Shown: positions 1-64,000 of the stretch, one piece after another
How positions within the stretch are numbered: position 1 is the first letter of the stretch
Layout of the letters: every line of letters starts with the position of its first letter
Source of the DNA: Adineta vaga
Lineage: Eukaryota; Animalia; Rotifera
Reading direction: 5' to 3'
DNA: 64,000 nt
Assembly (NCBI GenBank): GCA_021613535.1
Contig: CP075495.1
Coordinates: 12,090,001-12,154,000 of the forward strand
Position numbers and translations under genes: made by a program
The notes under the pieces: generated by a model
Seen by the model: only the letters and a program-made list of their open reading frames with translations
The model's database searches: none
Told to the model about the DNA's origin: nothing

Positions 1-2222
1 CTAATGAAACATTACAAATTTACAGCAGCTGAAATTATTGCTTGGTTAAGGATATGTCGACCGGGATCGGTTATTGGACCTCAACAAAATTATCTCGAAG
101 AGTAAAGATTCTCGTTTAGTCATTCATTCATAATGGAAAATGATTGTTTCTAGAAAACAAGCGTGGCTATGGTCATTAGGTGATATGTATCGAATTAAAG
201 ATCGTCCACGATATATGTCAACTTACGGTATCAATTCTACTATGGATACGACTGGACATAATCTACTTCGATACTCAATAGGAGACTCTAATAATAATAA
301 TGATGTACGTATTTTATCTATCAAAAGGAATGATTTTTTACTCATAAATGTATATATAGGTCATTTTCAAAGAAGAAAATGATAATGAGATAACACAAGG
401 TGATCGATTGAATGAAATAAAAGCGCGTCGTATGCAGCAACACCATTCCACAGGACCATCTCATTGGGCTTCTCCAAACGTTAATGTGACGTCGAGTTTA
501 ACGTAAGATTATTTATTTCTTTTCTTCTCTTTTTCTTGTTTTGATGAAAAGCCTTTCAAATCTAAACTAGTGCGAAAAAGAAGCTTTTGCATGTTTAACA
601 AAAAATAACTAATCATTTAGATGTAAATATTGTAATAAAACTTATCAGTCATCAGCAACATTGATCAAACATATGAAAAATCAACATACAAATCAATTCT
701 CCGTTACATGTAATCAATGTATCAACAGATCATTTTCAACAAAAAAAGCTTTACAAATACATCAAAATCGTATGCATAAGAACAATAATGCTATCGCCGA
801 TGGTGGTGGTACCGCTAGGTACTTGAGATTAGTTTCTAATCGCATGGGTGAATTGTTCATGTTGAAAAATCATGATCATAGGAAAATAGTTGTAATTAAC
901 TAATCAACAAATTGTTTGGGAAAATTTGGTTTTTACTTTTTATTTGTTGCTCGCTATTCATTTTTATTGCTCGAAAGCTGCTCGTTGAGTGATAGGGAAT
1001 GGGTGTTGTTTGGTGTAAGAGAAATATTTTTTTCTAGTCTGTTCACAAGACCTTTATCGCCAGCAGCAATCACGGATGATGAACATGTAGCACCACTTCG
1101 ACTATACAAGAACCGTGCAGTTACGGCTCCTATCAATATTCATGAAACACATCGATCGACTCTATTTGCTACACTTCATTCACAAAGGTGTTTTCATGAA
1201 AGAAGATTTCAGATTGCCTTTGTCATATATATATCAACTGTCCTTTCGCTTTTATATTTTCAGTTGTTTCATTAGGCATCCTCTTTTTGCCTGTTTGACC
1301 GTGTGTATAAAAACCGTTCCTTTTATGCATGATTTAGTACCTTTTTGGTGATAAAAAATAACAGGCCAACGCTAAATGTTTTCCATTGTTTTATTGATTT
1401 TATATTAAAAATTTGATTTTCTTCATACAGCTTTGATCCATCGTCGACATACAAACGTGCTCAAACAGCATTGATATCAACTGGTAGTGTTCCAATTCAT
1501 AATGTTTCATCATCGATGAGTCCATCGGCTAATCTACGTCGTAGCTATGCACCGGTATCAAATACACCTTCGAACACACTATTGAATTCTAATACACGAA
1601 AACCTCGTTCTTATATATCTCCATCAGCATCAACAACAAAAACGTAAGATTCTATATAGAGAAATGACATTCTTAGGATCAAACACTTTTATTTAGCAGA
1701 AAAGTATTATTAATGAGGCAGAATAAATAGAATGTTTAAAACATTTTAGTAAAAGATACGTTTATATACGTGATAAAAAAGAAAGTCTAATTGAAAAAAG
1801 AGAAAGATAAATAGATCTTTTCATTATTTATTGACGTTAAAATTTCTCTCAAAATATTCAAAAGACATCTATTAACATAAATAAATCTGTTCTTTTTTTC
1901 TTTGTTCTATAATTGAATTCATTGTATATTCTAGGCCAATGTATTCCAGTGGACGTTATATGACTTCAACATTGAATGATAATATGGGCACAACATTGAC
2001 TATATCTGATAGTGATAATCGTGATCCTGTTTCATCAGCGATATTGAAAACTTCCTCAAATCAACAATATCGTGGAAAATCACCTGTAACCAATAATACT
2101 CCATTACCTACTCATTCTTATTATACACGATCAAAATCGGTAATTGATTGCAAATTAAATTATTTCTTTAATAAATTTATCGATTTCTCTTCTATTTAAT
2201 TTAGTCTTATTCCAAATACTAA
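1..2222 (+). CDS. CDC14: CDC14-family dual-specificity phosphatase, 3' part (5' end outside window)
   Basis: Exon 1-101 reads [34 protein letters not shown], the Cdc14 [13 protein letters not shown] motif. Further exons: 154-304, 360-502 ([13 protein letters not shown], conserved Cdc14 tail motif), 621-818, 1038-1187, 1431-1643, 1935-2139, 2205-2222 (stop TAA). All junctions are GT-AG and frame-consistent. Confidence 0.9.
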
Positions 2223-3651
2223 AATACACCAAGACAGAGAGAAAAACGAAAAACGTTTTGTTGCCCTCCAATGCAATCTCTCTCTCTCTATTTGTCGTTC
2301 GTTCCCTCATACACTTTCTTGTGCCAAATTGTGTGTTTTTTCTTTTTTTCAATGAGAATTGCTTTTCTATTCGTTTTGTTTTTCTTTTCCTTGTTTTTTT
2401 GTAGTTGCGAGACTTTTTGCTTTAATAATTATGGAAGTTTTTTTTTAAGAAAGAACAAGTACTCTCTTTGTCTCTTGTGTGTATGCATTTTTTTTGTTAA
2501 GCTTATTTACTGATCCTGCCGCTATTACTGATGCTTTTTTTTCTACTACTACTACTACTCTCTCTCTATATATATATGAACGGAATTTTTCTTGTCCTGT
2601 ATATGTATTCTCTTGTAATTTAAAACAAAAAAAAATATATAACGACGAAAAGACAAGAAAGAAAACAATTGAAAGATTCATTGTAGCGAATAAATTATTA
2701 TCAATAATTGGATTTCGTTTGTTTCTTTTATTTAGCTTATATTACATGATTGACAGAACCAGATTGTCATAAATCTATAGATATAAATCTCCTTTTTCTC
2801 TCGTAATTATAATCAGGTTTAATAATAAATGGAAAGTTTATTCAAAATACTATAGATCGATTTGACATGTTATTCAAATCTTCCGACTATTTACACTTTC
2901 AATCTGATCGTTCTCCAGTAACGGATATTTGATCAAATTATTCAATGAAATCTTCTTCTTTTTGTTGAATAAAACTTGTATAATTATGTTGTTCCGGAAT
3001 ATGATCATTATCCACGTTGAGTTAGTAATACTTATGATTACAATTTTTTTCCTGTGCTTGTTTAATGACTCCTTTTCTCAGTCGATTCACAGCCTGATGA
3101 CTAGAGCATTAAGTTAAGTAGTTCATCATCATTCTTTCTCATTGTAATTGTTAACATACAGGAAATTCTGATTGAACAACGAAAAAAAGACAAGGAGAAG
3201 ATAAAGCAGAGAAAGAGCAAGAATACGGATAGATAGAGAGATAAGAAAGAAATAGAGTGTGAGTAAATTCTCTGGAGATCTCATTTCTTTTTGAGAAACA
3301 TTCATCATCATTTCTCTCGCTTTTCTTTCTATTTTTATACCAATTTTTTTCCAAAATGGTAGCATTCAGTGTTGTGTATGTAGAGCAAGACGATAAAGAA
3401 AGAAAAAGAACAGAAAATAAGAAAAAAAATCTATAAAATTGTTAGAATCGAGAGAAATGTGATGCGGTTTGATAGAAAACGTCAAGCTCAATGAAAGAAA
3501 ACATAGAAGAACAAAGAGAGAACGCGATTCGAGAAACATACTGGACGGGAAAAGTGAGGAAAGCACGTCAAGTAACTGAAGCAAACGAAGGATAGCATAC
3601 AAAGACACATGCACACACGAGTTTGCCAGTTGAACTTGTGAGTATCCGAGA

Positions 3652-3675
3652 AAAGAAGAAGAAGAAGAAGAAGAA
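3652..3675 (+). repeat. (GAA)n microsatellite in purine-rich 5' region of the Piccolo-like gene
   Basis: aagaagaagaagaagaagaagaa is seen directly. Similar GAA/TTC tracts lie at about 31050-31078, 33277-33298, 42979-43000 and 59996-60015. Confidence 0.8.
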
Positions 3676-3845
3676 AGGAAAAAAAAGGAAAAGACAAGAA
3701 CAGAACAGAACATTGCAAAATAGTACTACTGTGCAATAGCACAAAAAAAAGAATATTTAATTAATATGATTGTAGCATGGCATTAGATCATACGTCTTTG
3801 TGTCTCCGGTCGTTCAGTCGTCCTCCGCCCATTTTGTCTTGCTGA

Positions 3846-6800
3846 ATGTTCAATTCATTGAAAAGGTGGGTGCAAGATGTGACGGTCGATCTTAATCCGT
3901 CACTACCACCCTTATCATCATCAACAGCAACAACAATATCATCACCTTCATCTCCATCCTATTTATCGTTATCTTCAAAGCCAAGAATCATACATCCATA
4001 TTCATATTCTACAGCGTCTTCAAACGAACGCTTAGCAATAAATCCATCATCATCGTCGAAGATGGGTCTCTCGAGACCAATATCGATGGATAATGTACGT
4101 AGTACAAAATTAATAAATACTTTCATGCCACCACCACCACCTGCATCACCTGGTGAACTTGATTTAAGTCATTTAAATCGCGAAGAACAAGAACATATTG
4201 CGAATGTTTTAAGACGAGCAAGAGCAGCCGATGAACAACAAATATCAGTTCCACCAGTTATTGTCCATTCCATACAATCGCCACCGGCATCAATAGTTTC
4301 GGCGTCATTATCGCTTTCAGCATCATTATCATCATCGACATCTACATCAACAAGTGATTTCAATAGTGAAAAACCGGAAAAATATGAACCGAACGATAAA
4401 AATACTAATATCGATAATCACGAAATGTAAGTAGATTAGTTCTTGCATGTTTCACTTTATCTCATGAAAAGTCACATCAGTGCAAACCTGCTTTAAGATT
4501 TTCACACATCATTTATTTCGATAAATTTTCTAATTAACTTTGTCGCTTTAAAGGTGATGCATGTCGTACGAGACAATAAAACAAATTATTTCTTTTCCGT
4601 CTTTTCTTCCTTCTCTCTGTAACCTTGTATTTTCCAGACTCTTTTTAAATCTCTCTCAATATATATATATATATAAATATTTAGCTAACACGCAAACAAT
4701 GATAAAAAACAAAAAAAAGTCTCAGGTAAAGAAAATGTCAATTACAAAAAGATTACAGATAAATATATTTTTATCAGAATTTCTCTTTTTTCGTTTTCTC
4801 TCTCAGTCAATCAAAAGTCAAAATGCTTTTATTTGAGAAATCATGTGAAAAAAAAACTTGCATTCGATCTATTTGAAATGATCGAGTGTATTTTTCTTAA
4901 ATTTGATGATGGATGACTTCTCACAATATTTTCATTTCTTTATTATTCATAGATATAAAGATCAAGAACTTTCAACGTCACCATCACTAGAATCAATAAC
5001 AGCAATAACTATTCACCGATGTCAAGTATGTAATGAAGAGCAACAAATGAAAGAAAACACACCAATCTGTCGTCAGTGTCAAAACGACGAAGAAATTGCT
5101 CAATTAATACAAAATAATACTATTCCTGTAAGTAGAATTAAATGTTTTGTTGACGTTACGAATCAACACTTCAAATATCCTTTTTTGTTTCGTATTTTAC
5201 TAGCATACGTCGATAAGAAAATCATCATCTCCTGTCCAAATAGAATGGAATGAGAATGAGAATGAGAATGATAAAATCTACGATAGTGTCATAAGGATTG
5301 ATCAGGAACTAATAAAACAAAATTCCCCCATTGAAGAGTATGCATCTCATCTGGTAGTTCCTCATTGCATTGACAATATGAATGATAATCAAGAACAAAA
5401 TGAAGATGAAGAAGAAGAAGAAGAAGAAGAAAAATACGAAGATGGAGGAAAACAACTATGTCAATCATCAAATCTTGAATCGTCACTTCCCATGAAAATA
5501 CGATCAAATAATCTAACAGAAATCGATGAAAACGATTTTTTTTATCAAGGACCAAGTTCTTATATTGCAGCAATAGATGATAATCAAATGCTCGATAAAA
5601 ACGAAGAAGTATCAATACCATCCTATAAAATCGATGAATACATTGATGAAGATGATAATGACGAACGTGATCATGTTAAAGAACTTGAAGAAACGATCGC
5701 AAATTTATCAAAACATTTACCACTTACATCATCACAAGTTAATAATACGGAAACTACAGGAATTACTACAAATTTACATCAACCATCAAGTTTATCCGTT
5801 GGTAAAATTGATATTGATTCAATTCTTGAAATGGAAATTGAATCACCATCAACAGATGAACAATATATAGAGTCGTCTTCATCTAATCGACCTTGTTCAG
5901 TATCTTCTCAACATCCTCTTAATGTGCCTATTACTGTACCGATATCATTTAATAATAACCCTCGAATAAGTCTTAGTCGTTCGTCTGGTGTACGCGAAAA
6001 TCTAACTGATTTATTGTCAATGACAACAGGAACATCATTATTAACAGATACAGCAACAGCAGAATCAACAACACCACAAGAATCCTATTATTCCGATCAT
6101 CGACCATTACAACGAACAGCATCAACTTATGGCAAGGTATAATTTTTAATATTAATTTAATCGAGACACGAAACTAAAATCTAGTTTAGTTAGATTCATT
6201 ACATTTGATGGATGTTTTCTATTTCTATGTAGTTTCGACCAAGATGTACTACACTATCCATACAATTAATAAGAAAGCTGTAGGCGATCTATTATTTCAT
6301 TAAAAACAAACTACATCCGCCACCTCTCTCTCTCTCTCTTTTTCTCTCGTTCTCTCATAGAAAGTTCTCTTCCACACAATTTATAAATATTGAGTACATC
6401 TTCGAATTACCTAGAGAAACATTGTAATTGGTTTTTCTTCTCATTTAGCGTATGATACTACCAATGCATCGACAAAAACGTAATTTACCATCTGTACCAT
6501 CAATTATGGATCAATTACAATTGCGACGCGTTAACTCGGAATCTCGCTTTAGTCTTCCCGCTGTCCCACCAACGATTCTTATCACAAATAGTAATATTGA
6601 TGATGAAAGTGATCTACTTGAAATTGATCTCAATGATCCATCTGGTTCAAAAATTCGAGCAGCACGTTCAAAAACAGAATCAGAATTAGCTAATAATAGT
6701 AATCAGACTGATTCTCATCTGAGAACACTAAGTACAACAAATCAATTACTTTCGATGGATGAAATAGTTACACCAAGAAAACCAGTAAAACAATTACGAG

Positions 6801-9363
6801 ATCAAACAACTAATACACCACCAATATCGAGTCTAACATCATCGTTTAAAATGAAAAAGAAATTAAAGAAAAAAGGTTCTTCATCACCAAGTAATACTAA
6901 TGGTCATCATACAACTTCTACACATACAAATGGTCAAATATCACCAACACGAACTAATCCACTACCAATTGTAGTGCCGTCAACTACACCAAATACCAAT
7001 CGTCCAAAATTACAAAAGGTTTTTCTTCTTTTATTTTCAATAAATAAAGATTCATATCTATTTTTTTCGTAGAGTACAAGTACTGATATGTTATATCCAT
7101 TTCCTGTATCTAAATTACTATTAAGTCATGATAATATGAATCCATCTTGTCAAGGTATAGATTTTTTGTTTTATAGTTATAGTTATTTGTTTACCTATTC
7201 TTTAGATGGAACTGATCTTGGTCTTCGAATAACAGGTGGACATTCGATAGCCAATTGTATGGAAGTAACTGCCCGTATTGAACATATTGATACTGAACAT
7301 AGAAATTATAATATATTGAAAAATGCTGTTCAAGAAGGTAAAGTGAAAATCTTGATTAATTTCTACTTAAACATGAACAATATAGGTGATGAAGTTTTGG
7401 AAGTCGGTGGAGTATCATTACGTGGTAAAAGTGCTTTATTCGTTCAAAAATTGATGAATTCAATACAAAATGAATTTGAAATTATTGTCCGAAGGTAAAG
7501 AAAGAAGAAAAGAAAGACATGCTCAATCCTATGTTTTCTTATTCTAGTAAACATGTTATACCACCTATTTTGCCTCCGATTGAAATTCACAATTCAGAAA
7601 AAATCATTTCAAATAATTATTTCAAATCAAATCTACCTATTTCGCAAAATTCATTAACAGTTGATACCAATACTCAGCGAAGACATTCAATGGATACATC
7701 ACAACTTTCTCTCAATCATTCAAATAATAATACTATTGTTAAATCACAATCAAAAATCGATAATTTAAATAAAGAATCTGATCAATTTCTTGTACCAGCC
7801 AATGTTCGAAAGAAAAGGGTTTCGTCAAAAGAATGTCTTTTTTCTGTTGAATCTCTTCATCGTGGAACAGTAACAACAAAATCCAATGAACATTTAATGA
7901 AAATTGCGACACAATCATCAGATACAAAACATATCGATGATGGATTACATAATTCATTAGTACAGGAACGAAAACAACAACTAATAAAACGTCATGAAAA
8001 AGAAGTAGTACCACTGGTAAAACAAACATCATTAAATATAACTACACCAGAAAATGTAACTTATTTCCATAATAAAGAGAAAAAGATAAATATTTTCTTT
8101 TCTTTTCAGAAATATATGAATGAAGATACGATAAATTTAAATAATCCATTACAACCACGTCGACTTTATGAACATCGAAATAGTCTATTACCAAATGATC
8201 CCGGTTTAAATGGAGCTGGTAGTAAACATCATATCGATCGACAAAATTCAAATGAATCGGATGAAAGTGATAATCTTTCTCAATATTTTCTTTCACCATC
8301 AAGTCGAAAAAGTAGTTTATTACCAACAAATGAAATAACAACTACAACAGATTTCTCTCGTGAACATAAACCAAGTATAGCCTCGATGGATAATGAGACT
8401 GCAATCGATGCATCACGACGTTTACAAAAGTTTATACGAACATCGGAAGATAATCGACAACCGAGAAGATCAATTGGTGATGCATCTATGGCTTTTCAAA
8501 AAACAGAAGGAAGAAAATCATCTACATCTGCTTTTGGTTCATTTAAATTTAAAAAGAAAAAAAAAGATTCGATAGATTTATCAAACCAAGTGAGTATTTC
8601 AATAAGAAAACAATGAACAATATTAAACTTTCAAAATTTCTCTTATTTTAGCCAAATGAATTACGTGAAAATGATTATGTAGGTGATATTGAATTACAAA
8701 TAGGACATAATAGTGAACGTGAACAGTTAGTTGTCCGTGTTATTCAAGCGAAAAATCTTCTGGCAAAAGATACAAATGGTTATTCAGATCCATTTGTCAA
8801 AGTCTATTTATTACCAGGAAGAGAGTAAGTATCGATAGGTCTATTATAGATAACAATAGGACGAAATAATGTCTTCCTTTTTGATGACAATGATAAATTG
8901 AATAATGATATATCTTCTTTTTATTCTCATTAGTCAAGAGAATAAACGACGAACAAAACATATTCCAAAAAATTTAAATCCAATTTGGGAACATACAGTT
9001 GTCTACGGAAATATGCATCGAGAAGAATTACAATATAAAATGTTAGAATTTACACTTTGGGATTATGATCGTTTTAAAGCCAATGATTTTCTTGGACAAG
9101 TCACGATTGATCTAAAAGGTATATAGTTTATTTCGATAAATCTTTTTCAATTCATTTTCTTTATCATTTTAGATGCTAAAGTAATCGATGATAAACCACA
9201 TTGGTATCGTTTACAAGCATTACGTTCACGAGATGAAATATCTAATCGTGGTTCATCACCACGTTTATTTAAAATGACATCAACCGACTCTACTGCTTCA
9301 TCATCATCAGTATTTATTAAAACAAATGTTAACGTTCAATCTTCTAACAGTCAACGGAAATAG
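3846..9363 (+). CDS. Piccolo/RIM-family presynaptic active-zone scaffold (Rab-binding-like helix, partial Zn finger, PDZ, C2)
   Basis: ELDLSHLNREEQEHIANVLRRA (RIM/rabphilin-type N-terminal helix), CxxC-x12-CxxC at 5020-5079, PDZ (YPFPVSKLLL...DLGLRITGG...GDEVLEVGGVSLRG, about 7073-7495) and C2 (DTNGYSDPFVKVYLLPGR...NKRRTK...WDYDRFKANDFLGQV, 8652-9230). Multi-exon, stop TAG 9361-9363. Confidence 0.8.
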
Positions 9364-10815
9364 TCATATGAAATTGAATATCGTATTCGATTTTGTTTTG
9401 TTTTTCTCTTTTCCTATTTTTCTAACATATTTCATGTGTACATTATCTAATTCAGATAAGAACATTCAGATGCATATCTAAGTTCAAATTGAAATCTTAG
9501 AAAAATAACAAATTTCTGGTGTTTCTTTGTTTTTTTTTTCTCTCTTTCTATAAAATGATAAATGAAGAGATAACCAGTTTGATTTTACATTTCATTCGAT
9601 ATTCTTTTTAAATATTAATTTCAAAATACAGAGATAAGAATTCTTGTTAAACATCTTGTTGTCCAATACTTTTTAATAAATAACATTCAATGTAAAAAAC
9701 AAAAAGGAGTGATTCTTTCATTTGTAATCTTTCTAAGTATTTGTTTGTCATATTTATGAATTACAGTTATCTTTTGACAAAAATAGTGCTTGCCATAGAT
9801 TTGAGATGCTTCTTCAAAGGATAAAGTAAATTTGGTATAGAGAACTCTTAGATCTCTTTTCTTGTAGAAAGAAATAAATGAAGAACTTTTCAGATTCTTT
9901 GTATAACATTCTATTTATTAAAGTACATCATTGACGATGAATTCTATACAGATCTTTTCGAGCATGAATGAATATAATCAATTCAGAAGTGTCTAACAAT
10001 ATTCTTTCATCCACTAAATTCTTTGTGAAAGTAAATCAATAGATTTCCGTTTGTGGTTGAATGATTTTACATAGTATAGATAAGATAATGTTAAAATAAT
10101 GATGTAAAAGAAACAATTTGAATAATTTAATTGAATTATGATGAAAAGAATGGCTCTCTCTTCGATGTAATAATAAATCATGTATATCTTTTGCGCTTTT
10201 CAGGGGTTTAGAGTAGAAATAATAATAGATATTTTTATCACTACAGTTTAACTCATCGAATACCGACAGGGAAAGCATTGAATCCAGAATCCTAAAGTTT
10301 CTATGAAACCCTGAAACCGATATATTCATACGGATGTATTAATTCTACTAAAATTCGTCCGGGGTCACACTGCTCTATACACGGATCAATTTTCATCAGT
10401 TATAGATGTCACTAGTCGACAAGTGATAGATTAAAAAGAAAATAAATTTCAATATTTGATTGTCTTCTTATTTCAATTGATAAATTTCATCGAAAATAAT
10501 GATGAAAAAAATGTTTAATTTAAAAATAAATTAATCTTAATCGTTTAAAAATCACATCGATCATTATAGGTAAATGAATCATTGGTGTCGTCGTTATTAT
10601 TGACGAAATCGAATACCTCCTATCAATATTTGATGTTTTTTTTCTAGGACACGTGATTTCTTATTTCTCTAATCAAAATTGTCCAATAATTTATTATGTT
10701 ATCTTGGAATTTGCCTTTATTTTCTTTCGTGTGTTAATTAATATAATTACATGAAAGAAAATTTTCGACTTGTTTTCTTTTTTCATTTCTAATATATATT
10801 ATCTTTTCGCTGCGA

Positions 10816-13800
10816 ATGTCCCTTTGCCGTCGGCCTATTCGTCGCATAGCCTTAGCAGCAAAAACTGGTTCATTTATTAATAAAACAATTCGAGCAAGTT
10901 TCAGTCAACAAAATATATATACACAATTAGAACCAACTCATTTCGTAAGTCATTAAAAATATGTTCATTGATTTCTTTCACGTGTGTAATCTATAATGAC
11001 CTTGATTAAATAATCGTTGATAAGAACACATGTGTTACGTTCGTGTATACATGCATGGTCAATATAGTTAAATTCCGCATACATAATTGTGGTTTTCTTT
11101 CTTTTTTTTCTTTTTCAATATGTCATTGTCATTGAAGCATTCGTGTTTTTAGAGAAGTAAAAAAATGATGAGTGAAAATTTAATGACGAAGAGTTCGTCA
11201 CCATCTTGTGAGAAGAAATATGATGCTGTAAATAATTCGATGAGAAATTTAGAGAAACAAGTAAGACAAGCTATACTAAGAATAATTTCTAATGCTTTTA
11301 TGCTCAGCTCGTTTTTTTTTACTATCCGAATAATGATATATGAAAAATTGTTGAAGAATTCGACATTTACCTTCGAACTAACAGATTGTTTTGATTATTA
11401 TACTTTCTTAAAAATGTAATGATAAAACAAAAAAAGGATCGATAAACTTTTTGATAAGAAAAAGTATTCTTTCTCTATCCAACAATAAATAAACTCATGA
11501 TCATGACGTCAGTCTAACTTATCCTATTCGTTATCAACAAACTATTTCACTATTTATCTATCCATTTGAATCGTCTCTTCAATCTTTTCATGCATGTCAA
11601 TTCATCCGATTCAAATAGTCATTCCTATGTTTTGGAACGCAATTCACGATTATCGATCTCATTACCAATCTATCATTCATGGTCACCACATAGTCGTCGT
11701 CATCATTCATCTGTTGAAAGAACCCTCCAGATATCTTTAGATAGTAAAGCAGTTGTAAATAAACTTCTATTAGATGTTCGTAAAAAGATATATAAACACC
11801 ATTCAGCTAATGAACAATCTCATACTAACGAGGTAGATGGTTATGCATGTTAATAATATTTTCTTTTTCTTGCTTTTTTTGAAAAAAAACACGAATAATT
11901 AATATGTTTATTCTTTGTATAGACTAATCAAGAACCTCAATTAATTGGTGAAGAAAGACAAGATGATGTTGTTTTTAAAATCTATTTGAAACGAGTTCGA
12001 CATAAATCAACTACATCTTCAACATCTTATAGTTCATCTTCAACTATTCATACACTCACTGATGATAACAATGACACGGTTTGTAAAGATATTATATGAG
12101 AATATAGTAGGCAATTGTCTTCATTTTAGAGCAAACCAACCGGTGATACTCAAACAAATGATCAGGGAACATTATTATATTCAACAATAAAAATTTATCA
12201 ATTAAAAGCTGGTACACTTGAAAAGATCATTGAATATTTAGCAAATGGTGATGGTGAATTGGATACAACACATATGCATATTTTATTTTCAACTTATCGA
12301 ACATTTACAAATACTCGAACATTAATAGATACAATTATTGCACGATATCAAAGTGTTCTTCCAGCATCGCTAGATATGACTGAAGAGGTTCGACGAAAGA
12401 CTCTAAAGTATGAATATATCTCTTATGTTTTGTTAGATCATTGAATGTATCTATTTCGATTTATTTTAGGAGTCATCGTACGGCGATAACATGTCTATTG
12501 AATGCGTATAAAGAAGATTTTTGTGAGCCACCTTATTATGCAACATTAAATCATTTATCAGCTCATCTATCTGATGATGAAATACAAAAACAATGTCATA
12601 GATTATTAGAAGAATTGAAAAATGAAGAAGATAATTTGACATCCGATGTCGATAAAAATAATAATTCGAAAAAGAATTATTTAAGTTATCAAAAAGGTTT
12701 TGATTATTTAATTCCATGGAATCTACTTGAAATTTCAAGTACAATCATTGCTGAACAATTAACAATTGTTGACGCTGTATGTTTTCATTGAGAATTTCTT
12801 TTTTTTCGAAAATTTTAATCATTTTTTTTAGGATTTATTAAAACGTGTTTTACCATATGAATGTTTGACAATTTCTACCAATGGTTGTGCTCGTCGATCA
12901 TCACCAAATCATTCCAATCGATTATTATCAACTGTTGATAAAACCATTGACTTTTTTAATGCTGTTGTTGCTCGAGTAATTGCAACTATACTTAAAGAAC
13001 AAGATGAACAAACTCGATCACATGTGATCGAAAAATGGATTGATGTTGCACATCAATGTCGAAGATTGAAAAATTTCTCTTCACTAACAGCAATTTTAAA
13101 TGGATTATTATCTGGATGTATTTATCGATTGACTACAGCTTGGTCTTATGTTACAGAAGATTATTGGTCAATATTGGAAGAATTAAAAAATGTTTTTGGC
13201 AGTTGTGCAGATAGAAAACAAGCACGAGCTATTCTTGATAAGGTAAGATTATTATACAGCTAATTCATTCCATAAATCTTTTGTAAAAAATTTCATAAGA
13301 TAAATATTAAATCATCTCTTCTTGTAGCAATTAGACGAACTTCGTCTCACTCTACCAGACTACATTGTAGGTTTGAATAAATTACATATTTTGCATGCTG
13401 TTATATTTGTTTGCTTGTACACACACACACACACACATATATTTAATCTGCACATAGTTTTATTGTTTATTAAAAAAATGAAAAAGATTAGTTTGCATTT
13501 GGTGGAATGTTTAGTATGCATGATAACTAGATTATTGCACTCTTTTATCATTATAACTAATGTAAATAAAGTTCATTTCTAATTGATAAGTATTTCTATT
13601 TAGGAAGGTACAGCGAAATATGTCGATATGACAAGCGCAATTAATGCAACACTTGGAAGAAAATTTCGTCATAAAACATCACGTGATCAATCAAAATCTG
13701 TAGATTTTTTAATAATTCAAATGAATTAGAAAGAATTTTATTGATTCCTTTTTTAGGTTATGAATGGTACTGTACCATATTTAGGTATTTATCTAAGTGA

Positions 13801-15438
13801 TTTGACATACATCGATTCTGCATATCCAAATACAATAAACAACGAAATGAAAGGAGAGTCATCATCATCAAAAAAACTGATTAATTTTGAAAAACATCGA
13901 AAACAATTTGAAATAATTGCTCAAATCAAATTATTTCAATCAGCTGCTAATGCCTATACTGATCTTCGATCGTTACCACGCTTTAAAGCTTGGTTTGATA
14001 GCGTTCGGATTTATACCGATACGGAAAGGTAAATAATGAATGTTGTTTGAATAAATAATTATTTGACAATGGATTTCTTTTAGTTGGGATTTATCATATG
14101 GAATTGAACCAAAAGAAACAACTGATAATGCTCAAAATCAAGAACAATTTTTTAAAACTTATGGATGTCAACCACTCAAAGCGTATGTTTATAATTACTT
14201 GAAAAGAAAGGATTTTATTTTGTCTAAATCTTTAGTCTTGTTCAACGATTTCCATCACAAGTATCATTAGATTCGTTAGGTACATCGAATAATACAAATA
14301 GTGGCACAACTGAATCTACCATTGTATCAAATGGTTCATTAAGATCGACACCATCATCAACATCACTTGATAAAATGAGTATCACATCAAATAATTCTCT
14401 TCGTCAACAACAATTAGTAAAAACTATACAAGTAAGAAATACATTTGCTAATTTATTGTTTTGTTTTAAAAGAATTACTTTAGGCTCCTTATGTAAATCA
14501 TTCACGTTCATCATCTGTTTCCAGTTTATTAACATCATCCAATGGTAGTACAAGTCAAGGGTATGTTTCAGCAACAGCTTCACCAACAATTAGTGCTAAT
14601 AATTGTTTTTCAAGTTTAAATGACAATGAAACAGTTATTGCTAAAGTTCAATTTGCTGGAAAAAATGAACTTCTATACAAAAAAGTTCGCGTAAGTTATA
14701 TGTAATAAAACATTCCTATGAGTTCTCATCTCATATTTTGTAATGACTCTACTTTATTGGCATAATCAACTCATTTAAGTGTCGTATCGACTGACATTAT
14801 TTACTTAATCAATAGAGCAATAGCATACTTTATAAATTACTATTTTTCATTTATAAAATGTCTATAAAATACATGAGAATAGAATAAATGTCTTATGCGT
14901 TCAAATAAGTTTTTTCTCACTTCATTATTGACAATATCCTATTGATGACAAATATATTTACGGAAATGAATTTTTCAACATCTCGGAAATGTTGAAATCG
15001 TTTGTAAAAGAAGCACTTTACTTTTTTTTTCTAATTTGCAAATATAATCAAAGTTTTCATTTTTAGATCAAAAATGATGAACGAACTACAAGTGTATTAA
15101 AAACTATATTGGAAAAATTTGGTTTTGATCCAGCGGCTTATGAACGTTATTGTATCGAACAAAGATTACCGGGTCGAAGTAAATATATACTTTTTTTATT
15201 GCATTCTTTTGGTAAAATAAAACTAATTAATTGTCTTTCTTCTTTAGAAATTCTCATACTCGATCATTGTAATGTTTTCTATGCACTTGCTCGTCCATCG
15301 AACGATGGACAAGTTGAATTAATTGTTCGTGAAAAAACTCAACAAGAACGTGAACAAAAAAGTAATGGTCTACTAACTTGTACTGGTCATAATCGCACAC
15401 CCAGTGGATTAAGTATATCTTCCACTCATAGTCGTTAA
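10816..15438 (+). CDS. RalGDS/RGL-like Ras-family GEF (REM, CDC25 GEF, C-terminal RA domain)
   Basis: QLIGEERQDDVVFKIYLKRV (RalGDS N-terminal motif), LKAGTLEKIIEYL (REM), IAEQLTIVD, KWIDVAHQCRRLKNFSSL, GTVPYLGIYLSDLTYID, LINFEKHRKQFE, and an RA-like LYKKVRIKNDERTTSVLKTILEKF. The start codon is ambiguous among three candidate first exons. Confidence 0.88.
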
Positions 15439-16653
15439 AAAAATATAATCAAAACAACGAAGAAAATCATCTATTTTGTATATAGAAATAATCTTCGAAT
15501 TTCTTTTTTTTTTCTATTTCGCTACAGTGAACTTTTAAACATAATACATATATATTTCTGTGTGTGTGTGTGTGTTTGAAAATATTTTTTATTGGCTTTG
15601 TCGAATCTCTTTCTATTACTTCATCTTCTTCTCTTTCTGTTGTTGGTCACTTTCATACCGATAATACTTTCATTCCATATTTTGTGAACAAATACAGAGC
15701 TACTTTTTATTTCTATATTTCTATATGTATGATTTTAGCTATTGAATATGTCTTCTTTTTTTTTATATGAGGGGTTAATAGACTTTGTTATATGTAACTT
15801 TTTTCTTTCTCTCTCTTCTTAATCTCTGGAATGTGTTTATTGGAAAAGAAAAGAAGAAGATTTTAGAATCATTGATTCATTGGCAAGAAAAATAAAGGGA
15901 AAGAGAAAAAGGAAAGAAGAAAAAAGAAAAGGGTATGTTATATGTTGGTGTACCATGTGAAATAAACAAAGAAAAAGAAGAAGAGAAAAAAAATGTATAT
16001 ATATATATATAAAGACTGTTCTAGCCTTGCTGAGCTGTCAGTTTTATATCTCTATAGAAAGAGATAAGGATTCATTTAACATTCGAAATTGTGTTTCTGA
16101 TATTTGTGTGACAAGACGTTTTTTTTCATAGGACAAAAATAACAAGAAGAAAAATTACATTCATATAATAGGTGCGTATATTAGTGAAAATATTATTTCA
16201 AAACAAAGACTTATCTTGTTTTTATTAGACGTAGTTACATTTCTTTATCATTCGAAGAGAGATGAAAGAGTACAAAATTAATCAGAAGAGCTCATTGTAA
16301 TTTCTTTGTTAGATATAAATAAGAACTACTAAAAAACCTTATATAATCTGCCTTCTATTTTCGGTTTCCTACGTCAATATCTTGTGTATTACTACAGTCA
16401 CACTCGTGATAATCCACCTATATCCTTTTTTATTTCTTATTATAATATCATGCTATATCAATGAATAGGTCAACACGGACACATGATTGTATACAGTATA
16501 TAAATATATACTAGCAGCATGCTTTCTATACATTCATATACGATGATCTTTTAGTTTTTGAATATCTGATCAATTGAGAAATTCTGTTCTTTTCTTTTAA
16601 GAATGATTTAACCTTGTAATCTTCTTCATTTAGTTTTAAGTGAAAGAATAAAT

Positions 16654-18118
16654 ATGTCAACCAATAATCGTACGCTTAAATCGACAGCGAAAAAAGAGAC
16701 ACGTGAATCTTTTGACAATAATTCTCCACATCAATTATCTGTTCATGCTCGACAAGGTCGTAATAAATTATTATCTGAATCAATTTTACCATTACTTCTC
16801 TGTCTTGCCTGTCCGTTTTTTGTTCGATCGATTGTATTTATCAATACGCATTGTCATGGATCTACTATTGAATTTTTCCGACGTCTTTTATTTGATCAAA
16901 CAATGACCTTGAAATACATCTTAGAACATTTCTTCTATTTCAAATGGCATTGGCCATCTGCAATAATTATTATCAGTTTTTTATCATATGCCATTATTAT
17001 GACTATTCTATTACCTGGTAAACAATATAAAGGACCTGTTACAGATACAGGACATGTACCAATTTATCAAGACAATGGATTTTGTTATTATATTGTTTCA
17101 TTAATTCTATTTGCTATGCTAACAATTCTATTGAAATTCAATCATTTATCGCCAACATATATTTACGATCATTGGGAAGAGTTTCTATCAACTGTTAGTA
17201 CATTTGCTTTCTTATTATGTTTTCTCGTTATGATTAAAGGTAAATATATGCCATCGACAAATGATCATCGATCATCATCAAATTGGTTAACAGATTTTTA
17301 TCGTGGTGTTGAATTATATCCAAGAATATTCGATGTTGATGTGAAACTTATTACAAATTGTCGATATGGTATGTTAGCTTGGGCACTTCTAACAGTTATT
17401 TTCTGCATGAAAACATTTGAACTTCATGGTTTTATCGATAGTGCTTTTATAACTTGTGTTTTAACACTTGTTTATCTAACAAAATTTTTCTGGTGGGAAT
17501 CAGGTAAGATTCATGTTGAATAATTTCACTAAATAGTACAGAAAAAATCTATTGATAGGTTATATGAAAACAATGGATATTATTGTTGATCGTGCTGGAT
17601 TTTATCTTTGTTGGGGTTGTCTTGTGTGGGTATCTGGTATATATACACTTCCATCCTATTTTCTTGTTACACATCCAAATCAACTTGGATGGTTGTTAAC
17701 ATCAATTGTATTATCATTAGGTCTCATTTCGATTTACATTAATTATGATTGTGATCGACAAAAACTACAAGTTCGATCAACAGAAGGTAAATGTTTAGTA
17801 TGGGGTAAACAAGTCAATACTATTCGTGCGAATTATCGTTTATTGAACGGTAAAGAACATGAAAGCATCTTATTAGTATCAGGTTATTGGGCAATATCGA
17901 GACATTTTCATTATATACCTGAATTAACATTAGCTTTTCTTTGGACATGTCCATGTGGTTTTCAACATCTTCTACCATATTTCTATGTCATTATTTTATT
18001 TATATTATTAATGCATCGTGCACATCGTGATGATCAAAAATGTCGATTAAAATACGGTCATGCATGGGATAAGTATTGTCGTTTAGTGCCATTTAAAGTA
18101 TGGCCTGGAATCTATTAA
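16654..18118 (+). CDS. DHCR7: Sterol delta7-reductase (7-dehydrocholesterol reductase, ERG4/ERG24 family), DWF5-like type
   Basis: Two exons (16654-17503, 17559-18118). Motifs FYRGVELYPRI, TNCRYGM, TMDIIVDRAGFYLCWGCLVW, LLVSGYWAISRHFHYIPE, HRAHRDDQKCRLKYGHAWDKYCRLVP; multiple TM segments. Confidence 0.92.
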
Positions 18119-18314
18119 TTTCAAGTCGAGAATGAACTTTTTATTTCTGTTAATAATCTTATCTTTTACTTTTGTGAAACTAACAAAACAAAAAAAGAAT
18201 AATCATCGAAAAACACCGATGTTTTATTGTTATAATCATATTTGAACTGAAAATAAATCGATTGATGTTGCTTTTCTATGTCAATATATAAAATAACAAT
18301 AAAATATTTTCCAA

Positions 18315-19580
18315 TTATGATGCAATACGATGTCTTGCACGATAAACATCTAATGGACTTAATTCTTCACCACTAATTTTACATTTGAGAGGATTGGGTG
18401 GGACTGATAATGATAAAGATAGAGGTGCACGTAAACGTGCAAGATCAGTATGTACAATAAATAAGCGATTTTTTAAACGATTATAGAGTGAAATATCAAA
18501 AGCTTGACGACGTGCTTCGGAATAAAATTTTCGAAGAAATAATCGATCTGTCATTGTCATATATTCGAAATCAGCACGAGTCATTAAATGAAATGCATAA
18601 AACGACATTGCTGTACCGAAAGCAATAAAATATGAAATTGGTTCAACAATATCCCATGAGTAAACATCCCAAGTTAATTCAGCAAGTATACCAACTTGAA
18701 AGGACATGCCTGCTAAACCATACCATATACAACGAGAGATATAACGTTGACATATATTCGCTATTTGATCTTTAACCTAAAAGAAACAGTTTATTAATAA
18801 CTCTCATTTGAATAATAACATTAGGTTTCTTCTTATATTACAACTTTCTATATTACATTGTAGATTAAATTCTCATTAATGTGTTACTGTATGGCATATA
18901 TAATGATTTCTATCTAAATTTTTTATTATTAGATGAAAGAGATCAATTTGAGAGAAAGAAAAACAGACCAACTTACTTTTTCAAGTGGTTCTAATTGACC
19001 AGTTAAATCATTAGCTTCAACTTTTAATTCATGATATTTTTTATGATAGGTTCTCATGATATTTAAAGCATTATAAAGTGCACCGATTGTATCTTCTATC
19101 AATGGTCCATCAGTTCGATTTGTTCGTGAAAGATTTTCCCTAATTTGTAATTTATTAATTGGATCAAATAGAAATGTACGTTGTTTATTCAATTGTATTG
19201 TAAATGGAAAATTCAATAATGATTGAATTGCATAAGATTTTGCTAATAATTGACCTTTATTATCAAATATATTCACATGTTCAATACCGGTATCTTCTAA
19301 TTTAATTTCATCGATCAATTGACCAACTGTAGTTGTTTGTAAATTCAAATGAAATCGGCATGTTTCTTGACGAGATGGAAGTACTAATGATAGAATAAGA
19401 ATACTATCACCAAAGGTTAACGATGATTCTAAAATAAATAAGATTTCGTTTCGTTTTATTTTCTTTTCTTATTTGCTTCCTACCTGAAGTATTTGCTACA
19501 GATAGATTACGAAATAGTGTCTTCGATACAATTGTATTCACATTGATAAAGGAGCGTAAGAACATACTAAAAGGAGGCAT
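18315..19580 (-). CDS. MCU: Mitochondrial calcium uniporter pore subunit
   Basis: Three exons. N-terminal presequence-like MPPFSMFLRSF, LPSRQETCRF, coiled coil, and two TM helices flanking LTWDVYSWDIVEPISYF (WDxxEP selectivity filter). Confidence 0.92.
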
Positions 19581-21049
19581 GCTCTTAAGTTAAAAAGAAA
19601 AACAATAACAACAACGAATAATTAATATATATGAATGCCGTCGAACATATTTGTTTCTATATTCACATCATAATAAGTAATAAGCACTAGCGATTTTGTC
19701 AAAATATTTTTACATCACTATGTTAAAAGGAAAAAAAACTTTTTTGTTAAATAAGTTTCTTTTTCTTTCTTTCTTTCTTTCTTTTGCTTACATTTGCTGT
19801 CCAAATCGAATAATGTTATAGTACTAATAATAGTTGAGAGGAGGTGCAACGCATAGAAAATGAAACGAGAGAAAAAGAAGAAGAAGAGAAAAAAGAATCG
19901 CTTGTCCCATTTATTTTTCCTCTCTGTCTTTCTCTATTTCGCACGTCTTCCCAAATTTTGCGTCGACACGACTGTTATGAATTAGTTTTTCGCTTCGAAT
20001 GATGATTGTAACTGGCACACAAAAATACCAACCGTCCTTTCATATCACATATATCATTTATATAGGGATTATGTCGTTCTGAAATAAATCATTTTTGCTT
20101 CTCATCAACAGTTGTCTCTATCTAAATCAGCAAGTTATCTGTTTAAGACATAATACTTCCATTTTTTCATCTCTTCAAAAATAGATTAACGCGGATAATT
20201 ATTCTGAAGAAGCAGGAAAAGAAAAAAGCCAGATGTAATCTTCTTTTCTTTCTTTTCAATAAATACATCATTAGTGTATTTATGGACAATAAACGATATA
20301 TACATACAAACAAAATTGAATGAAAATCATTACCATCGATTTGTGTAGTAGTTGTCTGCAACACGGAGCATGTATATTTACACATAGGATTCTTGTTGTC
20401 AAATCTGATAGAACAATATGATTAAGAATATGGAAAAGATAAATTAATCAGTCAGTTTTTATTCTTTTGAATTGATCAGCATAATTTCAATTAATATTAC
20501 AATGATTATCAAGGGCAATTGAAGAATTATTTTTATTGATCTTGATTATTTGAATAATTTTGTCGTATTCTAGGATCCTCGCACGATGCTCAATCTCAAT
20601 GAGTAAATGTAATTTACATGTGCTCTTCCGGATGACAAATGATTAGTCTCATTCAGTTGGAAGTTTTCTCTCTTTCTTTTTTCATGCAAAGTATGATTAA
20701 TATCATAGAAGAGATTCAACAAACAGCGAACTAAAACATTTTTCTGATTTCAATCAGTAAATATATTATTCTACTAACCTTGTTTCTATAATCAAAGCAT
20801 ATCTCCAGATGTTGAATTTCATTGATCAATGCAACAATCATACTGAGAGCATCTCATGAGATTTAGCAAAGCAAACAATGTCCTTGTGTTCATTTGAGTA
20901 AACATATATAACAATATATAAATGTATTCATATTAATGAATAAACGATTTATTTTATCACTAGAGATATATATATGTACATAGACAGAGACATAGATAGA
21001 TTTAAGATAAATGTCAAAATGAATACAAAATAAAAGAAAACTTATTAGA

Positions 21050-24000
21050 TCAGTCTAGATTAGATAAGGATTCATCACCTAGTTGTTGTTGTTGTTGTTG
21101 ATTAGTGTTATTCTCATGTGTTGAATCAAAATTATCTATACCTGATGAGCTTGAACCAGGTACGATCGTATACGGTAATAGAACATTATTTGTTGCTTGA
21201 CTACCTGTATCAATAACGAGTTGTGCCTAGTAGAACAAGAAGAGAAAACAATGTTCTATTGATTTATATAACAAAACAAAAATAAGAAAATACCTGTGGC
21301 GATGAGTCATCATCATTATCATCATACATGCCAGGTGGTGTTGTTGTACGAGATGTTGATGATGATCCTGGAAAATTCATTCCAGATCGTTGTTCATTTA
21401 GACCTGGTAAATCTGATGAAGGCATATAGAGTAAATCCGATGAAGAATTTTCATTAGATGGAGGTTTTTTAAGAATTGATCGTGGTTGTTGAGAAAAATT
21501 TGGTAATGGTGTATGACTATTTGTCAATGCTGTTACATTTGGTGGTGTAACAGTTGTTCGACCACGTGGTGGTTGTTGTTGTGACCATGAAGAACGTGGT
21601 CGAGTTTGATGAAAACGTGATGGTTGTTGAGTCGGTGGTGATTGCCAACTACCGATTTGAGATGGAGGTGGTGGACGAACTCCTAAAAATTGTATGAATA
21701 GATTTATGAATTGATTATTCTTTAAAAGTATTACCTGGTGTTGGTAACAATGGCGTTTTTGATAGAACAGGACTTGAATCTAGGAAGCAAAAAAAATAAA
21801 AAGAGAATGAATATTTTTCGCATCTATATTTCAATTAAAATAAAATAACATACTGTTATTGATAGTACCAGGTTCAGTCTTTATTTTCGCCGTTACTTCT
21901 TGTGATGATGATTTTCTTGGAATACGAAATAATGGTGGAACAATTGGTGTTGGCGCTGCTAATGAATTATTGATTGTTCCTGTTGATGATGGACTTGAAA
22001 GTTTAGAAGCCAGAAGTGGTGGTGATGTCACATGAGGTTTATTTGTATTAGCTCCAGTAGGCATCGAACGAGCACGATGTTTCAAGACTTCTTTCACTGC
22101 AGTTGAAATACTATTCGGTGTTGCTGTTGTTGCTGTTGTTGCCGATCCAGTAGTAGATGTTGTTGAAGAAGATTGTTCTTGTCCAGAATAAACTTTACTT
22201 CGTTGAATTTTCAAAACAATAGGTGGTTGAGGTGGAACTGATCGCGGTTGTAATGATGTTGATGTTGGAAGAGTTGATGATGGATTTGACAACGATGATG
22301 ATGGACGTGGTCGTTCACTAGAAATTTTCAAATAGAAGATATGAGTCAATGAAGATTATTAGTAAGAAATTAAGAAAGAATTTGTTACCGTGGCGATTGT
22401 TGTATACCATCGGTGAGTGACATCATTGAATTAGGATCTGAATTCATTTGTGACATATCAAGGCTTTCGCTTTTAATTAAAACAGATGGTGATGATCCAC
22501 CTGATGAATTGCTCGTTGGTAATTTTCTTATTGTTGATGACATAGATCCACTAAGATTTCCCATCGATTGTTGGTGTTGTAATTGCTTGTTTTTACGTTG
22601 TTTCATTGATTGTTGTTGTTGAGATTCATCATTTGAGGAATTTCCACCATCATTAACACGTTTTATAACGACTTTCAATGGTTTTAATTCATTTGATGTG
22701 TCATCAGGTGACGTAATGGACTGTTGAGAATGTAAAGTCGTTGATGGAACATCTGTTAATTTAAATGCTGACTTTTGTCGAGCAAACTGTTGTTGTTGTT
22801 GTGCAGTTTTATCAGCTGGTTTTTTACCTCGTTTGGCACTGTTAGAATCATTACTTGTTGTCATTAGTTTTGTTGCATGCATGGGCGATCGATTATCTGA
22901 ATAATGACAAAATTATAAACTAATAAATATATTTGTTCTATCTAACTTCTCGAAATTGTCTCAAAACGATTCTTACCATTCGGATTGTTATTCGATGTTT
23001 GAATGAAATCTTCATTTGATTGTTCTGATCTTCTTCGTTTCTTCTTGTGTGCTGCTTTATTATTCGGTTCTGTTGGTGGCATAAGACTCGATGATGTACT
23101 TCCACTTGTTGGTAAGAAAACTAATGAATCAAGTGGTATAAATGTAATTGATGGACTAACTGGATTATAATCCGGTACAGACACTTGTTTTCCTAATGGA
23201 AAAAAAATATTTCCATTTGGATTATTTGATCCACCTGGATAAGGTGTTGATGGTGATAATCCAGGGATTGGTGGTGTTGAAACTGATTGCGTTGATGAAA
23301 CAGATCCACAACGACTTAATACCGATGGATGAAAACTTAATGATGGTTTCGGTAACAATGGTTGGTGATAGTGATGTTGAATCGTTTGTTGTTCAGGTGA
23401 TTCAATGAATGGATCGTTATCTTCTTGAAAATCTCCTGATGATATATCACGATTAGATTGATCATCTGCAAGTAATTGTTCATCATTTAGTTTTTCGGAA
23501 ATATTATCGACTGATGTTAATGTTAAACAAACAGGTTGATTTCGACGAAGTGTTGTAGCTCTTCGCCATACAGGTTTTGCTGGTGGACCACATGATAAAC
23601 GTCGATTAAATTTCGGTACACTATTTGATTGATTTAATTGTTCAGGAAATTTACTTGTTGGTTTTAAATCATTAACATTTGTGGCAGATGTATATGGATT
23701 GATATTATCTTCTTTCAAAAGTTGTGGAATTAATTTCATCAATGCTTGTCTATCTTCAGTTAGTGGAATTTCTTTTTCCTGTTGTCGACATATTAATAAT
23801 GGTAAATTCATTTTATTGGACATTTGAAGTAAAAATGTTGCTAAATGATAAGATTGTGCACAAGTAATAGATAAAATTGATGAGGATAGAAATGATAATT
23901 CAAGTGATATATCTTGATTATCATCATCCATATGATCATGATCATAATCATTATTGAAATAATAATCTAAATATTTTGTTAAATACATTTGTTGAGCAAT

Positions 24001-25132
24001 TAAATTTAATATATGTAAAAGTTGTTTCACACTAGTAAATGGTATTTGATGAATTGATAGAGCTGTTTGATCATGTGAAATATACCATTGATATGGTAAT
24101 ATAGATTTCGATTTACATAAGATAGTTGAAAGATAATTACATGTTTCGGATTTCGATGGAAAACAATTGATATTCGTTAAACGATTGATTTCTTGAACAT
24201 ATGATGAAAGAAATTTGAATGATGATTGATTCGAATCGAATTCCAAAGCAAAATGACCTGTAGCAAGAAGATTAGATTTCAGGGATGCATCAAAATGAAC
24301 TGTATTGGTTTTTTCATCAATATGAATATTGGATTTAATTGGTAGATAATATTGATTTGTACTCGAAACTAATATTATACGAACATGATTTGGTAATAGA
24401 GAATTGCTAGTAACTAAAATAATAAAAACAAATAAATACTATTGGTGATTAATTCAAATAATTTACATACATTGATCATCAAATTGAATTCTCATCGGTA
24501 ATCCTTCACACATTGGTTGAAAACCTTTGAGTAATTTTTCATACATTTCTGTTTTTGCTAAACGTTCAAGATCTTGTTGAAGTATTGTATAAGCTGTATG
24601 ACCAATTCGTTTATCATTATTCATTGTTGGTGCAATTAATGTAAATAAACTTGCATAACCATTTAAATGTTCACGAAATAATTTATATTGTTTTTCATTT
24701 AATGCTTTTAACATACGTGAACAGACAAACCGTTCCTTCATTAGATTGTTGATCGTTTGTAAATGCGATCGAAACTTTTTCAGGTAAATGTGTGGATGAA
24801 TCAAAAATAATTTCTAAATAAAATTGTTCCGAATGAAGATAAACTATTCCATTATCATCTCGATAGGTTCGTAGTTGACAATATTCAGCTGCTAAATCTA
24901 ATTGTTCATTGATTTGATTGATTGTTATTGTTGGTGATGAAGAATCGATATCATACATATGATGAAGAAGTTTATCATAACATGTACGAATAAGTTGTTG
25001 GCTTGGTTGACCATCTTGTTGTTGATTTGAAGCAAATGATAAACGTTGTAAATCATTCCATGCAGGTGGTTGTGAAAGATAGAGACGTTCCATAGATGCA
25101 TTACTCAACATAATTAAAGACGAGGTTGCCAT
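21050..25132 (-). CDS. MED1: Mediator complex subunit 1 (with apparent frame break near 24727)
   Basis: The N-terminus follows the Med1 domain pattern (MERL...W...CYDKL...YLHSEQFYLEI...VSIA...C..MLKAL.EKQYKLFREHLNGY..LF...LQQDL), followed by a long Ser/Pro/Gln-rich disordered tail with basic clusters. Last exon 21226-21050 (AQLVID...NLD*). Confidence 0.75.
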
Positions 25133-25341
25133 TGTAATTGATTTTTTGGTTATTCTTATCTCAAAAACAAATGCATAGAAAATAGAATCAATGTAAAAAC
25201 AAATCAGTATTAACTTAAATCAAATTTAATAGGAAAAAAATCTAGCTGTACATTTAATCGAAGAAAATAAATAACATTAAAAGAAAAAAGAAACATTTTG
25301 TTAGAATTACTGTCTTGTTTGGAAAGAATTAAGGTTTTTTT

Positions 25342-26643
25342 TTATGTTTTTAATTTAATAAGAACAATAACGGTAACGAGAACTGCAATAACGAGAAAAA
25401 CTAATAGAAGACAACAGAGTTTTTTTCGATATTTTTTCTAAAATAACAAAACAACAACATAAATGAATTTGTTTTTCATAACAAAACAAAATTCGTTTCA
25501 TTTACTTGATGTCTTGCCGCACTCGTCAATTGAGTATTACCAGCAATGAGATGATCATTTGCTGCGATTATTGTTTGTTCAACTCCAGCAATGATTGGAG
25601 ATTGTTCAGAAACAATAGCACCAATATCACGCATAATATGATTGATTTCAATAATATCCGTCTGAAATAGAGAAATGATCGATGAAAGATTGAAATTATT
25701 CATTGACTTACTTGAACAATTTGTACTTGTTCTTCAATTGCAAATTGTTCTTCATTTTGTCGAACTAATAAATCATTATTCATTTGCATTTGTCGTCTAA
25801 AACAATTTCAAAATCAAATAACAAAAACATAGAATGTTCTTCATTTACTGTAATTGTAATCGTTGATTAACATCATCTTCATTTAAATTCTAAATCAAAC
25901 AAAACTATCAGTTTGTATTCAAGATTTTGTTTTTCTTATGTAATTACATCATTTCCAAAATCAATCAATGTATCACGATTAGGATTGGGCATTTGTTGAC
26001 GTTTTTTACTAACATCCTAAATTTCAATTCATATTCATATAGAAATAATAACAATTGAATTTCAATTACCGTTACAACTTCTTCATAATGTTTTAATGCA
26101 TTATTCATAGCAGTTTTGACTTTTGTTATCATGTCTAAATCATTCTTTAAGAAAAAAACAAATTATTTTCTTAATAGATTTTATATATATATATATATAT
26201 ATTTACTCTTGATAATTCTTTCTTTCTTTTTGTCATTTCATCTGCTAATTCTTTCAATATAGATTTAGTTTTCATCGCAAGACCATGTAAACGTTGTTCA
26301 TCTTCATCTCTAAATGAAACAAGAACAGTGAATGATTTGTTCCAATATGTATTCGACAATTTCTCATACAATCGTTTGCGAAGTTCGACTGTATCTGATG
26401 CAGTTCCAAGTACTCGTGCTTTCTCAGACAAGTTTTTTACTAGAAATTAAAAAGAAAATGAGAAAATCAAGTTTTATTATTGATTAATATTTTATTTCTA
26501 TACCTTGTGTTTCAATTGCTTGAGCATGTCTCGTCCATGTATCTACTAGTTCATTGAAATGTGTGTAAGCTATACGGAAGAGAAAAAAGATAAATTATTC
26601 ACAAAAAAAATGAATATTACTAACTTGCTTGATATGTCGCCAT
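25342..26643 (-). CDS. Syntaxin-7/12-like Qa-SNARE
   Basis: LGTASDTVELRKRL (Habc helix), SNARE motif TDIIEINHIMRDIGAIVSEQSPIIAGVE with central Q, then KKYRKKLCC plus a C-terminal TM LLLVFLVIAVLVTVIVLI. Many small exons. Confidence 0.85.
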
Positions 26644-27817
26644 TGTTTTTGAAGTAAGTTAAAATTATAAAAGGGAAAGGAAAAATATAACATAAGTCTT
26701 GACCCTTTTCTTCTGTTCCTCCTTATTTTTTTTTCTTCTTCTGTCATAACATGAATCATATCGAACAAATAGGAGTGCTATCTGTAGAGGACGCTTGTTA
26801 TCACAATAGAATTCAATTGTTTAATTAAAATACAAGAATATATCAACATACTCCATTGATTATACATTATGAACCATGAAGTATAAATACAAGTGAAAGA
26901 TCTAGAATTGATTTTTTTTGAAAAGCAATTCCTCTTCTCGTCGCTCATCTTTGTCAGATGATTAGATACAATAAACAATCGTATCTATGTCAATCGTTTA
27001 TTTTAGTTTATGTCATCTTAGTATGGTTTTGAAACGTGACGGAATGTCAACAAAGAGTATTATTCATCTATGTTTTCAAGCTATTCAATATCTATTTTAA
27101 ATCTTGCAACTATATTCATATTGTAATTACTATAGGTAATGACTTTCTTTATTTGCTCTCTGATCGCAATTTGAACAAACGTTACTTGCATACGAATTAA
27201 AACATATAGAATATATGTGGAAAAAAAACAATCGTTATCTGTATGAAATATAAAAGTTCGAATTCCAAATCTGAATTTATTCATTCTATAATAGATAATA
27301 AAAGATTGGAAAAGTTCACTGAAGATAAGATAAGACCATACTTGTTTCAATTAGTCACATACATTCTTTCATATGCAATATGTCACTGTACTTATATATA
27401 CACTAAATTAGATCGGAATTAATACGAGAATTTATTTAAATAAGATTTAAGCGAATAACTTTCTTTTGGAATATCTATACAAAACATAATCAATCAATAT
27501 CACTGAAAAATAAATACTATTGATCTTTTCCTTAAAAACATACGTCTAATCTGATTAATCTATATGTCTGACTGTTTCAAAGATCTTTGTTTTCTTAGAT
27601 TGTACAATTGACATAAATTTGTAATTACTCTAATCATCGTGACTATGTTCAGAAAATTCATTAAGCCATCTACCGAAAATTATATAGATTTGGATTGGTT
27701 CACATTAGCAACGAATACTATATAAAATAACTCATTCGTTTTTGTCTGATGAAGATTAACTTAACTGAGTGAGTGATTCTTTTCTTAGACATCTTTTCAA
27801 TTGTTTCAAAAAAATAC

Positions 27818-29971
27818 ATGGCAGCTGCAATTGACGAAGGTGTGGGTAAAGTTCGTCGACCTGAACTTTTACATAAAATTGATATTGAAGTTAGTATAAA
27901 TGACGCTATTTTACTCATATCAGAAGAAGGTATTATAACAGCACTAGATGATCGGTATGTTTAGAAAATTCAATGGATCGAAATTATACTTTGAATTGAA
28001 TCTTTTTTTTAGAACTCTACGCATTTGGTTACGAAGACAAACAGGCAAATATTGGCCTTCTGTATGTTATACATTAGAAAGTAAAAGACCGAACATGATC
28101 GAAAGAACAAGAAGAATATATCATATACTTGATTTTAGGTGCACCATCCGCACTTTTCTATGATGAATCATCACGACGACTTTTCTGTGGTTGTGATTCT
28201 GGTCTTCTTCACGTAAAAGATTTCCATTCGATGATCTTTTCTCTAACTGTATAAATTAATTTTCTAGGAATTTCTTGTTTCCGAAGATTTTAATAAAATC
28301 ACTTTACAATGTACTTATTTGGGTCATCAAACTCGTATTCATGCCGTATATTTTTCAGCACGAAATAATTTATTATTAAGTGTTTGTCGTGAAAAGAAAT
28401 TCAATTATTATTCAACAGATGCATCAATTGAGAATCATCAACATGCACTTGGAAGTTATACATTAACATCATGGGGTATGTCAATAACAATGGATGAAAT
28501 ATCACAACATTGCTTTGTTGGTGATTCAAATGGAACGATTCATTTTCTAAAGATCGATACTAATAATAAATGTAATTTGATCACAACATTAAAAGGACAT
28601 ACAGGTTCGGTCATATATTCTTGTTCTTATCTAAAATTTCAATTCTATCTTTCTTTGTTTAAAGGAAGTATTCAAAATCTTCTATGGGATGTTGATGCTG
28701 CATGGTTATTTTCGGGTAGTTTCGATACATCTGTGGTCGTATGGGATGTTGGCGCCCATCAAGGTCTTGCTGTAGAATTAAATGGTCATTCAGATCGTTT
28801 AGTTGGAATATCATATGATAATTTACGTAAACTTTTGATTACTTGTTCGGCTGATGGACATATTGGTGTATGGCCAATGAATGTGAAACGCAATGAAACA
28901 CCAAAATGGAACGAAAGTGACTTTTGTCAGATATGTCATTTACCATTCTTTTGGAATATACGAGCAATGTGGATACAAAAACAAATTGGATTACGACAGG
29001 TTTGTGTATTAGAAAACTAACTGTTCGTTATTTCTTCTCTTTTGTCGTTGCATGATTTTAGCATCATTGTCGAAAATGTGGTCGTGCTGTATGCGATAAA
29101 TGTTCACAAACACGTAAAGCTCTTCCATTATTGGGTTATGAAACTGTTCAACGTGTTTGTAATGATTGTGTGGGTACATTAAGAAATGATGAGTAAGTTG
29201 ATTCTCCTTGTTTTTATTGGTTTATAGAGAATGTTTGTTTTTTCTATCTAGAACGGTACCACTTGCGTCGTTTTATGATGCACGTCAAGGAACAATTAGA
29301 ATGGATTATAATCAAGGAAAAAAAGTTATGATGACGGTTGGAACCGATCGAACAATCAAAGTAAGTCTTTTTTTACCTACTATCGAAAATGTTCCAAGAA
29401 ACTTATTAGTATTCCAGTATTGTTCAGAGTAGATTGCATCAAGAGATGAATGTTAATTTCTCAGATTTATATATCTTGTTGCTTGTGTTAGTTGATCAAC
29501 TGTTACATTCGCATTTCGAATGTAAAAGTGTGCTTTGACATCTATAATAGCAAGGTTATCTGGAGGGCATGATCGTATACGCGTATGTAAAATGAATAGA
29601 ATGAGAATATGTTAGAACGATGAAAGATCGAGTATGTGCGAAGTTATACAAAAATTAGGTGCTGAATGTCCTTATAGAATGATGACATAATTACTGATAG
29701 TAATCGAAGAAGCACTGATCACAAGAGAAAAGAAAGTCAATAAGTCTATAATACAAAAGATAGGATTACGATGCATCGAAGGTGATAGATTCATGGTTCA
29801 AATTAACATCAATGTCATCAATATGTCTGTCACAAGAGATACAACTAAATCAATGAGTAATTCCACTAGGAATTAGAAGATGATGCTACTACCTTACTAG
29901 AAATATTATCATCCTTTCGAATGAAACAATTTTTCTTCTTTTAGATTTGGGATATGTCATCAGTGGTATGA
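27818..29971 (+). CDS. WDFY2: WD-repeat and FYVE domain protein (WDFY1/2)
   Basis: MAAAI...RPELLHKI, RTLRIWLRRQTGKYWPSVC, WD40 repeats, FYVE ETPKWNESDFCQICHLPFFWN...GLRQHHCRKCGRAVCDKC...RVCNDC, and last exon 29945-29971 IWDMSSVV*. Confidence 0.93.
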
Positions 29972-30442
29972 AGAATGAATGAAATTTTGTTTTGTACCTG
30001 CATTCCATTATTAATTTTAACATTCCAATGAATTGAATGAACATCATTTTTCATTTCTCTTTTCGCTTATAAATATATTTATTTTTGTGACTTCTCCTTT
30101 TTTTTCCTCTTTTAATTGATTTATTGTTGTATCGTTACGGATTTTTGTCTTCATCTTCTTGAAAATCGTTGTCTAGTAATCCTAACCAAGTCTATATTCG
30201 ATGTACATGCATTTAACAGAAAAAAAAGCAATATATTGATGATGAAATTTCTTCTTTTTTTGTAGATTATATTTTAATTTAGAATGAATTAATGGTCAAG
30301 CATCACATCACATCGATTCATCTAAACAAATCAATCATTCTAGTTCTGTGTCATGACTAACTTCAATGACATAACATTCAATGCAAACTATAGAATTATT
30401 TAGAAAAACTTTCTTCTTTTAGATAACATATATATTATTAAA

Positions 30443-33400
30443 ATGGATCAAATCAATCATTCAGGAAAAATCTTAGTTACAGCATTATATCCATTCAAAG
30501 CACAAAATACAGATGAAGTAAATAAAATAATCTGATGATTATCTTTTTGTCTATCAATAAATCTTGACCTTTAATCGAGAAGCTCTAGAGAAGAAATCTC
30601 CAGTGAATATATTTTCTTTACGTCATATCAGATAAAACAAACAGATAGAGACAATGTTTCTAATGGATTGATTTAATTATTCTATTGATCTAATATTTTC
30701 TTTTCTTGTGACTTTTGCCTTTTAGTTATCATTTGCAAAGAATGATAGTATTATTATAACACAAGCACCGACTGATGGAGGTTGGTGGGAAGGTACCTTA
30801 GATGGTAAAACTGGCTGGTTTCCATCCAATTATGTTGAACAAGTTATACAAAAATCAGGTATGTGAGAACAAAAATACAAGTGAATTTCTCGAACAATGC
30901 GCATATGTTGAAGGTTATCGTGTTTTTTTCTGGTATATTATCTGTCGATTTTGTCACTTTGATTACTCGTACAAATAAATACAACTAATATCGTTGATGT
31001 CTGTCATCAGACAAGCAGCAGGAGGATATGGTAAATGAGGAAGAGAAAGGAAGAAGAAGAAGAAGAAGAAGAAGAAGGAAAAAAGAAGGACAGCTACAAC
31101 TTCTGTTTCTCTTTCTTATTCTTTGATATATTCGACAGAACTCTTTCTCATCTTCTTCGTCAATTCTACTGATAGTTGTAGTACTACGATTGATGGTAGT
31201 TAATATTTAGTTGTTACTATTGAAAGTCGATCTCTTTTGCTTTTCTACTTCAATGCGATCAACAAGTTGTGTATCATGTCGAATATTTGGTTGCAAAACA
31301 CGTATGTAGAGAAAAAAAATCGATTTCTACGGATTTCTATTTGTTTAAAAGAAGATCAATGTCATCTTTGATCAATCTTTCAAGATAATCATATAAACAT
31401 ATCTTTTAGTCATTAAAAGATGATTTGTTGTTGTTGTTCTTCTTCTTCGTCTTCTCCTCACAATCTTAACGAACGATATAAACCTAGAATCTTTTCTATT
31501 TAGATTCTACACCATCAACGCAAAGTACATCGTCACAGCAATGTGCCGAAATGCGTGCTCATCGAGAAACGGTTAGTCGAAATTGAAGATAAGAAGAGAA
31601 TTTCAATTCATGTCAACACGCGACGTTTTTTTCTCCGAGAAAACAAATCTGCAATTCTTTCGAGAGTTAAATGAAACATTATTTGTTTAGTTGATCTATT
31701 AGTAAATTACATAATGTCAAAAAAGAGATGCAGAGAGAGAAAGATAGAAGTTTATCAAGTAAAGGTTGAAGTAGACATCAAAGTAATTATCAAGAAATAG
31801 ATATATCAATAAAGATCTGATCTTTGTGATGATAGCTAAAGAATCTATATGTACATCTCCAATAGAATGTTTTGACAATAAGATATTCAAAGAATTAAAA
31901 ACTTCTGATTCGAAAATGAAATTATCGAGTTGAGCAACTCTATTCTTATATAAGTGTTAATTATTATGATCATCAGTTAGTATTACACTTCGTTAGATAT
32001 ATCCATTGACCTTTCAATTGACATTTCAACAATTGATTAAAATCAATATGTGATCGTTCGTTCAGATTGTGAATAGATGTATCTTTGAAAATACTATCTT
32101 TTTTTTAAAATGTATATACATGTATTCTTAGATTCTCGAAGCATTACTCGAAGGTGAACAACGATATATAAATGAATTAGAAGATTTTATTCAAAAAACA
32201 ATACAACCATTATCTCATATACTTGCAACGTAAATGATTGTTCATCGATAATCAATTTCTACATATCTCTTGAATACTTCTAGATCGGGACAAGCACATC
32301 TTTATTTGGATGTTCATATACTTGATGAATTAATTAAATTTCATCGTCATCTATCACATGCTTTACGAGATACGTTAAAGTAAAAATAGGCTCGATATTA
32401 TTTGAAAGATACTTATTCTTTGTACGTATAAATTTCAGAACTCAACATCGTGTTGGTGGAATATTTCTTCAATTAGCACCAAGTTTAAAGTCTATTTTTG
32501 AACCATATTGTTATCAACATGCGAAAATACTTTTTCTATTCAATCATAATAAGTATATAGATACATTTGATGTTTATTTTGTCGGTTGTAAGTCGTTTGG
32601 TTTTTATTTAGAGATCGAATCTTAACTGCTTTAGCCAAAACAGATTCATCTATTGATGCAAATTATTTATACATACAATTAATCAAAAATCTTTCACTAC
32701 CATTGAATCGTTTAGATAAATATGCCAATTTACTTAAAGAATATTTACATAATCTCGAAGTAAAATTATTACTTTTTATGATAAAGTATTCGAAATCAAG
32801 GTTATATTTCTCTTTCTCTTTTCAAAGGAATTTCATATTGATCGAGGTGATGCACAACGAGCAGCGGAATATTATGCTGAATTGGCTGTAATTAGAACAA
32901 TTATTTTCTTATAGACAAATCTTAACATTTCGTTTTTTTCTCTCTTGTTCTTTTGTTTAGTGTCTCGGTGCAGAATGGCGTAAATGTAAAGAGTGGGAAC
33001 TTGATATTATTCATAGTACTATACATGGACTTGGTTCGGAAGTAAGATGAATTTCTTTATTAATCGATCATCTTTGAATAAATTTTTCCAGATTCCTATA
33101 ACATATTTTGACTTTTGGACACGTATAGACATTTAGATCGTAGTATGACTAATGAGAAAGGAAATAAATGGCTCGTTTAACATCTGATATGTATAGATTA
33201 AATGCTATTCGTCATGGTGAAATCCAAAGATAATGAGAAGAGAACAAGATGATGGATTAATAATGATGATTTAATTTCTTCTTCTTCTTCTTCTTCTTAG
33301 TCTTTAAGTTCATACGGTGATGCAATTTGTCTTAGTCCTGTTAATGTTCTATCGGAAAATCTCGGACAAATAGCATTGGAACGTATAGCAATTCTATATC

Positions 33401-34826
33401 CATCAACACTTTTCCTACTTTCAACAACACCATCAACTGTACAGCAAGAATATCAAATTGAGGTTTAACAAAAAAGAATGGAAACATGAAATTTAATTCT
33501 GAGGTTTTCATCTATTTTTTAGAATCGATTTCTATTGAATCAAATCACCATTAGTAAAATTGTTGATGATAATATCCTAGATAAACGTGCTCTGAAAATT
33601 AACGGTATGAAAATCTTACAAAAAAATATTTTTGATAACACATGAAATAATGCTATTATTAGCTCCTTCGAATCAATCAATGATTATTACATTTCCTAGT
33701 CCGGTGGAATATCATCAGTGGTGTGAAAAATTTTGTTCATTATTATCACCAAAATCACCTCAAACTCATCATAATTTTCTCAATGCACCTTATACACCAC
33801 AACAAGTTTCAAAAGTATTTAAAACGAGACGAATAAAAAAAGGCTATAGAGTCAAGTTTTTTTCTTTTTAGTCGGTATCATCGTTACCCAATACAGCAAT
33901 GAAACCATCACCATTAAGTATGGGTAATGTTTCTTCGAAGACACCAATTCAATCACCTGTACCAAAACATAATATACCACCTGTAGCATGGTCAAAAGGT
34001 TGTCTTCGACCACACTCACCATTACGACCGCGTCAACAAGGAGCACTTGCTAGCCATTCTTCGACAACTACATCTGCCACGAATTTAATGGGATCACCAA
34101 TACTATCAGGTGGAAGTGGTATTGGGATTAATGATGTATCTGGTACTCCGAATGAACCAGGATCAAATCGCACGTTGAGACGTTTCATGACAATGAAGAA
34201 ATCAAAAGCAAATGAGTTTCTCAAACGAGGTTCATATCATCTTTTGTTGTCAAAATTAAGATTAATTATTTATTCGTCTATTCTTCTTTTTTCTTTAGTT
34301 GAAACAAGTGAAGGTGATTCACTTTTACTATCTGTCATTGAAGCTTATTGTATTACAAATAATAATAATACTGGAACTGCCATTGCTGGTTTAAACACAT
34401 TGATTGCTAAAGCACGACATTCGATATCAACAGCTGGTATAAACTATATTCATTAGAGTAACACAATTTGATCCATGTTTTTTTCATAGGAATTTCTAAT
34501 ACTACTGGTGCTAATGTTGATCATCCATTACTACCGACTAGTGGACAACAAAATCTACATTCAGATCACTCAAACATTCCACTATTACCTACACAAACAA
34601 CAAATACAACAACAACTGATCTGTACTTGATATTATTCATTCTTTCTGTTAAAGAATTTTACGGTGTTTTGTTTTATTTAGGGAACGTCGTATGTTAATA
34701 GATATGATGAATGAACTTCGATTAGGATATAAATCTCTGCAACATGAACTCGAAGAAGAACGTCGTGCACGTCGCCAATTAGAAGGTCAGATACAACGAC
34801 TACTTACAACATCAACTGGAAAATAA
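30443..34826 (+). CDS. ARHGEF7: beta-PIX / ARHGEF6/7-like Rac/Cdc42 GEF (SH3-DH-PH, GIT-binding, coiled coil)
   Basis: SH3 [15 protein letters not shown]...[20 protein letters not shown]; DH ([18 protein letters not shown]...[11 protein letters not shown]); [14 protein letters not shown]; LLSVIEAYC (GIT-binding motif); C-terminal [12 protein letters not shown] zipper; stop TAA 34824-34826. Confidence 0.9.
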
Positions 34827-35074
34827 TTCAATCTCATTTCTATATTATTTCTTTTCATAAATCAGGTTATGTTACATATATACATATATATACTTTTGTA
34901 AATTAATCTCAGCTTTTGTCTTCCATTTCTATTTATAAATAATAAATCCAAATCTTCAGCGCCAATTCTTTTTTATGTACACAACTATTTTTTTTGCTAT
35001 CTGAATTCTCATCCAACATTCTGAGTTCAATATAAGTTGTTGTTTTTTTTTGTGTTGAATTTGTAATATTAAAT

Positions 35075-37509
35075 ATGCTTTCACAAAAATCAGAAAGTGT
35101 TAAAGTTCTTATACGTTGTCGACCATTTAATCAAAAAGAATCATTGAATCATGCAATGAAATGTATTGAAATTCAAGAATTTGATCAGAAAAAAACGCAA
35201 TGTTTGATTAAATTAATAAGTCCAAAAAGATACCGACGCCGAATATCTCGATTATTTCGTTTTGATTCCATTTATGATGAAAATCAACGAACGGAACATA
35301 TTTTTCAAGATTTTGTTCAATCATTAGTATGTGATGCAACGTTACATGGTTATTCTGGAACAGTTTTTGCATATGGACAAACAGGATCTGGTCGGTTTTT
35401 ATTGATAAAGATTCAGTTTGATCAGCTGGTTATTGTCTGTAGGTAAATCTTGGACAATGACTGGTTGCCCATGTCATTCTGAGATTGGATTGATATCAAA
35501 TGCTATTGAACATGTTTTTAACCTTGTTCATCAATATCGATCCAATTGTGAACAAGAATTTACTATAAAATGTGCATATTTGGAAAGTAAATTGTTCATC
35601 CTTTTTGGATCTAAAGGAAAAGTGTGAAGAAATTTGTTTTAGTTTATAATGAAGAATTACATGATCTTTTACGACCTCGTACTTCATCAAAATCTTACTC
35701 ACGTCTAGAATTACGTGAAAATCCTCGTTCATCTGGTGTTCAAATAACGAATTTAACATGGAAAACTGTTTATTCAATTGATGAATGTTTAAAATTCAAA
35801 CGTTTAGGTGATTTAGCTCGAACTATGGGTTCAACACAAATGAATCGTGATTCATCTCGATCACATACAATGTTTTCTCTTTCAATTCAATATCAGAATA
35901 CCAATCAAACAAAACAATTTCGTCAAGGTAAATTAAATTTCGTTGATCTAGCTGGTAGTGAACGTCAAATGAAAACTGGTGCTAGTGGACAACAATTACT
36001 TGAATCAGCTAAAATCAATTTATCATTATCAGCTTTAAATAAAGTTATTTCATCATTAGTACATACGCATACGACACATGTACCATATCGAGATTCAAAA
36101 CTAACACGTCTTTTACAAGATAGTATTGGTGGAACAACAAAAACAATTATGATTGCATGTATATCACCATCAGAAGACAACTATGACGAAACATTATGTA
36201 CACTACGGTAAGTAAAAATCTAAAAAAATAAGACATTTATTAACAATAGTTTAATACATAAAAGAGTAATATCCGAAGTTTTAACGAACTGTTCAGTACA
36301 AATTTATGATTAATAAAGTCATTATTGGCAATGAAATGTTTCATATTTTAGTTATGCATCTCGTACGAAAAACATTCGTAATACTCCAATAATCAATGAA
36401 AATTCTTCACATATTCTTCTTCAACAATATGCTGAAGAAATTCAAAGATTACGAGCTATTATCAATTCTTCTAATCTTCATATGCATTCAATATCACGTT
36501 CGATGATCTTAACAGATGTCAAACTAGATGATCAACATTCAATAAAAACACTTTGGGATCATCAAATATCATCGGAAACGTCACCTTTGATCAAGTAAAT
36601 TATTAATAGAAAAGAAAATTAACCTTTTTTACCAGAAATCTATTGCTTATATCATATAGATGTCAACGTACGGTCAGCTGTCAAACGATATCAATGATTC
36701 CCGATGCTGTTATTTCATCGACACAAACACTCTCTAGTCAAGATGATAATTATCAACAATCAATCGTTATTTTTGATGAAAATCAACAGAAGTATCAAAT
36801 ACTTACTTGGCATTACTGTCAGATTAGTTCGAAAAATGATCGATATCTGATCGTTCTTGTTAAAGAAAATGAAAATGAAAATGCTTGGTTTGGTACTTTA
36901 ACTACAAAACTAATGGAAGATCAAGTAATCATATGGAAAAATAGTCTTCATCATTGTCAACATCAATTATATCTATCGGAGAAAATCGAAGATCGAATTA
37001 CTCATTTTGAAATACAAGAAACTTTCGATTCCATAGTAAGAGTATCTATCATGATGGAATATTCTAGAATTTCTTCCTTTTAGTCTTCAAATTTCATCTA
37101 TTCATTGATTCTTCATAATTCATCGAGTTGTGTTATTGTGAATAACATTTCTTCTTATCCAAATGTATCTCTAACTAATCATTTTATAACATTAAAAGAT
37201 ATAAATGGTACTATTTATTATCTATCAGATATCTTACAAACATTCTTATCGAATGAATTAATAGTTTTTACCCTTAATCAACATAATTCCTATGAACTTC
37301 ATCATATTTTATTCAATTTGGACAAGGTTTCAGAAGATAATAATCAAATAGAAGTTAAACATTGTTCTTGTTGTTTCAATGTAACGAAATTAATATCATC
37401 ATCACATTTCTTATCATTTATCAATATGTCGTGTGAAATTGAAGATCAGAATGAGATTACTAGTGCAAATTTGCATTTCATTGATATAGATACTTATTCT
37501 ATAAACTAA
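35075..37509 (+). CDS. Kinesin with N-terminal motor (kinesin-2/KIF17-like) and unrecognised tail
   Basis: ESVKVLIRCRP, P-loop FAYGQTGSGKSWTM, NRDSSRSH, FVDLAGSE, HVPYRDSKLTRLLQDS, and neck YASRTKNIRNTPIINE...LLQQYAEEIQRLR. Six exons, frame-consistent to stop at 37509. Confidence 0.88.
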
Positions 37510-37678
37510 TCCATCTAAATTTCGAAAGAAGAGAAAAAAAACAACCGAATCACCGTGTGACTTTTCGACTTGAAAATTAATCTTCAAACATTTGGTATTT
37601 ATTCCCATATACAAATGATCAGATAAATACTCCTTGATTTTTATCCGTTTTTGCTATATTTTACGTATTTACTCTAAA

Positions 37679-38416
37679 ATGAAGCTTTGCATTGTTGCTA
37701 CTCTCGTTATTCTTCTTTCTGGTAAAAGAAATATTTTGTTTTCGTTTCGAAATGTTTTTTGAAAATATCGCGTTTTAGTCTCGGCTTATGCGGCCAAACC
37801 ACTCTTCCTTGGTTCACTCTGTTTAAATCAAGTAAACTGTTTTGTTAATCCATGTCAAGTATGATGAAAATAATTCTCAAAAAATCATTTTGTTTATTCT
37901 TTTATTCTATCATAGTTTTCACGATGTGCAGGACATTCTAACGCTGTATGCACGTAAGTAATACTGATTGAAAATCGTTGAAACATTCTACTTTACTCTT
38001 TCTAGTGCAAATTATTGCGGTGGTTGTAATGCTATCTGGTCTGTTGATGGCAAACCAGTCGATTGTATGTATTAATTCTATTGATATTGAAATTATTCAT
38101 AGGATTTGATTTTGTCTAGGCACAGGAACAGATGTTGAAGCTGAAGAAAGTATGCGATAAAAAGTTTTCTAATAGAAATATACATGAATAGAATTCTTGT
38201 AGAAAAATGTATCACGGTTAACTGTTTCGTCGATCCATGTGGAATGGCTAAATGTAATAAACATCCTGAAGCCACATGCCGGTATGTTAACAGGAAATTC
38301 TTTTCTTCTCTTCTCCTACGACTACATTATTATCATGTGTCTTTAGATCCAATTATTGCGGTGGTTGTAATGCTTGGTTTTATAACAAAGTTGGACAACG
38401 TGTTGACTGCAACTAA
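37679..38416 (+). CDS. Small secreted Cys-rich protein with two tandem 8-Cys modules
   Basis: Seven short GT-AG exons splice to MKLCIVATLVILLSVSAYAAKPLFLGSLCLNQVNCFVNPCQFSRCAGHSNAVCTANYCGGCNAIWSVDGKPVDCTGTDVEAEEKKCITVNCFVDPCGMAKCNKHPEATCRSNYCGGCNAWFYNKVGQRVDCN*; hydrophobic signal peptide. Confidence 0.85.
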
Positions 38417-38497
38417 ATTTTCTTTTTCTTTTTTTGCTTATTTACAAAACAGACGACAATAAAAGACAAAAAGAAGGAAAGGAATAAAATAAAAATT

Positions 38498-41253
38498 TTA
38501 ACATAAAGTACCATGGATACAAGATAATGATGTTTGATAAGAATCTGATGAATTTTCTAAATTCATATACATATGATCTGATGGAGATGAAGATATTGGA
38601 TAGAAATAACTTTCAACTTCACGATCACATAATAAATCATCTAAAGAATCATATGTCTGTTGAGGAATAGATGTTCGATGATGAATTGGTTTTTGAGATG
38701 AGATTTGATTAGGAACTTGAGAAATCATTAATACGGCACCAACAGAATGTCGTGGCTGTTGTTGTTGTTGTTGTTGTTGTTGTTGATTGAGAAGTGTTAA
38801 ACCATAGGAATTATTCAATAAATCGTCGTCTGTTGTTTTTGTTGGATTTGAATGAAAATAATATTTCTTTGTAACAATATGTTTCGTTGATGGAAAAGAT
38901 ATTCCAGTGTTATTCGACGATGAAAACGAAGGAAATTGATAAATACCTTGTAAAGGTTTATCTGAATGTTTCAATGATTGATTTTCTTTATTTGATTTGA
39001 ATCCATCTAGCTCAATAGTTGATTGTCGACGAGAAACATCTATTGTACGACGACGATTTGATCTTGATGAATGTTTATCAGTTTTTTGTAGTACTGTTGG
39101 TGATGGTGTCATTCTCTCGGTCATTCCTTTGGCTAAAATTGATGAAGAAAATGAAGATGAAGGCGAAAGTGATTTTTGAGTTTGATTTTCCACGCTTGGT
39201 CGAGCAATACGTGCTACCAATGATGAACTTCGTTTTGGTGGTTTAATATTCGGTGGAGTTTGTTGCAACATAGTAGAACTTGCTAGAAAATATAAAGAAA
39301 AAAAAATGTAATTTAAACGTTCTTATTTACTTTGAAAGAACTGTCACTACCTTTTACTCTCGAAGCTCCGTTTTTTGCCTCTGATTACTATCGATTATTG
39401 ATATTTGTAATACTCAAATAAGAGTAAAGTGGTAGGTAGAGTAGTTTAGTATATGTAAAGAATTTTGTATACAAATCAGTCACATACATAGTATTATATG
39501 ACAAAATCAGAACACAAAAGAGAGAGAGAAAAAGAAGAAAGATTGAAGGTATTATGAAGTATTTTAGTGTATCTAAGCAAACATTTTCTATTCTGTTGCC
39601 ACAACATATGAATGCGAGGTATTAATAATTTAATATAGAGAAAGATATAAATATGTGAGCGAAAAAAATCTCAAAAGGAAAAATTGTTTAATCAAAATAG
39701 AAGTATGTTGTTTTGAAAATAACGGAAATTGATTTTTTTTTTCTGTTCGTAATATCAATAGAAAAAAACAGAATTTCAATGTTACGACTTACATATAGAT
39801 GTTTCGTGTTTTCTCTATAAGCGTACGTTTTTTTTTCAACGAATATCGAAACCTTTGACAGAGTTTTGAGTTTATGAATAAGGTGTATTTTTCGTTTTAC
39901 CTTGCTTCTTCTGTTCTTTCTCTCTTTCTCTCTCTATTGCCTGACGTTCTTCATCCATCTTCCTTTCTACATAGACGTATTCGGTTGGCTTCAACTCGTT
40001 TCTTTCTCTCTGTCTCGTTCTTCTAACATGTATACAGCAGGCAAAGCAGCAAGTATGTGTACGTCATATTGTACACGATCATCAACACTTAAGATATGAG
40101 TCAGTTTTTTTGCGTCGAATTATAACCGTATGACAAAAAAAATGGAAAGAAATGAAGAGAGTTCGAATTAAGCAAAAGCAGAGGATCATATATCATTGTC
40201 AAGTGTTTTCTTTGACTTGAAATAGATTTCAAAAATGAAAAGAAAAGAAAACATTGACTTCGATTTATGTTACCTTTATTATCAATTTGTTCAGTTGGTA
40301 ATACTGCCGTTTGTTGTTGATTTTTTCCATGAAGCACTGATAGATCATGATTGTCAATAAGTTCAGTTTGTGTCATTTTAGCTTGTTGATCAAGCCAGGC
40401 TGATATTTTTTCATATGTTGCTCTTGTTGGTTGAATTGGTGAATCTTGATAATATGTAAATGGTAAGGAAATTGTGTGACTTGTAGCAAGTGATGATGGA
40501 ATTACATCATATACTGTTGATTGTTGATGATATTGACGACGGATATTTGTTGATGATATTTGTCGTGAATTTGTTGATCGCATTGTTTGTATATGTTTAG
40601 TTTTGGATGGTATTAGGAAATTTTTTAATTTTGTAAAAAGATTATGAAAACCTTGAAAAAGTAAAAATAAAATCTTTTTCTCATCATCTTAATTGATATT
40701 TTGGGAGTGAAAGAAAATCTCTATATATATATATATATGTATACAAACTGTCTGTTTGTACTAAAAAGAAAACTTCTAACCAATCATTTGTTCTAACGAC
40801 AAATTAGCTCAATAGTTATACAAAGATCTTCTTTTTTCTGCTTTACTAGATACTAGAATAATAGATGGCTACAATCTTCTGTTGATAAGACAGATAATAA
40901 ATATATAGAGGAAATGTCAACAGCACCAATATCAACTATCAAAATAGCAACAGTACAGATAAGTTCCTATTTTTGGCCACGTGCGTTCTGTATCTTTTAG
41001 GTTTACCCTTTGATTTGGTATCATATTGTTGCTGCTGCTGTTGTTGTTGTTTCGAAGCAATTGTTGGCGATGTTTTTTTTGTGGATGCATTTCTTGTTGT
41101 CGATACAGATGAGCCACCTGTCGAATAACCACTTGAAGTAGTGATGGATGTTTCAGGTGATAATGTACCAAGAATTGAATGTTTTAACATATTTGTTATT
41201 TTAGGTGCTTGCAACATTGGTCGATGTGATCGTTGACGTTCAGTAGATAACAT
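38498..41253 (-). CDS. Unknown Ser/Thr/Gln-rich disordered protein (splicing partly uncertain)
   Basis: Co-oriented coding-like exons at about 41253-40957, 40651-40274 and 39282-38498. The last two join in phase 1; the first junction is unresolved. PolyQ tracts; ends IHGTLC*. Confidence 0.55.
38757..38786 (-). repeat. (CAA)n polyglutamine tract within the unknown minus-strand gene
   Basis: The tgttgttgttg... run encodes QQQQQQQQQQ. Confidence 0.85.
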
Positions 41254-44200
41254 GATGTACTTAGAAATTAAATTAAATCTATAAATGAGTAATATTTAGT
41301 CGATGATATACGATATTTTGAGATCTGATTCGAATACGAAAAAAAGAACATAAAAACAGACACAAATTGAATAAATAATAAATCATAGGAGAGAGAGAGA
41401 GAAAAAACAGAAAAACAGAACGAGAGTGTACGATGTCAGATCCAAAAATCGCGCAATGATAATAATGAATTTACTCAGCTTGTCGTCGTATTTTTTCTTC
41501 TCTTTCTATCTCTCTTATTTCTTGATCATTTGATACCATTACAATATCCACACACACGCACATATATATATGTTTATATGTGCATTATTTTTCAATTTAC
41601 TTCTCATATACATACATATAAAATGTCTCGATGATTATTCGATTTTGTCTCATTCGATAAATAAAACTCTTTCAATATTTCGTTTATCATTCATTCATTC
41701 ATACTTACATTTAACGCTCGTAATTGGCGTCTGGCGATTGTCATCATAAATAAATACACTTTCTATTTTATTCATTTATCTATCGTGTTACGGTAGAAAA
41801 CGATTTGTTCGAAATCATTGTTTGATCTCGTTATGTTGTTTCTTCTAATCAAGTATAATACAAATAAACATGCTCAAGTTGCGACTCAACGGAAGTAAAC
41901 ATCTCTAATATAGGATGCAATAGAAAAGTAGGATATGTAAGCGTGCATTTATCGAGGTCACTGGAGACGATTCTCTGACATCGTCATTTTTTCGCTCGAT
42001 CAAACTCAATTTGTTGTCCAGCACAACAAATGAATGTTAGTACATAGAACGAATATAAGCGGAAAAGAACGATCGCTAACATAAACTCTTTTCTTTTCTT
42101 CTATTACGAACTACTAGTTACGAGAAAATGAGATGAATAGAATGAACGAGATGATTTTTTACTTTGTCTCTGGCTTTTTTCTTCTTTTTCTAATAAATAT
42201 ATATAGAGAGAGAGGGACAGAGAGAGAGAGAGAAGAAGAAGAGATGAAAAAAAGCAAGCTGGTAATGACCTGAAGCCATTTGCTTATGTCTAGTGCTTGA
42301 CTAACTCGACTTCTGTTATAATTATAAAATGCACACAGACATCTACATTCACTCAAAAAAAAGAAAGAAAGAAAAGAAAAGAGTAGTCCACTTATAGGAA
42401 ATGAACTGTAGCAGAAGTACTAGATTATAAATTATTAGTAAAAAAAGGAAGGTATTTTGATTCACAATGAAATATTTCACCGTAAATAATAGACAAATGT
42501 TTTATGAATGATCGTTTTATCTAAATGAATTCGCTTGTTATAATATGAACCAAATTATGACGTAGGAATGTTATTGTATATATATATAAATACAAAAGCA
42601 AAAAAGGAAAGATTTATTATTCTCTTTAATAATCATTGAATAGAAATACGAGATGATAACAGATGAAAATATGCCGAATATAATTTCTAAATGTACAGAG
42701 ATGATAGAAACAATTTCTCACTTTGTAAGTAATGAATTTGAAAGAAAATCAAATTATATTTTTCGATCATCATAGTGAAGTATTCTTTTGTTCATCTCTT
42801 AGAATAATTTGATTATTTACTATGAATCTATGAAACATAAATAAATTATTAATAATAAATAATGAGAATCTAATCTATATAGACAAAATCAATGATTTTC
42901 TTGATTAGAAATTGTATAGAAATAAAAGATGAAAAATGAAAACCTTAAAAAATCTTCCTATTAATCAAAGATCTAATCTTTCTTCTTCTTCTTCTTCTTC
43001 TTTGTTTATTAACAAATCTCAATGTAAAATAAAACTTAATTAATTATTTTTAGCTATTCTTATTAACCTATACATACCAAAAAGTAGATAGATGAATTGT
43101 AATTAAAGATTTTAATTGTAAATCATGTTAAGTATGATGTAGTTCTTCTTGATAATAATAAATATGAAGATCCGAATGAAAAGCAACGATGAGGGTATTT
43201 TGTTCTCCTTAATCATATTTTCTATCTTGATTCTCAAGAGATAAAAGCATGGCAACAGAAAAAAAAATGTTTTATTACAAAAATGTTGTTGTTATTCAAG
43301 ACATTATCACATTATTTAAAACATGTCAAAATGAATAGGCATAGAGAACAAAGAATAATAATCTTTTAGACCTGGCTTTTATCTTATATTAACAGAAACC
43401 ATTAATTGGTTATAGAGCAGAGAAGAAAAAAATGTTTGACAAGAAAATGTATAACTGAAACTTTCTTTTCTATTAAATAACTCTGATAAGATCACATTCT
43501 TTGGTAAAGTTTTGCTTGTTTATTGAATAGTTGTGGTTAGATAGACAAGTATTTTATCAAATTTCGAGATATTTGTATCACTTGTGTATAGGTGTGAAGA
43601 AATGAAAATTGAATATTACTTATATAATCTTTTATTTTTAAAATTTCGAGAAATGAAATAACTTTCTTCTCATTAAATTCAATCCTGTCTAATCGTAATA
43701 TCGATAGATGGATGTATTTTCAAATCAACATTCAATTTTTCATATATTGTAAATTAGAGTAGAGAAGTGATCTTGTTATTCATCCGCATTTATTGTTTGA
43801 CAATTTTCAATTAATCTGTTTCATTTTAGTACATTTAGATCCAGACGATAGTCGATTGAATTTTTAACTGTTCAATTTCGATATACTCTCATGCTTTCGT
43901 TTATATTCATGATTAAGACAACTAAAAACGATGTATTGAAAAAAAAACTGATCAGATCTTTAAGTTTGAAAATGTATTTGAATAGATTTCTAATTCTTTT
44001 TCACAATTTCCATCTCTTAAAATAACGAAAACCTATCTCATGTCAAATGGTAAGATGTATCTTGCCTTGAATGCTTCAAAAATATTGTTTTCACTATTCG
44101 ATAGTTTTACATATTAAAAATAAACCAAGCAAATAAATTTTTTATTTCCAATATTCATTCGTTACTATCTATTCTGCAATCCAATAAATAACTTTTCTTT

Positions 44201-47200
44201 ATGGAAAACACTACATCTATCGACTGATGAGAGTGAGAAAAAAAACCCGAAAGATAACAATCATTATTTATAAATGATAAAGGCAATTACAACAAGCAAT
44301 ACGCATGACCTGTTGTTAAATTCAATAACATAGATTTTTTTATATACGTTATATTTCTGTGAATTCATTTCTTTACATATCTTGCGAAACAAATTGATGA
44401 ATAAATTGAAATTTAGTGTATACATCATCAGTTCATGAATATTCTATTCGTAAAAAACGTTTATTTCAATCAAATATCTTGATATTCACTTGAAGAAATT
44501 CTATTCAATCAAATTCCTGTTTTTATTTCAAGGTCATTTATGTTCGTTTTGATTTCTCATTCAGTATTGATCGAAATTTTCTTTGTCTAAAAACTAGATT
44601 GCATCATCTTTCTAAGCATCGATGACCTCGATGAAATATACAGTCGTAATTCAAATCACATTTCTTCATTTTTCTTTAAACTTTATTCCGTCTTTTTCTT
44701 CGATGTATATACATTCGGTTAGGCCTTTGTCAGTATAGGCGAATCGTGCTTCACAACAACGATCATCACATGACATTCGAGAACGCGATAGGTAGAGAAA
44801 CGAAGAAAGAAAAAAAGAGAGAAAATAGAAGCTTCTCGATGCTTTGGCTCTCTTTTTTTCTTCGTTCTCTTCGTTACTAAGTTCTATTTCGACATGTTAT
44901 TCTTTCTTTTCTTTCGTTCGTCTTCATCGAGAAAAATCCAACGCGGACGGACGACAAAAAGAGAGTGAGAGAGAGAGAAAAAGAGAAATCAACGATGGGT
45001 ATATATACAGCAAACTATATTGTATTTACTACATTCACAACATCATCAAGACATCTCTTCTTTCTTTTATACATATGCCTATATCGTCCTTCTTGACGAT
45101 CACAACTATGTCTTACTGAAGTAACGACGTCGGTTTTATTCCGCGTCGATGATCGGTGAAGGTGAGTGAAGTTATATCATATTCTTTATGCGCTTTTCTA
45201 ATCATTCCACATACAGATTGTATGATGGCAGATATCGTGTTGTTTTTGTTTCTGTTTCAATTCATAGATTAGATATCTTCAAGATTGTCAAAAGACGGAA
45301 ATTAATGATCAGGTTTTTAATTTTGAGATTTTCATTCGATCGTTTTGTTCTATTACAGAAATCATTGATTGAAAAACCAATCATGGGAATGAAAAAAAGC
45401 TGAAAGATTGTTGAGTAGAAATTTGATTTTCTTTTTAAAACATGTTTCGTTCATTATTTCAGTCTCGATTTGTATTGAATTGACGATTATGTAACTAAAC
45501 AAACTTTCTTTTTCTCTTCCTTTTTTGTCCGTTTTATAGTTCGTGCTTTTTCTTTGTTCGAGCAAGTATTATTCTCTATTTACTAACTTCCTTCGATGTT
45601 CTCATGTTCGTCTCTATCGTTGATTATTTTTCTTTAGTTTATCGGAATATCCAGACATTGTATGCTGTGAAAAAGTGTCGAGTCTCATCGATTGAGAAAT
45701 GAATGATGAAAGATCATTCGATGGATTTATATTATCGTATCTCCAATGAATTTACCCAATTATGCTTTAAGCTAGCAGTGCTATAAAATGATATCTATAT
45801 AGCGGTGAGATGTATTTGTCTCTTTGCAAGATTTTTTTATCATATAGTTATACATGCTTATTACAAGAAAAGAAAAGTCGACTTTTTTTGTTGATCAAAA
45901 CAGTCTGGTAAACTAATTGAAATTTTAAATCAAGATTTCGTTCTTCTATAGAACAAGAAAAAGAAATCCTATGCAGTTATGACCTTAAGAGTCAGATCGA
46001 AATGATATATCGTCGAAATTTTTAAAATCGCGAGTATACTACTACCCAGTCATCCATATTTCAAATCAATTATTATATATCGTCGTCATTGTCCTGTAAT
46101 GAAAGCAAGATAAATTTTAAGATAATAATGAAGAATTTTTATTTTTTCGGTTTTTTTGTTTGGCATTATATGATTATACAAGGTAGAATTTTCTGTTATT
46201 CAAATCGATTGTTTATTTACATAGAAAGAAAAAAGAAAAATACATGTGTACACCTATTTGTTATGTTTTGTTTAACATCTACGAAAATAATCAAGAATGA
46301 ATGCTATGGTGGATTTCCGTGAGCTTATTTTTATTATCCTCAAGTCGATTTTACGACTTTATAGGTGAATGAATTTTTTTCCGAGAAACGAAGAAGAAAG
46401 AAGAAATTATCGTCTTCACAAAATCAATTTTCGCCAGATATATGACAAATTACAGAGAAGCAAAATAAAATTTCACATAGAATAATATTTTGGGTGGATT
46501 CGTCGTTTTCAGGGGAGCATTGATATATGTCGAATACGCAAGAAGTGGGCAGCCAAAAGCCTAGACGAGTCGTAGTTAGACTCTCTAAGTGCAGCAATAT
46601 ATGTATATGTTCGTAATATCCGTCCTGTCGAGTGGAAGTATTACAGATAAAAAATATTACATCAAACATAAAAATTAAACCGTAAGCCATTTATGCATTA
46701 TTTAAAATACATTCATTTTCAAGGACAGCAGATGATTGCCATTCTATGATCATGCTGAATTAAAATTAGATAAGAAGAAGAAAAAAATCGAAATCGTTCC
46801 TTTTATTTATCCAAATCAACAATTTTCATTTCAAAGAGTCATAAGAAAAAAAGTACATTGAATGATTTATCTACTAATCCATGGTTCGTTTATATTAGTT
46901 ACGATTTTTTATTATGTAAGTTCCTTTTAATGAAAGAATCGATTGACATTTTTGTTCTTCTACGTTATATCTTTAGTTTTCTTATTCTTCAGTTTAATGA
47001 AAAAAAAAACAAGATGAGAAACATGTTCTCATTCTTCAGAGAACGCCAAAAAATATTCACTACCATTCCAAAAGAAGTTTTTCTCCGATGGAAATTTGAA
47101 TGTGTTTGCGTGAATTTCTTCTCTCTTCATCAATTTAATGTTAAAAAGAAGTTACCAAGATATTCTAAGACAACAGATAAAATAAAAATGAATTTTTCTC

Positions 47201-48597
47201 TTATCTTGAGCAAGATATCGTTATGTTCCGTGTTATATGATTATTGATGTTAATATGTTATAATTGATTTGATATATTAGTGAAGATATTTTTCTTTTAT
47301 GAAATCATAAGTTCCTGGTATTGTTTTTTGTCTTTGATCATGTTTAATGGTTATATTTTTTACGATGATAATGAAGATTTTGTCTTAAAGAAAAAAGAAA
47401 CACACGAGAATTTTATTTACTTTCATTATAAATCAATTTATTACGAAAAGAAAACACATACATACACACAGAGTATCATAAGGGTAAGATTTAGTATTAG
47501 TTTTTAGGTTTAGGTTGTTAATAATTAGAAAACAAAGAATATCGACAGTTTTATTCAATATGATGATCTAGCTGGTATATGAATTAGTGCCATAGTATTT
47601 GCGCTTTGTATCGACAAGACAACGAGTGGTTTAGTTAACAAAATTTTGTCCGTTTTTTTGTTTATTCCAATGCATTTGTTAATGATAAAATCAAGGAAAA
47701 TTTTCGTTAATTATTATTTAATAATTTGAATTTTGTGGAAGAAAATCGATGGAATTAAGTTAGATTACAGATATAATTGAATATTAAGTTTTTATATGCA
47801 ATGATCTTGTCTTTGTTTGTAATTATTCATTCGTTATTATTATTATTACTATTATATCATCATCAGTCTATTGAAATCATCTTTTGGCTTTTGCAAAAAA
47901 AAGAAAAGATTAGCTTTACATGAAAGGTTTTTCTACGAATGCAACATATACAAGACAGAAGTGTAGATATGTAAGTGATCCATAAAATAATTAGATTCAA
48001 TATTATTGTAGTTATTTCTAGAGATCGAGTATAGCAATTCCAATGATTTATTGAATATCAAGAAATCTTACTATATTCTATCAGCATTCTCTATTCATAT
48101 GACTCTCTAAAATATATCCATGTATTAGTTGCTTTTCTAAATCCAGTCATTTTTTGAAAAAAAAAACAACAACAATCTATGTCTTTCGCATCACTGTTCG
48201 TTTCCTTTCCATTCTTTTTTGAGACTACTGTCTGACATCAGCTATAAATGCATTTGAAAAAATTCGACATTGTCAAAACAACAAGAAAATTTTCATTAAA
48301 ATGCTTGATGAATGATGACGTTATTTTATTCAGTAGTCAAAAGAATAGATCGGACGACAGTGAAAGTTTTCAAACATTTATCCAATGATCAACGGCGATA
48401 TTAACCTTCGATAATATCTTTTTTTTTGTATAATGTTTTTTTTTGCTATATCAAAATAAAAATGTCTTAAAAAATAAAGTCACGTCTTTTGATATATGAA
48501 TGCATTAATATCGTATCATCTGTTTCTAATGTTATCATTAGCTCGATCATGGAAATATGTAAGTGAAAAACAAGATCACATTCCAGTTTCATCTAGT

Positions 48598-48940
48598 ATG
48601 GCGCCGAGATTGTATGTCATCTGTATCGTTTTAATGCTGGTTTTATGTCAAGCATCAGGTAAGATTTTGTCGAATAGGAACAAAGGATAGATTCTTTTTT
48701 TTTCAAATTAGTTGTTCATAATCGAAGTGTCAAATGCGACAATCCAGTCAATTGTTTAGCTGATCCATGTAGAGGAGCAACGTGCAAGAATTATCCTACT
48801 GCTATTTGCCGGTAAAACTTGAAAGAAATTGAAAGATATAATATCGAATCTTATGTTTTTTTAGTGCGAATTATTGTGGTGGATGTAACAAAGATTTTTA
48901 TGTTGGGTGTAAAAGAGTTGATTGTGGAAATGATACATAA
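48598..48940 (+). CDS. Small secreted Cys-rich peptide, single module, paralog of 37679-38416
   Basis: Three exons give MAPRLYVICIVLMLVLCQASVVHNRSVKCDNPVNCLADPCRGATCKNYPTAICRANYCGGCKQDFYVGCKRVDCGNDT*; AATAAA about 45 nt downstream. Confidence 0.85.
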
Positions 48941-49756
48941 ACGGGTTGGGAACTAGGTTTTCATTATATATTGATACAATCGAATAAAATGAAATAAAAA
49001 TCTTGAAAAAATAAATGAGATTGTAATTTGTCGACATCTATTTGTATTGAATGCGAATTCTGATTTATGTCACAACGTTATTTTTCTAATTTGCTTGACA
49101 AGACAACATTATGATTAAGTTTCATAAAGGTGCCCTGTCATCATGACAAGTAGGTATTTTTTTCTTTCTTTCTCTCGATCGATTTCTGTTGAATGTAAAA
49201 ACCTGTCGAAAAGAATTGTTTCATCGAAACATTTTCTCTCACAATTATCATTGATATATTTAGATGTACTTTGGCTTGTCAAGTGCGTTAAGTATATATT
49301 GAGATGATGTATTTAGAAACTTATTATAACTGTAGACAAAATTCATCAGTTTTTATATATCAAAAGAAAGAAATATGTTTCTTGAGAACAGATATAATGC
49401 GTAGTTCTTCATTGTCTTATTTTTATTATATCGAAAAAATGACGATAACTGTCAACGTACTGATTAAAGTCCATTGAGAATAACGACGTAAATACTATTT
49501 TGAGAATATACATTTTGCCCATAGAAAAAAAACATCATATTGATTGGTACTACATCATACCGAAAAATTGAATGCAATATTTACCTTTCTTTTCTTTTTC
49601 TCCTTCACTTTTTTTGTTATTGTTATCTAACTCATAATAGCAATCGATTATATCATTCGTTTGCCTTTGATTCTCTTGTTCGACGTACTCACAAATATCA
49701 GTTGAGATCAAATCACGTCTCAATCAATCTATAGTTTTCTATACAGGTAAATCAAA

Positions 49757-51667
49757 ATGAGCCAGAACGGTACAAATCGCATGTCGAAAGGATCATCGTT
49801 TCAACAGCGACGAACCCAGAGTATCGACGAATATTCGTTGAAAATGCTGAATCATGAAGTTTTTGAAGAAAATGAACAAAATTCGAATAAAAAAAACTTC
49901 GATGGTAGTTGTGAGACAATAGACGAAAGCAATGATAACTATGAATATAACACATTATCAAGAACAAATAGTCGAAAACCATGGAATACACGCTGGTAAG
50001 TATCTTCGACTTATCAATGAGAATCTTTGAAAAAAAGAGTGACTAAAAAGGAATGAAAATTATTTATGTTTTAGTCGAATGTTTAAACGTTCACGATCTG
50101 GTTTTGCTCCATCACCGCATTGTAATTTTGGACCAAAAGCAACACTTAAGAAAATACAAAACAATAATCAACTTATGTAAATATCTTTTCTATTTCTTAT
50201 CGCTCATATGTATTTTCTCTTGATTTCCATAGTATTATTCAAGATCCATCTTCTCAACGTCTTCAATGGATTACTCCACCAACACAAATTCTTATTATTC
50301 GTAAACCAGGTAACTCAACAGTGCCAGAATTCCGTCAACTTGTATTGAATCTATCAGAAGTAATGAAGGCTTTCTTTCCAAAGTCTTACAATCTATATAG
50401 AAAAACCTTTTCCTATCTAGCGTAATTTAATTGTTTATATTGAATTATCTGATCAGATGTTTTTACCTTTGGATGTAGCTGATTCTGGAACAAAACAGCT
50501 CGTTGAACACTGTAAAGTTTTTGATAAAGGTATTGATTAATTTTGATTATTGATGAAAAATTTTGTTTTTCTTTCGATACAAATCTAGAAAATGATATAG
50601 CAGATATTGATTTAGCAATATGTTTGGGTGGTGATGGCACATTATTACATGCGTCTAGTTTATTTCAAAAAAGTTGCCCACCAATCTTATCATTTTCTTT
50701 GGGTTCATTGGGATTTTTAACTCCATTTGATTTTAAGTTTCATGACAAAATATTAAATGAAGTTCTATCTGGTAATGTAGCTGTTCTCTTACGAACACGT
50801 TTAAGTTGTGTTATTGAAAAAGATGCGTCAGATACAAATGTAGTACCTTCTACAGCTGATGTTACTCTACGTCCAAATGATAAAATAACGTTGGATAATG
50901 ATCATGGTAAAACGTATCTCACGTTAAATGAAGTAGTAATTGATCGTGGTCCGAATTCGTATTTATCAAATTTGGATTTATATATTAATGATAGATTTAT
51001 TACGAAAGTTCAAGGCGATGGTAAGTTAATTTTCGAATAATTCATCTTTATATTCATTCATCGCTATGAATAGGATTGATTGTTTCTACTCCTACTGGTT
51101 CGACAGCTTATGGAATGGCTGGTATGTTTTGATTTCTTTCTAAACGATTATTTATTTAAAAAAATATATCATTCTAGCTGGTGCTTCGATGGTTCATCCA
51201 AATGTTCCTGCAATGATCGTTTGTCCTATATGTCCACATTCTTTATCTTTTCGTCCGATTGTTGTACCTGCTGGCATTGAACTTGATGTCAGAGTATCCG
51301 AAGATAGTCGTTTAACTGCATGGCTTTCAGTTGATGGACGAAATCGACTTGAATTACATCAATCTGATAGGTAAAATTCGTTGTTTTTAATGAAAAAGAA
51401 CATATCTTAGATGATTTCTTTGATATTTTTAGTGTGAAAATTACAACAAGTGTTTATCCAATGCCATGCATATGTCGATTCGATCAATTAGGTGATTGGT
51501 TTGAAAATTTAGCAACAATACTTCATTGGAATTTACGTAAACCACAATCAAGTCTTGATACTGATCTAGATCTTCAACTTGATGAAGAAACACAAACAGC
51601 CAAAGATGATAATAAGGATCTTTTGTTTATGTCATCAAAAAATTCATCACTTGAAACAGAATTATAA
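49757..51667 (+). CDS. NADK: NAD+ kinase
   Basis: FGPKA, IQDPSSQRLQW, CLGGDGTLLHAS, SLGSLGFLTPF, LNEVVIDRGP, VQGDGLIVSTPTGSTAY, PICPHSLSFRP, LHWNLRKPQ; multi-exon. Confidence 0.95.
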
Positions 51668-51815
51668 CGACATCAATAATAAGAAAAAACATGATAATGA
51701 GAAAACTGTTTTTCTTTCTGTGAATATCTGTTTTCTTCCTTTTGATAATTAACAATAAACTTCATTTTCAATCAAAATACTAGAAAAATCCAAACAACTA
51801 TTTCTTATCAAAATC

Positions 51816-52862
51816 TTATTTAATATGTATCATTGGTAAAAACATTGTTCCAAACCAATGTATATAAATGAATATGCATAATTGTAATGTTGTTAATTCA
51901 AAAAATGATGACACTATATAAGGTAAATGAACAAGTAATAGAAGACAAGTGATAATGAATAGAATATAAGAATTTAATGGTTGTTTTAGACATGATTTTG
52001 GTTTTATGGGTGGTGTATGAATTAATGAACATGTTGAAAGTTCATCGAATAAAAACAAAGATTCATGTTGACCAATTTTATATGAAATTGAATGATGTAA
52101 ATCATGTGGATATGAAGATAAACATGTCTAAAAATTAGAAATGAATCAAATAGAATCTATTGAGTATTTTCAGTTTTTTTTAATATTTACTTTATTATTT
52201 GTTGATTGTTCTAAATGAAAATTAAATACTGTTTTAACAAGATTAGTTAATTCGGTCATATCTTGATGATGTTCATAATTATCATAGGATGAGAAATTTT
52301 CTTTTTTATTATAATAATATAAAATTAATGGCCAACATAGATGAATACAACTTAAAATCAATGAGATAAGCATTGGAAGACAGTACATACTGAAATAAAG
52401 TATGGGTAAAATCCACCATGGAACATCTTGAGTTAATCTTCGATAAGGTAAATAATCAAGATGATGATAAGGTGAATTTAACCATAATAACGGTGAATAA
52501 GCAATTATTGGTATTAACCAAATAAAACAAATAAAAATTCGTTGAAATGAACGAGTTGTTATTAATAAAAGAAGAGAATATAATTGTACAGTATCAATAA
52601 TATGAAAAGTAAATGACCATAAACGCCATGCAAAGGATTCTGCTGACCAAATCGTACGAAAATAGAAAAATGGTATTAACCATACGGATACAAATAAGGA
52701 TGAAAATGAATAATTTATTAATATTAAACGAATCTTTCGTATTTGTTTTGTTTGTGGATAAATAATTAAATAAAGAATATGTAAAATATTGACAATAAAG
52801 ATTAATAAAAGAAGAAGTGTTACTAAACAAAATTCAATTGATATTGTTCGTAAATTAAACAT
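51816..52862 (-). CDS. Divergent 7TM (GPCR-like) membrane protein
   Basis: Two exons (52862-52191, 52127-51816) in frame; about seven hydrophobic segments, W in a TM4-like helix, long loop between TM5 and TM6, HLPY in a TM6-like helix. No DRY or NPxxY. Confidence 0.6.
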
Positions 52863-54076
52863 GATAGTTTATTGAACTGAAAAGACTAATAAGAAATGAT
52901 TTCATATTTCAGGACATTAATGAACACATCTGGTCTTAATCGGTATGATCAATGTTCATTGTGATAGATATGACCTGTACAATGGTATAGCTTACTCCGT
53001 TAACCTTTTTCTTCTTCTTCTTCTTCTCTTGTGTATGTGTATGTGTGTGTGTGACAGAAACAATAATACACAGACGATAAGATAATCATATCATTGTGTT
53101 ATGAAACATTGATGAGAAAGAAGTATATTGAATGATTTGAAAAAATAAACTGATAACAATGGCATCTGTTATTGTTTATATTATCAACTAGACTGACTTG
53201 TCTAGGGCCTTTTTTGTCGGAGATTTCTTATCATTAGAAAAAGAATAGAAATCATCGATCTTTTTCATTTCGTTTAAATTGATTAGATTTATTTGTTTAG
53301 AGAAAGAGGGAGAAAAAAAGTTGATCCTATATTTGTGATGTAATCTTTCTACGATTAACAGTATAGGAAAGGTTAAGATATATACATATATATATACATA
53401 TATGTATTGAATTTCTTTTAATAAAATATGCAATATTCAAACAACTGTTATCTGTCCGCTAATAATTCAAAGACAAACATAAGCGAAATCGATTTTTAGA
53501 TTAGTATTTGATTTTGATCAAAGAATTGAACAGAACATTAAAAACCATCGCTCGACATGAATATGTCCATAAAGTATTATCAACGGTTGAATGATAATGA
53601 TAAATAAAACTGTACATTAACCATACATATACAAAACAAATCATCAAGTTGATATTAACATTATGAAAAATTCTTCTTTTAAAATGATCATATTTATTTG
53701 ATTATATCAAATGAATAAAATCCAATACACGTAATTGATGCACTTTCAATGTTCTTCGTATTGATGACGACAATAATGACTAGAATAAGAATTTTGTTTT
53801 TTGTTAAATCATGATGAAACAAGCAGTTTCTTTATCGAATAACATAACTGAATAAACATTAAATGAGATAAAATGTCAAGTTAATGATGATATATCATTT
53901 TATGGTCTCTCTGGTCTTTTTTAAATATAGGATAAATTCGAAAAACGAGCAAAAGAGAACATATCATTTTCTTTCTAGTTAAGTTTACTTTTGTGACATT
54001 GCAAAGATAATAAAACGTATATAAAGAGAAAGATAGTTTTTGGTTAATTTTATTGTTTATCGTCGACAACAAAAAA

Positions 54077-54709
54077 ATGAGCTCTGGTGATCTTAAATTC
54101 TACTATTTCAATTTACAAGCTCGTGGTGAATTAACCCGACTTATTCTTGCAGCTGCTGGTCGATCATATGAAGATATTCGTTTTGATTTTACTCAATGGC
54201 CAGAATATAAACCAAAAATGATCTTAGGTCAATGTCCAGTTTTAGAATTAGCCGATGGAACACAACTACCTCAATCATTAACCATTGCTCGTTATATTGC
54301 ACGTGAAACAAATTTAGCTGGTTCAAATAATCTTGAATCAGCTCAAATTGATGCTGTTGTTGATACACAACGTGATATCAACGAAGCTTTTTATACTAAA
54401 GTCTTTTTCGAAAAAGACGAAGCAAAAAAAGCTGAACAATTAGAAAACTTCATCAATGATACACTTCCAAAACATGTGGAAAATTTAGGTAAATTGAAGA
54501 AAGCTTATAGTAAAAATGAAAAATATTTTGTTGGAAATCAATTATCATGGGCTGATTTATTTGTATTTCAATCGATTGGATCGTTATTGAAATCTGTACC
54601 ACAAATAAAAGGCAAATTTGGTGATCAATTTAAACCTTTGATGGATGAAATTTATGCGAATGAAAATTTAAAGAAATATTTAAACGCACGACCAGAAACA
54701 GATTTTTAA
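54077..54709 (+). CDS. Glutathione S-transferase, sigma-like class, intronless
   Basis: LKFYYFNLQARGELTRLILAAAG, WPEYKPKMILGQCPVLE, QSLTIARYIAR, LAG, YFVGNQLSWADL. Confidence 0.93.
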   Translation: MSSGDLKFYYFNLQARGELTRLILAAAGRSYEDIRFDFTQWPEYKPKMILGQCPVLELADGTQLPQSLTIARYIARETNLAGSNNLESAQIDAVVDTQRDINEAFYTKVFFEKDEAKKAEQLENFINDTLPKHVENLGKLKKAYSKNEKYFVGNQLSWADLFVFQSIGSLLKSVPQIKGKFGDQFKPLMDEIYANENLKKYLNARPETDF

Positions 54710-54739
54710 AGAATGTGCTTTTAGGATTCTTTTTTCCAA

Positions 54740-56877
54740 TTATGAAATAAATATTCTTACGGATTTCATCGGATATTTGTCTTCGTTTTCTTTCGAATAA
54801 GATTGATTTGTATTCATAGCTTCTGTATTGAGAAAACGAAAAGATAAGAGGTAACGAAATGATATAAAGACGTACTATAATCAGCAGAAGAAGGTCTTCT
54901 AATGAATGATAAACTGTTGTTATATGTAACAGATGGACTAACCTAAAATAGCAAATTTATTTGTCCTTTTTTGTTGTATATTCGAAAGAGAATAACAAGA
55001 TTAAGTAACCTTTCGCATGGAGTGCATAAAATTAGAGATAGTTTATAGAAATATGAGATATGTTTATAGTGAATAACTTTATCAAAAGTGTCAAACATAT
55101 CTGTAAGCGTAAATAAAAACAACGAAAGAATGTTTCATTTCTATCCAGATCGATCGCTATTTCAAGAAATATTTTATTGTATCCAAGTGACCTAATTTCT
55201 TCCTATTCAATTAATATCTGGAGAAGAATGTAATTTGATATTCATTCATCAGAAAAGCGACTGTTTGAATTAGATAATCGACATTAGAAACAAAATCTTT
55301 TCATAAACAACTTACAGAATTGTGTTTATTTGTATCTGTTGATAGATTATGAACTGATTGATATTCTTCACTCGAATCATTTCGTAATGCCGAATGAGAT
55401 CTAATAGAAACATATGAACAAAAATCGTCGATCTCTATTTATTTTGTCATTTACTTATCTTTCGTTGATTTTATAAATGAAATATTATTTCCGAGAATAT
55501 CTTCATTTTTATTCAATTCTTGTTGTTTAACTTCATTCCTTCGTGAATTTGTTATTGGCGTTTTTTCGATATTTTCACAACGTTTCACTGCAAATTGTTT
55601 ATTCGGATCACCGAAACGATAAGCAGCCATTTTAATAGCTGGATAGAGCCATGTAAGTACTACACGACATTGTAGAAATATATCGTTCATAAATGTTTGT
55701 AAGATAATTGCGTCTTTAAAACGAACCTATGAGAAGAAAACAAAACGCTCAACTCAACGAAAAGAATTCCTATTGTTTTACTTGATTATCTAATTCACAT
55801 AAAATCAATTGAAAATTAGTAACTAAAAGATCAAGTGATAGAAATAATTGATCATTGGGTAAAAGAAGATCATGGCCACTGAAATGAATAGTAGAAGAAG
55901 AGAAATACATGAAGGTATTTTTTGTCAAGAAACTAACAGATCTTGATGGATTTTTTTTAGATCTCTCAATCGTTCGATATTACATTTGAATATATTTAAT
56001 GAACGATGTGTATCAGGAATATTGAACATATTGGATTGTGGATAATGAATACGTGCTGAACGTATATCTAGAAATGTACTTTGTGTACGTTTACATAATT
56101 TTTTCATTCTTAAAACAAATTCTTCAAATTCACGATCTAAACTATAATAGAATGCACAAACACGTGGAACACAAAATCGATCAAAACGTGTTAATGTTGT
56201 TGTTTGTACACGTTTTAATGATGAAGTTTGAAAAGCATTGATAGAAAAGTATGTTAATTCCGATGTATATTCAATAAAACTATGAACTAATTGTGCAAGT
56301 AATAAACGAACAGTTTTAGGAGCTGATTTTTTCTGAGATTTTTCTTCAAATTCAAACATAAGTAGTAAAAAAGTTGTGAAATCAGATAGAAATTAAGCGC
56401 ATTTATTGTTTCATTTCAGAGTACCTCTTCGTTTGACAATTTGACTAATTTGACTTTCTTCGTCTTTGATAAATGAAGAGAGAAGTGTTTCTTGAGATTT
56501 TTCTATTTTCTGATTAGTCACGATTTTCGATTGAATTGAAAAAGAAACATGATTGTGCTTGTTTGGCTCAACGAAACGAATGAAATTGTCCTATCATTCG
56601 AGATTCAATTGTATGAAAAGAAAAATAGTTGTTTTAACAACGAGAAAAAATTGTAATTCAATTAATTCTTCTACGAAGATAAAAATAGATTTGATTAGAA
56701 AAACAAAACTAATCGAACAATTCGATGTTTATTTATCAAAATGGATTTTGTTGGTGTTTCTTTCGACATACAAAAGACAAAGAAAACATTATTTGCCTTA
56801 TTTTCTTTTTTAGTTACCATATGGATAAAAATCATTTTTCTCATTAGATCATAATGTGTTATTTTCACTCTAGGCAA
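54740..56877 (-). CDS. Hypothetical multi-exon protein, unrecognised family (5' end uncertain)
   Basis: A series of open minus-strand exons bounded by GT/AG (e.g. 56590-56425, about 56385-55935, 55727-55457, 54945-54877, 54822-54740) with protein-like composition; no recognised motif. Confidence 0.5.
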
Positions 56878-57122
56878 ATTTGATGTTAATCGGTAGTTTT
56901 TTCCTTCTCTCTTTTCTGTTTAATAGTCAACAGAAATCGTTCGTTTGCTTTCAAAACATCGCCTATCAATAGACATTAAAATGTTACAATAAGAGCGAAC
57001 GAAGAAGAGAAAAAGAAACACACATCCATTCATACACATAAACACTTCGTTTCTTCAGTTATCACGTACATTACCCTCATCGAAACGATTGATTGCACTG
57101 TACAGCTATATTCTTTTCTACA

Positions 57123-58095
57123 ATGAAATGTCGATTTCTACTTTTGTTATTCATTTTCAAATTTTCGTCATCAATTCCATTAATATTTATTGATTTATCA
57201 CATACAATTAATCCTTCGATTCCATTCTTTCCATCTCAAGTACGTTTTAATTTTACACAACGTATAGCTCAATGGACAAATGAAGAAAATAAATTTTTCT
57301 ATTCAACAAATGCATTTATTACAAGTGAACATATGGGTACACATATCGATGCTCCTTATCATTTTTCGCCAAACGGTTGGAAAGTCGATGAAATTCCACT
57401 TTCACATTTAATATCTGTACATGCTCGTATTATTGATGTTTCAAAACGATGTAATCAAAATAGAAACTATTTAATAACAATTGATGATGTGAAAAAAAGT
57501 GATTTATCTGTACCAGAAATAGATGAAGATACACGAGGGAATTTTTTATTTGTTTTGATTTTCTATACCGGATGGACAAAATATTGGCCTGATCAAACAA
57601 CATATGCTGGTGGAGAATCAGATGTGCAATTTCCTGGTTTAAGTGAAGAATTAGCTATCTATCTGGTGAATACATATGGAGAGAATCTTGTAGGAATTGG
57701 TATTGATACGCTTTCAAGTAAGAAAAAAAAACATCTTTCAAATCACACCCACACCCTTCTCACATACATCTATTTATCTAGCTGATTATGGTCAATCAAA
57801 AATATATTCGGTTCATCAAATTCTAGCACGACATAATAAATATGGACTAGAAAATCTTGCATTAAATGAAAATTTAATAAACAATGTGAAGAAAGAATTT
57901 TTTACATTAGATGTTTATCCAATGAAAATTGGTAATGGTACAGGAGCACCTTGCCGTATTATTGCACGTTTAGATAATTCGAAACGAAATACAAATTGGT
58001 TTGGTCTATTAATTTTTTTTATATTAATCTTTCTTGTTGGTTTTGTTGTTAAAATAATCTATGATTTGAAGTGTACTCCAAATAAAGAATACTAA
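57123..58095 (+). CDS. Cyclase-family metal hydrolase (kynurenine formamidase KynB / isatin hydrolase-like) with signal peptide and C-terminal TM
   Basis: IDLSHTI, EHMGTHIDAPYHF (HxGTHxDxPxH), FYTGW, FPGLS, GIGIDTLSTDYG, VHQIL, GLENL, PMKIGNGTGAPCRIIA. One intron, 57718-57781. Confidence 0.92.
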
Positions 58096-58351
58096 AAATT
58101 GAGGAAAAATATCTTCAGGGAAATTTACTTAATATCATATTTTATTTATTTTATTATCAAACAAATTTCTACAATTGAATGCATGTAGTAACACATTCTT
58201 ATTGTAGAAAGTAATCATAGAGAAAGAGATTAATTATAGAAATAGTTTCTTATTATCATTTCAAGAATATCACTGAGAAGAAAAAGCGAATACATACGAT
58301 GTACTAACGAAGAAGAAAAACAAAAACAAGTCAATGAATAGAGAAAGATTT

Positions 58352-59728
58352 TTAAACACAAGCCGTATCAACCAAGGGTACAGATGATTTTTTCTTCTTT
58401 AAATATTTCATTTTCGTTCGTCGTAAGGATGGAGTTGTACATGTTTGTTCATCAGCAACATCTTCACCATTTCGTATAATTGTTGAATGTGTTGTTGTTG
58501 TTGTTAATGTGGAATTTAATCGATGATGTGAATATTTTTTATAATCATCAATTTTATAACAATGCCAACAATTAAATAAAACTCTCATGCATTCATGTCT
58601 TAATTGATTATTCATAATACCATAAACTAATGGTGATGCACAAATTGAAATACAATATAGTAATGTTAATAGAACATAGATATCTGGATGTAATTGACTA
58701 CGTTTATCAAATGCACGAACGAAACCATATGGATGATATCCAAGAAAAAACAATGTAAATAATATTGCAAACATTTTTGTAATACGTATTTCACGTCTTA
58801 ATGAATGAGATGTTGAGACTGTATTTGTATTTGTTCGAACGGTTGTATGTGTTGCATGTAAAACATGAACGAAGATTCCAATAAAAGAAAAAATAATAAT
58901 GACATTAGGTAATAAAATCAGAATGGTTATATTGATATAAATTTGAATTTTATTACGTGATGAACAACGTAATGCACGTTGAGAATAGGCAATAGATTTG
59001 GTTAGAAATGATGGTATACAACAAAGTATTGGTAAAATTCGAGTAATGACAAGTGAGACGATAATATAAGTTTTCACTGACATTCGACGTAGAAGATTTG
59101 GATAAACAACAACCATTAATCGATGAATAGCAATTAGACAATGATGCCATAGAAGACAACCCATACAAATTGTTGAAAAATATACAACTAATGTGCATAT
59201 CAAAGGACCTCCAACCCAATTTCGATTGGCATATGAAAGTCCAACAAAAAATTGATTGAAACCAATATTCAGTAGATCATTAAATTGTAACTGATAAGAA
59301 AAAGCAAAAGGTAAATTATTCTGAATCTAATTTCAAAAATTGGATAAAGAAATAAATAACATCCGGAAAGAGGAAGAAATAAATCCGGAAGTTGAAAAGT
59401 TATTTTTAGAATTATCATTTCGTTCTTATTCAATTGAAAAGAAGAAGAAGAAAAAAGATCTTACCGAAACAATAAATATATTAATAATATTTGATCGAAG
59501 TTTTTTCACAGAAAGTATTGTTATAATAAGAATAAGATTTCCAATTAAACCAAAGAAAATAAATACAATGGCAAGTATGGCACCAACAAATGTTGCTTGT
59601 CGCGTCGGAATCGAATGAGTCAAATGCTCATGGGTCAGATTAACTTTTGTCGACCAATTACTTGAGGATATTAATATTGCTTCATTCATGATAACTAAAC
59701 AAAAGAATATCAAATTAGACGAATTCAT
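58352..59728 (-). CDS. Class A GPCR, Moody/Tre1/melatonin-receptor-like
   Basis: GLIGNLILI (TM1), KLRSNIINIFIVSLQFND (TM2), W...C in ECL1/TM3, IAIHRL (DRY variant), RREIRITKMF (ICL3/TM6), SPLVYGIMN (NPxxY variant). One coding intron, about 59292-59464. Confidence 0.85.
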
Positions 59729-62700
59729 CTGAAGAATTTCTTCGAAAATAATTTAACAATACATAAAGAAGTAGTATAGATAGCTATAATCAAGTTAACG
59801 CGTCGATCTTCATATGGAAGTATTTATCGGCAAACACAAGAGCGTACACGAGAAGTAAAGAGAGAAAGATTTTCTTCATCACGGCACATTCTTTATTTCC
59901 CTCGAGTCATCTTCTCTCTTTTTTTCTCTTTTCTCTCTTTTACCAGTTTTATTCATGTCTATTGGTTTAAGTTCTAAGAAAAACTATACAACGAATCTTC
60001 TTCTTCTTCTTCTTCTTTTTTCATATAAAACATCTTGCGTTCGTGTAGGCGGAACGATATATACTGTGATGAAATCATCGTTCGAAATGAATAGATAGAA
60101 AATCATACAAATTAAGAACGATCGACAATATTTTTTAGTGGAAGAAATCTATAAGGCAAAAGAAGTTTATGTCAACATTACATTTCCGAAAACATTCAAT
60201 AAACACATCAATATCTCGAATTAGTATTGTGCACGCTTCTTTTCTTTTTCATATTTACTTATCGATAGTTGTTCTACTTGAATATTCTTCGTAATCCAAT
60301 GTAAATTAGAGATAAAACAATTTTCTTTCTTTTCATTCGAAATGAAAATATATGTCAAAATGAATGATTGATTACCTACTTTTGTTTTCTTGTGGAAAGG
60401 AAAACTTCACCTATATTACAGATGTCGACTTGTAATTATTATTTTTTCTAGTTATATCAGATGCAGTAGGCTTAAAATTTTTTTTATAGAGTATATCATG
60501 AGAACTAAAAAGACAAAACTAGATTATTAAGCGAAAAAACTTGCCAATAATGACATGTATTTGTAAAATATAATGAAAATGACAATTAAATACCTTAGAG
60601 AGAAGTGTTTCTCAATGAATAGATGTCTATCGATCAATCCTATCTTATTTAATTTAATTTTAAATAGATCAAAAGATATAAAACAATAACTAACAAAATC
60701 CTTTTTGTCCTAATGAATGATTTAATCATGTCATACTTCAAAATAGAATAATCAATACATACATATCGATCTTTGAAGAAATAAAAAGAATATTTCAGTA
60801 TTCAAAACGAGTTCAATCTCTTTGTTGATTAGCGAAGAAGACGAAGCGAGTATTGAGAATGTTTTTTTTTCTCTCTAGTTCGTTATTGTTTCTTTTTTTT
60901 TATGACATATTCTCTATCGCTTCTCATCTTTTTTTCTCTTCTCTAGTTTGACTCTTTTTTCATACAAGAGTCCGATAGATTGTAAATGAAGGGTAAAGAA
61001 TCTACTGATTTTTTTTTTCATACTCACATTTTTCTCTTCTCTCTAGGAAAATCAAAATCGGAATGCCTACTCTATTACATGAGAACGAATGCTAACCTTT
61101 TTCTTTTTCTACCGTCTCGAGTTCTCGTCAATCCGTTTGTTTAATATTTTCTCTAACGAACCTAATTAAAAAAAAAGAAAAGTCTTAAGCATCAATTTAA
61201 AAAGAAGAACATGACATCTAATTCTTCAGAATAAACTTTTTTAATACTGAAATTTTCTCTTTTGAAAAAAAGAGTTATCATTTTAGTAAAGTTCACACCT
61301 ACTCAGACAATTGTTTTCTTTTCCTATTATTATTAATATGATATTTTTATTATTGCCATGCCGTACTCACTTTCTATTCGACATGAAATAAGAATGTCAA
61401 TGACAATATCTACATATATATAAATATTATTATAGACCTATCGCTTTTCTTGTTTCTATATTTTTTGCTAGTCGTGCCATTATTATGATTGTTATTATAT
61501 CCTTGTAACGAATAAATAATGAACAAGTCATCGAATGATCGTCAGAAGAAAAGATGAATACAGTTTTCTGCATGAATGAATAATGTACTTATCTTTCTTT
61601 GAAATCGTAATTTTCCATATAGAAACAAAACAAAATAGATAAGAAAATAAAGAAATACAATTTCTCATTTTTAAATTGTTTATAGATTTACAAAAGCTGA
61701 AAACTAATAAAAGAAATTCTATTGTTTAAATGAGATTTTGTCGATGAAGCATAAAAGGAAAATCATTTTTAAAATCTAAGATTATGAAAGACAAAAAACA
61801 TTTGAATTATATATACGCAAATACAAATCGACTTAAATGATAATAAATCTTCTCGATCGATAGTTGACTTTCTTTATTGAATTATCAGTTAATAATGCTC
61901 TTAAATATTAAAGACATTATTGAATGAATATTTTTACAAGTCAAACGATGTGTCGTCCATTTTTCATTTCACTTAAGCTAATTGTCAACTTTCGAGTTTA
62001 GAAAAGAAAAATCATCATGTTATTGAAAAACACTTCGATTAATTGAATAGATAGTATAGAGAATTACGAATATTATCTTTAAAGATGATTTCTATAAATT
62101 TGATGATCTTCAACTACGGATTTTAAATGTTATTTACTACCTGTTGATCTGGAAAAAGGAGTTTTGTTTCGTATGAATCAATGACGAAGTACGAGAACTA
62201 AAAACAAACGGATGTACGATAGCAAAATAATCAGTAAATGTCTTAGATCGGACGAAGACAACGAGGTACTTAGCTCTATTACATTGCGAAGAACTAGAAA
62301 GAGAAGAAAAATGAAGAGAATATTCTTCATGATAAAGACTAAAAAGAAGCAGAAATGATCACAATATGTCAGTCCTCTAAATAGTTACAATTACTAAAAA
62401 GAAAAGATCAACCAGTATTCCATTTTATCACGAGGTGCATATCAATCTTTCTTGTCTCTTGATCGATATATATATATTATCGCTTTAGGACATAGATTTA
62501 AATAATGATCAAATTACATTTTTTTTACTCTATAATTTTCATTCGTATGCTTAACTCCAATATAAACAATTATAAATATGATCAAATCATCCATATAATC
62601 ATTTCGAATTAATTAAATTGAAATCTGAATAACAAAGAATGACTTTTCTTATTCTCATAATAAAATCTATATCAAAAGAACTATGATCGGTTCAAATTAC

Positions 62701-64000
62701 AAAATCTAATTTAAAGTATACTATATCATTAATTAATAAACAATTGAAACATTTTTTCGTACATTCTAATTACGCAGTTATCTATGCTCTGATAGAATTA
62801 CAACTTATTGTGAATCAGTTTGCGTTTTTTGTTCTTCTTATTATTAACATACTCAAACAAAAAAAAGTTTCATATAATTGTTTCTATTTTCATTCCTCGA
62901 CGTTTTTGTTAAGAATCACTTGCCTAATGAAAGAATCTGATTTCCGTTCCGATAAAATTGGAAAGAAAAAACGCATCAAGTTCATAGATTATGACTATAC
63001 TATTGATGTTGATAAAGTTATGTTTTTTTTCATATAAAAGATCAGAATTATTATTTGTATATATATATATATAAATAGAAGAATAATGAATTAGTTGAAA
63101 TCTTGATGACAACAACGTTCTTATCTGATTATCATTGATAGAAAGAGAAGTTTTATACATATCTATCAAGAAAAACATATCTCATTTTGATAAGATAGAG
63201 AAGATTGATTTTAGCTGTTAAAAAATGCATATAAGTGTAGATATGTGTCTTGTTGGAAGTGATGAGAGAAAATTTTGTGAAATATACTTCGATTAGATTC
63301 TATCCAATTGATAATATACACAATATCTCTTGAGAAAACTTCTTTTCGTCTTTATATGTATATAGTGATTGCTTAGAAACGTCTAACTACCTTGGAGAAT
63401 TATTTATTTTATTGATATCTCAAATGTCACATATAAGAATACTGAGAATTGTATCATCATATTAAGATAGTGTCGTGAAGATTGACTATGATAATGATAT
63501 AATGTCGTTTTTTTTGTCTATTAATCTGAAAATTTTATTAAATTATATATTTAATCAAGTTCGATATTTATTTATCTTCAGATGGAATCTTTGACATAGA
63601 CATATTGTTTATACAAGTAATAACAAGATTTTACTCTATTGGAGAAGATAGTTTGGATTGCATTAATATATATATATATATATGTGGAGAATCTATTAGA
63701 CAAGACTTTGTTGTTGGATTAATCCAGATGTTTAGAATCAAAAACAAAGATTGATAAGAGATGTTTTTCTTTTGATAACATTTACCATAACTACGGGTAC
63801 ATGTATACTCTAAAAGCCAATGTAGTCTATGTATTTATTACAATTGTCTGTATAGAAAACTTTTCGAAACATTCAAATTAAGAAGTGTACACACTTGTAA
63901 GATCCTGATTTTTTAACATGTGAAAATTGCTGTCTTTTATAATTAAGTTAACATATACCGTAAGCAATCTGGTATTGTCATAACATCCAGAAAAGTATCC

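Follow-up and report, generated by a model that had tools for sequence, protein, structure and literature searches.

A conserved two-finger C2H2 exon, most likely a cassette, in the CDC14 phosphatase genes of bdelloid rotifers

Introduction

Can the tail of a CDC14 phosphatase hold a folded zinc-finger module that the gene may include or leave out, and what would such a module do for the enzyme? Targeting of CDC14 enzymes is generally ascribed to short motifs in their disordered tail. An optional folded zinc-finger module kept across the bdelloid rotifers would thus represent a different way to aim CDC14, which is a modest claim. The question is raised by a stretch of 64,000 nucleotides from Adineta vaga (contig CP075495.1 of assembly GCA_021613535.1, positions 12,090,001 to 12,154,000), here called the window, to which all positions refer unless noted otherwise. 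The original prediction held that nucleotides 621–818 form a symmetric in-frame exon of a CDC14 gene encoding two C2H2 fingers.

Our analysis favours, with a probability of roughly 0.75, the reading that 621–818 is a real and old coding exon of CDC14, most likely a cassette, that its fingers serve as a targeting module, and that its splicing is under a control of the Rbfox type, as the flanking introns suggest. In the mechanism that we propose, the exon would place a C2H2 module of two fingers in the tail, about 25 residues past its SLiCE-like helix, and alternative splicing would allow the gene to make CDC14 with or without fingers. An Rbfox-type factor would set inclusion in particular cells or states via intronic (U)GCAUG elements, and the fingers would then bring the phosphatase to nucleic acid or to a partner protein. 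If correct, the locus would moreover offer a small natural example of regulated splicing that involves conserved GCAUG elements; to our knowledge, splicing control is almost unstudied in the rotifer phylum.

Results and discussion

Gene architecture and anatomy of the finger exon

The genome searched comprises 100.8 Mb in six contigs at about 30% GC. The window belongs to contig C2 of this genome; the gene of interest lies on its plus strand and spans about 3.7 kb, starting about 1350 nt upstream of the window and ending at position 2222 (Table 1). It is assigned as a CDC14 phosphatase from its DSPn and DSPc domains and its predicted catalytic loop. The deposited model P0151 (690 aa), which matches the window exons at 100% and already includes the finger exon, shows the Pfam architecture DSPn (E 5.3e-54) plus DSPc (E 1.7e-14), both above the cut-offs, plus zf-C2H2. 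The catalytic signature HCx5R(S/T) is found as HCKAGLGRTG, and the sequence AVHCK/AGLGRTG (slash, exon junction) spans an exon junction both in L011 and in P0002. Beyond the CDC14 gene, a next plus-strand gene is indicated at 3860–4430 and 4955–5130, where an exon bearing a CxxC...CxxC motif comes after a long Ser/Thr-rich open frame.

Table 1 Features of the CDC14 locus in the window
Feature	Position (nt)	Strand	Remarks
CDC14 exon, end of catalytic domain	1–101	+	P0151 residues 290–336 map at 100%
CDC14 tail exon X2	154–304	+	Alignment with C5 paralog
CDC14 tail exon X3	360–502	+	SLiCE-like motif; ends SSLT; GTAAG donor at 503
Intron before finger exon	503–620	+	TGCATG 588–593, CTAAT branch-like site, then TTTAG acceptor
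Zinc-finger exon, most likely a cassette, 198 nt	621–818	+	Phase 2 at both ends; fingers nt 622–687 and 709–777
Intron after finger exon	819–1037	+	Conserved GTACTTGAGATTA block; GCATG 842–846
Second symmetric cassette exon X4, 150 nt	1038–1187	+	Alternative acceptor at 1050 in deposited model
Third conserved TGCATG	1326–1331	+	Within X4–X5 intron
CDC14 tail exon X5	1431–1643	+	
CDC14 tail exon X6	1935–2139	+	
Last CDC14 exon	2205–2222	+	SYSKY, then stop

The splice boundaries of the finger exon are an AG at 619–620 and a GT at 819–820. Base 621 completes the codon begun at 501–502, the end of exon 360–502, and the codon begun at 817–818 can be completed by 1038, 1050 or 1431. Translation of 622–816 yields C-x2-C-x12-H-x4-H for finger 1 and C-x2-C-x13-H-x4-H for finger 2. 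Compared to the classical spacing C-x2-4-C-x12-H-x3-5-H, finger 1 is an exact match and finger 2 has x13 in the Adineta-type copies; the aromatic and Leu core expected of the class is present as well. Pfam recognises two stretches of the exon with zf-C2H2_4 (E 1e-9; 38.7 bits, cut-off 27) as well as with zf-C2H2 (E 1.5e-6; 28.7 bits, cut-off 25.2). The original prediction of a 198-nt, phase-2/phase-2 in-frame CDC14 exon therefore agrees with the sequence in boundaries, phase and frame alike; the finger spacings that it gave (x12/x4 and x13/x4) are reproduced by the translation, and the Pfam scores exceed the cut-offs.

The open frame of the exon begins only three codons upstream of the acceptor (TAA at 610–612), and no ATG is found in this frame upstream of the first Cys. 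For these two reasons the finger segment cannot be a separate gene. The probability that 66 codons stay free of stops by chance is estimated at about 0.004 per copy, taking about 8% of random codons to be stops at about 30% GC.

Conservation in the paralog and in relatives

A six-frame search of the whole genome returned one other good copy of the exon, on contig C5, with 59% amino acid identity. Apart from C5, matches were weak and generic, reaching at most 37% identity where they covered the bulk of the exon and exceeding it only in stretches of about 20 residues. A second CDC14 gene occupies the C5 locus; its exons are collinear with those of the window gene, and the two genes share an upstream neighbour. 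The deposited protein of the C5 gene, P0170 (I4U23_024303, Adineta vaga), includes the finger exon. At 219 nt, the C5 exon occupies the same intron position, in the same phase, as the window copy. The splice contexts of the two are nearly identical (acceptor TTTAG/ATGTAAATATTGTA, donor AG/GTACTTGAGA; slash, splice site), and no alignment was obtained between the introns flanking the two exons. The shared neighbour, with DnaJ-like open frames, lies just upstream of the window on the minus strand (L011, 1711–2972). As it is conserved beside the C5 paralog, the two CDC14 genes are attributed to a duplicated block.

The same six-frame search of the whole genome found no donor gene for exon shuffling. 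Of the proposal that a symmetric cassette had arrived by exon shuffling, the symmetry and the cassette behaviour (see below) were upheld, and the shuffling origin was not.

Given how widespread C2H2 fingers are, and that short open frames do occur in AT-rich introns, one might regard the segment as a chance open frame, or as a fragment of a transposon or neighbouring gene, in a CDC14 intron. This explanation is refuted by the count of only two copies in 100.8 Mb, one per CDC14 paralog, and by the conservation of position and phase in all bdelloid copies examined; the absence of a start codon before the first Cys argues in the same direction. We consider its probability practically negligible.

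The assembly GCA_905250025.1, from a close Adineta relative, contains two loci with an intact exon, one model having it (P0154) and one lacking it (P0002). Compared to the window, its finger exon shows 88–89% nucleotide identity without gaps. The introns flanking this exon show 74–77% identity with small indels (75% for the upstream intron), and the short constitutive introns show 50–65% identity with long gaps. A scan of environmental sequences with an alignment of the finger module provided ten genomic CDC14 loci that hold the exon in place. The tenth (L027) begins inside the exon and was left out of scoring. Two further loci with the exon, fetched via deposited proteins, come from Didymodactylos carnosus. 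In total, 15 genomic copies were compared: the window, C5, two in GCA_905250025.1, nine environmental copies of rotifer-like character and the two of Didymodactylos carnosus.

All 15 copies share the acceptor TTTAG/RTGTAAA and the donor AG/GTA, keep the same phase at both exon ends, and are free of stops. Exon lengths are 198, 204, 207, 216, 219, 327 and 348 nt, all multiples of 3, and changes in linker length of up to 150 nt are without exception frame-preserving. In several copies the frame closes one to two codons past the donor and so delimits the exon. All 15 genomic copies examined carry the zinc ligands. Among 12 proteins, C1, C4, C30, C33 and H47 show no change at all, and H17, H22 and H52 are almost always kept. 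Losses occur in deposited Rotaria models, where P0158 carries H17N (plus a Tyr to Cys exchange in finger 1) and P0165 lacks the last His of finger 2; these single-ligand losses are a hint that part of the multiple copies are under relaxed constraint. As the exon is intact in all 15 copies, it is older than the split of the sampled bdelloid lineages and older than the C2/C5 duplication. The original prediction had called for a comparison with relatives that covers the presence of the exon, its ligands and its dN/dS (see below). The exon proved to be intact with its ligands kept, and is neither absent nor degenerate nor derived from a transposable element.

A further environmental contig (L028, JAAUXV010284650.1) gave three weak matches to the finger module at 29–40% identity, and probably represents an unrelated multi-finger gene.

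Substitution rates

Between the window and GCA_905250025.1, dN/dS amounts to 0.20 for the finger exon and to 0.12–0.14 for the fingers (Fisher p 6e-4). At mid-range and greater divergence the ratio of the exon is near 1. This rise is a consequence of low synonymous change within the exon: synonymous divergence is 0.09–0.19 in the finger exon, 0.16–0.27 in exon 1038–1187 and mostly 0.3–0.6 in constitutive exons of the same comparisons. Non-synonymous divergence of the finger exon is similar to that of other tail exons. Low synonymous change is typical of alternative exons. Because the synonymous sites are themselves constrained, dN/dS alone is not proof of selection on the protein, and its use as the sole proof of coding selection was dropped.

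The unusual conservation of synonymous sites and the drift of dN/dS toward 1 in mid-range comparisons could also mean that a function of the RNA, or one in the regulation of splicing, keeps the segment conserved and that it is seldom if ever translated, in which case the zinc fingers would be a relic. The lack of an inclusion transcript in the protein searches (36–114 aa and 380–1207 aa, see below) fits with this explanation as well. Stops and frameshifts should then have accumulated, yet 15/15 copies are open, and no length change departs from a multiple of 3, not even where the linker has grown by 130–150 nt. Moreover, even Didymodactylos has kept the eight zinc ligands and the F-S-[ST]-K-K core, and dN/dS between close relatives is 0.12–0.20. 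An untranslated relic is therefore very improbable, and a coding exon is the reading that we retain.

Intronic GCAUG elements and an Rbfox-type factor

On the sense strand of the 3.7-kb gene there are only three GCATG words (589, 842 and 1327), all of which adjoin the two cassette exons; the background in the window is 5.3e-4 per base. The downstream GCATG is found 24–38 nt past the donor in 15/15 copies. These include the C5-type and Didymodactylos copies, in which the downstream intron has otherwise diverged around the kept GCATG. Every C2-type copy retains the upstream TGCATG, about 30 nt ahead of the acceptor, and the third TGCATG (1326–1331) is kept in the close relative. The finger exon has a conserved GTACT donor, a weaker one than the GTAAG type found at other exons of the gene. 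In other animals, Rbfox sites downstream of an exon favour its inclusion.

A search for the Pfam domain Fox-1_C gave no match anywhere in the genome. A short RRM pattern of Rbfox, used as a lead, gave exact matches on C1 and C4, and the reversed control gave none. The corresponding exons, in L031 (C1:3911400–3914423) and L032 (C4:9957400–9960423), encode KRLHVSNIPFRFRD as part of an Rbfox-type RRM. In L031 the exon reads KRLHVSNIPFRFRDEDLKAMFE, and its best matches among solved structures are RBFOX1, RBFOX2 and ASD-1 of C. elegans. Given these matches, a predicted trans-acting factor for GCAUG is encoded in the genome. The conserved (U)GCAUG in the introns on both sides is suggestive of an Rbfox-type control of finger-exon inclusion. 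With the Rbfox-regulated cassette exons of animals the locus shares a symmetric exon, conserved flanking introns, GCAUG elements and an encoded RRM of the Rbfox type; we found no literature on Rbfox control in rotifers.

Skipping and inclusion

Four cDNA-like sequences were found in relatives (L015, L016, L017 and P0177), none of which has the exon spliced in. They must be RNA-derived, because they hold long open frames in contigs too short for introns. In L016 (Logan run SRR22100215), L017 (JGI 3300002344) and the intronless P0177, the SSLT at the end of X3 is joined directly to the X5-equivalent, so that both cassettes are skipped. L015 (Logan run SRR5248431) has lost all upstream introns, retains the intron after SSLT and ends 22 nt into the finger exon; the two contigs L015 and L017 match at 95.5% identity as far as the precise end of the exon. 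Skipping of the finger exon is therefore real in relatives, and the intron upstream of it is removed slowly.

Database models contain the finger exon and X4 in all four combinations of presence and absence, X4 being present or absent independently of the finger exon. P0002 and P0153, two models on one contig, differ solely in exon 1038–1187. The acceptor of X4 in the deposited model lies 12 nt downstream of 1038, and a search for X4 on C5 gave no separate match.

The models with the finger exon may be ab initio predictions. A spliced-in exon was sought in three ways. A word search with the exon alone, among proteins of 36–114 aa, found nothing; a search with the finger region of P0151, among proteins of 380–1207 aa, returned genome-derived models only; and the environmental scan returned genomic loci and no cDNA. 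We infer inclusion of the finger exon in mRNA from the conservation of its frame, phase and ligands. The proposed cassette nature thus holds on the side of skipping, which is seen in L016, L017 and P0177 and matched by models of both kinds, and has its inclusion side from conservation.

The A. vaga models of both paralogs (P0151 and P0170) include the exon, as would be expected if it were constitutive in this species and its skipping elsewhere were a peculiarity of those species or minor mis-splicing. Conversely, three independent cDNA-like sequences of relatives skip the exon, and it is present in the gene behind L015, a sequence closely related to the skipping transcript L017. The conserved flanking introns, the weak GTACT donor, GCAUG and the low synonymous divergence are moreover the usual marks of a regulated exon. 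A constitutive exon is hence considered improbable, and a cassette exon remains our preferred assignment.

Fold of the finger module and possible ligands

AlphaFold2 predicts helices at residues 11–21 and 41–52 of the exon peptide, with a short hairpin before the second, at a mean pLDDT of only 66. The helices sit where finger helices are expected, with moderate confidence. Matches were obtained to tandem fingers of the Krüppel type, namely Aart (1.6e-10), SALL4 (about 1e-4) and ADR1 (3.5e-3). The linker between the fingers measures 7 residues in the window copy, 17 in the C5 copy and about 48–55 in Didymodactylos. Ser, Thr or Ala predominate at the usual base-contact positions –1, 2 and 3 of the helices; conserved charged residues are a Lys at position 6 of finger 1 and a Lys-Lys in finger 2.

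Compared to the two-finger C2H2 DNA binders ADR1 and SALL4, the exon aligns to tandem fingers, and the window copy has the canonical linker of 7 residues. It differs from them in that the linker of the rotifer exon varies from 7 to about 55 residues, and in having H-x4-H in both fingers. The variable linker, the H-x4-H spacing and the small contact residues argue against a sequence-specific tandem reading of DNA, which appears unlikely. A low-specificity binding of nucleic acid or chromatin, by contrast, would deserve close to even odds in our estimate, and binding of a protein partner might account for a smaller though still considerable share; what is left of the estimate goes to something else. 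Since the module lies about 25 residues past the SLiCE-like helix, we speculate that a ligand bound to it would lie near the active site.

The most far-reaching scenario would be a bdelloid CDC14 specific to certain cell types or states, in which the fingers tether the phosphatase to DNA or chromatin beside a self-activating SLiCE helix, and which is switched by Rbfox via the pan-bdelloid GCAUG. In this complete form the scenario is doubtful. If true, it would mean a chromatin-targeted, CDK-opposing phosphatase in animals that are unusually tolerant of DNA damage.

Comparison with the CDC14 family and other phosphatases

Like the animal CDC14A and CDC14B, the bdelloid enzyme combines DSPn and DSPc with the HCKAGLGRTG loop, a variable and largely disordered tail that starts with a SLiCE-like TQGD-x-L helix, and what are most likely alternative tail isoforms. 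It differs in that the bdelloid tail carries an inserted, predicted two-finger folded module. In DUSP12/Yvh1, a dual-specificity phosphatase carries a zinc-binding domain at its C-terminus, and this domain is believed to guide the enzyme to a particle that contains nucleic acid. The similarity lies in the joining of a PTP-fold phosphatase to a zinc-binding module; unlike the bdelloid case, DUSP12/Yvh1 belongs to another phosphatase subfamily, and its zinc domain is not a classical C2H2 pair and is constitutive.

The helix that precedes the module is encoded at 360–400, within exon X3, where a TQGD-x-L-x3-K motif is kept in the bdelloid CDC14 tail and closely matches the pseudosubstrate helix of vertebrate SLiCE. 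The human SLiCE peptide, TQGDKLRALKSQR, binds in the active site and enhances catalysis (PMC11407943). The bdelloid motif may thus extend SLiCE beyond the vertebrates.

Among the 150 nearest CDC14 cluster representatives no C2H2 motif was found, including all of the non-bdelloid ones; the bdelloid representative among the 150 is a skipped-exon model, and those whose names were looked up are from brachiopods, molluscs and vertebrates. The expectation that CDC14 proteins elsewhere are devoid of C2H2 fingers is borne out within this set of 150. Neither a CDC14 with zinc fingers nor the CDC14 of bdelloids was the subject of any paper returned by full-text literature searches. Gene models that combine CDC14 with the fingers have, however, already been deposited for Adineta, Rotaria and Didymodactylos. 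The fingers are thus a lineage-wide and most likely optional part of bdelloid CDC14.

As a separate observation on the family, one of the non-bdelloid CDC14 representatives (P0001, 459 aa) contains the catalytic region twice in tandem, which reflects either a local duplication or an artefact of annotation or assembly.
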